Source of the DNA: Escherichia coli
GTDB taxonomy: Bacteria; Pseudomonadota; Gammaproteobacteria; Enterobacterales; Enterobacteriaceae
Reading direction: 5' to 3' (one strand)
Assembly: GCF_016903815.1 (NCBI RefSeq)
Contig: NZ_CP069973.1
Length of the DNA stretch: 64,000 bases
In this document: one piece after another, positions 1-64,000 of the stretch
Layout: every line of letters begins with the position of its first letter
Numbering within the stretch: the first letter of the stretch is position 1
Notes under the pieces: model-generated
What the model was told of the DNA's origin: nothing
Database searches by the model: none
Seen by the model: the letters and a program-made list of their open reading frames with translations, nothing else
Program-made: the position numbers and the translations under genes

Positions 1-714
1 TGCGTAACTGTTTTTCCACTATGCTCATAAACCATACTGCCAGAAGCACGGGGAAAACCGTTCCCTGATAGCCAATCATGGCGATTTCAAAACCGAAGAA
101 GTTCATTGTCTGAAATCCCGCAGCAACGCCCCAGGCATTTGTGAGTGCCGGGTGAGTCAGAATCCCTCCTAATGTCGCGCCAAGATAAGGATTTCCACCA
201 AATTCACGAGCAGCAGTAAAGCCAATAAGGATGGGGAGAATAATAAATGCGGCTGAACTGCACATATCCAGCAGGATATAAATCGCATTATCGGTATTCA
301 CCCAGCCATATGTTTTCACCATTCCCAGAAGCCCCATTAATAAACCAGAAGCAACAATGGCTGGAATGATGGGGACAAAAATATTAGAAAGTAGCCGTGC
401 TATTCGCTGAAAAGGATTGAGTTTTTGAGCGGCGAGTCGAGCGATATCTGCTTTACTGGATTCGCTAATACCTGCAACCTGAATAAAGGCAGCATAGACT
501 TTATTAACCACGCCGGTGCCAAAGATAATTTGCATTTGCCCTGAATTACGAAAACAACCTTTCACTCCATCAATCTGGCCAATGGCATGTTGATCGGCAA
601 GTGTGTCGTCAACCAGTACCAGCCGTAGGCGAGTGGCGCAATGTGCTGCACTGGCGATGTTCTCCTTACCACCTAATAAAGGAAGCAACGATTGGGCGAT
701 TTTATCGAAATCCA
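1..714 (-). CDS. scrA: PTS sucrose-specific EIIBC component, N-terminal part (gene continues beyond window start)
   Basis: Minus-strand translation from ATG at 712-714 reads MDFDKIAQSLLPLLGGKENIASAAHCATRL..., a BglF/ScrA-type EIIB-EIIC N-terminus; sits directly downstream of scrK-scrY in the scr operon order. Confidence 0.8.
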
Positions 715-775
715 TATAACCCTCTAATTCATTGTTATTTCAGTAAAAACTTCACATCTGTGAGGTTGTCTGGTA

Positions 776-2317
<1,542 letters not shown>

Positions 2318-2460
2318 TTATAAAAATTGCTAAAATGCTAAACCGGTTTAGGTGTTGATAATAAAGCTGACTTTTTAGCCAAAGCAATTATTTTCGCTAA
2401 ACCGATTTAGTAAATGTGACAGGCACGACAAATCGGGTTACAGATACAACAGCAGGATCA

Positions 2461-3381
2461 CTATTGTGAAGGGAGATCGTGTTGTCGGGGTAAGGCGGTC
2501 ATCGCGCCTTTAGCCGTGGTCGCCAGAGCACCACAAATCTGAGCTTGTACAATGATTCGTTCAAGCTGTCTGGTATTTGTTGGTATTCCAGAATCAGCCA
2601 GACCGGCAAGTAATCCAGCGACAAAAGCATCTCCTGCCCCGGTCGTATCGACGACAGAAACAGGTTTGGCGGGATAGTGGATAAACTGCCCCTGAAAATA
2701 CACAAGTACGCCATTTTTTCCTTGTGTGATAAGCAATAAAGTCAACGAATAACGTTGTACTAATGAATATGCGCCTTGCTGAACCTGGCTTTCGCCACTG
2801 ATGAATAGCAACTCTTCTTCGGACAATTTAGCGATATTCGCCAGCGAAAGTGCGCGATCAAGGTATTTCCTTAATAGCGCTTCACTCTGCCAGAGATCGC
2901 TGCGGATATTGGGATCAAAACTGATGTTTCCGCCAGCCTGACGTATTTTCTCCATAGCCAGAAATGCGGTACTTCGGGAAGGTTCTGCACTGAGCGCAAT
3001 GGAACAAAGATGGAGCCATTCACCCGGCCCAAATGCAGGAAGGCCATCAGGTTGTAAAAAAAGATCGGCACTTGGGCGTACCATAAAGGTAAAGTTTCTT
3101 TCTCCTTGCTCATCAAGTCCTACAGCCACAATTGAGGTGCGATGTTGAGGATCAAGAGACATATAACGTGTATCAACATTTTCTGTACTCAGTGTCTGAT
3201 ACATAAAGCGACCGAAAGGATCATCGCCAACTTTGCCAATAAAGGCACTTTTCCCCCCCAGCCTTGCGATACCGACTGCAACATTAGCAGGCGCCCCGCC
3301 AGGACACTGTAGTAGTCTCCCCTGGCTTTCGGGTAATAAATCAACAACCGCATCACCAAGTACCCATACTCTTGTGCTCAT
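2461..3381 (-). CDS. scrK: Fructokinase (PfkB/ribokinase family)
   Basis: 306-aa ORF MSTRVWVLGDAVVDLLPE... with C-terminal TGAGDAF motif typical of PfkB sugar kinases; first gene of scrK-scrY-scrA. Confidence 0.88.
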   Translation of the reverse strand: MSTRVWVLGDAVVDLLPESQGRLLQCPGGAPANVAVGIARLGGKSAFIGKVGDDPFGRFMYQTLSTENVDTRYMSLDPQHRTSIVAVGLDEQGERNFTFMVRPSADLFLQPDGLPAFGPGEWLHLCSIALSAEPSRSTAFLAMEKIRQAGGNISFDPNIRSDLWQSEALLRKYLDRALSLANIAKLSEEELLFISGESQVQQGAYSLVQRYSLTLLLITQGKNGVLVYFQGQFIHYPAKPVSVVDTTGAGDAFVAGLLAGLADSGIPTNTRQLERIIVQAQICGALATTAKGAMTALPRQHDLPSQ

Positions 3382-3940
3382 AAAGGCTCCAATATACTAA
3401 TTGCTAAACTAATTAAATCGATTTAGCAATTAAAGCATAAACGCTGCTCAGGAGAGAACAATATTCATCAATAGTTACGTGGTATTTTGTTGTGAGAATA
3501 TGTCGGAAATATGGTAAGTGATGAGATAGTCTTCCCCCACCTTCACGACCGCTTTCAATTGCGCCATAGCGAATAAATTTTAACCACAAAAGTAAGAGAA
3601 AGGCCATGATTGAACAGAAAATTACCGACATCGCTCAGGCTAAAACGAACTTTTATCTTTTCAGTATCAATGCTCGTGGCAATCACGCGGGAAAGATCAA
3701 ACTTTCTCACAACCAACTGCTTAACTGGCTGGTATAACAGCCAAAATGACCGTTGCGATGAAGGCTTGCGGGACATCCCATCACTGCCCACAGGAAATAA
3801 GGGAACTCAACTATGATGTAATATTGCATCCAGCACAACATGTTAAATCTTATCAATGGCGTCAGAAAAATGATTATAACAACGCACAGCAATAGCTGAA
3901 ACCTATCAATATAGAACTATACGACTGGTACCAATAAAAA

Positions 3941-3971
3941 GTCTGGACCTACAGAACGTCCAGGCTTTTTT
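3941..3971 (+). terminator. Rho-independent terminator-like hairpin (GTCTGGAC...GTCCAGGC followed by T-run)
   Basis: Inverted repeat with 9-nt loop followed by TTTTTT, seen directly in sequence. Confidence 0.45.
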
Positions 3972-4214
3972 GAAAATGCATCGGTTGATCTCGATGGAAG
4001 GACACAACTGATAGATCATGTTCTTGGACTTCTTACTGAATACGGCATTGTGTTCAGTAAAAGCGCAACAGAATTACGCCCCAAATTACCGGCATTACTT
4101 GAGGATGCGGCGATGCTGTACCTGCGGATTGGTACATGCCGTCTGAACAATATGGCTCCAGAAAAATGGCTGTGAACCGCCCCGGGTTTCCTGGAGAGTG
4201 TTTTATCTGTGAAC

Positions 4215-5105
4215 TCAGGCTGCCAGATCATCGTTTCCGATGGAAGCATAATAAGCTTTTTCTGCTTCTGCCGGAGGAGTATGGCCCAGCCTTCCCAGCA
4301 ATCGTCGATTGTTATACCAGTCCACCCACGTTAGTGTGGCCAGTTCCACTTCTGCACGGTTTTTCCAGCTCTTACGGTGTATTACCTCCGCTTTGTAAAG
4401 ACCATTGATGCTCTCAGCCATCGCGTTGTCATACGAGTCGCCTGTACTCCCTGTTGATGCCAGTAATCCGGCTTCTTTTAGTCGCTCCGTATAGGCCAGT
4501 GACACATACTGAGAGCCTTTATCGCTGTGATGGATGGTGCCAGACGGACGACGGGCCCACAACGCCTGCTCCAGCGCATCCAGCACGAATGTCGTTTCCA
4601 TAGACGATGAGACCCGCCACCCCACGATGTATCCGGCAAACACATCAATGATAAACGCCACATAGACGAAGCCCTGCCATGTGCTGACGTAAGTAAAATC
4701 AGCCACCCACAGCTGGTCAGGTCGTTCTGCCACGAACTGACGGTTTACGCGGTCGCCTGCGGCAACGGCTTTCCGGCTGATGGTCGTACGGACCTTTTTA
4801 CCCCGGAGAACACCGGCAAGTCCCATAACCGCCATGAGACGTGCCACTGTACATCTGGCCACCCTGATTCCTTCCCGTAACAACTGACGCCAGACTTTAC
4901 GCACACCGTACACCTGATGATTTTCATCGTATACGCGCTGTATCTCTCTCTTCAGCCAGTCGTCGTGCTGCGCACGGGCACTGCGTTTATCCGGATGATG
5001 TCGCTGTTGCTGACAATGGTAATACGTTGACGGGGCAATATGCAGTTCGCTGCATACCGGTCCGACCCCGTACTGCTCACGCAGCTTATCCAGCAGTGGC
5101 ATCAT
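4215..5105 (-). CDS. IS629-type transposase OrfB (DDE integrase core)
   Basis: 296-aa ORF with IS3-family DDE catalytic core (e.g. [16 protein letters not shown]). Confidence 0.9.
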
Positions 5106-5428
5106 TTTTTCCAGAGGCGGTCGAACTCCGCCTTCGCAAAATAAGCGGAAGCCTGGCGAAGGATATCGTTACTGCGGCGCAGTTCACGATTTTCACGTTC
5201 CAGCTCTTTCAGACGCTGACGTTCAGCGCTGGTGAGCCCACCATCACCGCCCCCGGTATCCCGCTCATGCTGGCGAACCCAGACACGCAGAGTCTCCGGC
5301 GTACAGCCAATCTTTGGAGCAATGGAACAAATTGCCGCCCACTGTGAGTCATATTCATCCTGACTTTCCAGAACCATACGAATCGCCCGCTGACGGACTT
5401 CGGGGGAAAAACGAGTATTTTTAGTCAT
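5102..5428 (-). CDS. IS629-type transposase OrfA (helix-turn-helix)
   Basis: 108-aa [26 protein letters not shown]...; IS3-family orfA, overlaps orfB for programmed frameshift. Confidence 0.9.
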
Positions 5429-5453
5429 CCTGTTTACCTCTTTCTCAGGGAGT

Positions 5454-8400
5454 TTAGTCTCCAGGATTTCCGGGGCGGTTCAGCTGTTCATTAAAACGTT
5501 GTCCAGGCTGATCATAAAGTGCGCGTAATGTCTCCGCGGATGGCCGCGGTTGCATTTGCTGCATGCAGGGTTTCTGGTGGTAATCAAAATACTGTGGCAG
5601 ATGCTGGATCTCTGCTTTGTTTTCAATTACCCGTTGAAGGGCTCTTTGACGCAACTCTCTTGATGATTTGTCACGGATCGATTCCAATTGTAGCTGGCTG
5701 CCGCTACTAATTCGCTTACGAGCAGCATCAAAATCAAAGCGAATAGCCAATAGACTCGGCGTAGTCTCACTTAGCTGCAATTCCCCTAATTGCACTGATT
5801 CACGCTTATCTTTAATATAAACAATGATCTTATCATCAAGTTCAAAGCTGAGGTCAGCACCGGATTCCGTAGTATATGGGTAGAGTAAGCAACCACTCGG
5901 TGATTCCTGAAAGTCAGTAGAGTCGATGTTGACTATATCTCGTAGGTCTACTTCTGTATCAGATAATGCCTGCCATAACTCAATTGGGCTTGACTCACTA
6001 CTATCGAAGTCATCTTCATCCATCTCTTGATTAGGATTAGCTCGCTCAATGATGGCATCAATTACTGGCTCGAGGTTAAACAGTAGTTCAATAAAAGTAT
6101 TACGCTGATTAAGTGAGCCACGTTGTAATGAAAGTTGAGTATTAATTTTAGCCTGGGAATATTTACCAGCCTTTATACTTTCTTCGATCGATAATCCTTT
6201 TTCATACACTATTCTATTAATAGTGCGATTATCAGGATCTAAGTCTATCAATAGCCGCTCTCCTAGGCCAGTGATGTAACAACGCAATTCATGCGCAAAG
6301 CGTGGGTTAGATGACCAGTTACATTGAAAATAATAGATCCCATCATTTTGTTCTAGAAGCTTCACTTCTTGCGGCCAATCATCTGTGCCCCAGCAAACAG
6401 GAATTACCTTATCCTGTGACTCAGACGCCACAACTTGATTAATCTCAGCTTGTTCCGGTGCTCGAATTGACTGCAGCAAAGGATCGAGCGCGATAGGTAT
6501 ACCGTCAACGGTTTGTTTTGCGCGTTCTAGCTCAGCCTGCACCAGTACTGGCATATCTTCACTAAATAGCTCCTCCACCATACGATATACTGCAAAGCAA
6601 TCTCGCCCAAAAGCATCAGTACTTTCGGGATTCTCTGGCTGGTAGCGATTATCTGCAGTTAATTCATCACTGAATTCAAGCAATCCAATCAGAGTAATTA
6701 CTGTCTGCTCCCCGACTTGTACCAGCAGTTTCTCTGGGCAAAGATCTCCATGAGGTAACTGCTTTTCATGAAAAGCATGAATGGTGTTGATCAACTTTTC
6801 CGCAATTGTAAAACGTTGGGATTGTACTAACACGTTCTCAGCAATAAACTGTGACCACGGTAGGCCATCCACATACTCGCTCACTACATACAAGCCGCCT
6901 TGTCCTAATAGTCCATAGGACTGCACCTTAGGAGTTGGCAGATTTATATGCGTAAGCTTATCGATCCGTTGCTTAAAAGCGTGGATACGGCGGTTAACAC
7001 CAGGTTGTTGAGGGGTCAAAATAACACCATCCCACAATTTTACCTGCAGAGCTTTCCCACCTTGTTCACAGTGATAACTGATGCTGCCAGTCGTAGCAAT
7101 AGCAGCAAGAGCAGAGTAAACCATAGACAACTGTTCAGGAAGTGGAGGAAACTCAATTAACACACCAACGCTGTTCATCCCTTCGCGAAAGAATTTGTTT
7201 TGCTTTAATTCTTGATAAATCTGGTTAGCTTCATCAAATTCTTGGCTATGTTCCTTAGTAGCTGCATTAAACTCATTGAGCATTATGTCCGCACGTGGAA
7301 AGCGTTTACTTGGCTCAAGGTTAAGAGCTTGCTCAAACCAGCTATTTAGAATACCGCTAAAAGGATCAGTTAATGGAGCTCTCCATTCAGGCATCTGTCC
7401 AGGAGTCAGTAATGATTCACCTGCAAAACAAATACGATAAGCAATTACAGCCAACATGAATACATCTAGGCGATAGGGCTCAACTGCTTCTTCAAAAGCA
7501 TCTTCGGGCAAAATATATGGAGCACTTTGCAATGTCGGACGCAATGACTCTAGGCTATTATGTCCCTCCAGTGAGGCTGCGCCAAAGCCAGTAACGACAA
7601 TGCTCTTCTGATCCCCTGCGTACCATAGATTGTGCGGGTCAATATCACAATGACTGATACCCAAGCTATGTAATTCCGAGAATGGAGCTAATAATGCACG
7701 AACGCGATCAATACGCTCAGATTTACTCCATCCGTCAGCTTCGCTATCTAGAATCTCATCTAATCGGCTAAAACTACGGCGTAACTCATACAGCTCACGG
7801 GCATCATCAGTTATATCCTCCTCGGATAGTTCCCTTACAGCACGCAACATATAATCCTGCATAGTTGCGCTGCCATGACGAACTAGGCGACCGACTCGAG
7901 TCTCACGCAGAGCTATCTCAGCCCACAATGTTTGCATTGCGTTTGCTACACCCAAGGCATCAAAGTTCCACTGCCGTAGCAGACCTCTGTGTTGACTATT
8001 GTCTTTGTGGGTAGCCCTGAATTCGTTGTAGACCATGTGAGGGTGACTAAAGAATGGCTTATCGTTCGCAAGATAACCGCTTTCTTTTAGTGGCAAAGGC
8101 CTGACTTTTGGTCCTTCAAAGAAGGACTTAATTATAGGTAATGCCTCATCAGAATTTGGTCGAGGCTTTCCCCCTTCAAAAAGATGAAAAAAGTTAGTGT
8201 GTTGCACCAGCTTTTCGTAATTTTTTGGGTTACCTATAGTCAAGAATTCATCACGGGTATGAACATAGCGCCTCTCACTTAATGGCAAGTTTTCAGGACC
8301 AGCTGTGCCACACAGCACTACATGAGCCTCAACATGCAAAAAGTAACCCAGCTTACGAGATAACTCTTCCTGCAACAAATCTTTTAGTCGCAGTGCATGC

Positions 8401-8678
8401 TCACGCTTGATCTGATAGGGACTTTTGCCTCGTGACTTACCATTTTGCAGCCACTTCCCCCCTTCAAATGTGATGTTACCATTCCACTCTTTAAGCTCGA
8501 CTAATAGCAGACGGTCAGCAGTAATAATTAGCATATCGATTTCCATCGACCCTTGGCTATCAGTAACAACTAAGCCAGCATAGCCAAACCAACTATCTGG
8601 TAACTGCTTAACCATCATATCAACTGTTTTGGTTTCGCTGCGGTGCAGGCCAGCACCACCTACTATCTGATACTTCAC
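5454..8678 (-). CDS. Large uncharacterized protein: N-terminal NERD-like nuclease-related domain followed by two protein-kinase-like domains and a ~370-aa C-terminal region; native 3' end replaced by IS629 sequence
   Basis: 1074-aa ORF; NERD-like motif [22 protein letters not shown]; kinase catalytic-loop-like motifs [11 protein letters not shown]...GFG and [11 protein letters not shown]; last 9 codons (LNRPGNPGD) are encoded by the IS629 inverted repeat. Confidence 0.7.
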
Positions 8679-8888
8679 GTTTTCTCCTGCACCACTAAAT
8701 TTTTGTTGGTGGTAGTCCAGTAAAAATGGATGTAGTTATCTAAGACAGCGCATAGATTGTGCCTGCCTAACCCTAAAAAGTGTAATTATGAAAAGTAACG
8801 CTAGAAATTCTATACCGTTCGCAAAGAGAACACTTTTCAAAGATATATCATCATCTTGAACATGTCACTATAATGGTGAATCCATAAG

Positions 8889-9050
8889 ATGCGAACACCA
8901 CATCTTGTGCCACTCAGCAAACAGGCTGTAGCCATACTGATAAAACTTCAGACATGGGCAGTTGAAAATGGTCTGGTCTTTACGGGAGCACATGACCCGC
9001 GTAAACCAATCAGCGAAAACACCGTAAATAAGGCCCTTAGGTGCCCTTGA
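8889..9050 (+). pseudogene. Tyrosine-recombinase (P4-type integrase) C-terminal fragment
   Basis: Translation MRTPHLVPLSKQAVAILIKLQTWAVENGLVFTGAHDPRKPISENTVNKALRCP resembles an integrase catalytic-domain segment; only 53 codons. Confidence 0.5.
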
Positions 9051-9145
9051 ACCACTATATCCAGACAGCCGTTGAGCTTAAGTTAACGTTACCGAGTGAC
9101 GTTGATATTCCCTCGGTGAGAGATAACCAAGGCACCATGAGGATG

Positions 9146-9773
9146 CTATTCGTTATAGTGTTCGAACGCCTCCGCAAGGTTTTTTACTGCCGTTAACACG
9201 TCCGGTTTAGGTATGATACTGATGTAATCGCTCTTCATCGTTTTCACGAACCGTTCTCTCATTCCATTACTCTGAGGGCTACTGACTGCCGTCGTGCAGA
9301 GCTCCAGATTCAACTCTCTGGCGAACTGCCGTGTTTCATGAGTTGTATAAGCCGAACCGTTATCGGTCAGCCACTGGATGGGCCATCCCGGTCTATCGCC
9401 AAAGCGTTTTTCTATCGCTCCTGACATGACATCCTGCACCGTTGCTTTGCCATAACCTCCCGTGCTTGCGGCCCAGTCTATGGATTCAAGATCGCAACAG
9501 TCCAGTGCGAACGTGACACGCAGTTTTTCGTCATCATCACAACCGAACTCAAAGCCATCGGCACACCAGCGCGGGTCGCTTTCCTTCACCGATATTCGGG
9601 CCTTTATGTTCCCTCTGCGGTCGTGAAGGTTTGTCATGTAATAACAACAGGTTATTCTCGCTCATTATTCGATAAACGCGATTTGCATTCACGAACTGCA
9701 GTCCTTCGTTAAGACTGCCGTCTGAGAATAGCCCGGACACGACGATAGCCATCGAATCGCTGAACAGCGTCAT
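9146..9773 (-). pseudogene. IS3-family transposase orfB remnant (frameshifted, truncated)
   Basis: Two overlapping minus-strand ORFs (9146-9637, 9549-9773) with integrase-core-like sequence (e.g. [20 protein letters not shown]); no orfA or inverted repeats. Confidence 0.6.
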
Positions 9774-9879
9774 TCGGCAGGCGATAAAGAAGGTGTCGTT
9801 ACGGGGAAGTCATCTTCACAGAGATTTTCAGTCAGTTAGCATTACCGACATTCATTCACCAACTTACCGGAGATAATCA

Positions 9880-10209
9880 ATGTCAAAACCCCGATGGACC
9901 ATTGAACAGAAAAGGCAGCACGTTGCTGCCTGGCGCGCCAGTGGTCTTACACGTCAGCAATACTGTGAACTCAACGATATTCCCTTCACATCACTTCGCG
10001 AATGGCCGCAGGATGTCGCAAAAGCTGAACGCCGGGCAAATGAACCGACCGTTCTTCCCGTTCATATTGCGCCACCACTGCATGCTGATGTACCACAGCC
10101 CGTCACGAATGAGCCAGTCACGCTCTTCCTTCCCGGCGGAGTACGGATGTGCTGTCAGCCGTCACAACTTACCGATGTCTTCAGGGCGCTCAAATATGCT
10201 CAGTCCTGA
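9880..10209 (+). CDS. IS66-family TnpA-like small protein
   Basis: 109-aa ORF immediately upstream of and overlapping tnpB. Confidence 0.55.
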   Translation: MSKPRWTIEQKRQHVAAWRASGLTRQQYCELNDIPFTSLREWPQDVAKAERRANEPTVLPVHIAPPLHADVPQPVTNEPVTLFLPGGVRMCCQPSQLTDVFRALKYAQS

Positions 10210-10588
10210 TAATGTCTTCATCGCGATTAAACCTGTTGACATGCGCCGGGGCATCGACACACTGACGCAGTATATACAGGATGAACTCCGGTCGACATGG
10301 CATGAGGGAGCCGCCTTCGTCTTTGTTAACAAAGTCCGTTCGCGTATCAAAGTTCTCCGGTGGGATAAACACGGGGTGTGGTTGTGTACCCGCCGTCTGC
10401 ACAAAGGCAGCTTCCGCTGGCCACGTGCAAATGATGCTGCCTGGCACCTAACTCCCGACGAGTTTAACTGGCTGATTGCCGGTGTTGACTGGCAGCAGGT
10501 TAAGGGACATGACCTGACGAAATGGGGCTGGCAGAATGAACCTGAACTGCGCCCTGAAAACACGCAAAATACACTGCTAACTCAGTGA
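10196..10588 (+). CDS. IS66-family accessory protein TnpB (Orf2)
   Basis: MLSPDNVFIAIKPVDMRRGIDTLTQYIQDELR... matches the IS66 Orf2 pattern; ATG at 10196 is in frame within the longer 9902-10588 ORF. Confidence 0.8.
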   Translation: MLSPDNVFIAIKPVDMRRGIDTLTQYIQDELRSTWHEGAAFVFVNKVRSRIKVLRWDKHGVWLCTRRLHKGSFRWPRANDAAWHLTPDEFNWLIAGVDWQQVKGHDLTKWGWQNEPELRPENTQNTLLTQ

Positions 10589-10594
10589 AAAATA

Positions 10595-11472
10595 ATGAAT
10601 ATCCGTATCTGGAGTGGTATACTCCCCTGTATGGATATCTCCGCTCTCAACACCACGAATGACATCGAAAAACTGCGTGCTATGGCACTTACCATGGTAC
10701 AAAAAGTCATGTCGGAGAATGCCGAAAAAGAGCGGGAATTACTGGAGAAAAGCCGGCGCATCCAGCTTCTGGAAGAAATGCTGAAACTGGTTCGTCAACA
10801 GCGCTTCGGTAAAAAATGTGAAACGCTGGCTGGTATGCAACGCTCCCTGTTCGAAGAGGATGTTGATGTCGATATCGCCGCGCTTACCGCACATCTGGAT
10901 AAACTGCTCCCGCAATCCCCTGAAGAAGACGAAAAAGCGTCCCGTTCACGCCCGATACGCAAACCCTTACCGGCTCATCTTCCACGGGTGGAAAAAATTA
11001 TCCAGCCGGACACTGACCATTGCCCTGAATGTGACGAGCCGCTGCACTATATCCGTGATGCGGTGAGTGAAAAGCTGGAGTATATTCCCGTTCACTTCGT
11101 GGTGAACCGTTATGTCCGTCCGCAATACAGTTGTTCCTGTTGCCAGAAGGTGTTCAGCGGTGAAATGCCGGCACATATCCTCCCGAAAAGTGCCGTTGAG
11201 CCATCAGTCATCGCACAGGTGATCATCAATAAATACGGTGACCACCTGCCTCTGTATCGCCAGCAACAGGTCTTTGCCCGTTCAGTGTCGGGCTGCCCGT
11301 CAGTTCGATGGCTGACATGGTTGGCGCGGCGGGTGCCGCATTATCTCCCCTGGCGGCGTTACTCCATCGCGAGTTGATAAACCGTCCGGTGGTGCATGCA
11401 GATGAGACTACCCTGAAGATCCTGAACACTAAGAAAGGCGGTAAATCCTGCTCCGGTTATCTGTGGGCAACC
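10595..11472 (+). pseudogene. IS66-family transposase TnpC, frameshifted and truncated
   Basis: N-terminal leucine-zipper-like region and zinc-finger motif CPECDEPL...CSCC; continuation ADETTLKILNTKKGGKSCSGYLWA lies in another frame (11308 onward). Confidence 0.75.
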
Positions 11473-12274
11473 AGCCTTCCGCCTCGTCCGGATCCGCTGT
11501 TTCCAGTGTCATCAGGAGCCGGCTGCATGCTTCCCCTGCCGTTTTACCCAGCGTGGCCCGCTGCGAAAGACGGATGCGGTTTCCGGCACCCAGCCCACTG
11601 CGGTTATCGATATGGACCTTAACCGGATCGGGTTCGGTGATAAGTGCGCGGGTATCCGGTGCCAGCAGACTCACCAGAGCCCGGATGCCTTCAGCATTGC
11701 GGGTGGGTAATCGCATGGCACCCAGTAAGGCCAGGAAACGGGAAACCGGCGTTGCCACCTGTTCAGCGGTGCCGGGTATACCGAGTCCGACCAGTCCCAG
11801 CAGACACTGCGATGTGGCATCGCGCCCCCCCTCCTCGAAAGTGGCCGGATACGCATATTTTCGCCAGATCCGGTAGTACTGGGTGGTGATGCGGTGGCTG
11901 AAAATATCCAGAAATGAGGTGAGCGCCTCATGTCCTTCACGGCGCTGCGCAATATCATCCAGCCAGGACGTCGGCAGAGGTGAGTCCACCCCATACATTC
12001 CGAGAAATGTCGTGCGGATCGTTGGGGGTAATGTCGGACGGTCTTCGTCGATCTCCACCGCTTTCAGGGTGCTGACCGGGAATCCCATCCCGGGCCAGGG
12101 CCTGAATCGCACCGGGTCATCGCCCGGATGGCTGGTCGTGCCCAGTTTTGGCCCGTCCGGATTTTCCAGCTCCAGCAGCTGGCAGAAACGATAAAAACTG
12201 GCCCGCCAGATATCGTTGTTAAGGGCCAGGGCCTGCGTCAGCCCGGTACGTGCTGGCTGTGATTCTCTTTTCAT
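11429..12274 (-). CDS. tssG: Type VI secretion baseplate protein TssG, C-terminally truncated at the IS66 junction
   Basis: 281-aa ORF with TssG-like segments (FYRFCQLLELENPDGPKLGT, PVRFRPWPGMGFP, FLDIFSHRITTQYYRIWRKY); 3' end overlaps IS66-derived sequence. Confidence 0.7.
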   Translation of the reverse strand: MKRESQPARTGLTQALALNNDIWRASFYRFCQLLELENPDGPKLGTTSHPGDDPVRFRPWPGMGFPVSTLKAVEIDEDRPTLPPTIRTTFLGMYGVDSPLPTSWLDDIAQRREGHEALTSFLDIFSHRITTQYYRIWRKYAYPATFEEGGRDATSQCLLGLVGLGIPGTAEQVATPVSRFLALLGAMRLPTRNAEGIRALVSLLAPDTRALITEPDPVKVHIDNRSGLGAGNRIRLSQRATLGKTAGEACSRLLMTLETADPDEAEGWLPTDNRSRIYRLS

Positions 12275-13929
12275 CTCAGTCGTTTCCCTGTGGGTTGCAG
12301 TACCAGTGTGAGCTGGTTGAAAAGGTGAACATCAGCATAGAGCGCAAAGAAACGGTGCAGCATCTCCCCGAAGAGATTCACATCGCCCTCGCCGGCAAAA
12401 TTATCCATATTCAGCGTGACCTCAATGTCCACGCCACGGAGCATAAAGCCCTTTTCAAAACGGCGGATCAGGGTGTGCTTCACAGCAACGATGGCTTCAA
12501 GCCGGCGGCGGTTCATTTCATCGTCGGTCCAGTCATAGAGCGCCAGCGTCCCCCGCAGCACCTCCGGATTGTCCATCATGCTGAGAAAGTTTGATCCGAG
12601 GTGACTCATCACCCGCCAGTGAAACCGGTCATTTGCCGGGGGATACAGTGGCATCGTCGGTGCGGTCAGGTTCAGGACTCTGACGGGGACTTTGCCGGTT
12701 TTGACCACCCTGTCCAGGAGCGTACTTTCCAGCGCCCTGCGCGGAAGCTGCCCGTTGGTCGCGGTGATTCGCATCGAGAGGGACTCCGGTTTATCGGACA
12801 ACTGCTCCAGCTCGAACGAACGCCCCCCGAGAACTAACCATGTGTCATACAGGCCGGAGGGTCCCCGTTTCACACGGGTGTGGTAATAACGTTCAGGAGC
12901 ATCGTGGCGCATCATACCGCCCCGGTGCCGGAAGCTGGTGAACGGGACATAAGGGTGTCTGCCGTTCTTCACCGAGCCGTGAATGTTATCGACGCTGTAA
13001 ATTTCGGTGTGACCATCCTGAAGACGCAGCGGCCTGAGCAGGTACTCGTTATCCAGCGGGTTAAGGATCAGCGGGTCGGCTTCCAGGGTAAAGAGATTGA
13101 TAACCGGCGCACAGTGCAGGCGGAAGTTTTCTGTCTCAAAAGGCAAACCGGATGACCAGGCTTCACTGAGCACAATGTCGATTTCAAACCAGGTACTGGC
13201 CGCAGTGAGCCCAATGGTGTCGAGGCCGCGCAGTTCAACAAACATAAACTTCGGACGGAAGCTGAAATACTCCAGCAGCAACTGGTAACCACTGAAGGCT
13301 GTATCAGCTTTCTTCCACAGGCAGTCATTGTCGTCAAAGCCCATGGGTCTGCACCAGCCGTCAAACTGACGACGTCCGGTATATGTCCCGGCATGACGCG
13401 CATACATGGCATGTACACGCCGGGTCATTGCCAGATGTAGCGCAGCACTTACCGGCGCCTCTGCGTTAAGAAAAATGGCGACTTTGTCGATCCCGGCTTT
13501 ACTCCAGTCCACTTTTTCAGGGCATTCGAAGCGCAGACGGATAGCAGAGCGGCCATCGGATTCAGTATGGAGACGGGCATCTGCAAGGTGCAGCGGTTGT
13601 AGCAACACATCGCGGGTCGCCCGGTACTGGCAGGCGGTTTTATGCGGCCCGACAGGACGGGACAGAACGGAAAAGCCTTCAGCCAGTATTTCGGCCTGAC
13701 GCAGACTACGCCAGTCAGGCGAGAACTCAACGATGGCCAGCGACGGGATAGTCCGCATATAGTGCGGCCACAGCAGACTCACCAGACCTTCGGTGAGCTC
13801 CGGCAGGTCATCATCCAGCTTTTCACGCAAACGTCCCATCAGGAAGGCAAAGCCTTCAAACAGACGTTCCACACTGGGATCGCAGGCACCAGGCTTATCC
13901 AGATTCAGCATTGCTGACGTAATCCACAT
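12271..13929 (-). CDS. tssF: Type VI secretion baseplate protein TssF (N-terminal region possibly disrupted)
   Basis: 552-aa ORF with TssF-like N-terminal motif DPSVERLFEGFAFLMGRLREKL; a further TssF-like piece lies in another frame at 13895-14116. Confidence 0.7.
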   Translation of the reverse strand: MWITSAMLNLDKPGACDPSVERLFEGFAFLMGRLREKLDDDLPELTEGLVSLLWPHYMRTIPSLAIVEFSPDWRSLRQAEILAEGFSVLSRPVGPHKTACQYRATRDVLLQPLHLADARLHTESDGRSAIRLRFECPEKVDWSKAGIDKVAIFLNAEAPVSAALHLAMTRRVHAMYARHAGTYTGRRQFDGWCRPMGFDDNDCLWKKADTAFSGYQLLLEYFSFRPKFMFVELRGLDTIGLTAASTWFEIDIVLSEAWSSGLPFETENFRLHCAPVINLFTLEADPLILNPLDNEYLLRPLRLQDGHTEIYSVDNIHGSVKNGRHPYVPFTSFRHRGGMMRHDAPERYYHTRVKRGPSGLYDTWLVLGGRSFELEQLSDKPESLSMRITATNGQLPRRALESTLLDRVVKTGKVPVRVLNLTAPTMPLYPPANDRFHWRVMSHLGSNFLSMMDNPEVLRGTLALYDWTDDEMNRRRLEAIVAVKHTLIRRFEKGFMLRGVDIEVTLNMDNFAGEGDVNLFGEMLHRFFALYADVHLFNQLTLVLQPTGKRLR

Positions 13930-14936
13930 TCAACAGTGCAATACGCAACCGTTCTTCCGGCCCTGCCTCTGTCTGCCGGCACTCATCCAGGACATCCTGC
14001 CATTGCCGGCGAAGACGGGGCGATTCATTCAGTTCTGTAAAACAGTATTTATCCGCCAGATAATCAATTCGTGTACGCATACTGAAAAGAATTCCGTATA
14101 AAGATTCAGCAGACAAAACTTTATCAGTCTGTAAAAATTAACGGAAGAGTCGATATTTCTCCCGGTCATCACCGGATGATTGTTGCAATAACCAGTGGCA
14201 TCAGAGACTGAACAGCCGTTTTTAACGCAACGTATTGCTCTGATGTATCAGGCCGGGTAACCCGAAAACACCTTTCCACCCGACATTGTCCGCCCGTATC
14301 CATCCCCCGCCAGGTCTGCTGCAGTAAATCCACCACTTGCGAACATTGTTCATCAACTGTGACACTGGCTCGCGGGTGACAAATACTCGTCTGGCTGAGC
14401 AGCAACAGGCATCGCATTGTTGCTCCTCCATGTTGTTCCCGCAACCAGCGTAATACCACCGGCGATGATGGACTGGTCGTGTGATTACGCTCAGTAATAC
14501 GTTCATAAAAGGAAGTACAGAATGCATGAATCTGTTGCCCGTTGATGTTTCCTTCTGCCGAATGGAGCGTGAAGTGAAATGCCAGCAGACGCGGCCAGTG
14601 GTCCACCCCCTGCTGAACAAAACGCCGGATTTCCCCCGGCGCTGAAAGTAAGGCTTCGGTTATTTGCACTATTTTACCCCTGTGAATTTTGTTAAGCCGG
14701 TGCAGACACACGGAAAACGCACATCAACACCAGCACAGTACGATACAAACACCAGTGACTGACGGGACGAAAGGAATAACGAATCAGTCAGGAAAGAGCT
14801 ACAACCTGCTGGCTGACCGGAGAGGGTCAGCAGGAAAATGAACGGTAATGTCGCCAGCACCAGGGACAGAGCTGATTTCCGCAATACCAGCGCCGGCATT
14901 TTGCACATTGCCAGCGTACCGGCATCACAACTCGTT

Positions 14937-15170
14937 TCATGCTGCTCCTCGTGATTCCTCAATTCGCTGCTGCATCCACTGCTCTACTTCACTTTTGTAC
15001 CAGCGGCTGCTGCGCCCCAGTTTGATGGGTTTAGGGAAATGGCCTTCACTGATCAGCTTGTAAAACCATTTGTCGGTCATACCAGTGAAGCTGGTGATGT
15101 AGTTCATGTCGATCAGGGGATCGTCGGCACGCAGCAATACGCTGTCGTGACCTGTCATTGAGGTCAACAT
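14937..15170 (-). CDS. alpA: AlpA-family phage regulatory protein (DNA-binding)
   Basis: 77-aa ORF, ...FTGMTDKWFYKLISEGHFPKPIKLGRSSRWYKSEVEQWM matches the AlpA helix-turn-helix pattern. Confidence 0.75.
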   Translation of the reverse strand: MLTSMTGHDSVLLRADDPLIDMNYITSFTGMTDKWFYKLISEGHFPKPIKLGRSSRWYKSEVEQWMQQRIEESRGAA

Positions 15171-15238
15171 GGTCAGAATGTCCTCTGTGAGATTTATGAA
15201 TGTTGGGCAAATGCGGGTGAATCTGCTGAGCTGAGCTT

Positions 15239-15841
15239 TCAGAGCTGGCCTGCTACGGGATACCAGGGATTACCGGCGAGGTAACGGGCTTCCGGATCGC
15301 GCACACCACGACGATCGCGGGCGAAATCACTGAACGCCCATATCAGCTCTTTGAGTCTCTCTTCGCAGTCCGGTGAACAACTGTCCAGCACCACATCCCG
15401 GGTGATCTGCTTCTGGTACGGTGCTGCTTCACCCGGTGATGCGAAGCCCAGTACGTTGCTCCAGGCATCCAGAATCAGCCGATCCAGTTCAGGGCCGTCG
15501 AAATACTCCTGTCTGACGCACAGCACCACGTGGTATTCCGGTTTTTCAGGATGACGTGTCAGGAGCCAGCAGAGGTCACGTCCGGGTGTTGCATTCATCA
15601 GCGCACTGACGGTTTCGATAAAGGCCATACCGAACCAGGTTTTTCTGTCGCTGAAGATGTTGCCATGTTCCCCCGGCAGACGAAGCAGGATCCGCCGTAT
15701 TCGGGAGCAGGACTGCTCGCGCAACACACGGTTGAGAACGCCGATGATTTTGTTCTGATAAGATGGCCAGAAGGGGGCCAGGCTATAGTCGAAATAAGGG
15801 ATAGCATTCATAAGATATGCTCCGTTATGCGCAGCCCACAA
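15239..15841 (-). CDS. YagK/YfjJ-family (inovirus Gp2-like) protein
   Basis: 200-aa ORF; family assignment from recollection of E. coli cryptic-prophage YagK/YfjJ proteins. Confidence 0.55.
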   Translation of the reverse strand: MWAAHNGAYLMNAIPYFDYSLAPFWPSYQNKIIGVLNRVLREQSCSRIRRILLRLPGEHGNIFSDRKTWFGMAFIETVSALMNATPGRDLCWLLTRHPEKPEYHVVLCVRQEYFDGPELDRLILDAWSNVLGFASPGEAAPYQKQITRDVVLDSCSPDCEERLKELIWAFSDFARDRRGVRDPEARYLAGNPWYPVAGQL

Positions 15842-16068
15842 TGCGTCCTGCCCGTGAATAAGCTGACGTGTTATGGTTTGCGGATGGGGTTGATGGAATA
15901 AGTGAAGAACCGGGGCAGAACGGGAAGATCAGGTCACCGACAAGGGACAGAACACCGGATGTGGTTCAGAGTGAATGATCTCCGTTGACTTCAGTTCACA
16001 TCATTAAGCAAGGCGGTAAGGTTTTACCGACGGAATGTTTCCAGGACAGGAAGCTCAGGATTTAAGCT

Positions 16069-16635
16069 TCAGAAGTGAGGCTTACGAGGACGCCCTGCAG
16101 CAGGTCGTTCAGGAACTTCACTGCAACCGTATGCGCACAGTCCGTCTTTTTGCTCTTCTTTCGCCAGATAATGCAGGACACCGCGAATATTATCGATGCT
16201 CCCGGGATCGTTATGACGCACGGGAATGTTGATGTTGTATGTATAATGCGGCTGATATGTACAGCGGTGTGCCGAACCGCTGTTATGCGTAATAGACTGC
16301 CAGCATTCCGTAATCCGCTCCGCAAAGGGATATATTTTTTTAACCCTCTGACGATCGAGCCAGAAAACCGCATGCGCATGAAAACCATGATCAGCCGTCC
16401 ATTCAATCACCCAGAAGAAACCAACGATATTTTCAAATTGTTCCACCTGCTCCAGCAGCATACGCAACTGCAATTCAAGCCAGCGATGATCAGGTTGTAA
16501 GAAATCAGGCGTATCTTTCCTGTAGAAGAAATCCATGCGTAAGGCCCGCAGGCGGGAATAGCGTGCGACCAACTGATTGATGTGATTGTCAAGTAAAGCG
16601 GTAAAAAACCAGTTTGGTGTGTAAGATTTAGGCAT
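16069..16635 (-). CDS. YagK/YfjJ-family (inovirus Gp2-like) protein, paralog
   Basis: 188-aa ORF sharing motifs with the 15239-15841 and 19308-20039 ORFs (e.g. HAHAVFWLDRQ vs HYHVILLLNKD). Confidence 0.55.
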   Translation of the reverse strand: MPKSYTPNWFFTALLDNHINQLVARYSRLRALRMDFFYRKDTPDFLQPDHRWLELQLRMLLEQVEQFENIVGFFWVIEWTADHGFHAHAVFWLDRQRVKKIYPFAERITECWQSITHNSGSAHRCTYQPHYTYNINIPVRHNDPGSIDNIRGVLHYLAKEEQKDGLCAYGCSEVPERPAAGRPRKPHF

Positions 16636-18128
16636 GCTGATGACTCCTGAAAGTTAATGACGTTTTAAGTGCTGTAAACGAATTAATGCTTTCGCTCATA
16701 ATCAGATCTAAAACGGTAATAACTTACAGACGGTATTTATCAGGCATGCTGTAACAGAATGGATACGTCGGTTATTAACGACACACAGCGTTGTGCTGAA
16801 GGGTATGAGTTATCTGATGGCATTGTCTATAGAGATGAGATAAACGAGGTGCGAAGAAAATACAGATTCAATACAACACAGTGAAATACAGAAAAATACG
16901 AACTGTAATCCCGCTGCCAGGCGGTTAGGAAACATATTACAACTATAAGCTCATGGTTTGTAAATTTGCTCTCAGTGAGTCTGAAAAAACGTTTATAAGG
17001 TCACCACAATAAACTCACACGCGCTTATTCAATCTGTTCTCCAGGATATGAACGTTAACGACACACGATAGCATAAGACAACATACAATGGATGAATAAT
17101 TTTCACCCAGTACCTTAAACAATACAACCGGCAACAAATATAATCAGAAATTCACTCTGTTAATTCTGTTGTTTATCCTGCGCTGTTAAACATGACGGAA
17201 CCATGGATACCTTATCAAAGAGTAAGCATTCAGTTAATCAGTAATGACAGAGAAATTGATGTTCACCAGAATAGTTAAAACACTTCAGATAAACAATCAT
17301 TGTTAAGCAAATACGGTTCATAATGGATAAATTAGAATCAATTACTGTTTTACTGAAGATGAGAATAGATGAATATCAACAATAGCGTAGTAGAGAATAA
17401 CTTACCTGAACATCATATGAGTTACAGTAGTTATGATTGAGGGATGGAGTGAATACGATAACAAGAGTAATACTAATGGAATGTGTAAAGATTGAGAGTG
17501 AGTGAAGACAGGAAGTAAATAACAATAGAGATTGTATGAAAAAGGGAGTGAATAAAGAATATATAAAGAATAAATATAATTATAGTAATAAACCTAAATT
17601 AAAATCATCCTTGTTTGATGAGTAAAAATAATTCTAGAAAATGAATCTGTCTGAAAACTCTTTCTCAGAGATTAACCGATCAGATGCTCAACGGACTCAA
17701 TAAATTGGCTGAGTCAGGTTACCTCATCCACACTCTATTTGTTTCTAGAAGGATCTACCATTTTGTTCATCTACCGGAACACATCAATTTAGTAACTCGA
17801 TAATATCGGTTATGTAGATATTTATCGTTGCTACCAATGCCTAGATTATTATTCTCCAAGTATTTTCTTGACTTACAGGCTAATTTTGAAACAAATGTCA
17901 TGCTATTTTAGGAAAAGAACCTATGCAAAAGTCTGCTATGAGCGAGGAGCAGATATTCATCTGGTATACAAAGACAATATCGCTTAAGTCATCAGTGCTG
18001 CCACTTTAACCACTAGCTCTGCTCTTTTTGGACTTTTGAGCTAAAAATTAAATCTGACAGTGTGATAAGGTGCAAGTTTCTGAAAATACGCCAGTTGTTT
18101 TACACTCAAAAGCCCCCATTACTATCTG

Positions 18129-18884
18129 ATGTTAATGGCGCAGCAGTTATCTTTCAGATTATTAAGGGGAAACAAGAGTATGGCAAGATGTACAGCTCCT
18201 GTACGTGGACATAGCTCAGCAGCAGCTGCTGCTGCCTGTCCCGCATGTCGTAATCGCAGTGGTTATCGCCGCAGTAGCTACAGTTATGATAGTTACCCTT
18301 CTTACTCATCAGGCTCTAGCGGTGGCGGAAGTTATGGAGGCAGTAGCGGTGGTTCCAGCAGCAGCGCGAAGCCACGTTGGTCAAAATCAGGGTCTTCCGT
18401 TTCTTACACAACAGCCCAAGTACAATCACTCACACCAATTCGACAAGCGGTAGAGAAACTTGCCATTGAGCAACCTGATCTGCGTGATGTCTTTCTTTGC
18501 CATGCTTGGGATGACCGACAAGGTATTGCCAAAGAGTTACACGATTTGCTCGAAGCGGCAGGTGTCAAAGTATGGTTCAGCGAAAAGGATCTTGCCCTTG
18601 GTGTTCCGATGATGCGTGCCATTGATAAAGGATTAGCAAACTCTCGAATCGGCTTGGTTTTAGTGACACCTGCATTGTTAAACCGTCTTCCTAAAGAAGG
18701 CGTTGCTGATAAAGAACTTTCCGCCTTACTGGCAGGCAACCAACTCGTTCCCATCGTGCATAACACGACGTATGAAGCTCTCCGTAATGTCAGTCCTTTG
18801 CTTGCATCCCGAAGCGGCCTCGACACGGGAGAAGATACATTGGCAGTTGTTGCAACAAAAATTGCAGAGCTGATCACTGTTTAG
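18129..18884 (+). CDS. TIR-domain protein with Ser/Gly/Tyr-rich low-complexity N-terminal region
   Basis: C-terminal ~140 aa DVFLCHAWDDRQGIAKELHDLLEAAGVKVWFSEKDLALGVPMMRAIDKGLANSRIGLVLVTPALL fits the TIR pattern; start codon uncertain (18129, 18135 or 18180). Confidence 0.75.
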   Translation: MLMAQQLSFRLLRGNKSMARCTAPVRGHSSAAAAAACPACRNRSGYRRSSYSYDSYPSYSSGSSGGGSYGGSSGGSSSSAKPRWSKSGSSVSYTTAQVQSLTPIRQAVEKLAIEQPDLRDVFLCHAWDDRQGIAKELHDLLEAAGVKVWFSEKDLALGVPMMRAIDKGLANSRIGLVLVTPALLNRLPKEGVADKELSALLAGNQLVPIVHNTTYEALRNVSPLLASRSGLDTGEDTLAVVATKIAELITV

Positions 18885-19307
18885 TTTATCCAAGCCACCG
18901 TTAAATATTTCCAGCTCATGAATCTGGTCTGCTATTGCAGGCCAGATATCAGTCAATACTGAAAGGTTTGACCTGCTCCCCGTTGATTAACATAGACTGA
19001 TATAGCAACTTCCGCTTTTGGCACAAAGCAGACCATGAGAAGATAGACGCTATAACATTTGAGTCCTACCAATCGATCTGTTCATTTCCATAAATGGCAG
19101 TAAATGCAAATAACCAGAACAGCCAGGCGCTTTTCGACTTATGGTCGATGTTGCAAAGAGTGAGGAGTGGAAAGCAAGCGTGCGAACGAAAGTAGATGGC
19201 AATCCATTGCATTACTTCAGGACGACTTTTCAGAAAGCGAGCTAAGGGCGTCAGCCAACGCCCTTACCGTGGCATAAGCTCAGGCACCGGATGCCGTTTT
19301 ACAGGGC

Positions 19308-20039
19308 TCACCTGCCATCCAGTAAACGCCCCGGCCCACGACTGCAACCATAATTACGTTGACCAGAACCGTCATGCTGCTTCGTCTCATACTTCACGAG
19401 ATAACAGGCTCTCTCCATGGCTTTCTGCATCGCTTCCACATCACCACGCTTGACCCAGAGCACAGCGGATCCACCAGATTTTTTGTCAGAAGCTTTCCGG
19501 GTATCAGAACATCCACCCGACAAAGGCGTATCATCGGAAGAAGGGCGAGCATCAGATGATGCCGGTTTACGGAAAGGCGTCCGCCTGGAAAAATGAACCA
19601 GTCCATTACCCTGCCAGGGTTCAAGATGCAGAGCGCTACACCATGCCAGCTTGATCAGCGTCGCCAGCGAAGAAGGAACGGTGAAATCCCCTAGCGAGCA
19701 CCAGGTATCTTTGTTGAGCAGTAATATCACGTGATAATGTTTCCTGCCTTTTTCCTTGCCAAACTCCCGACACCAGAAATAACGCAGAGTGGTTGCACGC
19801 ACACGCTTGTTGGCACGTCGTTTATGTCGCTGGTAAGCCTGAATTTTTGCTTTCAGGGATTCGAAAAAACGAGAAATCACCGCTGAATCCGAATCGGGAT
19901 CCATGATGGTGACAGGCATATACTCAGGGAAACGTAAATCCATCCGGATTAACGAGACGACACGGTGTTGCGCCAGGGCACTGTTGAGAATACTTTCAAA
20001 ACGGGATAACCAGTAAGCATTGTGTATTGGTTGATTCAT
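19308..20039 (-). CDS. YagK/YfjJ-family (inovirus Gp2-like) protein, paralog
   Basis: 243-aa ORF MNQPIHNAYWLSRFESILNSALAQHRVVSLIRMDLRFPEY... parallel to the two other paralogs. Confidence 0.6.
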   Translation of the reverse strand: MNQPIHNAYWLSRFESILNSALAQHRVVSLIRMDLRFPEYMPVTIMDPDSDSAVISRFFESLKAKIQAYQRHKRRANKRVRATTLRYFWCREFGKEKGRKHYHVILLLNKDTWCSLGDFTVPSSLATLIKLAWCSALHLEPWQGNGLVHFSRRTPFRKPASSDARPSSDDTPLSGGCSDTRKASDKKSGGSAVLWVKRGDVEAMQKAMERACYLVKYETKQHDGSGQRNYGCSRGPGRLLDGR

Positions 20040-21682
20040 GATGAGAGATCTCCGTTGATTTGGATTGACTTCACATCATTAATCACCGCGGTAAAACTTT
20101 ACGGCATCCCGCCATTGAGCAACGCCAATGGCTCCTGATTAAAACAGAATGAATCCCCCACGAAGAAAAAATAAACCTACACGCAGAGTAAAACACACAA
20201 CAACGGCATAAATGGTTTTTAAAAACTACAAAGCCTGAAGGGAAACGGATCCACAGAACGTGCAAACAAAACACCAAAAACGCAATCAGAACGCTTTCTG
20301 CTGCTGTGAATCAACAACAATACCAAAACCTACAGCTTAACCACAAAACTCAATCACAGAGCCGAATAGCGTGTTTAAAACCTGTTTACAGATAACCCTG
20401 CCACAAGAACAAAGTTCACCAATATCAGAATCGATTTTCTCATCCTGAAAATGTTACGTTTCACTACACAGCATAAAAACGATTAACTATTGATAACGTA
20501 AACCTCATCTGAATCAAAACACCAGAACCAATCATCACGCTTTTCCTGAAAAGAGCCTTGCGCTGAGAAAAAACACCAGGGTCAGTTAATCATCTCATCA
20601 ATCTCATCGTTACAAAAACATCCATAAAACCATTTAACAAAATCATCGTAAGCACACAGTAAATCACGCCAGGTTATCTCAGCCAAATTTTCGTTTTACA
20701 TAAAGACACTTGTCTCAGGTTAACGACTAAAAACACAAAAACTCAGAAAAGGTTAAACGTAACTTCAGAAAAATAGAATATCATATTGATTGCTTAAACA
20801 GGAAAGATTGTTTTGTAGTAGCATTAAGCTGATTTTAGTTAACGTAAAAACAGGACTGACAGGTTTACTAAACTGGATGTGTATCAGACAAAGCAATGTG
20901 TATAACAATACTTAATGAAAACACTTGTAGAATTGTTTATGAAAATACGTGTATGTCTGGTAAAACACTTAGTAGAAAATACGTGTATAACACTTACTGA
21001 AATGCTTAGTAAAAATACTTAGTAAAATATGTGTAGAATTATCTATTTAAAAAGATATGTATATAACACTTAATAAAAACATGTGTATATAGTATCATAC
21101 CGACATTCTCAACATCTTCAGACTTCCATACATACTGGGTGTTGATTTCTCACTTTTACAGCCAGCATGGAGTTTTCTGTCCTAAAAACAGAGCAGATTT
21201 ACTCTGGAATTATTTTTCTACCCCCGTATTTCAGGCCCCAGAAAAGACAATCCGAAGCAAACCGTTTGTCAGCCTCCATATCATCTTTTACCCCCGGAAA
21301 GTGATCGCGTTTACAACCAGAATGACAGCCATACTGATTATGTCGTCTCCCGGCCCCCTTCACATATAACATGCATGTCTGTCATTGCTTACTGCTCCAC
21401 ATGACCGGATTTCACATACAGGATGCACATTCAGTGTTTTTATCGCTACTATAACAGACAGATTACTGTCGTCTTTACTCTTCAGATTGTTAATCTGACC
21501 ACAAGAACAGCCGAACGGCAAAACGCCCTCCACAAGGGGCACATGAACCATAGTTGATAGCATGTTTTTCCTAATCAAGGAATAGTTCAGGAATATTTTA
21601 TTGCATTAATAACTGGCGAATAATCGTTCTGTGAACACAAAATGCTTTTATTTGTAAATTTTATTGCATTGCACTCGTTTTA

Positions 21683-22522
21683 TTGATATGGGGTTTAATA
21701 ACAGATAACCCGGAAAGAAGGAGAAAACAGATGACATTACGGATTAACGATCAGGGGCGAGATAAACAGAATCAATTTTTATCGAAAAATGGAGAAAATC
21801 TGAATTCGTTAAAATCGCGTCATGTGCAGGATAGGCATTTACCTGAATGGCTTAAGGATAAAGTTGCAGCATTCTGGTTTTGTCTGGTGATAAAGGATAT
21901 GAAAGTGTCAGGGAGCAGTTACTATGAACTTACCATGCAACTTCCCACTTCTGAAGAATCTGTTTGCATCAGTAAGCTGTCATCCTCAACCCATGAGATT
22001 CGGCTGGAGATCATCAGGCGATGGATTGATAGTGTAGCGCAGATAGAAACGGAAGCTTTTACTAAAAATCTCGTTGATGCCATCTATAAAAACTGGAAGG
22101 AAATCGGGAACAAAAACCAGGCCACATGGCTTAAAAAAAATCCGGAACAACTCGAGTGGGCATGGAAATATATTAACATTCGTATTCCCGAGTCACATTT
22201 AACCTGGTTTTGCCCCGTCAATAACGAAGAGAAACGCATTGCCATCTTAGCATTGCTTAAAATACTGTATCCCGGAGATATACCATGCCAGTACAACGAC
22301 AAAGAGTTTCATGTCGGGATCTGCGCTGAAGAACATTTTTACAGAAGAATGCACGACGCTTTCAGAAAACAGTTTATCGACGGGAAAAAAGATAAACGGG
22401 TACAAATTAACGTAAAGATATCACCGTCCGCAAAAAGCGCTCTGGACAGACTGACCAGAGCGAGGAAAACAACACAGCAGGCTATTCTGGAACAACTGAT
22501 TCTGAACGGTAGACTGGATTAA
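21683..22522 (+). CDS. Hypothetical protein (no recognisable domain; possible ribbon-helix-helix-like C-terminus)
   Basis: 279-aa ORF; likely true start at MTLRINDQ (21731); function unknown. Confidence 0.5.
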   Translation: MIWGLITDNPERRRKQMTLRINDQGRDKQNQFLSKNGENLNSLKSRHVQDRHLPEWLKDKVAAFWFCLVIKDMKVSGSSYYELTMQLPTSEESVCISKLSSSTHEIRLEIIRRWIDSVAQIETEAFTKNLVDAIYKNWKEIGNKNQATWLKKNPEQLEWAWKYINIRIPESHLTWFCPVNNEEKRIAILALLKILYPGDIPCQYNDKEFHVGICAEEHFYRRMHDAFRKQFIDGKKDKRVQINVKISPSAKSALDRLTRARKTTQQAILEQLILNGRLD

Positions 22523-23520
22523 CTTTCACTACTTCCACTCCTGGCAGTTTTCCTCTTTTTGTAGTGTCTCCCGGCTGCAGGCATCAGGTACTTTTCCGTC
22601 ATTTCGTTGCAGAACTCTTCAATGTAGTTAATCAGCTTCTGGTGTGCTTTCACCTTTTCTTCCCCGGGGGACGCTTTCAGATAAATGTCCTCCTTTTCCA
22701 CAAGTGTATTTATAAACTCTCCCGGACATCCCTGGTTATAAAGCAACGTGAAAAACAACACATTCCCCAGTCTCTCCAGTAACTGCGATTTAACCCTGTA
22801 TTGTTGTTTGCTGAGGATTGATTGTTTTATAAAGCTTAGTCTTGTTAAAAGTTGTTCAAATCCCGGTTCCAGTTTAAAAACAGATTTTAATACCAGGGAC
22901 TGATACTCCTGATAAAAAAGTTCAAACGTCGGGGATGCAGACTGACGAACAGATTTGGCTACAACCCATGGACTAAATCCCATGATTGGGATTTCCTTCG
23001 CTCCCTCCAGCGCACTCAGAGGTAGTCCAGCAATCCATGCGTCCAGCTTAGCCGAATCAATATCCCCGCTCAAAACCTCATACAAACTGCCCGTGAACGG
23101 TTGAGTCGGTTTTTTTGTTGTTTTACCTTCTGATTGCCTGAATCCATCCACTTTTCTCCGGATATTACGCGGAATCAGCATAAAAGGCGGGACATTAAGT
23201 GATAAACGTTTACCCGTCATACGATACCAGTGGCCCACCTCAACCTTAATCCGTGTATCTGGCCTTGTATCTGGCCTTGTATCTGGCCTTAGCTCAAGTG
23301 CTATTATGTTAAGCAGGTACAGATAACGCACCGTATAACAGTCAAAATGTTTCTCCGGATCAAACGGCTCTGATCGTTCTCTGCACACAAGTCCGCTGCG
23401 CTTCAGTATTCGCTGGGTATCTTTCCAGGCCTTACTCTGAAGAATGGTGGTAACTCTGGCTTTATTAGCAATCTCACGCAGCGCATCACTTTGTTGTGCC
23501 GTCATCTCTTCCCTCCACAC
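22519..23520 (-). CDS. Hypothetical protein containing in-frame tandem repeat (RPDT)x3, divergent from GTPase gene
   Basis: 333-aa ORF; 12-bp tandem repeat at ~23255-23292; function unknown. Confidence 0.55.
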   Translation of the reverse strand: MWREEMTAQQSDALREIANKARVTTILQSKAWKDTQRILKRSGLVCRERSEPFDPEKHFDCYTVRYLYLLNIIALELRPDTRPDTRPDTRIKVEVGHWYRMTGKRLSLNVPPFMLIPRNIRRKVDGFRQSEGKTTKKPTQPFTGSLYEVLSGDIDSAKLDAWIAGLPLSALEGAKEIPIMGFSPWVVAKSVRQSASPTFELFYQEYQSLVLKSVFKLEPGFEQLLTRLSFIKQSILSKQQYRVKSQLLERLGNVLFFTLLYNQGCPGEFINTLVEKEDIYLKASPGEEKVKAHQKLINYIEEFCNEMTEKYLMPAAGRHYKKRKTARSGSSES

Positions 23521-23611
23521 TTTGTCACTCCAGATTTTTTCACGTCCATATTACCTGAATGATAAACCGGATTAGTGTGATCCGGTTCAGCGAAATCAAC
23601 AGGATACCGGT

Positions 23612-24496
23612 ATGTCATTCAGCCATTCTTCCCTCTCTGCACAAGTGAAATCATATCTGACGTTTCTTCCTGAAGAAATTCGCCAGAAAATCCTTGAACA
23701 TCTCCACGGTGTTATTCATTACGAGCCCGTGATTGGCATTATGGGTAAATCCGGCACAGGCAAAAGCAGCCTGTGTAATGCCATTTTTCAGTCCCGTATC
23801 TGCGCCACGCATCCCCTGAACGGCTGCACCCGCCAGGCTCATCGTCTTACCCTGCAGCTCGGTGAACGCAGAATGACGCTGGTCGATCTGCCCGGCATTG
23901 GTGAAACACCGCAGCATGATCAGGAATACCGGACACTTTATCGTCAGCTGCTACCGGAACTGGATCTGATTATCTGGATCCTACGGGCTGATGAACGTGC
24001 GTATGCTGCCGATATTGCCATGCATCAGTTTTTACTGAATGAAGGTGCAGATCCCTCGCGTTTTCTGTTTGTTCTCAGCCATGCCGATCGCGTGTTTCCT
24101 GCTGAAGAATGGAACGACACAGAAAAATGCCCGTCCCGTCAGCAGGCGCTCTCACTGGCGACGGTGACAGCCCGGGTGGCAACCCTGTTCCCTTCATCAT
24201 TTCCGGTACTCTCCGTTGCTGCACCTGTCGGCTGGAACCTTCCGGCGTTTGTGTCGCTGATGATCCACGCACTGCCACCACAGGCAACCAGCGCGGTGTA
24301 TTCACATATCCGGGGAGAAAACCGCTCTGAACAGGCCCAGAAACACGCACAACAGACTTTTGGTGACGCCATCGGGAAAAGCTTTGACGCTGCCGTTGTC
24401 CGGTTCAGTTTTCCGGCCTGGATGTTACAGCTTCTCCGTAAAGCCCGGGACCGCATTATCCACCTGCTGGTCACACTGTGGGATCGTCTGTTCTGA
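23612..24496 (+). CDS. YeeP/YkfA-family GTPase (cryptic-prophage type)
   Basis: 294-aa ORF with P-loop GIMGKSGTGKSS and G-domain motif DLPG. Confidence 0.8.
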   Translation: MSFSHSSLSAQVKSYLTFLPEEIRQKILEHLHGVIHYEPVIGIMGKSGTGKSSLCNAIFQSRICATHPLNGCTRQAHRLTLQLGERRMTLVDLPGIGETPQHDQEYRTLYRQLLPELDLIIWILRADERAYAADIAMHQFLLNEGADPSRFLFVLSHADRVFPAEEWNDTEKCPSRQQALSLATVTARVATLFPSSFPVLSVAAPVGWNLPAFVSLMIHALPPQATSAVYSHIRGENRSEQAQKHAQQTFGDAIGKSFDAAVVRFSFPAWMLQLLRKARDRIIHLLVTLWDRLF

Positions 24497-24614
24497 GCGC
24501 CCCGGAGTCCCCCGTGGCAACCGTATACCTTTACACGACAACGGATTACGGTAACCACTGCCGTATACCGTCTGTCATTATCAATAACACGCTCTTTAAT
24601 TTCAGAGGTCAGTC

Positions 24615-25292
24615 ATGAATACCAGAATTCTTTTTCCCCTGCTGTTCACTGTGGCATCCTTCTCCGCCTCCGCCGGCAACTGGGCTGTCAAAAACGGCTG
24701 GTGTCAGACCATGACGGAAGATGGTCAGGCACTGGTAATGCTGAAAAATGGCACGATTGGTATTACCGGCCTGATGCAGGAATGCCCGAATGGCGTACAG
24801 ACGCTCCTGGGCAGCCGTATCAGTATTAACGGTAACCTGATCCCCACATCACAAATGTGTAATCAGCAGACGGGATTCAGGGCTGTTGAGGTGGAAGTCG
24901 GACAGGCGCCGGAAATGGTCAAAAAAGCCGTTCACTCCATAGCAGAGCGTGATGTGTCCGTTTTACAGGCATTTGGTGTACGAATGGAATTCACCCGCGG
25001 TGATATGCTGAAGGTCTGTCCGAAATTTGTCACATCACTTGCCGGTTTTTCCCCGAAACAGACACCCGCCATTAATAAAGATTCCGTCCTGCAGGCTGCC
25101 CGGCAGGCATACGCCCGGGAATATGACGAGGAAACAACAGAAACCGCTGATTTTGGCTCTTACGAAGTAAAAGGCAATAAGGTTGAGTTTGAAGTGTTCA
25201 ATCCTGAAGACCGTGCGTACGACAAAGTGACCGTCACGGTTGGTGCTGACGGTAATGCCACCGGTGCCAGCGTTGAATTTATCGGAAAATAG
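24615..25292 (+). CDS. Secreted hypothetical protein (signal peptide)
   Basis: 225-aa ORF with N-terminal signal peptide [20 protein letters not shown]; no recognised domain. Confidence 0.5.
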
Positions 25293-25297
25293 CCGGT

Positions 25298-25531
25298 ATG
25301 TCGGACTGTCACCCTGTTTTATTGCCCGAAGGCCCTTTCTCACGCGAACAGGCGGTTGCCGTCACAACAGCTTACCGCAATGTGCTTATTGAAGATGACC
25401 AGGGAACGCATTTCCGGCTGGTTATCCGTAATGCTGAAGGTCAGTTGCGCTGGCGATACTGGAATTTTGAACCTGATGCCGGAAAACAGCTAAATCCGCA
25501 TCTCGCCAGTGAGGGAATTCTCAGGCAATAA
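25298..25531 (+). CDS. DUF905-family small protein
   Basis: 77-aa ORF in the position that DUF905 occupies in CP4-type islands. Confidence 0.5.
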
Positions 25532-25620
25532 ACGTCTTCATTTCATCCATCAGGCCGCGTCTTCTCCGGGAGACGCGGCCTTTTCATTTATACCGCTAAC
25601 TCATTCATAAGGAGCAAAGT

Positions 25621-26439
25621 ATGCAATTAGCCAGTCGTTTTGGTCATGTAAATCAGATCCGTCGGGAGCGCCCACTGACACGCGAAGAACTGATGTACCA
25701 CGTCCCGAGTATTTTTGGAGAAGACCGGCACACCTCCCGCAGTGAACGGTATGCGTACATTCCCACCATCACCGTCCTGGAAAATCTGCAGCGGGAAGGC
25801 TTTCAGCCGTTCTTCGCCTGCCAGACCCGTGTGCGCGACCAGAGCCGTCGGGAATATACCAAACACATGCTGCGTCTGCGGCGGAGCGGACAGATAACCG
25901 GCCAGCATGTGCCTGAAATTATTCTGCTCAACTCCCATGACGGTTCATCCAGCTACCAGATGTTACCCGGATATTTTCGTGCCATCTGCACCAATGGCCT
26001 GGTCTGCGGTCAGTCGCTGGGAGAAGTCCGGGTGCCACACCGGGGAAACGTGGTGGACAGGGTGATTGAAGGTGCTTACGAAGTGGTGGGCGTTTTTGAC
26101 CGGATTGAGGAAAAGCGTGATGCCATGCAGTCGCTGCTCTTACCGCCACCGGCACGTCAGGCACTGGCTCAGGCGGCACTGACTTACCGTTATGGTGACG
26201 AACATCAGCCCGTCACCACTGCCGACATTCTGACACCACGACGCCGGGAGGATTACGGTAAGGACCTGTGGAGTGCTTATCAGACCATCCAGGAGAATAT
26301 GCTGAAAGGCGGGATTTCCGGCCGCAGTGCAAAAGGAAAACGTATCCATACCCGGGCCATTCACAACATCGACACCGACATTAAGCTCAATCGCGCATTG
26401 TGGGTGATGGCGGAAACGCTGCTGGAGAACCTGCGCTGA
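25621..26439 (+). CDS. DUF932-family protein (YafZ-like)
   Basis: 272-aa ORF; size and position match yafZ-type genes of E. coli cryptic prophages. Confidence 0.6.
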   Translation: MQLASRFGHVNQIRRERPLTREELMYHVPSIFGEDRHTSRSERYAYIPTITVLENLQREGFQPFFACQTRVRDQSRREYTKHMLRLRRSGQITGQHVPEIILLNSHDGSSSYQMLPGYFRAICTNGLVCGQSLGEVRVPHRGNVVDRVIEGAYEVVGVFDRIEEKRDAMQSLLLPPPARQALAQAALTYRYGDEHQPVTTADILTPRRREDYGKDLWSAYQTIQENMLKGGISGRSAKGKRIHTRAIHNIDTDIKLNRALWVMAETLLENLR

Positions 26440-26491
26440 TGCCGTTTACCTGAATCACGTCTGTCCCTGCCCCCGAGCCTTCTTCATTCAT

Positions 26492-27001
26492 TTGCTTTTT
26501 ATAAGGAATAATATCATGACAACCTCTTCGCATAATTCCACCACACCTTCTGTTTCCGTAACTACTGCATCAGGGAATAACCAGTCTCAACTGGTTGCCA
26601 CTCCCGTCCCTGATGAACAGCGCATCAGCTTCTGGCCGCAGCACTTTGGCCTCATTCCACAGTGGGTGACCCTGGAGCCCCGCGTCTTCGGCTGGATGGA
26701 CCGTCTGTGCGAAGACTACTGCGGTGGTATCTGGAATCTGTACACCCTGAACAACGGCGGGGCATTTATGGCACCCGAACCGGATGACGATGATGACGAA
26801 ACATGGGTACTGTTCAATGCCATGAACGGTAACCGCGCTGAAATGAGCCCGGAAGCTGCCGGTATTGCCGCCTGTCTGATGACGTACAGTCATCATGCCT
26901 GTCGTACGGAGTGTTATGCCATGACGGTCCATTATTACCGGCTGCGGGATTACGCCCTGCAGCATCCGGAATGCAGCGCCATTATGCGCATCATCGACTG
27001 A
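26492..27001 (+). CDS. Antirestriction protein (KlcA/ArdB family, YfjX/YafX-like)
   Basis: 169-aa ORF (probable start MTTSSHNS at 26516); characteristic acidic stretch PEPDDDDDETW. Confidence 0.7.
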   Translation: MLFIRNNIMTTSSHNSTTPSVSVTTASGNNQSQLVATPVPDEQRISFWPQHFGLIPQWVTLEPRVFGWMDRLCEDYCGGIWNLYTLNNGGAFMAPEPDDDDDETWVLFNAMNGNRAEMSPEAAGIAACLMTYSHHACRTECYAMTVHYYRLRDYALQHPECSAIMRIID

Positions 27002-27493
27002 ATGGAGGCAGGGACAATGCAGCAGCTTTCCTTTCTGCCCGGAGAAATGACGCCCGGCGAGCGCAGTCTCATTCTGCGGGCTCTGAAAACCCTGGACCGC
27101 CATCTTCATGAACCCGGTGTGGCCTTCACCTCCACCCGTGCGGCACGGGAATGGCTGATTCTGAACATGGCGGGACTGGAGCGTGAAGAGTTCCGGGTGC
27201 TGTATCTGAATAACCAGAATCAGCTGATTGCCGGTGAAACCCTCTTCACCGGCACCATCAACCGCACGGAAGTCCATCCCCGGGAAGTGATTAAACGCGC
27301 CCTGTATCACAATGCCGCTGCCGTGGTGCTGGCACACAATCACCCGTCAGGTGAAGTCACACCCAGCAAGGCAGACCGCCTTATTACGGAACGTCTGGTA
27401 CAGGCACTGGCCCTGGTGGATATCCGGGTGCCGGACCATCTGATAATCGGTGGCAGCCAGGTTTTCTCCTTTGCGGAACACGGTCTGCTTTAA
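27002..27493 (+). CDS. RadC-like JAB-domain protein (YeeS/YkfG-like)
   Basis: 163-aa ORF with JAMM-like motif VVLAHNHPSGEVTPSKADRLIT. Confidence 0.8.
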   Translation: MEAGTMQQLSFLPGEMTPGERSLILRALKTLDRHLHEPGVAFTSTRAAREWLILNMAGLEREEFRVLYLNNQNQLIAGETLFTGTINRTEVHPREVIKRALYHNAAAVVLAHNHPSGEVTPSKADRLITERLVQALALVDIRVPDHLIIGGSQVFSFAEHGLL

Positions 27494-27561
27494 CCCGTCA
27501 CCGTCACAACCACATCACACCTGTTTTCACTTTTATCTTCTGTCTTCAGAGGTATCACACT

Positions 27562-27783
27562 ATGAAAATCATCACCCGTGGTGAAGCCATGCGTATTCAC
27601 CGTCAGCATCCTGCATCCCGTCTTTTTCCGTTCTGTACCGGCAAATACCGCTGGCATGGTGGCACTGAAGCGTATACCGGTCGTGAAGTGCAGGATATTC
27701 CCGGTGTGCTGGCTGTATTTGCAGAACGCCGTAAGGACAGTTTTGGCCCGTATGTCCGGCTGATGAGTGTCACCCTGAACTGA
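27562..27783 (+). CDS. DUF987-family protein (YeeT/YkfH-like)
   Basis: 73-aa ORF MKIITRGEAMRIHRQHPASRLFPFCTGKYRWHG..., near-identical to my recollection of YeeT. Confidence 0.8.
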   Translation: MKIITRGEAMRIHRQHPASRLFPFCTGKYRWHGGTEAYTGREVQDIPGVLAVFAERRKDSFGPYVRLMSVTLN

Positions 27784-27945
27784 TGTTCCGTCACCCGGGA
27801 AACGAGTACGACCAGATGACCTCAGACGCCGCTGTGGATGAGGCCATTCTCATCAACGAATACACCTTCACCGAAACCGGTCAGCGCGCCGGCTGACCTG
27901 TCATCATTAAACCATTCTTAACCACTTTTCAGAGAGGATTTTATC

Positions 27946-28314
27946 GTGTCAGACAAACTCTCCGGGATAACTCATCCCGACGACAATCACGACCGCCCCT
28001 GGTGGGGGCTTCCCTGCACAGTGAGGCCCTGTTTTGGCGCTCGTCTGGTGCAGGAGGGTAACCGCCTGCATTACCTTGCCGACCGCGCCGGTATCAGAGG
28101 CCGCTTCAGCGACGCAGATGCATACCATCTGGACCAGGCCTTTCCGCTGCTGATGAAACAACTGGAACTCATGCTCACCAGCGGTGAACTGAATCCCCGA
28201 CATCAGCATACCGTCACGCTGTATGCGAAAGGGCTGACCTGCGAAGCCGACACCCTCGGCTCCTGTGGTTACGTTTATCTGGCTGTTTATCCGACGCCCG
28301 AAACGAAAAAGTAA
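27946..28314 (+). CDS. cbeA: Type IV antitoxin CbeA (YeeU/YagB family)
   Basis: 122-aa ORF immediately upstream of cbtA; matches my recollection of YeeU-family antitoxins. Confidence 0.8.
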   Translation: MSDKLSGITHPDDNHDRPWWGLPCTVRPCFGARLVQEGNRLHYLADRAGIRGRFSDADAYHLDQAFPLLMKQLELMLTSGELNPRHQHTVTLYAKGLTCEADTLGSCGYVYLAVYPTPETKK

Positions 28315-28403
28315 ACCACCGGAATAACCTTCTGCTCCGGCCTGGTGCTTTCACCACGCCACTTTTCCATTTTTCATCTCTGCATATCAGGAAAACCTTC
28401 AGT

Positions 28404-28781
28404 ATGAAAACATTACCCGATACACACGTACGGGAGGCATCGAGCTGCCCGTCTCCCGTCACCATCTGGCAGACTCTGCTCTCCCGACTACTGGGCCAGC
28501 ATTACGGCCTTACACTGAATGACACACCGTTCGCCGATGAACGTGTGATTGAGCAGCATATTGAAGCTGGCATTTCACTGTGTGATGCGGTGAATTTTCT
28601 CGTGGAAAAATACGCGCTGGTGCGTACCGACCAGCCGGGATTCAGCACTTGTCCCCGCTCTCAGTTAATAAACAGTATTGATATCCTCCGGGCTCGCCGG
28701 GCGACCGGCCTGATGACCCGCGACAACTACAGAACGGTAAATAACATTACCCTGGGTAAACATCCGGGGGCGAAACAATGA
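28404..28781 (+). CDS. cbtA: Type IV toxin CbtA (YeeV family, cytoskeleton-targeting)
   Basis: 125-aa ORF MKTLPDTHVREASSCPSPVTIWQTLLSRLL..., YeeV-family pattern. Confidence 0.8.
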   Translation: MKTLPDTHVREASSCPSPVTIWQTLLSRLLGQHYGLTLNDTPFADERVIEQHIEAGISLCDAVNFLVEKYALVRTDQPGFSTCPRSQLINSIDILRARRATGLMTRDNYRTVNNITLGKHPGAKQ

Positions 28782-29200
28782 AACTGGCCCTGACGCTGGA
28801 AGCCGACAGCATTAATGCGCAGGCGCTGAACATGGGGCGCATTGTCGTTGACGTCGATGGTATTAAGCTCGCTGAACTGATTAACAAAGTCGCTGAAAAC
28901 GGTTATTCACTCCGCGTGGTGGATGAACATGACGCTACCGAAACACCGGCGACTTCTGCCAGCCCTCATCAGTTGCCGGAAGACAATACAGTGATACAGA
29001 GCGTGATGCCATTAACCACTGAAACAGCGCTGGATATCCTCATTGCGTGGCTGCAGGACAATATTGACTGCGAATCGGAAATTATCTTTGACAACGATGA
29101 GGACAAAACGGATTCGGCAGCACTGTTGCCCTGTATTGAACAGGCCAGGGAGGATATCCGTACCCTGCGCCAACTGCAGCTTCTGTACCAGAACCGGTGA
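28778..29200 (+). CDS. YeeW-like protein (DUF5983)
   Basis: 140-aa ORF overlapping the cbtA stop, as in yeeV-yeeW. Confidence 0.6.
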   Translation: MKLALTLEADSINAQALNMGRIVVDVDGIKLAELINKVAENGYSLRVVDEHDATETPATSASPHQLPEDNTVIQSVMPLTTETALDILIAWLQDNIDCESEIIFDNDEDKTDSAALLPCIEQAREDIRTLRQLQLLYQNR

Positions 29201-29284
29201 GTCTTACTCACCAGACTTCATTCCACTGACGCCAGCCTGAACAGGGCAGGCGTTTTCATTTATCTGCAAAAAGGAATATCGATT

Positions 29285-30127
29285 ATGTCTGAAATCACAG
29301 CCCCCCGTCCGGAAGTGGTCAACGGGCATACGGACGTTATCTGCTCAACCAGTATCCGCCACATTCTGGCTGTACGAAAGAGTACACTGCTGCAAATCGA
29401 CACACTTATCCGGCAACTGGCTGAAATATCAGCAATGACAGAAAGTATTGGCGGTAAAGCCGCCCCGGGCTGGGCCATGAAACAGGATTTTCGCTACGGC
29501 TGCTGGCTGATGGAGAAACCGGAAACCGCAATGAAAGCCATCACACGCAATCTCGATCGCGAAATCTGGCGTGACCTGATGCAACGTTCAGGGATGCTTT
29601 CCTTAATGGATGCACAGGCCCGTGATACATGGTACCGGTCACTGGAGTACGATAATTTTCCGGAAATCAGTGAAGCGAACATTCTGATCACATTTGAACA
29701 ACTACACCAGAATAAGGATGAGGTGTTTGAGCGAGGGGTGATCAACGTCTTCAGGGGACTGAGCTGGAATTACAAAACCAATTGCCCCTGCAAATTTGGC
29801 AGTAAAATTATCGTCAACAACCTGGTGAGGTGGGACCGGTGGGGGTTTCATCTTATCACCGGGCAACAGACTGACCGACTCGTCGACCTGGAAAGAATGC
29901 TACATCTGTTCAGCGGCAAACCGATCCCCGACAACCGGGAAAACATCACTATTCGTCTGGATGGTCACATCCAGTCCGTTCAGGGTAAAGAGCGCTATGA
30001 AGACGAGATGTTCATCATTAAATACTTTAAGAAGGGATCTGCACACATCACTTTCAAAAGGCTGGAACTGATTGACAGAATTAACGATATAATAGCCAAG
30101 TACTTTCCTTCTGTGCTCTCAGCCTGA
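29285..30127 (+). CDS. DUF4942-domain protein
   Basis: 280-aa ORF; last gene before the pheV 3'-end repeat, the usual position of DUF4942 genes. Confidence 0.6.
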   Translation: MSEITAPRPEVVNGHTDVICSTSIRHILAVRKSTLLQIDTLIRQLAEISAMTESIGGKAAPGWAMKQDFRYGCWLMEKPETAMKAITRNLDREIWRDLMQRSGMLSLMDAQARDTWYRSLEYDNFPEISEANILITFEQLHQNKDEVFERGVINVFRGLSWNYKTNCPCKFGSKIIVNNLVRWDRWGFHLITGQQTDRLVDLERMLHLFSGKPIPDNRENITIRLDGHIQSVQGKERYEDEMFIIKYFKKGSAHITFKRLELIDRINDIIAKYFPSVLSA

Positions 30128-30237
30128 TCCCGAGTGTGATTCCCTTTCGATATCAAAAGGGACTGCGGGTATAATTGAGGGTACATTTTTAATCAAACCA
30201 AATAAATTATATTAATATCAATATGATAAAAGAAATT

Positions 30238-30259
30238 TTCGATTCCGAGTCCGGCACCA
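30238..30259 (+). repeat. Partial tRNA-Phe 3' end (TTCGATTCCGAGTCCGGCACCA), island-boundary att-type direct repeat
   Basis: Matches the 3' end of E. coli tRNA-Phe (GGTTCGATTCCGAGTCCGGGCACCA) with one G missing; no complete tRNA upstream. Confidence 0.75.
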
Positions 30260-30274
30260 CTAATTCTTAAGAAC

Positions 30275-30296
30275 CCGCCCACAAGGCGGGTTTTTG
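30275..30296 (+). terminator. Rho-independent terminator hairpin (CCCGCC-ACAA-GGCGGG + T-run) downstream of the tRNA remnant
   Basis: Perfect 6-bp stem, 4-nt loop, TTTTT; seen directly. Confidence 0.7.
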
Positions 30297-30429
30297 CTTT
30301 TGGATCTTTATATAAAATAAACTTGGGAGCATAACGCCATCAGGTCTTAAACACTCCCGAATCATCAATAAACATCCCCCGTTAACAAAACACAGTTCAG
30401 TTCACATAACATCCCTGTTATCCCACACA

Positions 30430-30649
30430 TATCTGCTGGCCGAACGACGCCAGTGCGCGTACGGAGGCAAGAGCAGCCCTGCACATGGCAGCGCTTGTGG
30501 TAACCTGGTTTAATCCGGTGATAAAGGCGTTTTACATGCATCTGCCAGCAGCCGGAAAAACCAAAAAAGTGGCGCTGGTTGACTGTATGCGTAAATTGCT
30601 GACCATCCTGAACGCAATGCTCAGAAAAAACGAAGAGTGAAATGAATCG
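30430..30649 (+). pseudogene. IS110-family transposase C-terminal remnant
   Basis: Translation ...AALVVTWFNPVIKAFYMHLPAAGKTKKVALVDCMRKLLTILNAMLRKNEE* matches the conserved IS110-family C-terminus; no upstream catalytic domain. Confidence 0.6.
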
Positions 30650-30659
30650 TAGCATCATG

Positions 30660-31450
30660 TTGCTCCATAATTTTTACGTTCAAGACAGTTGATTATCGGC
30701 GCATATGACTCAAAAAGAGCCTGATGATTGCCTCTTTTCCATAGGCTCTTTCTCTGAAGTGAAGGAAGGCCCGGAAGAAAGCACTCGCTGGCATACGTGA
30801 CTCCAGCTCAACCGGAGATAATCACCATTGTTATTTTTCTATTTAATAATAATCTCCTGAAAAATAGATATAGCAAAAATACAATCCGGCCAGATTTAAT
30901 TCCGCATTCATTACCAGAAATAATCAACACCACAACTATCATATCATTCAATAGTCACCGCTAAAATTTTATTATTTTCCTCTTCTTTACATGGAAATTG
31001 TCAACCTGTTTATTATGCCGCACTTAAATAGTTAATCACAAAACAACATCACCATTATTTGCGTGTTTTATTTATTAATAACATAGTCATACGTTCTTTT
31101 TTTACAAGGAAATAATCAATTGATAAATTGTTTTTGGTCTTAATAGTCAAGTAGGAAACATTTTAATAAATGATAAAAATCCTAAATTCCTTGTTCATAA
31201 TGTAGGGGTGTGTTAAATAGGTGGGCAAAATTTGGTTCCCCTTCTCGCCTGTAATATTGCAGCATCTTCGCACCTCCATGAGACATTGCGACTTAATAAG
31301 AAGGTGATAAGTCCTGCATATAAGCATGGACTGACCATGGTTTTATATTCATTAAAAATTTTGTTACAACCCATTGATTTAGCATAAATAAATTATAGTG
31401 GGTTCGGGTTAGTTGTGACTGTGGCATTATTTCCGTGCAAAGGAGCTGAT
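30660..31450 (+). promoter_or_regulatory. AT-rich kps region 1 promoter/leader region upstream of kpsF
   Basis: ~790 bp AT-rich non-coding DNA upstream of kpsF; exact promoter elements not resolved. Confidence 0.35.
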
Positions 31451-32434
31451 ATGTCTGAAAGACATTTACCTGATGACCAGAGCAGTACTATCGATCCATA
31501 TCTAATTACCTCTGTTCGCCAGACTCTGGCAGAACAAGGCGCAGCATTACAAAACTTGTCTAAACAACTGGATTCCGGGCAGTACCAGCGTGTCCTTAAT
31601 TTGATAATGAACTGTAAAGGTCACGTTATTCTTTCGGGAATGGGTAAATCAGGGCATGTCGGTCGTAAAATGTCAGCGACGCTGGCCTCTACGGGTACGC
31701 CTAGTTTCTTTATTCATCCTGCAGAAGCTTTCCATGGCGATCTGGGCATGATTACGCCTTACGATCTTCTGATCCTTATTTCTGCCAGCGGTGAAACGGA
31801 TGAAATCCTCAAGCTAGTTCCTTCACTGAAAAATTTCGGCAACCGAATTATCGCCATTACCAATAATGGAAATTCCACGCTGGCGAAAAATGCTGATGCC
31901 GTGCTGGAACTCCACATGGCGAATGAAACCTGCCCGAATAATCTTGCACCAACAACGTCTACCACGCTGACGATGGCGATCGGCGATGCGCTGGCGATTG
32001 CCATGATCCACCAACGCAAATTTATGCCGAATGATTTTGCGCGCTATCACCCGGGCGGTTCATTAGGTCGTCGCCTGCTGACCCGCGTTGCTGATGTCAT
32101 GCAGCATGATGTTCCTGCGGTACAGCTGGATGCGTCATTTAAAACCGTGATTCAACGTATCACCAGCGGATGCCAGGGAATGGTGATGGTAGAAGACGCA
32201 GAAGGTGGGCTAGCGGGCATTATCACCGACGGTGACCTGCGTCGCTTTATGGAAAAAGAGGATTCTCTGACATCCGCCACGGCTGCGCAGATGATGACAC
32301 GTGAACCGCTGACGCTACCGGAAGACACCATGATCATTGAAGCGGAAGAAAAAATGCAAAAGCACCGCGTCTCAACGTTATTGGTGACCAACAAGGCAAA
32401 TAAAGTCACTGGCCTTGTGCGCATTTTCGACTAA
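31451..32434 (+). CDS. kpsF: Arabinose-5-phosphate isomerase KpsF (SIS + CBS domains)
   Basis: Starts MSERHLPDDQ...; SIS motif GMGKSGHVGRK; first gene of kps region 1. Confidence 0.9.
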   Translation: MSERHLPDDQSSTIDPYLITSVRQTLAEQGAALQNLSKQLDSGQYQRVLNLIMNCKGHVILSGMGKSGHVGRKMSATLASTGTPSFFIHPAEAFHGDLGMITPYDLLILISASGETDEILKLVPSLKNFGNRIIAITNNGNSTLAKNADAVLELHMANETCPNNLAPTTSTTLTMAIGDALAIAMIHQRKFMPNDFARYHPGGSLGRRLLTRVADVMQHDVPAVQLDASFKTVIQRITSGCQGMVMVEDAEGGLAGIITDGDLRRFMEKEDSLTSATAAQMMTREPLTLPEDTMIIEAEEKMQKHRVSTLLVTNKANKVTGLVRIFD

Positions 32435-32505
32435 TTAAGCAACGGGGTGCGAGAGGTTAGTCTCTCATTGAGTTTGCGCCCCACTGAAACTTTGATAATC
32501 GTTAC

Positions 32506-33654
32506 ATGTTGATAAAAGTGAAGTCTGCCGTATCCTGGATGCGTGCTCGTCTGTCTGCCATCTCACTGGCAGATATCCAAAAACACCTGGCGAAAATCAT
32601 CATTCTGGCACCGATGGCGGTGCTGCTGATCTATCTGGCTATCTTCAGCCAGCCTCGCTATATGAGCGAGTCGAAAGTCGCCATTAAACGCTCGGATGAT
32701 TTAAACAGCGGCAGCCTGAATTTTGGTCTGCTTCTGGGTGCCTCTAACCCCAGTTCCGCAGAAGATGCGTTGTATCTGAAAGAGTACATCAACTCGCCGG
32801 ATATGCTGGCGGCGCTGGATAAGCAACTAAATTTTCGTGAAGCGTTTAGCCACAGCGGGCTCGATTTTCTTAATCATCTTAGCAAGGATGAAACCGCAGA
32901 AGGCTTCCTGAAGTACTACAAGGACCGTATCAACGTCTCGTATGACGATAAAACCGGATTACTGAATATTCAGACGCAGGGCTTTAGCCCGGAATTTGCG
33001 CTTAAGTTTAACCAGACCGTGCTGAAAGAGTCAGAGCGCTTTATCAATGAGATGTCACATCGCATCGCGCGTGACCAGCTTGCCTTTGCAGAAACGGAGA
33101 TGGAAAAGGCACGCCAGCGTCTGGACGCCAGCAAAGCGGAATTGCTCTCTTATCAAGACAACAACAACGTTCTGGATCCACAGGCACAGGCACAGGCGGC
33201 GAGCACGTTAGTGAATACGCTGATGGGCCAGAAGATCCAGATGGAAGCGGATCTGCGTAACTTGCTGACGTATCTGCGTGAGGACGCCCCGCAAGTAGTG
33301 AGTGCGCGTAATGCGATTCAGTCATTGCAGGCACAAATCGATGAAGAACAAAGCAAAATCACAGCGCCGCAGGGTGACAAGCTAAACCGTATGGCGGTGG
33401 ATTTTGAAGAAATCAAATCAAAAGTAGAGTTCAACACCGAGCTGTACAAACTGACCCTGACCTCCATTGAAAAGACCCGTGTAGAAGCGGCTCGTAAGCT
33501 CAAGGTGCTGTCAGTGATCAGTTCGCCACAGTTGCCGCAGGAATCGTCTTTTCCAAATATCCCTTATTTGATCGCCTGCTGGTTACTGGTGTGCTGCCTG
33601 CTGTTCGGCACCCTGAAACTGTTGCTGGCTGTTATTGAAGATCACCGAGACTAA
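32506..33654 (+). CDS. kpsE: Capsule export inner-membrane protein KpsE
   Basis: 382-aa ORF with coiled-coil and terminal transmembrane segments; region 1 position. Confidence 0.9.
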   Translation: MLIKVKSAVSWMRARLSAISLADIQKHLAKIIILAPMAVLLIYLAIFSQPRYMSESKVAIKRSDDLNSGSLNFGLLLGASNPSSAEDALYLKEYINSPDMLAALDKQLNFREAFSHSGLDFLNHLSKDETAEGFLKYYKDRINVSYDDKTGLLNIQTQGFSPEFALKFNQTVLKESERFINEMSHRIARDQLAFAETEMEKARQRLDASKAELLSYQDNNNVLDPQAQAQAASTLVNTLMGQKIQMEADLRNLLTYLREDAPQVVSARNAIQSLQAQIDEEQSKITAPQGDKLNRMAVDFEEIKSKVEFNTELYKLTLTSIEKTRVEAARKLKVLSVISSPQLPQESSFPNIPYLIACWLLVCCLLFGTLKLLLAVIEDHRD

Positions 33655-33674
33655 CGCTGTCGCTGAATGAGTTT

Positions 33675-35354
33675 GTGATGAAATTATTTAAATCAATTTT
33701 ACTGATTGCCGCCTGTCACGCGGCGCAGGCCAGCGCGGCCATTGATATTAACGCTGACCCAAACCTTACAGGAGCCGCGCCGCTTACCGGTATTCTGAAC
33801 GGGCAACAGTCGGATACGCAAAACATGAGCGGCTTCGACAATACCCCGCCGCCCGCACCGCCGGTGGTAATGAGCCGTATGTTTGGTGCTCAACTTTTCA
33901 ACGGCACCAGCGCGGATAGCGGTGCGACGGTAGGATTCAACCCTGACTATATTCTGAATCCGGGTGATAGCATTCAGGTTCGCTTGTGGGGTGCGTTCAC
34001 CTTTGATGGTGCGTTACAGGTTGATCCCAAAGGTAATATTTTCCTGCCGAACGTTGGTCCGGTGAAAGTTGCTGGCGTCAGTAATAGTCAGCTAAATGCC
34101 CTGGTCACATCCAAAGTGAAGGAAGTATACCAGTCCAACGTCAACGTCTACGCCTCCTTATTACAGGCGCAGCCAGTAAAAGTGTACGTGACCGGATTTG
34201 TGCGTAATCCTGGTCTGTATGGCGGTGTGACGTCTGATTCGTTACTCAATTATCTGATCAAGGCTGGCGGCGTTGATCCAGAGCGCGGAAGTTACGTTGA
34301 TATTGTGGTCAAGCGCGGTAACCGCGTGCGCTCCAACGTCAACCTGTACGACTTCCTGCTGAACGGCAAACTGGGGCTTTCGCAGTTCGCCGATGGTGAC
34401 ACCATCATCGTCGGGCCGCGTCAGCATACTTTCAGCGTTCAGGGCGATGTCTTTAACAGCTACGACTTTGAGTTCCGCGAAAGCAGCATTCCCGTAACGG
34501 AAGCTTTGAGCTGGGCGCGCCCTAAGCCTGGCGCGACTCACATTACGATTATGCGTAAACAGGGGCTACAAAAACGCAGCGAATACTATCCGATCAGTTC
34601 TGCGCCAGGCCGTATGTTGCAAAATGGCGATACCTTAATCGTGAGCACTGACCGCTATGCCGGCACCATTCAGGTGCGGGTTGAAGGCGCACACTCCGGT
34701 GAACATGCCATGGTACTGCCTTATGGTTCCACTATGCGTGCGGTTCTGGAAAAAGTCCGCCCGAACAGCATGTCGCAGATGAACGCGGTTCAGCTTTATC
34801 GCCCATCAGTGGCTCAGCGTCAGAAAGAGATGCTGAATCTCTCGCTGCAAAAGCTGGAGGAAGCCTCACTTTCTGCCCAGTCATCCACCAAAGAAGAAGC
34901 CAGCCTGCGAATGCAGGAAGCACAACTGATCAGCCGCTTTGTGGCGAAAGCACGCACCGTGGTTCCGAAAGGTGAAGTGATCCTCAACGAATCCAATATT
35001 GATTCTGTTCTGCTTGAAGATGGCGACGTCATCAATATTCCGGAGAAAACATCGCTGGTTATGGTTCATGGCGAAGTGCTGTTCCCGAACGCGGTGAGCT
35101 GGCAGAAGGGTATGACCACCGAGGATTACATCGAGAAATGTGGTGGCCTGACGCAAAAATCGGGTAACGCCAGAATTATCGTCATTCGTCAGAACGGTGC
35201 TGCCGTCAACGCGGAAGACGTGGATTCACTCAAGCCGGGCGATGAGATTATGGTTCTACCGAAATATGAATCGAAAAATATTGAAGTTACCCGTGGTATT
35301 TCCACCATCCTCTATCAGCTGGCGGTGGGTGCAAAAGTGATTCTGTCTTTGTAA
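33675..35354 (+). CDS. kpsD: Capsule export periplasmic/outer-membrane protein KpsD
   Basis: 559-aa ORF with signal peptide; region 1 position. Confidence 0.9.
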   Translation: MMKLFKSILLIAACHAAQASAAIDINADPNLTGAAPLTGILNGQQSDTQNMSGFDNTPPPAPPVVMSRMFGAQLFNGTSADSGATVGFNPDYILNPGDSIQVRLWGAFTFDGALQVDPKGNIFLPNVGPVKVAGVSNSQLNALVTSKVKEVYQSNVNVYASLLQAQPVKVYVTGFVRNPGLYGGVTSDSLLNYLIKAGGVDPERGSYVDIVVKRGNRVRSNVNLYDFLLNGKLGLSQFADGDTIIVGPRQHTFSVQGDVFNSYDFEFRESSIPVTEALSWARPKPGATHITIMRKQGLQKRSEYYPISSAPGRMLQNGDTLIVSTDRYAGTIQVRVEGAHSGEHAMVLPYGSTMRAVLEKVRPNSMSQMNAVQLYRPSVAQRQKEMLNLSLQKLEEASLSAQSSTKEEASLRMQEAQLISRFVAKARTVVPKGEVILNESNIDSVLLEDGDVINIPEKTSLVMVHGEVLFPNAVSWQKGMTTEDYIEKCGGLTQKSGNARIIVIRQNGAAVNAEDVDSLKPGDEIMVLPKYESKNIEVTRGISTILYQLAVGAKVILSL

Positions 35355-35363
35355 GGAGTTGAA

Positions 35364-36104
35364 ATGAGCAAAGCTGTTATTGTCATCCCGGCTCGTTATG
35401 GCTCATCGCGTCTGCCGGGTAAGCCGCTACTCGATATTGTCGGCAAACCGATGATCCAGCATGTTTACGAGCGTGCGTTACAGGTGGCGGGCGTCGCAGA
35501 AGTTTGGGTGGCAACAGACGATCAGCGTGTTGAAAAGGCCGTGCAGGCATTTGGCGGGAAAGCCATTATGACGCGCAACGATCATGAATCCGGCACCGAT
35601 CGGCTGGTCGAGGTGATGCATAAAGTCGAGGCAGATATCTACATTAACCTGCAGGGCGACGAACCAATGATTCGCCCGCGGGATGTAGAAACGCTGCTAC
35701 AAGGAATGCGTGATGATCCTGCGTTGCCAGTGGCAACGCTATGCCACGCGATTTCTGCCGAAGAAGCGGCTGAGCCAAGCACGGTAAAAGTGGTGGTAAA
35801 TACCCGCCAGGATGCGCTTTATTTCAGCCGTTCGCCTATTCCGTATCCGCGTAATGCTGAAAAAGCGCGCTACCTGAAACACGTTGGTATTTACGCTTAT
35901 CGTCGCGATGTGCTGCAAAACTACAGCCAGTTACCGGAGTCCATGCCGGAGCAGGCGGAATCACTGGAGCAGCTGCGGTTGATGAGCGCGGGGATCAACA
36001 TCCGCACATTTGAGGTTGCCGCAACCGGTCCGGGCGTCGACACCCCAGCATGCCTGGAAAAAGTGCGCGCCCTGATGGCACAGGAACTGGCTGAAAACGC
36101 ATGA
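35364..36104 (+). CDS. kpsU: CMP-Kdo synthetase KpsU (KdsB paralog)
   Basis: 246-aa [41 protein letters not shown]..., CMP-Kdo synthetase pattern. Confidence 0.92.
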
Positions 36105-38128
36105 TTGGCATTTACTCGCCTGGCATCTGGCGTATTCCGCATCTGGAGAAATTTCTGGCGCAACCGTGCCAGAAACTTTCTCTGCTGCGCCCTGTTCCGC
36201 AAGAAGTTGATGCTATCGCCGTGTGGGGACATCGTCCCAGCGCGGCGAAACCAGTCGCCATCGCCAAAGCAGCGGGAAAACCCGTCATTCGTCTGGAAGA
36301 TGGATTTGTGCGTTCGCTGGATCTTGGCGTCAATGGCGAGCCGCCGCTTTCTCTGGTGGTGGATGATTGTGGCATTTACTACGATGCCAGCAAGCCTTCA
36401 GCACTGGAGAAACTGGTACAGGATAAAGCCGGAAATACAGCTCTGATAAGCCAGGCCAGAGAAGCGATGCACACCATCGTGACCGGGGATTTGTCGAAAT
36501 ATAACCTGGCACCTGCGTTTGTGGCTGATGAGTCAGAACGTTCAGACATCGTTCTGGTTGTCGATCAGACATTTAATGATATGTCAGTGACGTATGGCAA
36601 TGCTGGCCCGCATGAGTTTGCTGCCATGCTGGAAGCCGCGATGGCGGAAAATCCTCAAGCCGAAATTTGGGTGAAGGTGCATCCGGATGTCCTGGAAGGA
36701 AAGAAAACAGGTTATTTCGCTGATCTGTGCGCCACGCAACGAGTACGTTTGATTGCCGAGAATGTCAGCCCGCAGTCGCTGTTGCGACACGTTTCCCGGG
36801 TTTACGTCGTGACCTCCCAATATGGCTTTGAAGCCTTGCTGGCAGGAAAACCAGTAACATGCTTCGGCCAGCCCTGGTATGCAGGTTGGGGCTTAACCGA
36901 CGATCGTCATCCACAGTCCGCTTTGTTATCTGCCCGACGCGGTTCTGCCACGCTGGAGGAACTTTTTGCCGCTGCATACCTGCGTTACTGTCGCTATATC
37001 GATCTGCAAACGGGAGAAGTAAGCGATCTATTTACCGTGCTGCAATGGCTGCAATTACAACGTCGACATCTGCAACAGCGTAATGGTTATTTATGGGCGC
37101 CAGGCTTAACGCTGTGGAAGTCAGCGATCCTGAAACCTTTCTTGCAAACGGCAACAAACCGGCTGAGTTTTTCACGTCGTTGTACTGCGGCGAGCGCCTG
37201 CGTGGTATGGGGTGTAAAGGGAGAACAGCAATGGCGAGCCGAAGCGCAACGAAAATCACTGCCGTTATGGCGAATGGAAGATGGTTTTCTGCGTTCATCC
37301 GGACTTGGCTCTGACCTTTTGCCGCCGCTATCGTTGGTCCTGGATAAACGCGGGATCTACTATGACGCCACGCGCCCCAGCGACCTGGAAGTGCTGCTTA
37401 ATCACAGCCAGTTAACACTGGCGCAGCAGATGCGAGCTGAGAAGTTGCGGCAACGGGTGGTTGAAAGCAAACTGAGCAAATACAACCTGGGGGCCGATTT
37501 CTCTCTGCCTGCCGAAGCCCAAGATAAAAAAATCATCCTGGTGCCGGGTCAGGTAGAAGACGATGCCTCTATTAAAACAGGCACTGTCTCGATTAAGAGC
37601 AACCTTGAGTTATTACGCACAGTACGCGAGCGTAATCCGCACGCCTACATTGTTTATAAACCGCACCCGGATGTACTGGTGGGGAATCGCAAGGGCGATA
37701 TTCCGGCAGAACAGATTGCTGAACTTGCTGATTATCAGGCACTGGACGCCGATATTATTCAATGCATTCAGCGCGCAGATGAAGTGCATACCATGACGTC
37801 GCTGTCGGGGTTTGAAGCGTTATTACATGGCAAGCACGTACATTGTTACGGCCTGCCCTTCTATGCCGGTTGGGGTTTAACCGCTGATGAACATCGCTGC
37901 CCGCGTCGCGAGCGAAAATTAACGTTAGCGGATTTGATCTATCAGGCGCTGATTGTTTATCCAACCTATATCCACCCAACACGGCTACAACCTATTACGG
38001 TAGAAGAAGCTGCGGAATATTTAATCAAGACGCCGCGCAAGCCGATGTTTATTACCCGAAAAAAAGCGGGGCGAGTCATACGCTATTACCGCAAATTAAT
38101 TATGTTCTGCAAGGTCAGATTTGGCTAA
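36101..38128 (+). CDS. kpsC: Capsule Kdo-linker transferase KpsC
   Basis: 675-aa ORF with internal duplication (two similar halves); region 1 position. Confidence 0.9.
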
Positions 38129-38162
38129 ACAATTTCATGGTTGACTATTACGCAAATTATTT

Positions 38163-39395
38163 ATGCAAGACAACGCACTAACCATTTTATTATCGGGTAA
38201 AAAATATCTGCTATTGCAGGGACCGATGGGACCTTTTTTCAATGACGTCGCCGAATGGTTAGAGTCATTAGGCCGTAACGCTGTGAATGTTGTCTTCAAC
38301 GGCGGGGATCGTTTTTACTGCCGCCATCGACAATACCTGGCTTACTACCAAACGCCGAAAGAGTTTCCCGGTTGGCTGCGAGATCTCCAACGACAATATG
38401 ACTTTGATACCATCCTCTGTTTTGGTGACTGCCGCCCATTGCACAAAGAAGCAAAACGCTGGGCAAAGTCGAAAGGGATCCGCTTTCTGGCATTTGAAGA
38501 AGGATATTTACGCCCGCAATTTATAACCGTTGAAGAAGGCGGAGTGAACGCATATTCATCGCTACCGCGCGATCCGGATTTTTATCGTAAGTTGCCAGAT
38601 ATGCCTGCGCCGCACGTTGAGAACTTAAAACCTTCAACGATGAAACGTATAGGTCATGCGATGTGGTATTACCTGATGGGCTGGCATTACCGTCATGAGT
38701 TCCCTCGCTACCGCCACCACAAATCATTTTCCCCCTGGTATGAGGCTCGTTGCTGGGTTCGTGCATACTGGCGCAAACAACTTTACAAGGTAACACAGCG
38801 TAAGGTATTACCGAGGTTAATGAACGAGTTGGATCAACGTTATTATCTTGCCGTTTTGCAGGTATATAACGATAGCCAGATTCGTAACCACAGCAGTTAT
38901 AACGATGTACGTGACTATATTAATGAAGTCATGTACTCATTTTCGCGTAAAGCGCCGAAAGAAAGTTATTTGGTGATCAAACATCATCCGATGGATCGTG
39001 GTCACAGACTCTATCGACCATTAATTAAGCGGTTAAGTAAGGAATATGGCTTAGGTGAGCGAGTCATATACGTGCACGATCTCCCAATGCCGGAATTATT
39101 ACGCCACGCAAAAGCAGTAGTGACAATTAACAGTACGGCAGGGATCTCTGCGCTGATTCATAACAAACCACTCAAAGTGATGGGCAATGCCCTGTACGAC
39201 ATCAAGGGATTGACGTATCAAGGGCATTTGCACCAGTTCTGGCAGGCCGATTTTAAACCGGATATGAAACTGTTTAAGAAGTTTCGGGGGTATTTATTGG
39301 TGAAGACGCAGGTTAATGGGGTTTATTATGGGGAGATGGTTTTTAACAAGATAAAACTGGATGAATATTTTCAGAGCGTGTCGTGTCAAGTATGA
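38163..39395 (+). CDS. kpsS: Capsule Kdo-linker transferase KpsS
   Basis: 410-aa ORF following kpsC. Confidence 0.9.
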   Translation: MQDNALTILLSGKKYLLLQGPMGPFFNDVAEWLESLGRNAVNVVFNGGDRFYCRHRQYLAYYQTPKEFPGWLRDLQRQYDFDTILCFGDCRPLHKEAKRWAKSKGIRFLAFEEGYLRPQFITVEEGGVNAYSSLPRDPDFYRKLPDMPAPHVENLKPSTMKRIGHAMWYYLMGWHYRHEFPRYRHHKSFSPWYEARCWVRAYWRKQLYKVTQRKVLPRLMNELDQRYYLAVLQVYNDSQIRNHSSYNDVRDYINEVMYSFSRKAPKESYLVIKHHPMDRGHRLYRPLIKRLSKEYGLGERVIYVHDLPMPELLRHAKAVVTINSTAGISALIHNKPLKVMGNALYDIKGLTYQGHLHQFWQADFKPDMKLFKKFRGYLLVKTQVNGVYYGEMVFNKIKLDEYFQSVSCQV

Positions 39396-39656
39396 AATAT
39401 AATAATAAACAACACAAAACAATTATTAAAATGATGCCATTTTAATGTTACAAATATAAACAACACCCATCCACAAGCCAAGTTAAAAATCCAAGATATA
39501 ATTTTGTTATTATCTATAAATAATACAAGTATAATCTATACGCTAATCAATTATTTTTGTAGAAAATTTATTTTATTAGTATTTACACGAAAATATGACG
39601 AAGTTATTAGCATTACACATTTATAATCATCAAATATGAAAATATTGTTACTATCA

Positions 39657-40655
39657 TCACTCCTCAATAAGTTTATCTAAAGGAATATAATATAATTGAG
39701 CAAATCTTTTTTTATGATCCCCAAGAGCAAACATGATAACCAATGATTTTGATTTGCGATCAATAGCTAAACCTTCAGGTTCCCAATGTTTTTCTTTGCC
39801 ACTGTTAAGAGAATCTTTTTTCCCTACTGTTACATTATTAAACTTTCTTACAAGCTCTCCTTTTAACGTGTAAATATAGATTCTTTTGTTTTCTCTATTC
39901 CCTCCCCCACTCAACAAATATATATATTTATTATCAGCGGTAATGGCTTGCAATACATAATTATCATTGGTTAAACCTGCATCGATAAACCATTCTATAT
40001 TTTGTTCTGATGAAATATCACTCTCGATTCGAAAGTTAACTTCTTCACTATTATAGACTCTTAATAAGTCTCTACCATTCAACTTACTTCTTACTATTAA
40101 ATATTTAGCATCTAAGGTTAAAACAGGCATTGTACTAACACGAGTATTATATGGTCTATCGAATATTTTTATAATTTTCATCTCATAAGGAAAAGAAAAA
40201 TCATTGTATTTAAAATATGTAACAAACCATCCTTTGTTAGCAAAGGCATTTCCCGCAGACGTTATTACCCCCCCCTCAAAAGGATCAAACCCAATTCCTT
40301 GATGCCCAATAAATTCAGTGGGTTTTTGAAATGACAATGCTACAGCTTTTCTTTTTTTTGTTGTTAATGAGAATCTATTTATAACTCCTTTTTCGGGTTT
40401 CCCTGTGGTATGTAAAGTATAAATATCAGAACTAAATCTATCAATCACGACTCCTTGAACAATATTATTTTTACCCTCGCCATCCCTATATAATCTCACT
40501 TTTCTCGTAACAATATCATCATTTAAATGAGAAATAAAATTAGCCAAAGGTATATTTGTTGCAGATGATGAATTATGCAACAACATTAATATCAAAAAAA
40601 ATAAATTTATATACTTCAAACACATTGAAAATTTTTCATATGAACCGATTAGCAT
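39657..40655 (-). CDS. kps region 2 hypothetical protein (AT-rich, function unknown)
   Basis: 332-aa ORF in low-GC serotype-specific region. Confidence 0.5.
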   Translation of the reverse strand: MLIGSYEKFSMCLKYINLFFLILMLLHNSSSATNIPLANFISHLNDDIVTRKVRLYRDGEGKNNIVQGVVIDRFSSDIYTLHTTGKPEKGVINRFSLTTKKRKAVALSFQKPTEFIGHQGIGFDPFEGGVITSAGNAFANKGWFVTYFKYNDFSFPYEMKIIKIFDRPYNTRVSTMPVLTLDAKYLIVRSKLNGRDLLRVYNSEEVNFRIESDISSEQNIEWFIDAGLTNDNYVLQAITADNKYIYLLSGGGNRENKRIYIYTLKGELVRKFNNVTVGKKDSLNSGKEKHWEPEGLAIDRKSKSLVIMFALGDHKKRFAQLYYIPLDKLIEE

Positions 40656-41037
40656 AATATTAGATTATACCAAATAAACGCACTAACCAAACTTGAATTT
40701 AAAAACACAGTTCACAACTTAAGAAGCACTATTTTAAACACATTGATAAAACAATGAAAATCCCGCAAACACTCTAATTATTAAAATACATAAAAATAAA
40801 AATCGTTATAAAAAAAGTTATAATCCATCAAAAACAAAAAAATGCACATAAAATATTTCTGTTTAAGAAGATGTTATAAATACAATATTTAATTCATCAA
40901 ATGTTTTTCTATTGGCAATTTACTAAACTGTATTTACAGTATAAAAAATACTAAATACATTTCCACATCAGAGGTGATCACAAAACAACCACCTCTTGCA
41001 GTCATATTTTTTACATCTGCATGGTTTTTAATATTAA

Positions 41038-42204
41038 TTATGAAAAATAAGTTTCATACCTTTTTTTATATGTTTCACTTTCAGGGGATAGACTATATGC
41101 CATTTGGGCCATTTTTTTTGCATCTTCCAATAACCCTTTCCTTTCATATATTAGAGATAGATTATAATACGAGCCAGCAGATGAAGGCATTAAAGATATA
41201 TATTCATAGAAATGCTGTATTGCCTGATCATATTTTTTTGACATCCTTAATGACTTTGCCAAATTATATTTAGCTGTTGTAAAATGTGGCGAAATACCGG
41301 CAACAAAAGCAAACTGCTCTACAGCTAAAGTATAGTTCTTGAGCTCCATATTTACTAAAGCAGAAATAAATATAGCAGGTTCGAGTAAAGGTTCAGCCAA
41401 CAAAGCTTCCCTGATTAAAGATTGAGCAGTGGAAAAATCTTTGTTGACAAATGCCTGGTAAGACAGGAATATATTTTTTGATAAGATTTTATTATGGCAA
41501 AGATTATTAATCTCTTTAATTTCGGGAAGTGTGTTATTTTCCACAAAAAAGGTTATTATATTAGGCATTCCATATCTTTTATCTATAAACCGCCCCACAC
41601 CATGTGTTACTCCTCGAACGGAATACGCTTTAACATTTTTAAGATCTGAAATCCTACTCAATGAAAGTAAATCAGGAAAATCCATTTCCCCACTTAATGC
41701 TGTGATTCTACATTTAGAGTTTTTTATAATTGGGCGTAGATTCTTATATATAATTTTTGTCTTTTTAGGAATTCTTTTAGCACTACGGCTCAAGGGATAT
41801 TTTAGTACCGTGTCAAAGCTAAAGGCTAACACACGACAATCCAGAAGAGCGCCAAATAATGAAGCTGCATATCCTCCCATACTGACGCCTATTGTTATAA
41901 TCTCGTCACAACCTAGTTGTTCAGAAATATATTTTATTTTTTCTATTGTTTCTGATATTGAAGAACTAAACCCTGGAATACTATCTTGGTACCATTCATT
42001 TTTACCATTGTTAATTAACAAAATATTATATGGCAGTTCATCTGCTGATTTCCAAAAATCAAAGCGGCCATCTTTTTTATCTGTACCAGAAAAAAAGACG
42101 AGCAATTTATTAGACGTTTTTTTAATCAGTCTATGAGAAACCCCATGCTCATTTATATTTAATTGTAAATTCATATTTTTATTATCTAAAGTCATGATAT
42201 ACAT
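41038..42204 (-). CDS. kps region 2 protein: alpha/beta-hydrolase-like N-terminal part with C-terminal TPR-like repeats
   Basis: 388-aa ORF; GVSMGGYAAS nucleophile-elbow-like motif; helical repeats at C-terminus. Confidence 0.5.
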   Translation of the reverse strand: MYIMTLDNKNMNLQLNINEHGVSHRLIKKTSNKLLVFFSGTDKKDGRFDFWKSADELPYNILLINNGKNEWYQDSIPGFSSSISETIEKIKYISEQLGCDEIITIGVSMGGYAASLFGALLDCRVLAFSFDTVLKYPLSRSAKRIPKKTKIIYKNLRPIIKNSKCRITALSGEMDFPDLLSLSRISDLKNVKAYSVRGVTHGVGRFIDKRYGMPNIITFFVENNTLPEIKEINNLCHNKILSKNIFLSYQAFVNKDFSTAQSLIREALLAEPLLEPAIFISALVNMELKNYTLAVEQFAFVAGISPHFTTAKYNLAKSLRMSKKYDQAIQHFYEYISLMPSSAGSYYNLSLIYERKGLLEDAKKMAQMAYSLSPESETYKKRYETYFS

Positions 42205-42232
42205 CCATTTTTTTAAAAATTGATAAGTAACT

Positions 42233-43423
42233 TTACACTTTTAACTTTCTAGAAAATAAATTTTTCGCTTTTCTGTAAAATGGTAGTTTTTTATTCTTAA
42301 TGGATTTTTCAAGTTTATTCAGCTTTGGCTTACATGTTCGAAGCTCTTGCACAGTCTCTCTAACATAGAGCTGCGTTTGTGTTAGTGGCGGAATTAACCC
42401 ATTATATAGTTTTTTTATATAGTTAATACATAGCTGTGAAGCATTTACCTCTTTATCTACGTAAAAAAGACTTTCACGAAGATTTGATGCTCTTAATACA
42501 ATATCTTGACAGTTATTGAGACAGTGAATTATGGATGGTTCAAAATCAGAAAGACTAGTGCAAACATAACCTATCTCGTCTCTATGTTTAAACTCTAAAG
42601 ATGTAAGATCAAATTTTTGAATACCTATTTTGTTTTTCAATCCAGCTTGATATAGAAGAATAGGTTTTTCTGCATACATACCGTCAAATATAGCCCCAGA
42701 AAAATCACTTATAATCAAATCTGCCGCACAAAGCAATTTTAATTGGTCCGCAGAACCATCGTAAACATGTTTTAAGTTTGCTTTATTTGCAGAATCTACC
42801 CATTCAGGTATTTTTGCATCATTATTGTGATGCATCTTTAATATAAGATTATATTTTGATTGTAACCGAGATATTGTATCCAGAAGTTCAAAATATGAAC
42901 CCAACTCCCCCCAAGTAGGCATGTAAAGCAATGTCTTTTTGGTTATATCTAATTTTAATTCTTTATAAAGCTCTTCTCTATTTGAGTACTTTTGTTTGTA
43001 CTCTAACCAATTATCAAACTTTGGATTTCCAACAGGATAGGATGGCGCATAGTGAGAAACAATATTAGATGAATAGTCACCATACATTAAATTCATGTCA
43101 GCAAGAGAACGCCATTCACCATAATTATGGCGCTCCTTTGCTAAACCATATTGTATTGAAACTAATTTACTATTTTTAATTTTCTCAATACCAGGAAAAG
43201 CCGACTGAAAAAGTAAGATATCATGAGTCCCATCAATAACGGGAACATCATGGGGCTCAATATACACTACATTCCATGATTTGTTATTAATTAACTTCTT
43301 GGGAAACAAGGCAAGGTTATTGTTTTTCCTAATAATAAAAATAGTTGGTTTTTCTAATTTTAATGCAATAGATTTGAATTGAATCAACTGGAATGGATTC
43401 CAGATTATAAATCCTACTTTCAT
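42233..43423 (-). CDS. CDP-glycerol glycerophosphotransferase (TagF/TagB-like), capsule polymerase candidate
   Basis: 396-aa ORF with TagF-like C-terminal region (LLYMPTWGE..., ISDFSGAIFDG). Confidence 0.65.
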   Translation of the reverse strand: MKVGFIIWNPFQLIQFKSIALKLEKPTIFIIRKNNNLALFPKKLINNKSWNVVYIEPHDVPVIDGTHDILLFQSAFPGIEKIKNSKLVSIQYGLAKERHNYGEWRSLADMNLMYGDYSSNIVSHYAPSYPVGNPKFDNWLEYKQKYSNREELYKELKLDITKKTLLYMPTWGELGSYFELLDTISRLQSKYNLILKMHHNNDAKIPEWVDSANKANLKHVYDGSADQLKLLCAADLIISDFSGAIFDGMYAEKPILLYQAGLKNKIGIQKFDLTSLEFKHRDEIGYVCTSLSDFEPSIIHCLNNCQDIVLRASNLRESLFYVDKEVNASQLCINYIKKLYNGLIPPLTQTQLYVRETVQELRTCKPKLNKLEKSIKNKKLPFYRKAKNLFSRKLKV

Positions 43424-43429
43424 ATTTAT

Positions 43430-44689
43430 TCACTTTGTAATTTGTTCAAAAATTATTCTTTCTTTATCCCATTCATGCAGGTGGGTTCCCACTTCATTCT
43501 CATCAACAAAATAATGAGTATGAAAATCTTTATTGTTATGGAAATGAGTAAAACCGAACAAACATTCTTTGGGTATTTTACCAACTATAGAGTAAACCCA
43601 ATAGGCAACTGCTAGTCCTGTACTTGGTAGACCATCTAGTTTTTTTATAAGTGATTTGTACACATGATTTGGTATAACCGTATATTCCATTTCCATTAAT
43701 TGTGGAGCAAGAAAATATTTGTTTGCATCTCTTCTTTTTATTGTGAAATTATTCGCCGCAAAAATAACAAGTCTATTGTTTTTGAGATTATTATTGCTTA
43801 CTTCTTTATTTGCCACTCTAACCCATATATCCTGCTTTGTACCATAATCATCCGGATAGTCCAGGGTATAATTGTTTATTCTAATCACTGTTTTTTTAGA
43901 ATCAATCAACGCTCCATGACCGGTATTTATTTCTGTTGGTGCATTCCCAACAATACAAAAACTACCAGCGGAATTTCTAATTGATTTTATAAACTCATTT
44001 CGTGATTTTAAGATGTGAGAATATTGTTCACTTCCTCTTTGTATATATGGATCATTAAAAATCTTATTCTTTTTAATCTTGTTAAAAACATAAGGACTGC
44101 TTGTATATTTCAACAGAAACTTTTTCCCTATTTGCTTAATAATTTCATTAGCTTTAGCATCCTTATCATTTTGATATAACATTATTGCCAAGCGTAATTT
44201 TTGACTTTTATTTAAATTTCTCAATGATACATCAGAGCAAAGTCGTGATATTATTCTTTTAAGCCTGTCTGATTTATAGCCATATTTTTGTGAAATAAAA
44301 TCAGAATACCTAAGATTAATAGTTATTTCTTTATTTCTGTAATGCGCTGAAATAAAATGTTTTTCTGTAATATCGCTATAGTTACGATATCTTAGTAACC
44401 AATCAGCAATTGAGTAATGAATGTAACGTGATTTTACTTTATTGAATAAGTAAAAAGGTACTATCCCTACATTATCATGCGTTTTTTTTATCTTTATAAA
44501 CAGCAAAGAATTAATAAAATGAAAAAAATGAACTTTACGTATAAACCAAGAACCTTGTAACTTCACCACATTATCTTCACCTATAAAAATGAGTAATCTC
44601 ATTATTAGCTTGTCATAAATACTATATCTAGAAAAATAAACATCTTGCGCTTTTTTTATGAGTATTTTCTTTATTGACATATTATGCAA
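43430..44689 (-). CDS. Putative capsule glycosyltransferase
   Basis: 419-aa ORF in region 2 between the TagF-like and TagD-like genes; family not resolved. Confidence 0.45.
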   Translation of the reverse strand: MHNMSIKKILIKKAQDVYFSRYSIYDKLIMRLLIFIGEDNVVKLQGSWFIRKVHFFHFINSLLFIKIKKTHDNVGIVPFYLFNKVKSRYIHYSIADWLLRYRNYSDITEKHFISAHYRNKEITINLRYSDFISQKYGYKSDRLKRIISRLCSDVSLRNLNKSQKLRLAIMLYQNDKDAKANEIIKQIGKKFLLKYTSSPYVFNKIKKNKIFNDPYIQRGSEQYSHILKSRNEFIKSIRNSAGSFCIVGNAPTEINTGHGALIDSKKTVIRINNYTLDYPDDYGTKQDIWVRVANKEVSNNNLKNNRLVIFAANNFTIKRRDANKYFLAPQLMEMEYTVIPNHVYKSLIKKLDGLPSTGLAVAYWVYSIVGKIPKECLFGFTHFHNNKDFHTHYFVDENEVGTHLHEWDKERIIFEQITK

Positions 44690-44782
44690 GTTTCTTTTGT
44701 TAGTTCGCTCTAAGCCTCAACAGACATAGGTGTTCATTCCCTTTTCAAGGGGATGAACACCTACCTGAACATAAACATTAAT

Positions 44783-45190
44783 TTAACTGTATTTTTTAAT
44801 CTCCGTAATAAGTTTTGTAGTAGAAATGCCTTCCGTCCTTGGTAAATAAATAACCTCGCATAACTTTTTAAACATATCAAACTTTCCTTCCCAATCATTA
44901 CCCATAATAAGAATGTTAGCTTTATATTTTTTTATATACTCACCTTTTAATTCAAGTGACTCCTCAAGAAATACGTCATCAACATATTGTAGAGAACGAA
45001 TAATTTCACATCGCTCATTTTCTGGGTAAACTGGGTATCTTTGCTTTTTAGAGAAACTTAATGCATCGGATGACACGCCAACAATTAATCGATCACCATA
45101 TTTCTTTGCTCTTTCTAAAATTTTAATGTGGCCAATATGTAAAACATCAAATGTTCCAAAGGTTATGACTGTACGCATTGTATATTCCAA
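44783..45190 (-). CDS. Glycerol-3-phosphate cytidylyltransferase (TagD-like)
   Basis: 135-aa ORF with nucleotidyltransferase motif FGTFDVLHIGH. Confidence 0.85.
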   Translation of the reverse strand: MEYTMRTVITFGTFDVLHIGHIKILERAKKYGDRLIVGVSSDALSFSKKQRYPVYPENERCEIIRSLQYVDDVFLEESLELKGEYIKKYKANILIMGNDWEGKFDMFKKLCEVIYLPRTEGISTTKLITEIKKYS

Positions 45191-45347
45191 TTTATATAAA
45201 GAGAGATTTTTTGATAACGGAAATCAAGATTTAGCAAAATAAATACCATCGCCATCAACCTCACCTCATAAAGTCAGTAAATACAAATGAGAACAAGGTG
45301 ATTTCGTGATAATAATTGCATGAATTACACAACTTGAATGAAGATAA

Positions 45348-46022
45348 TCAATATGTATTAATTGTTATGTTGTTTTTATACTCCTCTATCCCCTCCTGAA
45401 CATCCTCATGAAAACTAACCGCATTATCATCCATAAACACAATGGCCACATCGCAAAACTCTTTCAATGAATTCAAACTATGTGAAACCATTAAAAAACT
45501 AGATTCTTTATGCCTTTCTTTAAACAATTGAGCGCACTTTTCTTTAAACCTGGCATCACCGACCGCCGTTACTTCATCGACGATATAATAATCAAACTTA
45601 AATGCCATGCTTAAACCAAAGCCCAGGCGAGATCGCATACCTGATGAGTAAGTTTTAATCGGCATATCAAAGTACTTACCGAGTTCGGCAAATTCTTCGA
45701 CAAACTCAATTTTCTCTTTCAGTTCTTCTTGCTTCGCGTATAACCGCGCAACAAATTTTACGTTTTCGCGTCCGGTTAAACTTCCCTGAAATCCACCTGC
45801 GAGGCCGACTGGCCATGATATTGTTTTATTAGTGATGATCTTTCCACTGTCGGGGCGGTCAATGCCGCCAATCATTCTCAGTAACGTTGATTTACCCGCT
45901 CCGTTGCGACCAATAAAGGCAACACTTTTTCCTGAAGGGATTTCAATATTTAAATCCTTAAAGACATAGTGTCGACCCGTTGGCGTGCGATAGGACTTCG
46001 TCAAATTCTCAATCTTAATCAT
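45348..46022 (-). CDS. kpsT: Capsule export ABC transporter ATP-binding protein KpsT
   Basis: 224-aa ORF MIKIENLTKSYRTPTGRHYVFK... with Walker A GRNGAGKST. Confidence 0.92.
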   Translation of the reverse strand: MIKIENLTKSYRTPTGRHYVFKDLNIEIPSGKSVAFIGRNGAGKSTLLRMIGGIDRPDSGKIITNKTISWPVGLAGGFQGSLTGRENVKFVARLYAKQEELKEKIEFVEEFAELGKYFDMPIKTYSSGMRSRLGFGLSMAFKFDYYIVDEVTAVGDARFKEKCAQLFKERHKESSFLMVSHSLNSLKEFCDVAIVFMDDNAVSFHEDVQEGIEEYKNNITINTY

Positions 46023-46795
46023 GATGTCAGCATTGCCTCTTCACGCGTTCGGTATAACGCCAGACCGATGAACAGGGTGACCAGAGTGAACATTGCCAGG
46101 TAGTTCAGACTTACGCCTTCGCTGATATAGCCAGGCATAACAGCCTCGCGGCTTAGCTCCACCACATGTACTAATGGGTTCCAGAGTAGATATGACCAGT
46201 ATTGCTTTGGAATCGAGTGTAGAGGGAACATGATGCAGGAGATGAAATACAGCGGCTTAAGCAGTATCGGCAGAACCTTTTGCATTTCGGGGAAGGTTTT
46301 ACCAACGACCATGAATATTAAGCCGACGCCACATGAAAGAATGATCAGCAGGCTCCAGGTAGCCACAAGTTGTAAAAAATTTGTTATCTCGAAATATTCG
46401 CCTGCCATCCAGACAATGAGCATAAGCAGAATATAAACAGCAACGTAAATCAGTGTCTCAAGCAGTGCGCGTGCAATGATCGTATCGATGGGTTTTACTG
46501 GTCGATAATTAAACAACCCCTGATTCGCTTCAATAGCACCTACAGAACGATTGCTGATACTGCTAAAGATAAAAAAGGGAATCAGGCCATTAAGTAAAAA
46601 CACCGGGAATGAGATGTCTGGCATCGTGCGGTGCATAATGTAACCAAAAATGCCCAACAGTATCAGCAAATGCGCAGAGGGTTCGAGAATCGCCCACAAA
46701 TATCCCAGACGGAACTTACCAAAGCGTGTTCGTATTTCTCGTAGAAATAATGCCTCTACGGTGACTTTCTGGACTTCAAATCCACTTCTTGCCAT
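46019..46795 (-). CDS. kpsM: Capsule export ABC transporter permease KpsM
   Basis: KpsM sequence begins MARSGFEVQKVT at codon 48 of the 305-aa ORF; upstream in-frame part is leader. Confidence 0.88.
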   Translation of the reverse strand: MARSGFEVQKVTVEALFLREIRTRFGKFRLGYLWAILEPSAHLLILLGIFGYIMHRTMPDISFPVFLLNGLIPFFIFSSISNRSVGAIEANQGLFNYRPVKPIDTIIARALLETLIYVAVYILLMLIVWMAGEYFEITNFLQLVATWSLLIILSCGVGLIFMVVGKTFPEMQKVLPILLKPLYFISCIMFPLHSIPKQYWSYLLWNPLVHVVELSREAVMPGYISEGVSLNYLAMFTLVTLFIGLALYRTREEAMLTS

Positions 46796-46823
46796 TTGAT
46801 GATGTGATCCTAATCTCTTCAGG

Positions 46824-46835
46824 TACGCTACCGCC
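46824..46835 (-). promoter_or_regulatory. ops (operon polarity suppressor) element GGCGGTAGCGTA in kpsM leader (RfaH-dependent antitermination)
   Basis: Minus-strand GGCGGTAGCGTA is the reverse complement of plus-strand tacgctaccgcc, just upstream of the kpsM start. Confidence 0.7.
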
Positions 46836-47855
46836 CCTGGCTTAACAGCTACCAATACACTGGAGGTAATACTTGACTTGTTTGTAACTGGATAAAATTC
46901 ATTCGGACGGCTTGACCTTTTAATAGCCAAAAACAATTTCAGCAGAAATTATTTCCGCAGGGATAAATAGATCTATTTCCGTCTCGTTTCTTCTAATCCA
47001 TTCTTCAGGCATGAATGTATTCGGTCTTCTGGTAATTTCAGAAAACTGGCCGTTTTAGAATGCAGAGTTAATTTCTCAGGAAATTATTTTTTGTGATTAC
47101 TGTTAACTACTTGATTATAATATCCCCTATGGATTTTATGCGTAACAATACCTACAATCTGTTTCAAACCAGAACGCACGCGATTGATTACCAATAAATT
47201 GTTCACCGAGAAACTATTTCCCTATTTAAAATTCACTCGTGTACTTCTTATTTATATCTACAGCCCCCTCTTTACAGCCATATTTGTGATTCATATCACA
47301 TTTAAATGGTGTTATTTAAGTCGCATCAATAATCCCGAAGGTAATTATTTTCGTCGATTAAAATATACATCTTGATTATTTTGTGTGTTTATTTTAACCA
47401 GTGTTACAACCAACACCATCCCTCAGTAGATATACCTGAGCAGACATTTCTTAAAATCAACGAATAGTTTCACTGGAAATTATTATGCTTATTTGAAATT
47501 CCCTTTCTGATTATCTCCAGGAATTTTACTAATTTCCAAGCTACACAAAATACAGATCACACAAGAATTATCCTATATGTTTTGGCCTATCAATTGTTAC
47601 TCAATGATTTATTGCAACTATTAATAATCATAATGTGTCAAAACACTTAAGCAACTTTACAGTCTGAGAAAGGTGTCGATTAACGAAGGCTACATGGTGA
47701 AAAACAGGTTCCTTCAGTGTTACCGAATATTCCGTGGTGGTCTGGAGGGAGATAATTCTTGCTACATCGAAACTCAGCCCGGTAAGCGGGTTTGACAGTT
47801 CCGCACTCACCATTGGGCTAAGGGTTATCAGGTGGGGTTAAGGAAATGGCAATAC

Positions 47856-48392
47856 CTACCCCCGTCCAAATTCCAGTCGCTGCACATTCACCATCCCAGG
47901 CTTCTCACCCGCACTGACATCAATTTGTGTCACCCGCAGCGCATATTTTTCATCCAGTGCGTTTAACCATTTCAGCAGGTCATTAAACACCACAGGTTCT
48001 ATCCAGACCTGAATATTCTCCCCACGCTCGGCTATTCGCTTGATGACCACAGAGTGCACGGAAGCACTATCGCTGATGACCCGCGATACCTGCGCAGGCG
48101 TTGTTGTGGCAGATTTTCGCGCTGCAATAATATCCGGCGCGGCGCTCTTCAGTCGCGCGTTCATCGCCACCAGCTGCTGCAACATCGTCTCCTGTTGCTC
48201 AATCCGTTCGCTCAACGGCTGCCAGATGAGAACGTAATATCCGGCGCTAAACAGGAACACTACCGCTGCCAGTAACATGCCTTTTTCACGCGGAGAACGC
48301 CCCGCCAGGTGTTGTGTCAGCCAGTGTTCGCCACGGCTTAACTGGCGTTCACGCCATTGCTGAAAATAGTGAATAAATTTATCGCGTAACAT
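47856..48392 (-). CDS. gspM: Type II secretion protein GspM (YghD)
   Basis: 178-aa ORF, last gene of gsp operon. Confidence 0.85.
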   Translation of the reverse strand: MLRDKFIHYFQQWRERQLSRGEHWLTQHLAGRSPREKGMLLAAVVFLFSAGYYVLIWQPLSERIEQQETMLQQLVAMNARLKSAAPDIIAARKSATTTPAQVSRVISDSASVHSVVIKRIAERGENIQVWIEPVVFNDLLKWLNALDEKYALRVTQIDVSAGEKPGMVNVQRLEFGRG

Positions 48393-48393
48393 G

Positions 48394-49572
48394 TTATTTC
48401 CTCCGCAACGTTACGCCGCCGGAAACCGCATCACCATCTTTCTGTAACGCGTCCTGTTGCACAACATAATCTGCCGCCAGTGCGCTACGCAGTTTGTCGA
48501 AGCTGGCAAAGTTCGCAGCCCGTAGCTGGAGGTGAAGCGTCTGGCGTTTTTGATCAAAGGTGAAACCACGCATTTCGATGTCGGTAAGTGACGCTGATTT
48601 CAGGGTACTGGCGATCGCTGACAATTCTGCGAGCAGCCGGGTATCGTCGGCCTGTGGGCGATATTTTTTCAGCGCCATCGTCACCTGAGAGCGTAAATTC
48701 ACAATCCGCTTCTGCTCCGGGAATAGCGTTAAGAACTGTTTCTCCGCCTGGGTGCGGCTTTGCGCCACCTGTTCGCTGACGCTCCATAACGTCACGCCCC
48801 GTTCCACTACCAGCGCAACCAGAATCAGCAATATCGGCAGAATCATCACCCGCCAGCGCGCCCACTGTTTTCGGTAGCTGACACGAGGCTGCCACGGCCC
48901 TGTTAGCAGGTTCCCTTCCGGTTCGCCATAAGTGGTAATGGCTGGCAGAGCCGTAACGGTCAGGCGTTCGGCGTCCGCACCAGCCCATGCAGATAGTTCT
49001 TCCGGTGCAATGCCGACCACGGTTAGCGAAAGCGGTAAATTCTGCTCATTGAGCTGTGCGCGGAACATGACCGGAGCCAGCGCCCGCCCGGCGCTCCATC
49101 CCCGGCATTCATCGATGCGGCAGATAACCCGTTGCGCATCGCCAGCCATAAACCCACAAGGAATGGACATCCAGTCCGGCGCGACGGTAGCGTGGGTGAT
49201 GCCGTTTGCCTGCAACCATTGCGCAATGTTGCGCATATGCTGCTGGTGAATCACAGCTACGGTTGCCAGTTGCTGGTCGATTTTCAACGGGGCGAAATGC
49301 AGTTCATCGATATCCTGGTTCAGCTCTTCTTCCAGCAAGGCGGGCAGAATCGTCGGTATCTGCTTACGGGGCACATCAGGCAGTTCAACCTGCCAGACGC
49401 TGATCCATTCGCCGGGAATATAGAGTCGAATCGCATCAGTTTGCAGCCATTGCTGGAGACATTCATCAGCAACGTCAGGCCAGATGCCGCACTCCACGTC
49501 GGCGGTACGACGCTGCCAACGGATGGGAGCGGAAGCGCAAAGCGGGAAAAAAATCTCAAGGATGGAACTCAC
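48394..49572 (-). CDS. gspL: Type II secretion protein GspL
   Basis: 392-aa ORF, operon position. Confidence 0.85.
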   Translation of the reverse strand: MSSILEIFFPLCASAPIRWQRRTADVECGIWPDVADECLQQWLQTDAIRLYIPGEWISVWQVELPDVPRKQIPTILPALLEEELNQDIDELHFAPLKIDQQLATVAVIHQQHMRNIAQWLQANGITHATVAPDWMSIPCGFMAGDAQRVICRIDECRGWSAGRALAPVMFRAQLNEQNLPLSLTVVGIAPEELSAWAGADAERLTVTALPAITTYGEPEGNLLTGPWQPRVSYRKQWARWRVMILPILLILVALVVERGVTLWSVSEQVAQSRTQAEKQFLTLFPEQKRIVNLRSQVTMALKKYRPQADDTRLLAELSAIASTLKSASLTDIEMRGFTFDQKRQTLHLQLRAANFASFDKLRSALAADYVVQQDALQKDGDAVSGGVTLRRK

Positions 49573-50546
49573 TCACTTTCTCCTGTCTGATGCCAGAGAA
49601 CAGAAAAGTGTTGTGGGCCCATGCGGACAATTAACGAATTCATCGTCAGTTCAATCTCATTCACGGTGATATCTGAACGCAGCCAGAAGTAATTGCTGTC
49701 CACGCTCAGGACGGTTTTTAGCTGTTTTTTAGTACGCTCATCGACGTCAGCGAGTAGCGGCTGTGCAAGAAACTGATCGACATCTTCCCAGCCCTTCGCC
49801 GGACGTTGTTGTAATAACACCCGCGCCTGAACAGGGCTTAACCACGGGTCAAACAGCGCCTCAAGAATCACACTTTGCGTGACGTCTAAGGTATTGATGT
49901 TGATTTGCTGGCGGGTCATCGGCAGCGCACAGACCAGCGGTTTCAGTTTTTGATAAAGCCCGGCGTCCATTCCCTGTACCACGCGCATCTCACTGATATC
50001 GGCCAGCGGTTGATTGGCGGCGTAGAACGGCACCGAGCGGGCGAGATACTCGCTGTCTTCACGCCCCAGACGCGTCTGCACGCTGCGGTCTTCGTCAATA
50101 AACTCCCACAGGCTTTCGGCTATCAGTTCGGCCCGATAAGCAGGCACATCCAGGCGCGTGATCAGGGCAATCAGTTGTTGTACCGCGATAGGACGCGACG
50201 CCGTCGTCGGCTGAGCGAGAGCATTCAGGTTAAAGCAGGCCTGTGCGTCACGCAGAGTGACGGCGATTTGCCCCTGCGGCAGTGGGAAAAAACGAGGGCC
50301 GGAAGCCCACGGCTGCGCCAGATGCACGCGCTTTTCATTTTTCAGGCTCAGACTGAGTGCGCTCAACGCCAGGCTTTCCGCACTGGCGCTGTACCACAGC
50401 GCCTGCTGGTACTCCTGCTGGCTGCGCGTTCGCCCAAGTTGTTGCTGCATTCGCCCGGAAAGCGTGATGGTCACCAGCATCATAACCGCCAGCAATACCA
50501 GCACCACGACCAGTGCCATTCCGCGTTTTGGTGGTGAGGTGATCAT
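49569..50546 (-). CDS. gspK: Type II secretion minor pseudopilin GspK
   Basis: 325-aa ORF, operon position. Confidence 0.85.
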   Translation of the reverse strand: MITSPPKRGMALVVVLVLLAVMMLVTITLSGRMQQQLGRTRSQQEYQQALWYSASAESLALSALSLSLKNEKRVHLAQPWASGPRFFPLPQGQIAVTLRDAQACFNLNALAQPTTASRPIAVQQLIALITRLDVPAYRAELIAESLWEFIDEDRSVQTRLGREDSEYLARSVPFYAANQPLADISEMRVVQGMDAGLYQKLKPLVCALPMTRQQININTLDVTQSVILEALFDPWLSPVQARVLLQQRPAKGWEDVDQFLAQPLLADVDERTKKQLKTVLSVDSNYFWLRSDITVNEIELTMNSLIVRMGPQHFSVLWHQTGESE

Positions 50547-51148
50547 GATAATTGCGGCCCGCGTAACAACCAGATGCGTTCAATTTCGCCCCATTGCGGC
50601 GAATGCAGGGTTATGCGTACCGCCACAGGGATCGCCTGTACTGACGACCAGCTCTCCTGCCAGCGCGTGCCGTCGTAGAACTGCAAACGGAGCGAATCCG
50701 CCGGAATCAACTTTTGCATTGTCGGCTTCACGCTGCCTGCTGCGTCGGTCAGCGGCCAGGCTAACCGTTCGAGATAGCCGTCATGAATGCGGTAACCGAC
50801 GGTGAGCAGATTACTGCGTGGCAGACGCATCAACGGGTTAACCACACCGCCGCGCACAAAGCGCATCCCTTCACTCTCAGACGCCAGCACGCCAGCGCCA
50901 GCCAGTAACGCTGGTTCACGCTGGCCCTGATCGTCTCTTACCGGACGCGGCATCATTTGTGTCAGATCGTGGGTCAGAAAACTCATCGTTTGCTGCATGA
51001 GGTTTAGTTTTTGATCGTGTCCGGCGACGGCGCTATTCACGCGCGTGACGCCGTTAGTCACCTGCTGCGCCATCAGTGCCAGCGAGGCAAAAATGGCAAT
51101 TGCCACCAGCATTTCCAGTAACGTGAAACCAGCGCGAGCCCTTCTCAC
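50543..51148 (-). CDS. gspJ: Type II secretion minor pseudopilin GspJ
   Basis: Prepilin leader MRRARAGFTLLEM. Confidence 0.88.
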   Translation of the reverse strand: MRRARAGFTLLEMLVAIAIFASLALMAQQVTNGVTRVNSAVAGHDQKLNLMQQTMSFLTHDLTQMMPRPVRDDQGQREPALLAGAGVLASESEGMRFVRGGVVNPLMRLPRSNLLTVGYRIHDGYLERLAWPLTDAAGSVKPTMQKLIPADSLRLQFYDGTRWQESWSSVQAIPVAVRITLHSPQWGEIERIWLLRGPQLS

Positions 51149-51516
51149 TGTTGGCCTCCCACGGCGCTAAACCAGGCGCGTCGTGACTGAATCACCGGCG
51201 AAAAGTCTTCGTGAAGGCTGACTTCAATATCCACCGCCTGGAGCAGCGCGTTGCCTGTACTCAGCGGTGTGGTTCGCCAGTACCAGCGGCTTCCTGCCAT
51301 ATCGCTCTCGCCCTGATGCCTGACCGCCCGCTGCTCGCGGGTCATCAGGTAGAGCAGCGCGGTCTGGTTTTCAGCCACCCACCCCGCTACCGTTTTTTCC
51401 TCAAGAACGTGCTGATTACTCAGCGCGCCGCTGGCAATCTGTAACACCGCCGTGGCAGCCAGCGCAAAAATCGCCAGCGCGAGCATCACTTCCAGCAAGG
51501 TAAATCCGCGCTTCAT
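51145..51516 (-). CDS. gspI: Type II secretion minor pseudopilin GspI
   Basis: Prepilin leader MKRGFTLLEV. Confidence 0.88.
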   Translation of the reverse strand: MKRGFTLLEVMLALAIFALAATAVLQIASGALSNQHVLEEKTVAGWVAENQTALLYLMTREQRAVRHQGESDMAGSRWYWRTTPLSTGNALLQAVDIEVSLHEDFSPVIQSRRAWFSAVGGQQ

Positions 51517-52076
51517 CGCATCCTCTCATCACATTGATTGAGGGATAACGCGCCATCGTGTGCCAGTTTTACCGCCCAACATGCGTTTTGCGCCGCCGAG
51601 TAGAAGCGCAGCGTAAACGGCGTGGCGGGTTCAAAAGGCGAAAAACGGATCTGCGGCGTCTTCTTTTTCGCCTCTTTTTGCAGCTCCAGTTCAATATCGT
51701 GCAGCGTCAGGCGACGACGCTGCAGCTCCAGCGCATATTCCTTCTGCCAGATATCACTTCCGGGTTGTAACAGCATCTGCACCTGTTTCGGCACCGTAAC
51801 CTGTGCCGATAACCGGGTCGCAGAAACGGGCAACCACTGCCCCTGACGACGCTGCATAAACTGGTATCCCGGCGGGTCGATTAGTACACCGAGTGTCTGC
51901 CCTTCGATCACTGCCCTGTCTTTAAACTGCGCAAAGCGAGTCAGAAAATCCTGCGCCGCTTTTTTCGCGGGCGATTCAGAATCGGTCGCAAAAGTCTGCA
52001 CCACGCCCGCACTGGCAAGGCCGATAAGGAAAATCACCAGCATGATTTCCAGAAGTGTGAATCCGCGTTCAGGCAC
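51513..52076 (-). CDS. gspH: Type II secretion minor pseudopilin GspH
   Basis: Prepilin leader MPERGFTLLEI. Confidence 0.88.
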   Translation of the reverse strand: MPERGFTLLEIMLVIFLIGLASAGVVQTFATDSESPAKKAAQDFLTRFAQFKDRAVIEGQTLGVLIDPPGYQFMQRRQGQWLPVSATRLSAQVTVPKQVQMLLQPGSDIWQKEYALELQRRRLTLHDIELELQKEAKKKTPQIRFSPFEPATPFTLRFYSAAQNACWAVKLAHDGALSLNQCDERMR

Positions 52077-52079
52077 TGA

Positions 52080-52562
52080 TTACTGAAACTCCTGCAAATT
52101 CCAGTTACCGATATCTGCGCCAGCGCCCTCCCCGTTTTCCTGACCATCTGCCCCCAGGGTATAAACATCAAACAGTCCTTTTTCACCCGGGCTGAGATAC
52201 TGATAATCATTGCCCCACGGATCTTTTGGCAGTCGTTTAATGTATCCACCGGTACGGTAGTTGCGGGAGTCCGCCATATTGGCCGGTTGCTGGATCAGCG
52301 CCTCAAGCCCCTGCTCGGTAGTCGGATAACGCCCGTTATCCAGTCGGTACATATCCAGCGCATTCTCCAGCGCCACGATATCGCTGATGGCTTTTTGCCG
52401 ATCGGCTTTCTCTTTGTTGCCCAGCAGGTTAGGCACCACCAGACTTGCCAGGACGCCAAGAATAACAATCACCACCATCACTTCCAGCAGGGTAAAACCT
52501 GCCCGTGGTTTTTGTGTGCGGGATAACGAATTCATGTGATAACTCCGTAAATTACATTCCAA
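52080..52562 (-). CDS. gspG: Type II secretion major pseudopilin GspG (start probably at internal Met, ~52535)
   Basis: Prepilin leader ...QKPRAGFTLLEVMVV. Confidence 0.88.
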   Translation of the reverse strand: MECNLRSYHMNSLSRTQKPRAGFTLLEVMVVIVILGVLASLVVPNLLGNKEKADRQKAISDIVALENALDMYRLDNGRYPTTEQGLEALIQQPANMADSRNYRTGGYIKRLPKDPWGNDYQYLSPGEKGLFDVYTLGADGQENGEGAGADIGNWNLQEFQ

Positions 52563-53775
52563 CCATATTGTTCAGTTGCAGCATCGGCTCGAGGATGGCG
52601 ATGACGATAAACAGCACCACGCCCGCCATCATCACCACCAGCGCCGGTTCAAACAGCCCTAACGCCAGCCCCACCTGGGTATCAAATTCCCGTTCCTGGT
52701 TGACTGCGGCCTGCTCAAGCATGGTTTCCAGTTCGCCGCTCTGTTCGCCGGAGGCGATCATGTACAGCATCATCGGCGGGAACAGGCGCAACTCCGCCAG
52801 CGCAGCGCGCAGACTGCTTCCTTCGCGGACGCGATCTGCCGCCAGCAGCAGTTGTTGTTCGACATAACGATTTGCCGACACGGCGGCGGCGGTCTGAATG
52901 CCTTCCAGCAGCGGAACACTGCTGGCGGTGAGGATGCTTAATGTGCGGGAAAAACGCGCCGTATTCAGTCCGCGCGCAACACGCCCCGTCACGGGCAAAC
53001 GCAGCAAGGTTTTATCCCAGCGCAGGCGCATCGCAGGATTTTTGAGTAGCCGTTGCCCCAGCACCAGAAGCCCCAGCAAACCCGCCAGCCAGTACACGCC
53101 GCTGGCCTGTAACGCGTCGCTCATGGCGATGAGCGTGCGGGTGGAGGCAGGCAGCGCGTGTCCGAGATGATCAAACTGTTCGATGATTTTCGGCACCACT
53201 GACGTCAGCAAAATAGTGACTACGCCCGTTGCCACCACCAGCAATACCAGCGGATAAAGCATGGCCTGCAGCAGGCGAGATTTCAGGCGCTGTCGCTGTT
53301 CGGTGTAATCCGCCAGGCGATTGAGCACCACGTCGAGATGCCCGGATTTTTCACCGGCAGCAACCATCGAACAAAACAGAGAATCAAAGACGCGGGGATG
53401 TTCGCGCAGGCTGTCCGACAGGGTGTAACCTTCCTGAATCCGGCTGCGCAGCGCCATTCCGAGGCTTTTTACATGCAGTTTTTCACTTTGCTCACTGACC
53501 GCCTGTAAGCAGGTTTCCAGCGGCATTGCTGCCTGTACTAATGTTGCCAGTTGGCGTGTGAACAGCGCCAGATCTGCCGCCGCCACGCGACGATGTGCGT
53601 GCCGCCGACGCTGCAACATCCCCCCTGCCGATGCATTCATCCGGGCTTCAATGTGCACGGGAATGAGGTCTTTACCACGCAACAATTGACGGGCATGACG
53701 CGCGGAATCCGCCTCAATCATGCCTTTGGTTTTGCGACCATTACGCTCCAGCGCCTGATAGTAAAACAGTGCCAT
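52552..53775 (-). CDS. gspF: Type II secretion inner-membrane platform protein GspF
   Basis: 407-aa polytopic membrane protein, operon position. Confidence 0.88.
   Translation of the reverse strand: MALFYYQALERNGRKTKGMIEADSARHARQLLRGKDLIPVHIEARMNASAGGMLQRRRHAHRRVAAADLALFTRQLATLVQAAMPLETCLQAVSEQSEKLHVKSLGMALRSRIQEGYTLSDSLREHPRVFDSLFCSMVAAGEKSGHLDVVLNRLADYTEQRQRLKSRLLQAMLYPLVLLVVATGVVTILLTSVVPKIIEQFDHLGHALPASTRTLIAMSDALQASGVYWLAGLLGLLVLGQRLLKNPAMRLRWDKTLLRLPVTGRVARGLNTARFSRTLSILTASSVPLLEGIQTAAAVSANRYVEQQLLLAADRVREGSSLRAALAELRLFPPMMLYMIASGEQSGELETMLEQAAVNQEREFDTQVGLALGLFEPALVVMMAGVVLFIVIAILEPMLQLNNMVGM

Positions 53776-64000: not shown

Follow-up and report, generated by a model that had tools for sequence, protein, structure and literature searches.

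Gene arrangement of the kps locus and its leader region

The stretch of DNA analysed here (64 kb, in the following called the window) carries the E. coli group 2 capsule (kps) cluster. Its transporter genes lie on the minus strand, with kpsM, encoding the ABC-2 type capsule-export permease, at 46019..46795 (ATG start, 777 nt, 258 aa; RefSeq WP_000124290.1 has the same coordinates) and kpsT, encoding the ABC ATPase, at 45348..46022 according to the ORF listing and the annotation. The stop codon of kpsM and the start codon of kpsT overlap as ATGA (46019-46022, minus strand), which points to translational coupling between the two subunits of the transporter. Next to kpsMT follow, on the same strand, the five AT-rich genes of the serotype-specific region 2 (39657..45178, minus strand, delimited by annotation, Pfam domains and GC profile), while kpsS, C, U, D, E and F converge from the opposite side. 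On the upstream side, the intergenic region between yghD and kpsM extends over 46796..47855 (minus strand) and contains the long leader of kps region 3. The same neighbourhood is found in strain 7/2, where pppA, gspS2, gspC-L and yghD, belonging to a type II secretion system, are followed by 1060 nt of intergenic DNA, kpsM and kpsT. A 1-kb query over the leader matched 1845 of 5426 complete E. coli genomes, and was 100% identical in strain 7/2 and 99.9% identical in BL21(DE3).

The GC content of region 2 is 28-33%, compared with 50-55% in its flanks, which is typical of H-NS targets and fits the published model in which RfaH counteracts silencing by H-NS. By analogy with K5 and CFT073, region 2 should be the distal stretch whose expression needs RfaH-dependent read-through. 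In K5, the distance from promoter PR3 to kpsM downstream of it is 741 bp (PMC8960920), and with the same spacing PR3 would be expected somewhere near 47.5 kb in the window. A promoter scan of the leader yielded three hits, among them a GATAAT at 47515-47510, against 3.8 expected by chance. Because these hits are at chance level, transcription of the ops element described below is argued from orthology. Usable 5′ RACE data on kpsM were not found in the literature.

The gene set of region 2 is unusual and overlaps only partially with the K2 region 2 of CFT073. One gene encodes a cytidylyltransferase-like protein, which RefSeq names ‘pantoate--beta-alanine ligase’. Others encode a protein resembling the GT29 (sialyltransferase) family, a CDP-glycerol glycerophosphotransferase-like protein and a TPR protein, and a further product of 322 aa matches the Pfam family of phage receptor-binding 5-bladed propellers and carries the RefSeq name ‘phage baseplate protein’.

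A JUMPstart element with an ops sequence upstream of kpsM

Scanning the whole window with Rfam, we detected a JUMPstart element (RF01707) of 39 nt at 46824..46862 on the minus strand. The match, read from 46862 to 46824, covers the model completely (positions 1-38 of 38) and reaches 57.1 bits with an E-value of 1.8e-10, the gathering score being 35. Inside the element a 5-bp hairpin is predicted (46855-46851 with 46841-46837), followed by GGGCGGTAGCGTA. The 3′ end of JUMPstart is formed by the ops 12-mer GGCGGTAGCGTA (46824..46835, minus strand), which matches exactly on the coding, non-template strand of kpsM and includes an exact copy of the ops core GGCGGTAG at 46835-46828. The 12-nt consensus GGCGGTAGCGTG is matched at 11 of 12 positions, with A in place of G at position 12 (46824) and with T11, the predicted pause position, at 46825. 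An earlier reading, made from the sequence without database searches (in the following the sequence-only reading), had placed an ops element at 46824-46835 on the minus strand. The letters found there, the JUMPstart score above threshold and the consensus match all bear this out.

The ops element is on the non-template strand of its operon, the strand shared by kpsM, kpsT and region 2. Its 3′ end is 28 nt away from the ATG of kpsM, the first gene, and this spacer (46796..46823, minus strand) contains a weak and distant Shine-Dalgarno (SD)-like AGGA at 46811-46808, 12 nt from the ATG.

For comparison, we assembled seven further kps leaders, chosen at regular intervals along the similarity ranking (80-98% identity), and the leader of CFT073, which together with the window give nine alleles. 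All eight comparison leaders are annotated with a kpsM of 777 nt. Each of these eight contains JUMPstart, with scores of 53.6-58.5 bits and with its end 28 nt from the ATG in every case, and a T at ops position 11 is found in all of them as in the window. The alignment of kps leaders, a check that the sequence-only reading had proposed for K1/K5 loci, places ops at the same distance from kpsM in all nine alleles.

A short motif such as GGCGGTAG is expected to occur by chance in a sequence of this length. There are two copies in the window compared with 1.06 expected, two or more were obtained in 30 of 100 shuffles, and a relaxed 12-mer pattern was likewise present at chance frequency. The significance of the ops element therefore derives from the 39-nt covariance-model match and from the fixed distance of 28 nt in nine alleles, not from the 8-mer. 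The E-value of this 39-nt model, the recurrence of the same sequence at the same position in nine alleles whose leaders are otherwise 80-97% identical, and the published experimental evidence at the orthologous site leave a negligible probability that the match is a functionless chance occurrence.

The second exact copy of GGCGGTAG (GGCGGTAGCGAG) lies at 38715-38708 (minus strand), antisense inside kpsS and in the direction of transcription of regions 3 and 2. It is identical in CFT073 and has AG at positions 11-12, not TG or TA. We considered it as an internal site for reloading RfaH and rejected this possibility in view of its antisense position in conserved kpsS coding sequence and the AG at positions 11-12. 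In CFT073, RfaH signal was absent from ops-like sites outside of leaders (PMC9765446). The second copy is probably a chance match within a conserved coding sequence.

The reading frame upstream of kpsM

In the ORF listing of the window, the longest ORF of kpsM comprises 305 codons and extends over 46019..46936 (minus strand), with a TTG start. The conserved start MARSGFEVQK opens with the ATG at 46795 on the same strand, leaving an extension of 141 nt (46796-46936). The sequence-only reading had described the same arrangement, a 305-codon ORF beginning 141 nt 5′ of MARSGFEVQK, and on direct reading of the strand all coordinates agree. Its description of this extension as annotated holds in part: the 305-aa form does exist in automatic gene calls, whereas RefSeq kpsM has 258 aa. 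RefSeq starts the protein at the position equivalent to 46795 in strain 7/2 and in eight other genomes. By exact look-up in public protein collections, we found the 258-aa KpsM on at least 1000 contigs and the 305-aa form on 62 contigs, the latter from Logan/ENA automatic calls. A third form of 278 aa, starting at a conserved TTG at -60, occurs in GenBank records including ATX44869.1. Among 43 sampled full-length rows of the leader match, we found no RefSeq feature lying under it.

Homology to KpsM begins at about residue 47 of the 305-aa translation. PDB 8tsh, a solved KpsM homologue, aligns to residues 47-301 with an E-value of 4.6e-62, and the alignment to the NCBIfam KpsM model extends over residues 60-302 with 187 bits, a score below its equivalog cut-off of 300 bits. 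Residues 1-46 gave no match to either of them. The 47-aa extension therefore does not share the properties of a part of KpsM, being neither a conserved, continuously open frame nor preceded by a start signal, as detailed below.

Conservation of the leader and a 5-nt duplication

In an alignment of the nine alleles from -200 to +60, the segment from about -100 to the ATG is near-invariant. Two indels fall inside the proposed extension, one of 5 nt at columns 125-129 and one of 1 nt at column 81. The larger one corresponds to a tandem duplication, CAAGT CAAGT, at 46871..46880 (minus strand) of the window; most alleles possess one copy of CAAGT, the window two. Walking upstream from the kpsM ATG, we encountered an in-frame TGA at -102 in seven of the nine alleles. 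The frame is open for 153 nt in the window and for 144 nt in KP63, the closest other allele, which has no start codon beyond -60. Among the nine, TTG codons at -141 and -135 are found only in the window allele. The 5-nt duplication shifts the upstream frame and fuses it to kpsM, which gives rise to the 305-codon ORF in the lineage of the window allele.

To what extent this duplication is spread was estimated with a 121-nt query (-5 to -125), for which 1606 genomes gave a full-length match. About 153 of these are at least 95% identical to the query, the rest approximately 90-92%, and every sampled match of the latter type spans 116 instead of 121 nt, pointing to a lack of the duplication in these genomes. 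Judged by these matches, about 10% of the kps-bearing complete genomes appear to carry the 5-nt duplication and about 90% appear to be without it. Because most genomes are without it, the 305-codon ORF is an accident of a minority allele.

Could the 305 codons nevertheless be translated, from the TTG at 46936, so that KpsM gains 47 aa and the ops-like sequence is just coding? The frame open over 153 nt, the TTGs at -141 and -135 and the protein called automatically on 62 contigs would agree with such an extension. Both the -141 TTG and the open frame beyond -102 are, however, confined to the minority allele with the duplication, with KP63 being open there and lacking a start. Furthermore, neither of the two TTGs has an SD sequence (0 and -3.5 kcal/mol, at 16 nt), residues 1-46 show no homology, RefSeq gives 258 aa and the JUMPstart match is full. 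Taken together, we regard a genuine 305-aa KpsM as extremely improbable.

The stretch of 141 nt (46796..46936, minus strand) is better described as untranslated leader, a classification based on the indels, the in-frame stops, the comparison of TTGs and the limits of homology. The sequence-only reading had proposed the same, that the extension is leader RNA and non-coding, and it is upheld by the indels, the TGA in seven of nine alleles and the lack of both SD sequences and homology.

A shorter extension has to be considered separately. In all nine alleles, the frame is open over the 102 nt preceding the ATG and includes a TTG at -60 (46855). An isoform of 278 aa starting there would make the JUMPstart/ops sequence both a regulatory element and 20 codons. 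Besides this shared open frame with its TTG and the GenBank annotations such as ATX44869.1, the solved KpsM homologue, in which about 13 residues precede the start of the alignment, would be in line with such an isoform. The 102-nt stretch is almost invariant, therefore sequence comparison alone is weak against a 20-aa extension. The -60 TTG lies, however, within the 5′ arm of the JUMPstart hairpin, which explains its conservation, and 34 stop-free codons are ordinary by chance ((61/64)^34, about 0.2). Three of the five substitutions in the 20 codons are non-synonymous (G/R, R/I and L/I), compared with a single, synonymous change in the first 20 codons of kpsM, both being small numbers. The TTG has no SD sequence (-0.2 kcal/mol), with an upstream ACCTCC that itself resembles the anti-SD, and in the sampled rows RefSeq never used this start. 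We therefore consider a 278-aa isoform highly improbable.

The start of kpsM at 46795 has a practical side. Longest-ORF calling over the kps leader yields spurious KpsM proteins of 305 and 278 aa, and both have entered public collections; these extended database entries are mis-calls. Recognition of JUMPstart offers a simple rule for correcting the kpsM start.

Translation start signals

We compared the start sites by their best duplexes with the anti-SD sequence. The three upstream TTGs, at 46936, 46930 and 46855, are without an SD, with best duplexes of 0, -3.5 and -0.2 kcal/mol, respectively, in poor spacing. For the kpsM ATG, the best duplex reaches -4.0 kcal/mol at a spacing of 11-12 nt, and the ribosome-binding sites of the region 2 genes are weak as well. 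The corresponding values for kpsF, kpsU, yghD and gspL are -7.4 to -9.5 kcal/mol at 4-6 nt. RfaH targets are known to lack canonical SD elements and to depend on contacts between RfaH and S10 (PMC5995543). The weak SD sequences at kpsM and in region 2 fit this mode of ribosome recruitment.

Comparison with known RfaH targets

The element in the window is the ops/JUMPstart of kps region 3 and as such already known, including its dependence on RfaH. It has been described for K5, K1 and K2 (Stevens et al. 1997, as cited in PMC8960920; CFT073 in PMC9765446). According to PMC8960920, a 2022 review, RfaH-dependent read-through from PR3 into region 2 relies on an ops located 28 bp before kpsM. These loci have the same JUMPstart at the same distance of 28 nt, with yghD upstream, kpsMT downstream and a co-directional region 2. 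Searching the literature for the exact 12-mer yielded cloning primers and nothing else; these are primers for K1 that carry the identical GGCGGTAGCGTACC, which indicates that K1 strains share the ops sequence.

In CFT073, ChIP-seq located RfaH together with RNA polymerase at or downstream of the single ops in the kps leader and throughout the unit (PMC9765446). Deletion of rfaH lowered the occupancy by RNA polymerase downstream in kps, and H-NS-StpA coats all RfaH targets of this strain (PMC9765446). At ops position 10, A is found in CFT073 and NCTC86 (GGCGGTAGCATA) and G in the window, and in CFT073 this sequence is at the same distance from the ATG as ops in the window. Further differences are the tandem duplication of 5 nt, which the window allele carries 36 nt upstream of ops, a leader insertion of about 115 nt that is present in CFT073 and missing from the window, and the gene set of region 2. 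Descriptions of this element, of where it lies and of its need for RfaH go back to the 1990s, and ChIP-seq confirmed them in 2022, so that the locus adds little new biology in these respects.

Positions 1-11 of the window ops are identical to those of the RfaH targets in E. coli K-12 (ops12 GGCGGTAGCGTG, PMC5995543). In both cases ops occupies the non-template strand in the leader of an operon, and the genes downstream of it have poor SD sequences. They differ at position 12, where G in K-12 is A in the window, turning the pause-inducing TG into TA. The A is shared by all nine kps alleles, so that the consensus G is absent from each of them. All validated K-12 RfaH targets have TG at positions 11-12 (PMC5995543). 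A G12C mutant lost the U11 pause and kept RfaH recruitment; T11G was strongly defective (PMC5995543). Since the CFT073 orthologue with A12 gives an RfaH ChIP-seq signal, A12 is compatible with membership in the ops class, and variation at position 12 is evidently natural and tolerated. Very tentatively, and with the odds clearly against it, we suggest that the ops of capsule loci may load RfaH without the consensus U11 pause, perhaps through the JUMPstart hairpin or through elongation slowed by H-NS, either of which might leave RfaH enough time for binding. If this were true, kps would represent a natural variant class of RfaH-loading sites.

A more distant relative is the JUMPstart upstream of wzi in the group 1-type capsule locus (L009) of E. 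coli AR_0150. It scores 53.9 bits and has the same hairpin followed by GGGCGGTAGCGT, but belongs to another locus and operon, has C at position 12 and is located about 370 nt before the first gene instead of 28 nt. In the same locus, RefSeq annotates a ‘hypothetical protein, frameshifted’ pseudogene at 1492-1619 on the opposite strand, over the wzi JUMPstart. Here, too, a spurious gene has been called on top of a JUMPstart element.

Proposed mechanism of read-through

From these observations, we conclude with a probability of about 0.95 that ops/JUMPstart lies in the 5′ untranslated leader of kpsMT (region 3), where it serves RfaH-dependent read-through, and that the 141 nt are not codons. The loading of RfaH and the RfaH-dependent progression of RNA polymerase in the window strain would follow the orthologous loci; the rfaH gene itself is absent from the 64-kb window.

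According to the model, transcription would start at PR3, several hundred nucleotides upstream, and proceed through the leader. When RNA polymerase reaches GGCGGTAGCGTA, the exposed non-template strand would form the small ops hairpin with T6 flipped out, and the polymerase would pause at about T11/U11. RfaH would then bind the ops hairpin and the polymerase and remain attached through the operon, excluding NusG and suppressing Rho- and H-NS-dependent termination. Through its refolded C-terminal domain, RfaH would contact S10 and help in loading ribosomes at the kpsM ATG 28 nt downstream. The expected result is that transcription continues for about 7 kb, across kpsMT and the AT-rich genes of region 2. 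The ops hairpin, the refolding of the RfaH C-terminal domain and the contact with S10 in leaders lacking an SD sequence have been described (PMC5995543), and support for the loading of RfaH at the DNA level comes from a crystal structure, from in vitro assays and from ChIP-seq (PMC5995543, PMC9765446).

The element might alternatively act as RNA, with the JUMPstart hairpin/ops RNA occluding the ribosome-binding site of kpsM and the small RNA RyhB relieving this block, instead of RfaH loading on DNA. Rfam models JUMPstart as an RNA hairpin, in which one pair varies between U-G and U-A across the alleles with pairing kept, and a 2025 paper with a GFP fusion proposes that RyhB pairs with the kpsM leader including ops (PMC11988350). 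The interaction site of RyhB is, however, a prediction, the hairpin consists of five pairs only and its sole variation is one-sided. When we folded 180 nt of leader RNA, the result was no better than for shuffled sequences (z = +0.72), and the minimum-energy fold did not contain the Rfam hairpin. The DNA-level mechanism, by comparison, is backed by the structural, in vitro and ChIP-seq data cited above. An RNA-level role in place of RfaH loading is thus improbable, and in view of this folding result, RyhB or another RNA-level function would be at most an additional layer on top of RfaH-dependent read-through.

Further features of the window

The window is collinear with E. coli strain 7/2 (99.6%) from 29631 onward only, and the island content of positions 1-29630 differs. 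No tRNA genes were found in the 64 kb. An IS3-family element is located at 4215-5428 (minus strand), with orfA at 5102-5428, orfB at 4215-5105 and, at 5147-5031, a frameshift pseudoknot detected with Rfam (ALIL, 121.5 bits). It adjoins an ORF of 1074 aa with NERD and kinase-like domains (5454-8678, minus strand), which matches the PADLOC model of the Mokosh protein MkoA with 627 bits, covering profile positions 2-1030 of 1607 only. From its sequence, this ORF looks like a defence gene whose 3′ end was truncated by the IS insertion.

A TIR-domain protein of 251 aa, encoded at 18129-18884 (plus strand), matches PADLOC ThsB of the Thoeris system with 424 bits. Near this gene we found no ORF of the size of ThsA, and about 1.5 kb upstream of it are without any ORF of at least 60 aa; it may be an orphan ThsB or belong to a degraded Thoeris system. 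The segment 9902-13929 encodes the type VI secretion baseplate proteins TssG and TssF, which stand alone beside IS66 fragments (a TnpB-like ORF and a truncated TnpC) and are apparently the remnant of a T6SS cluster.
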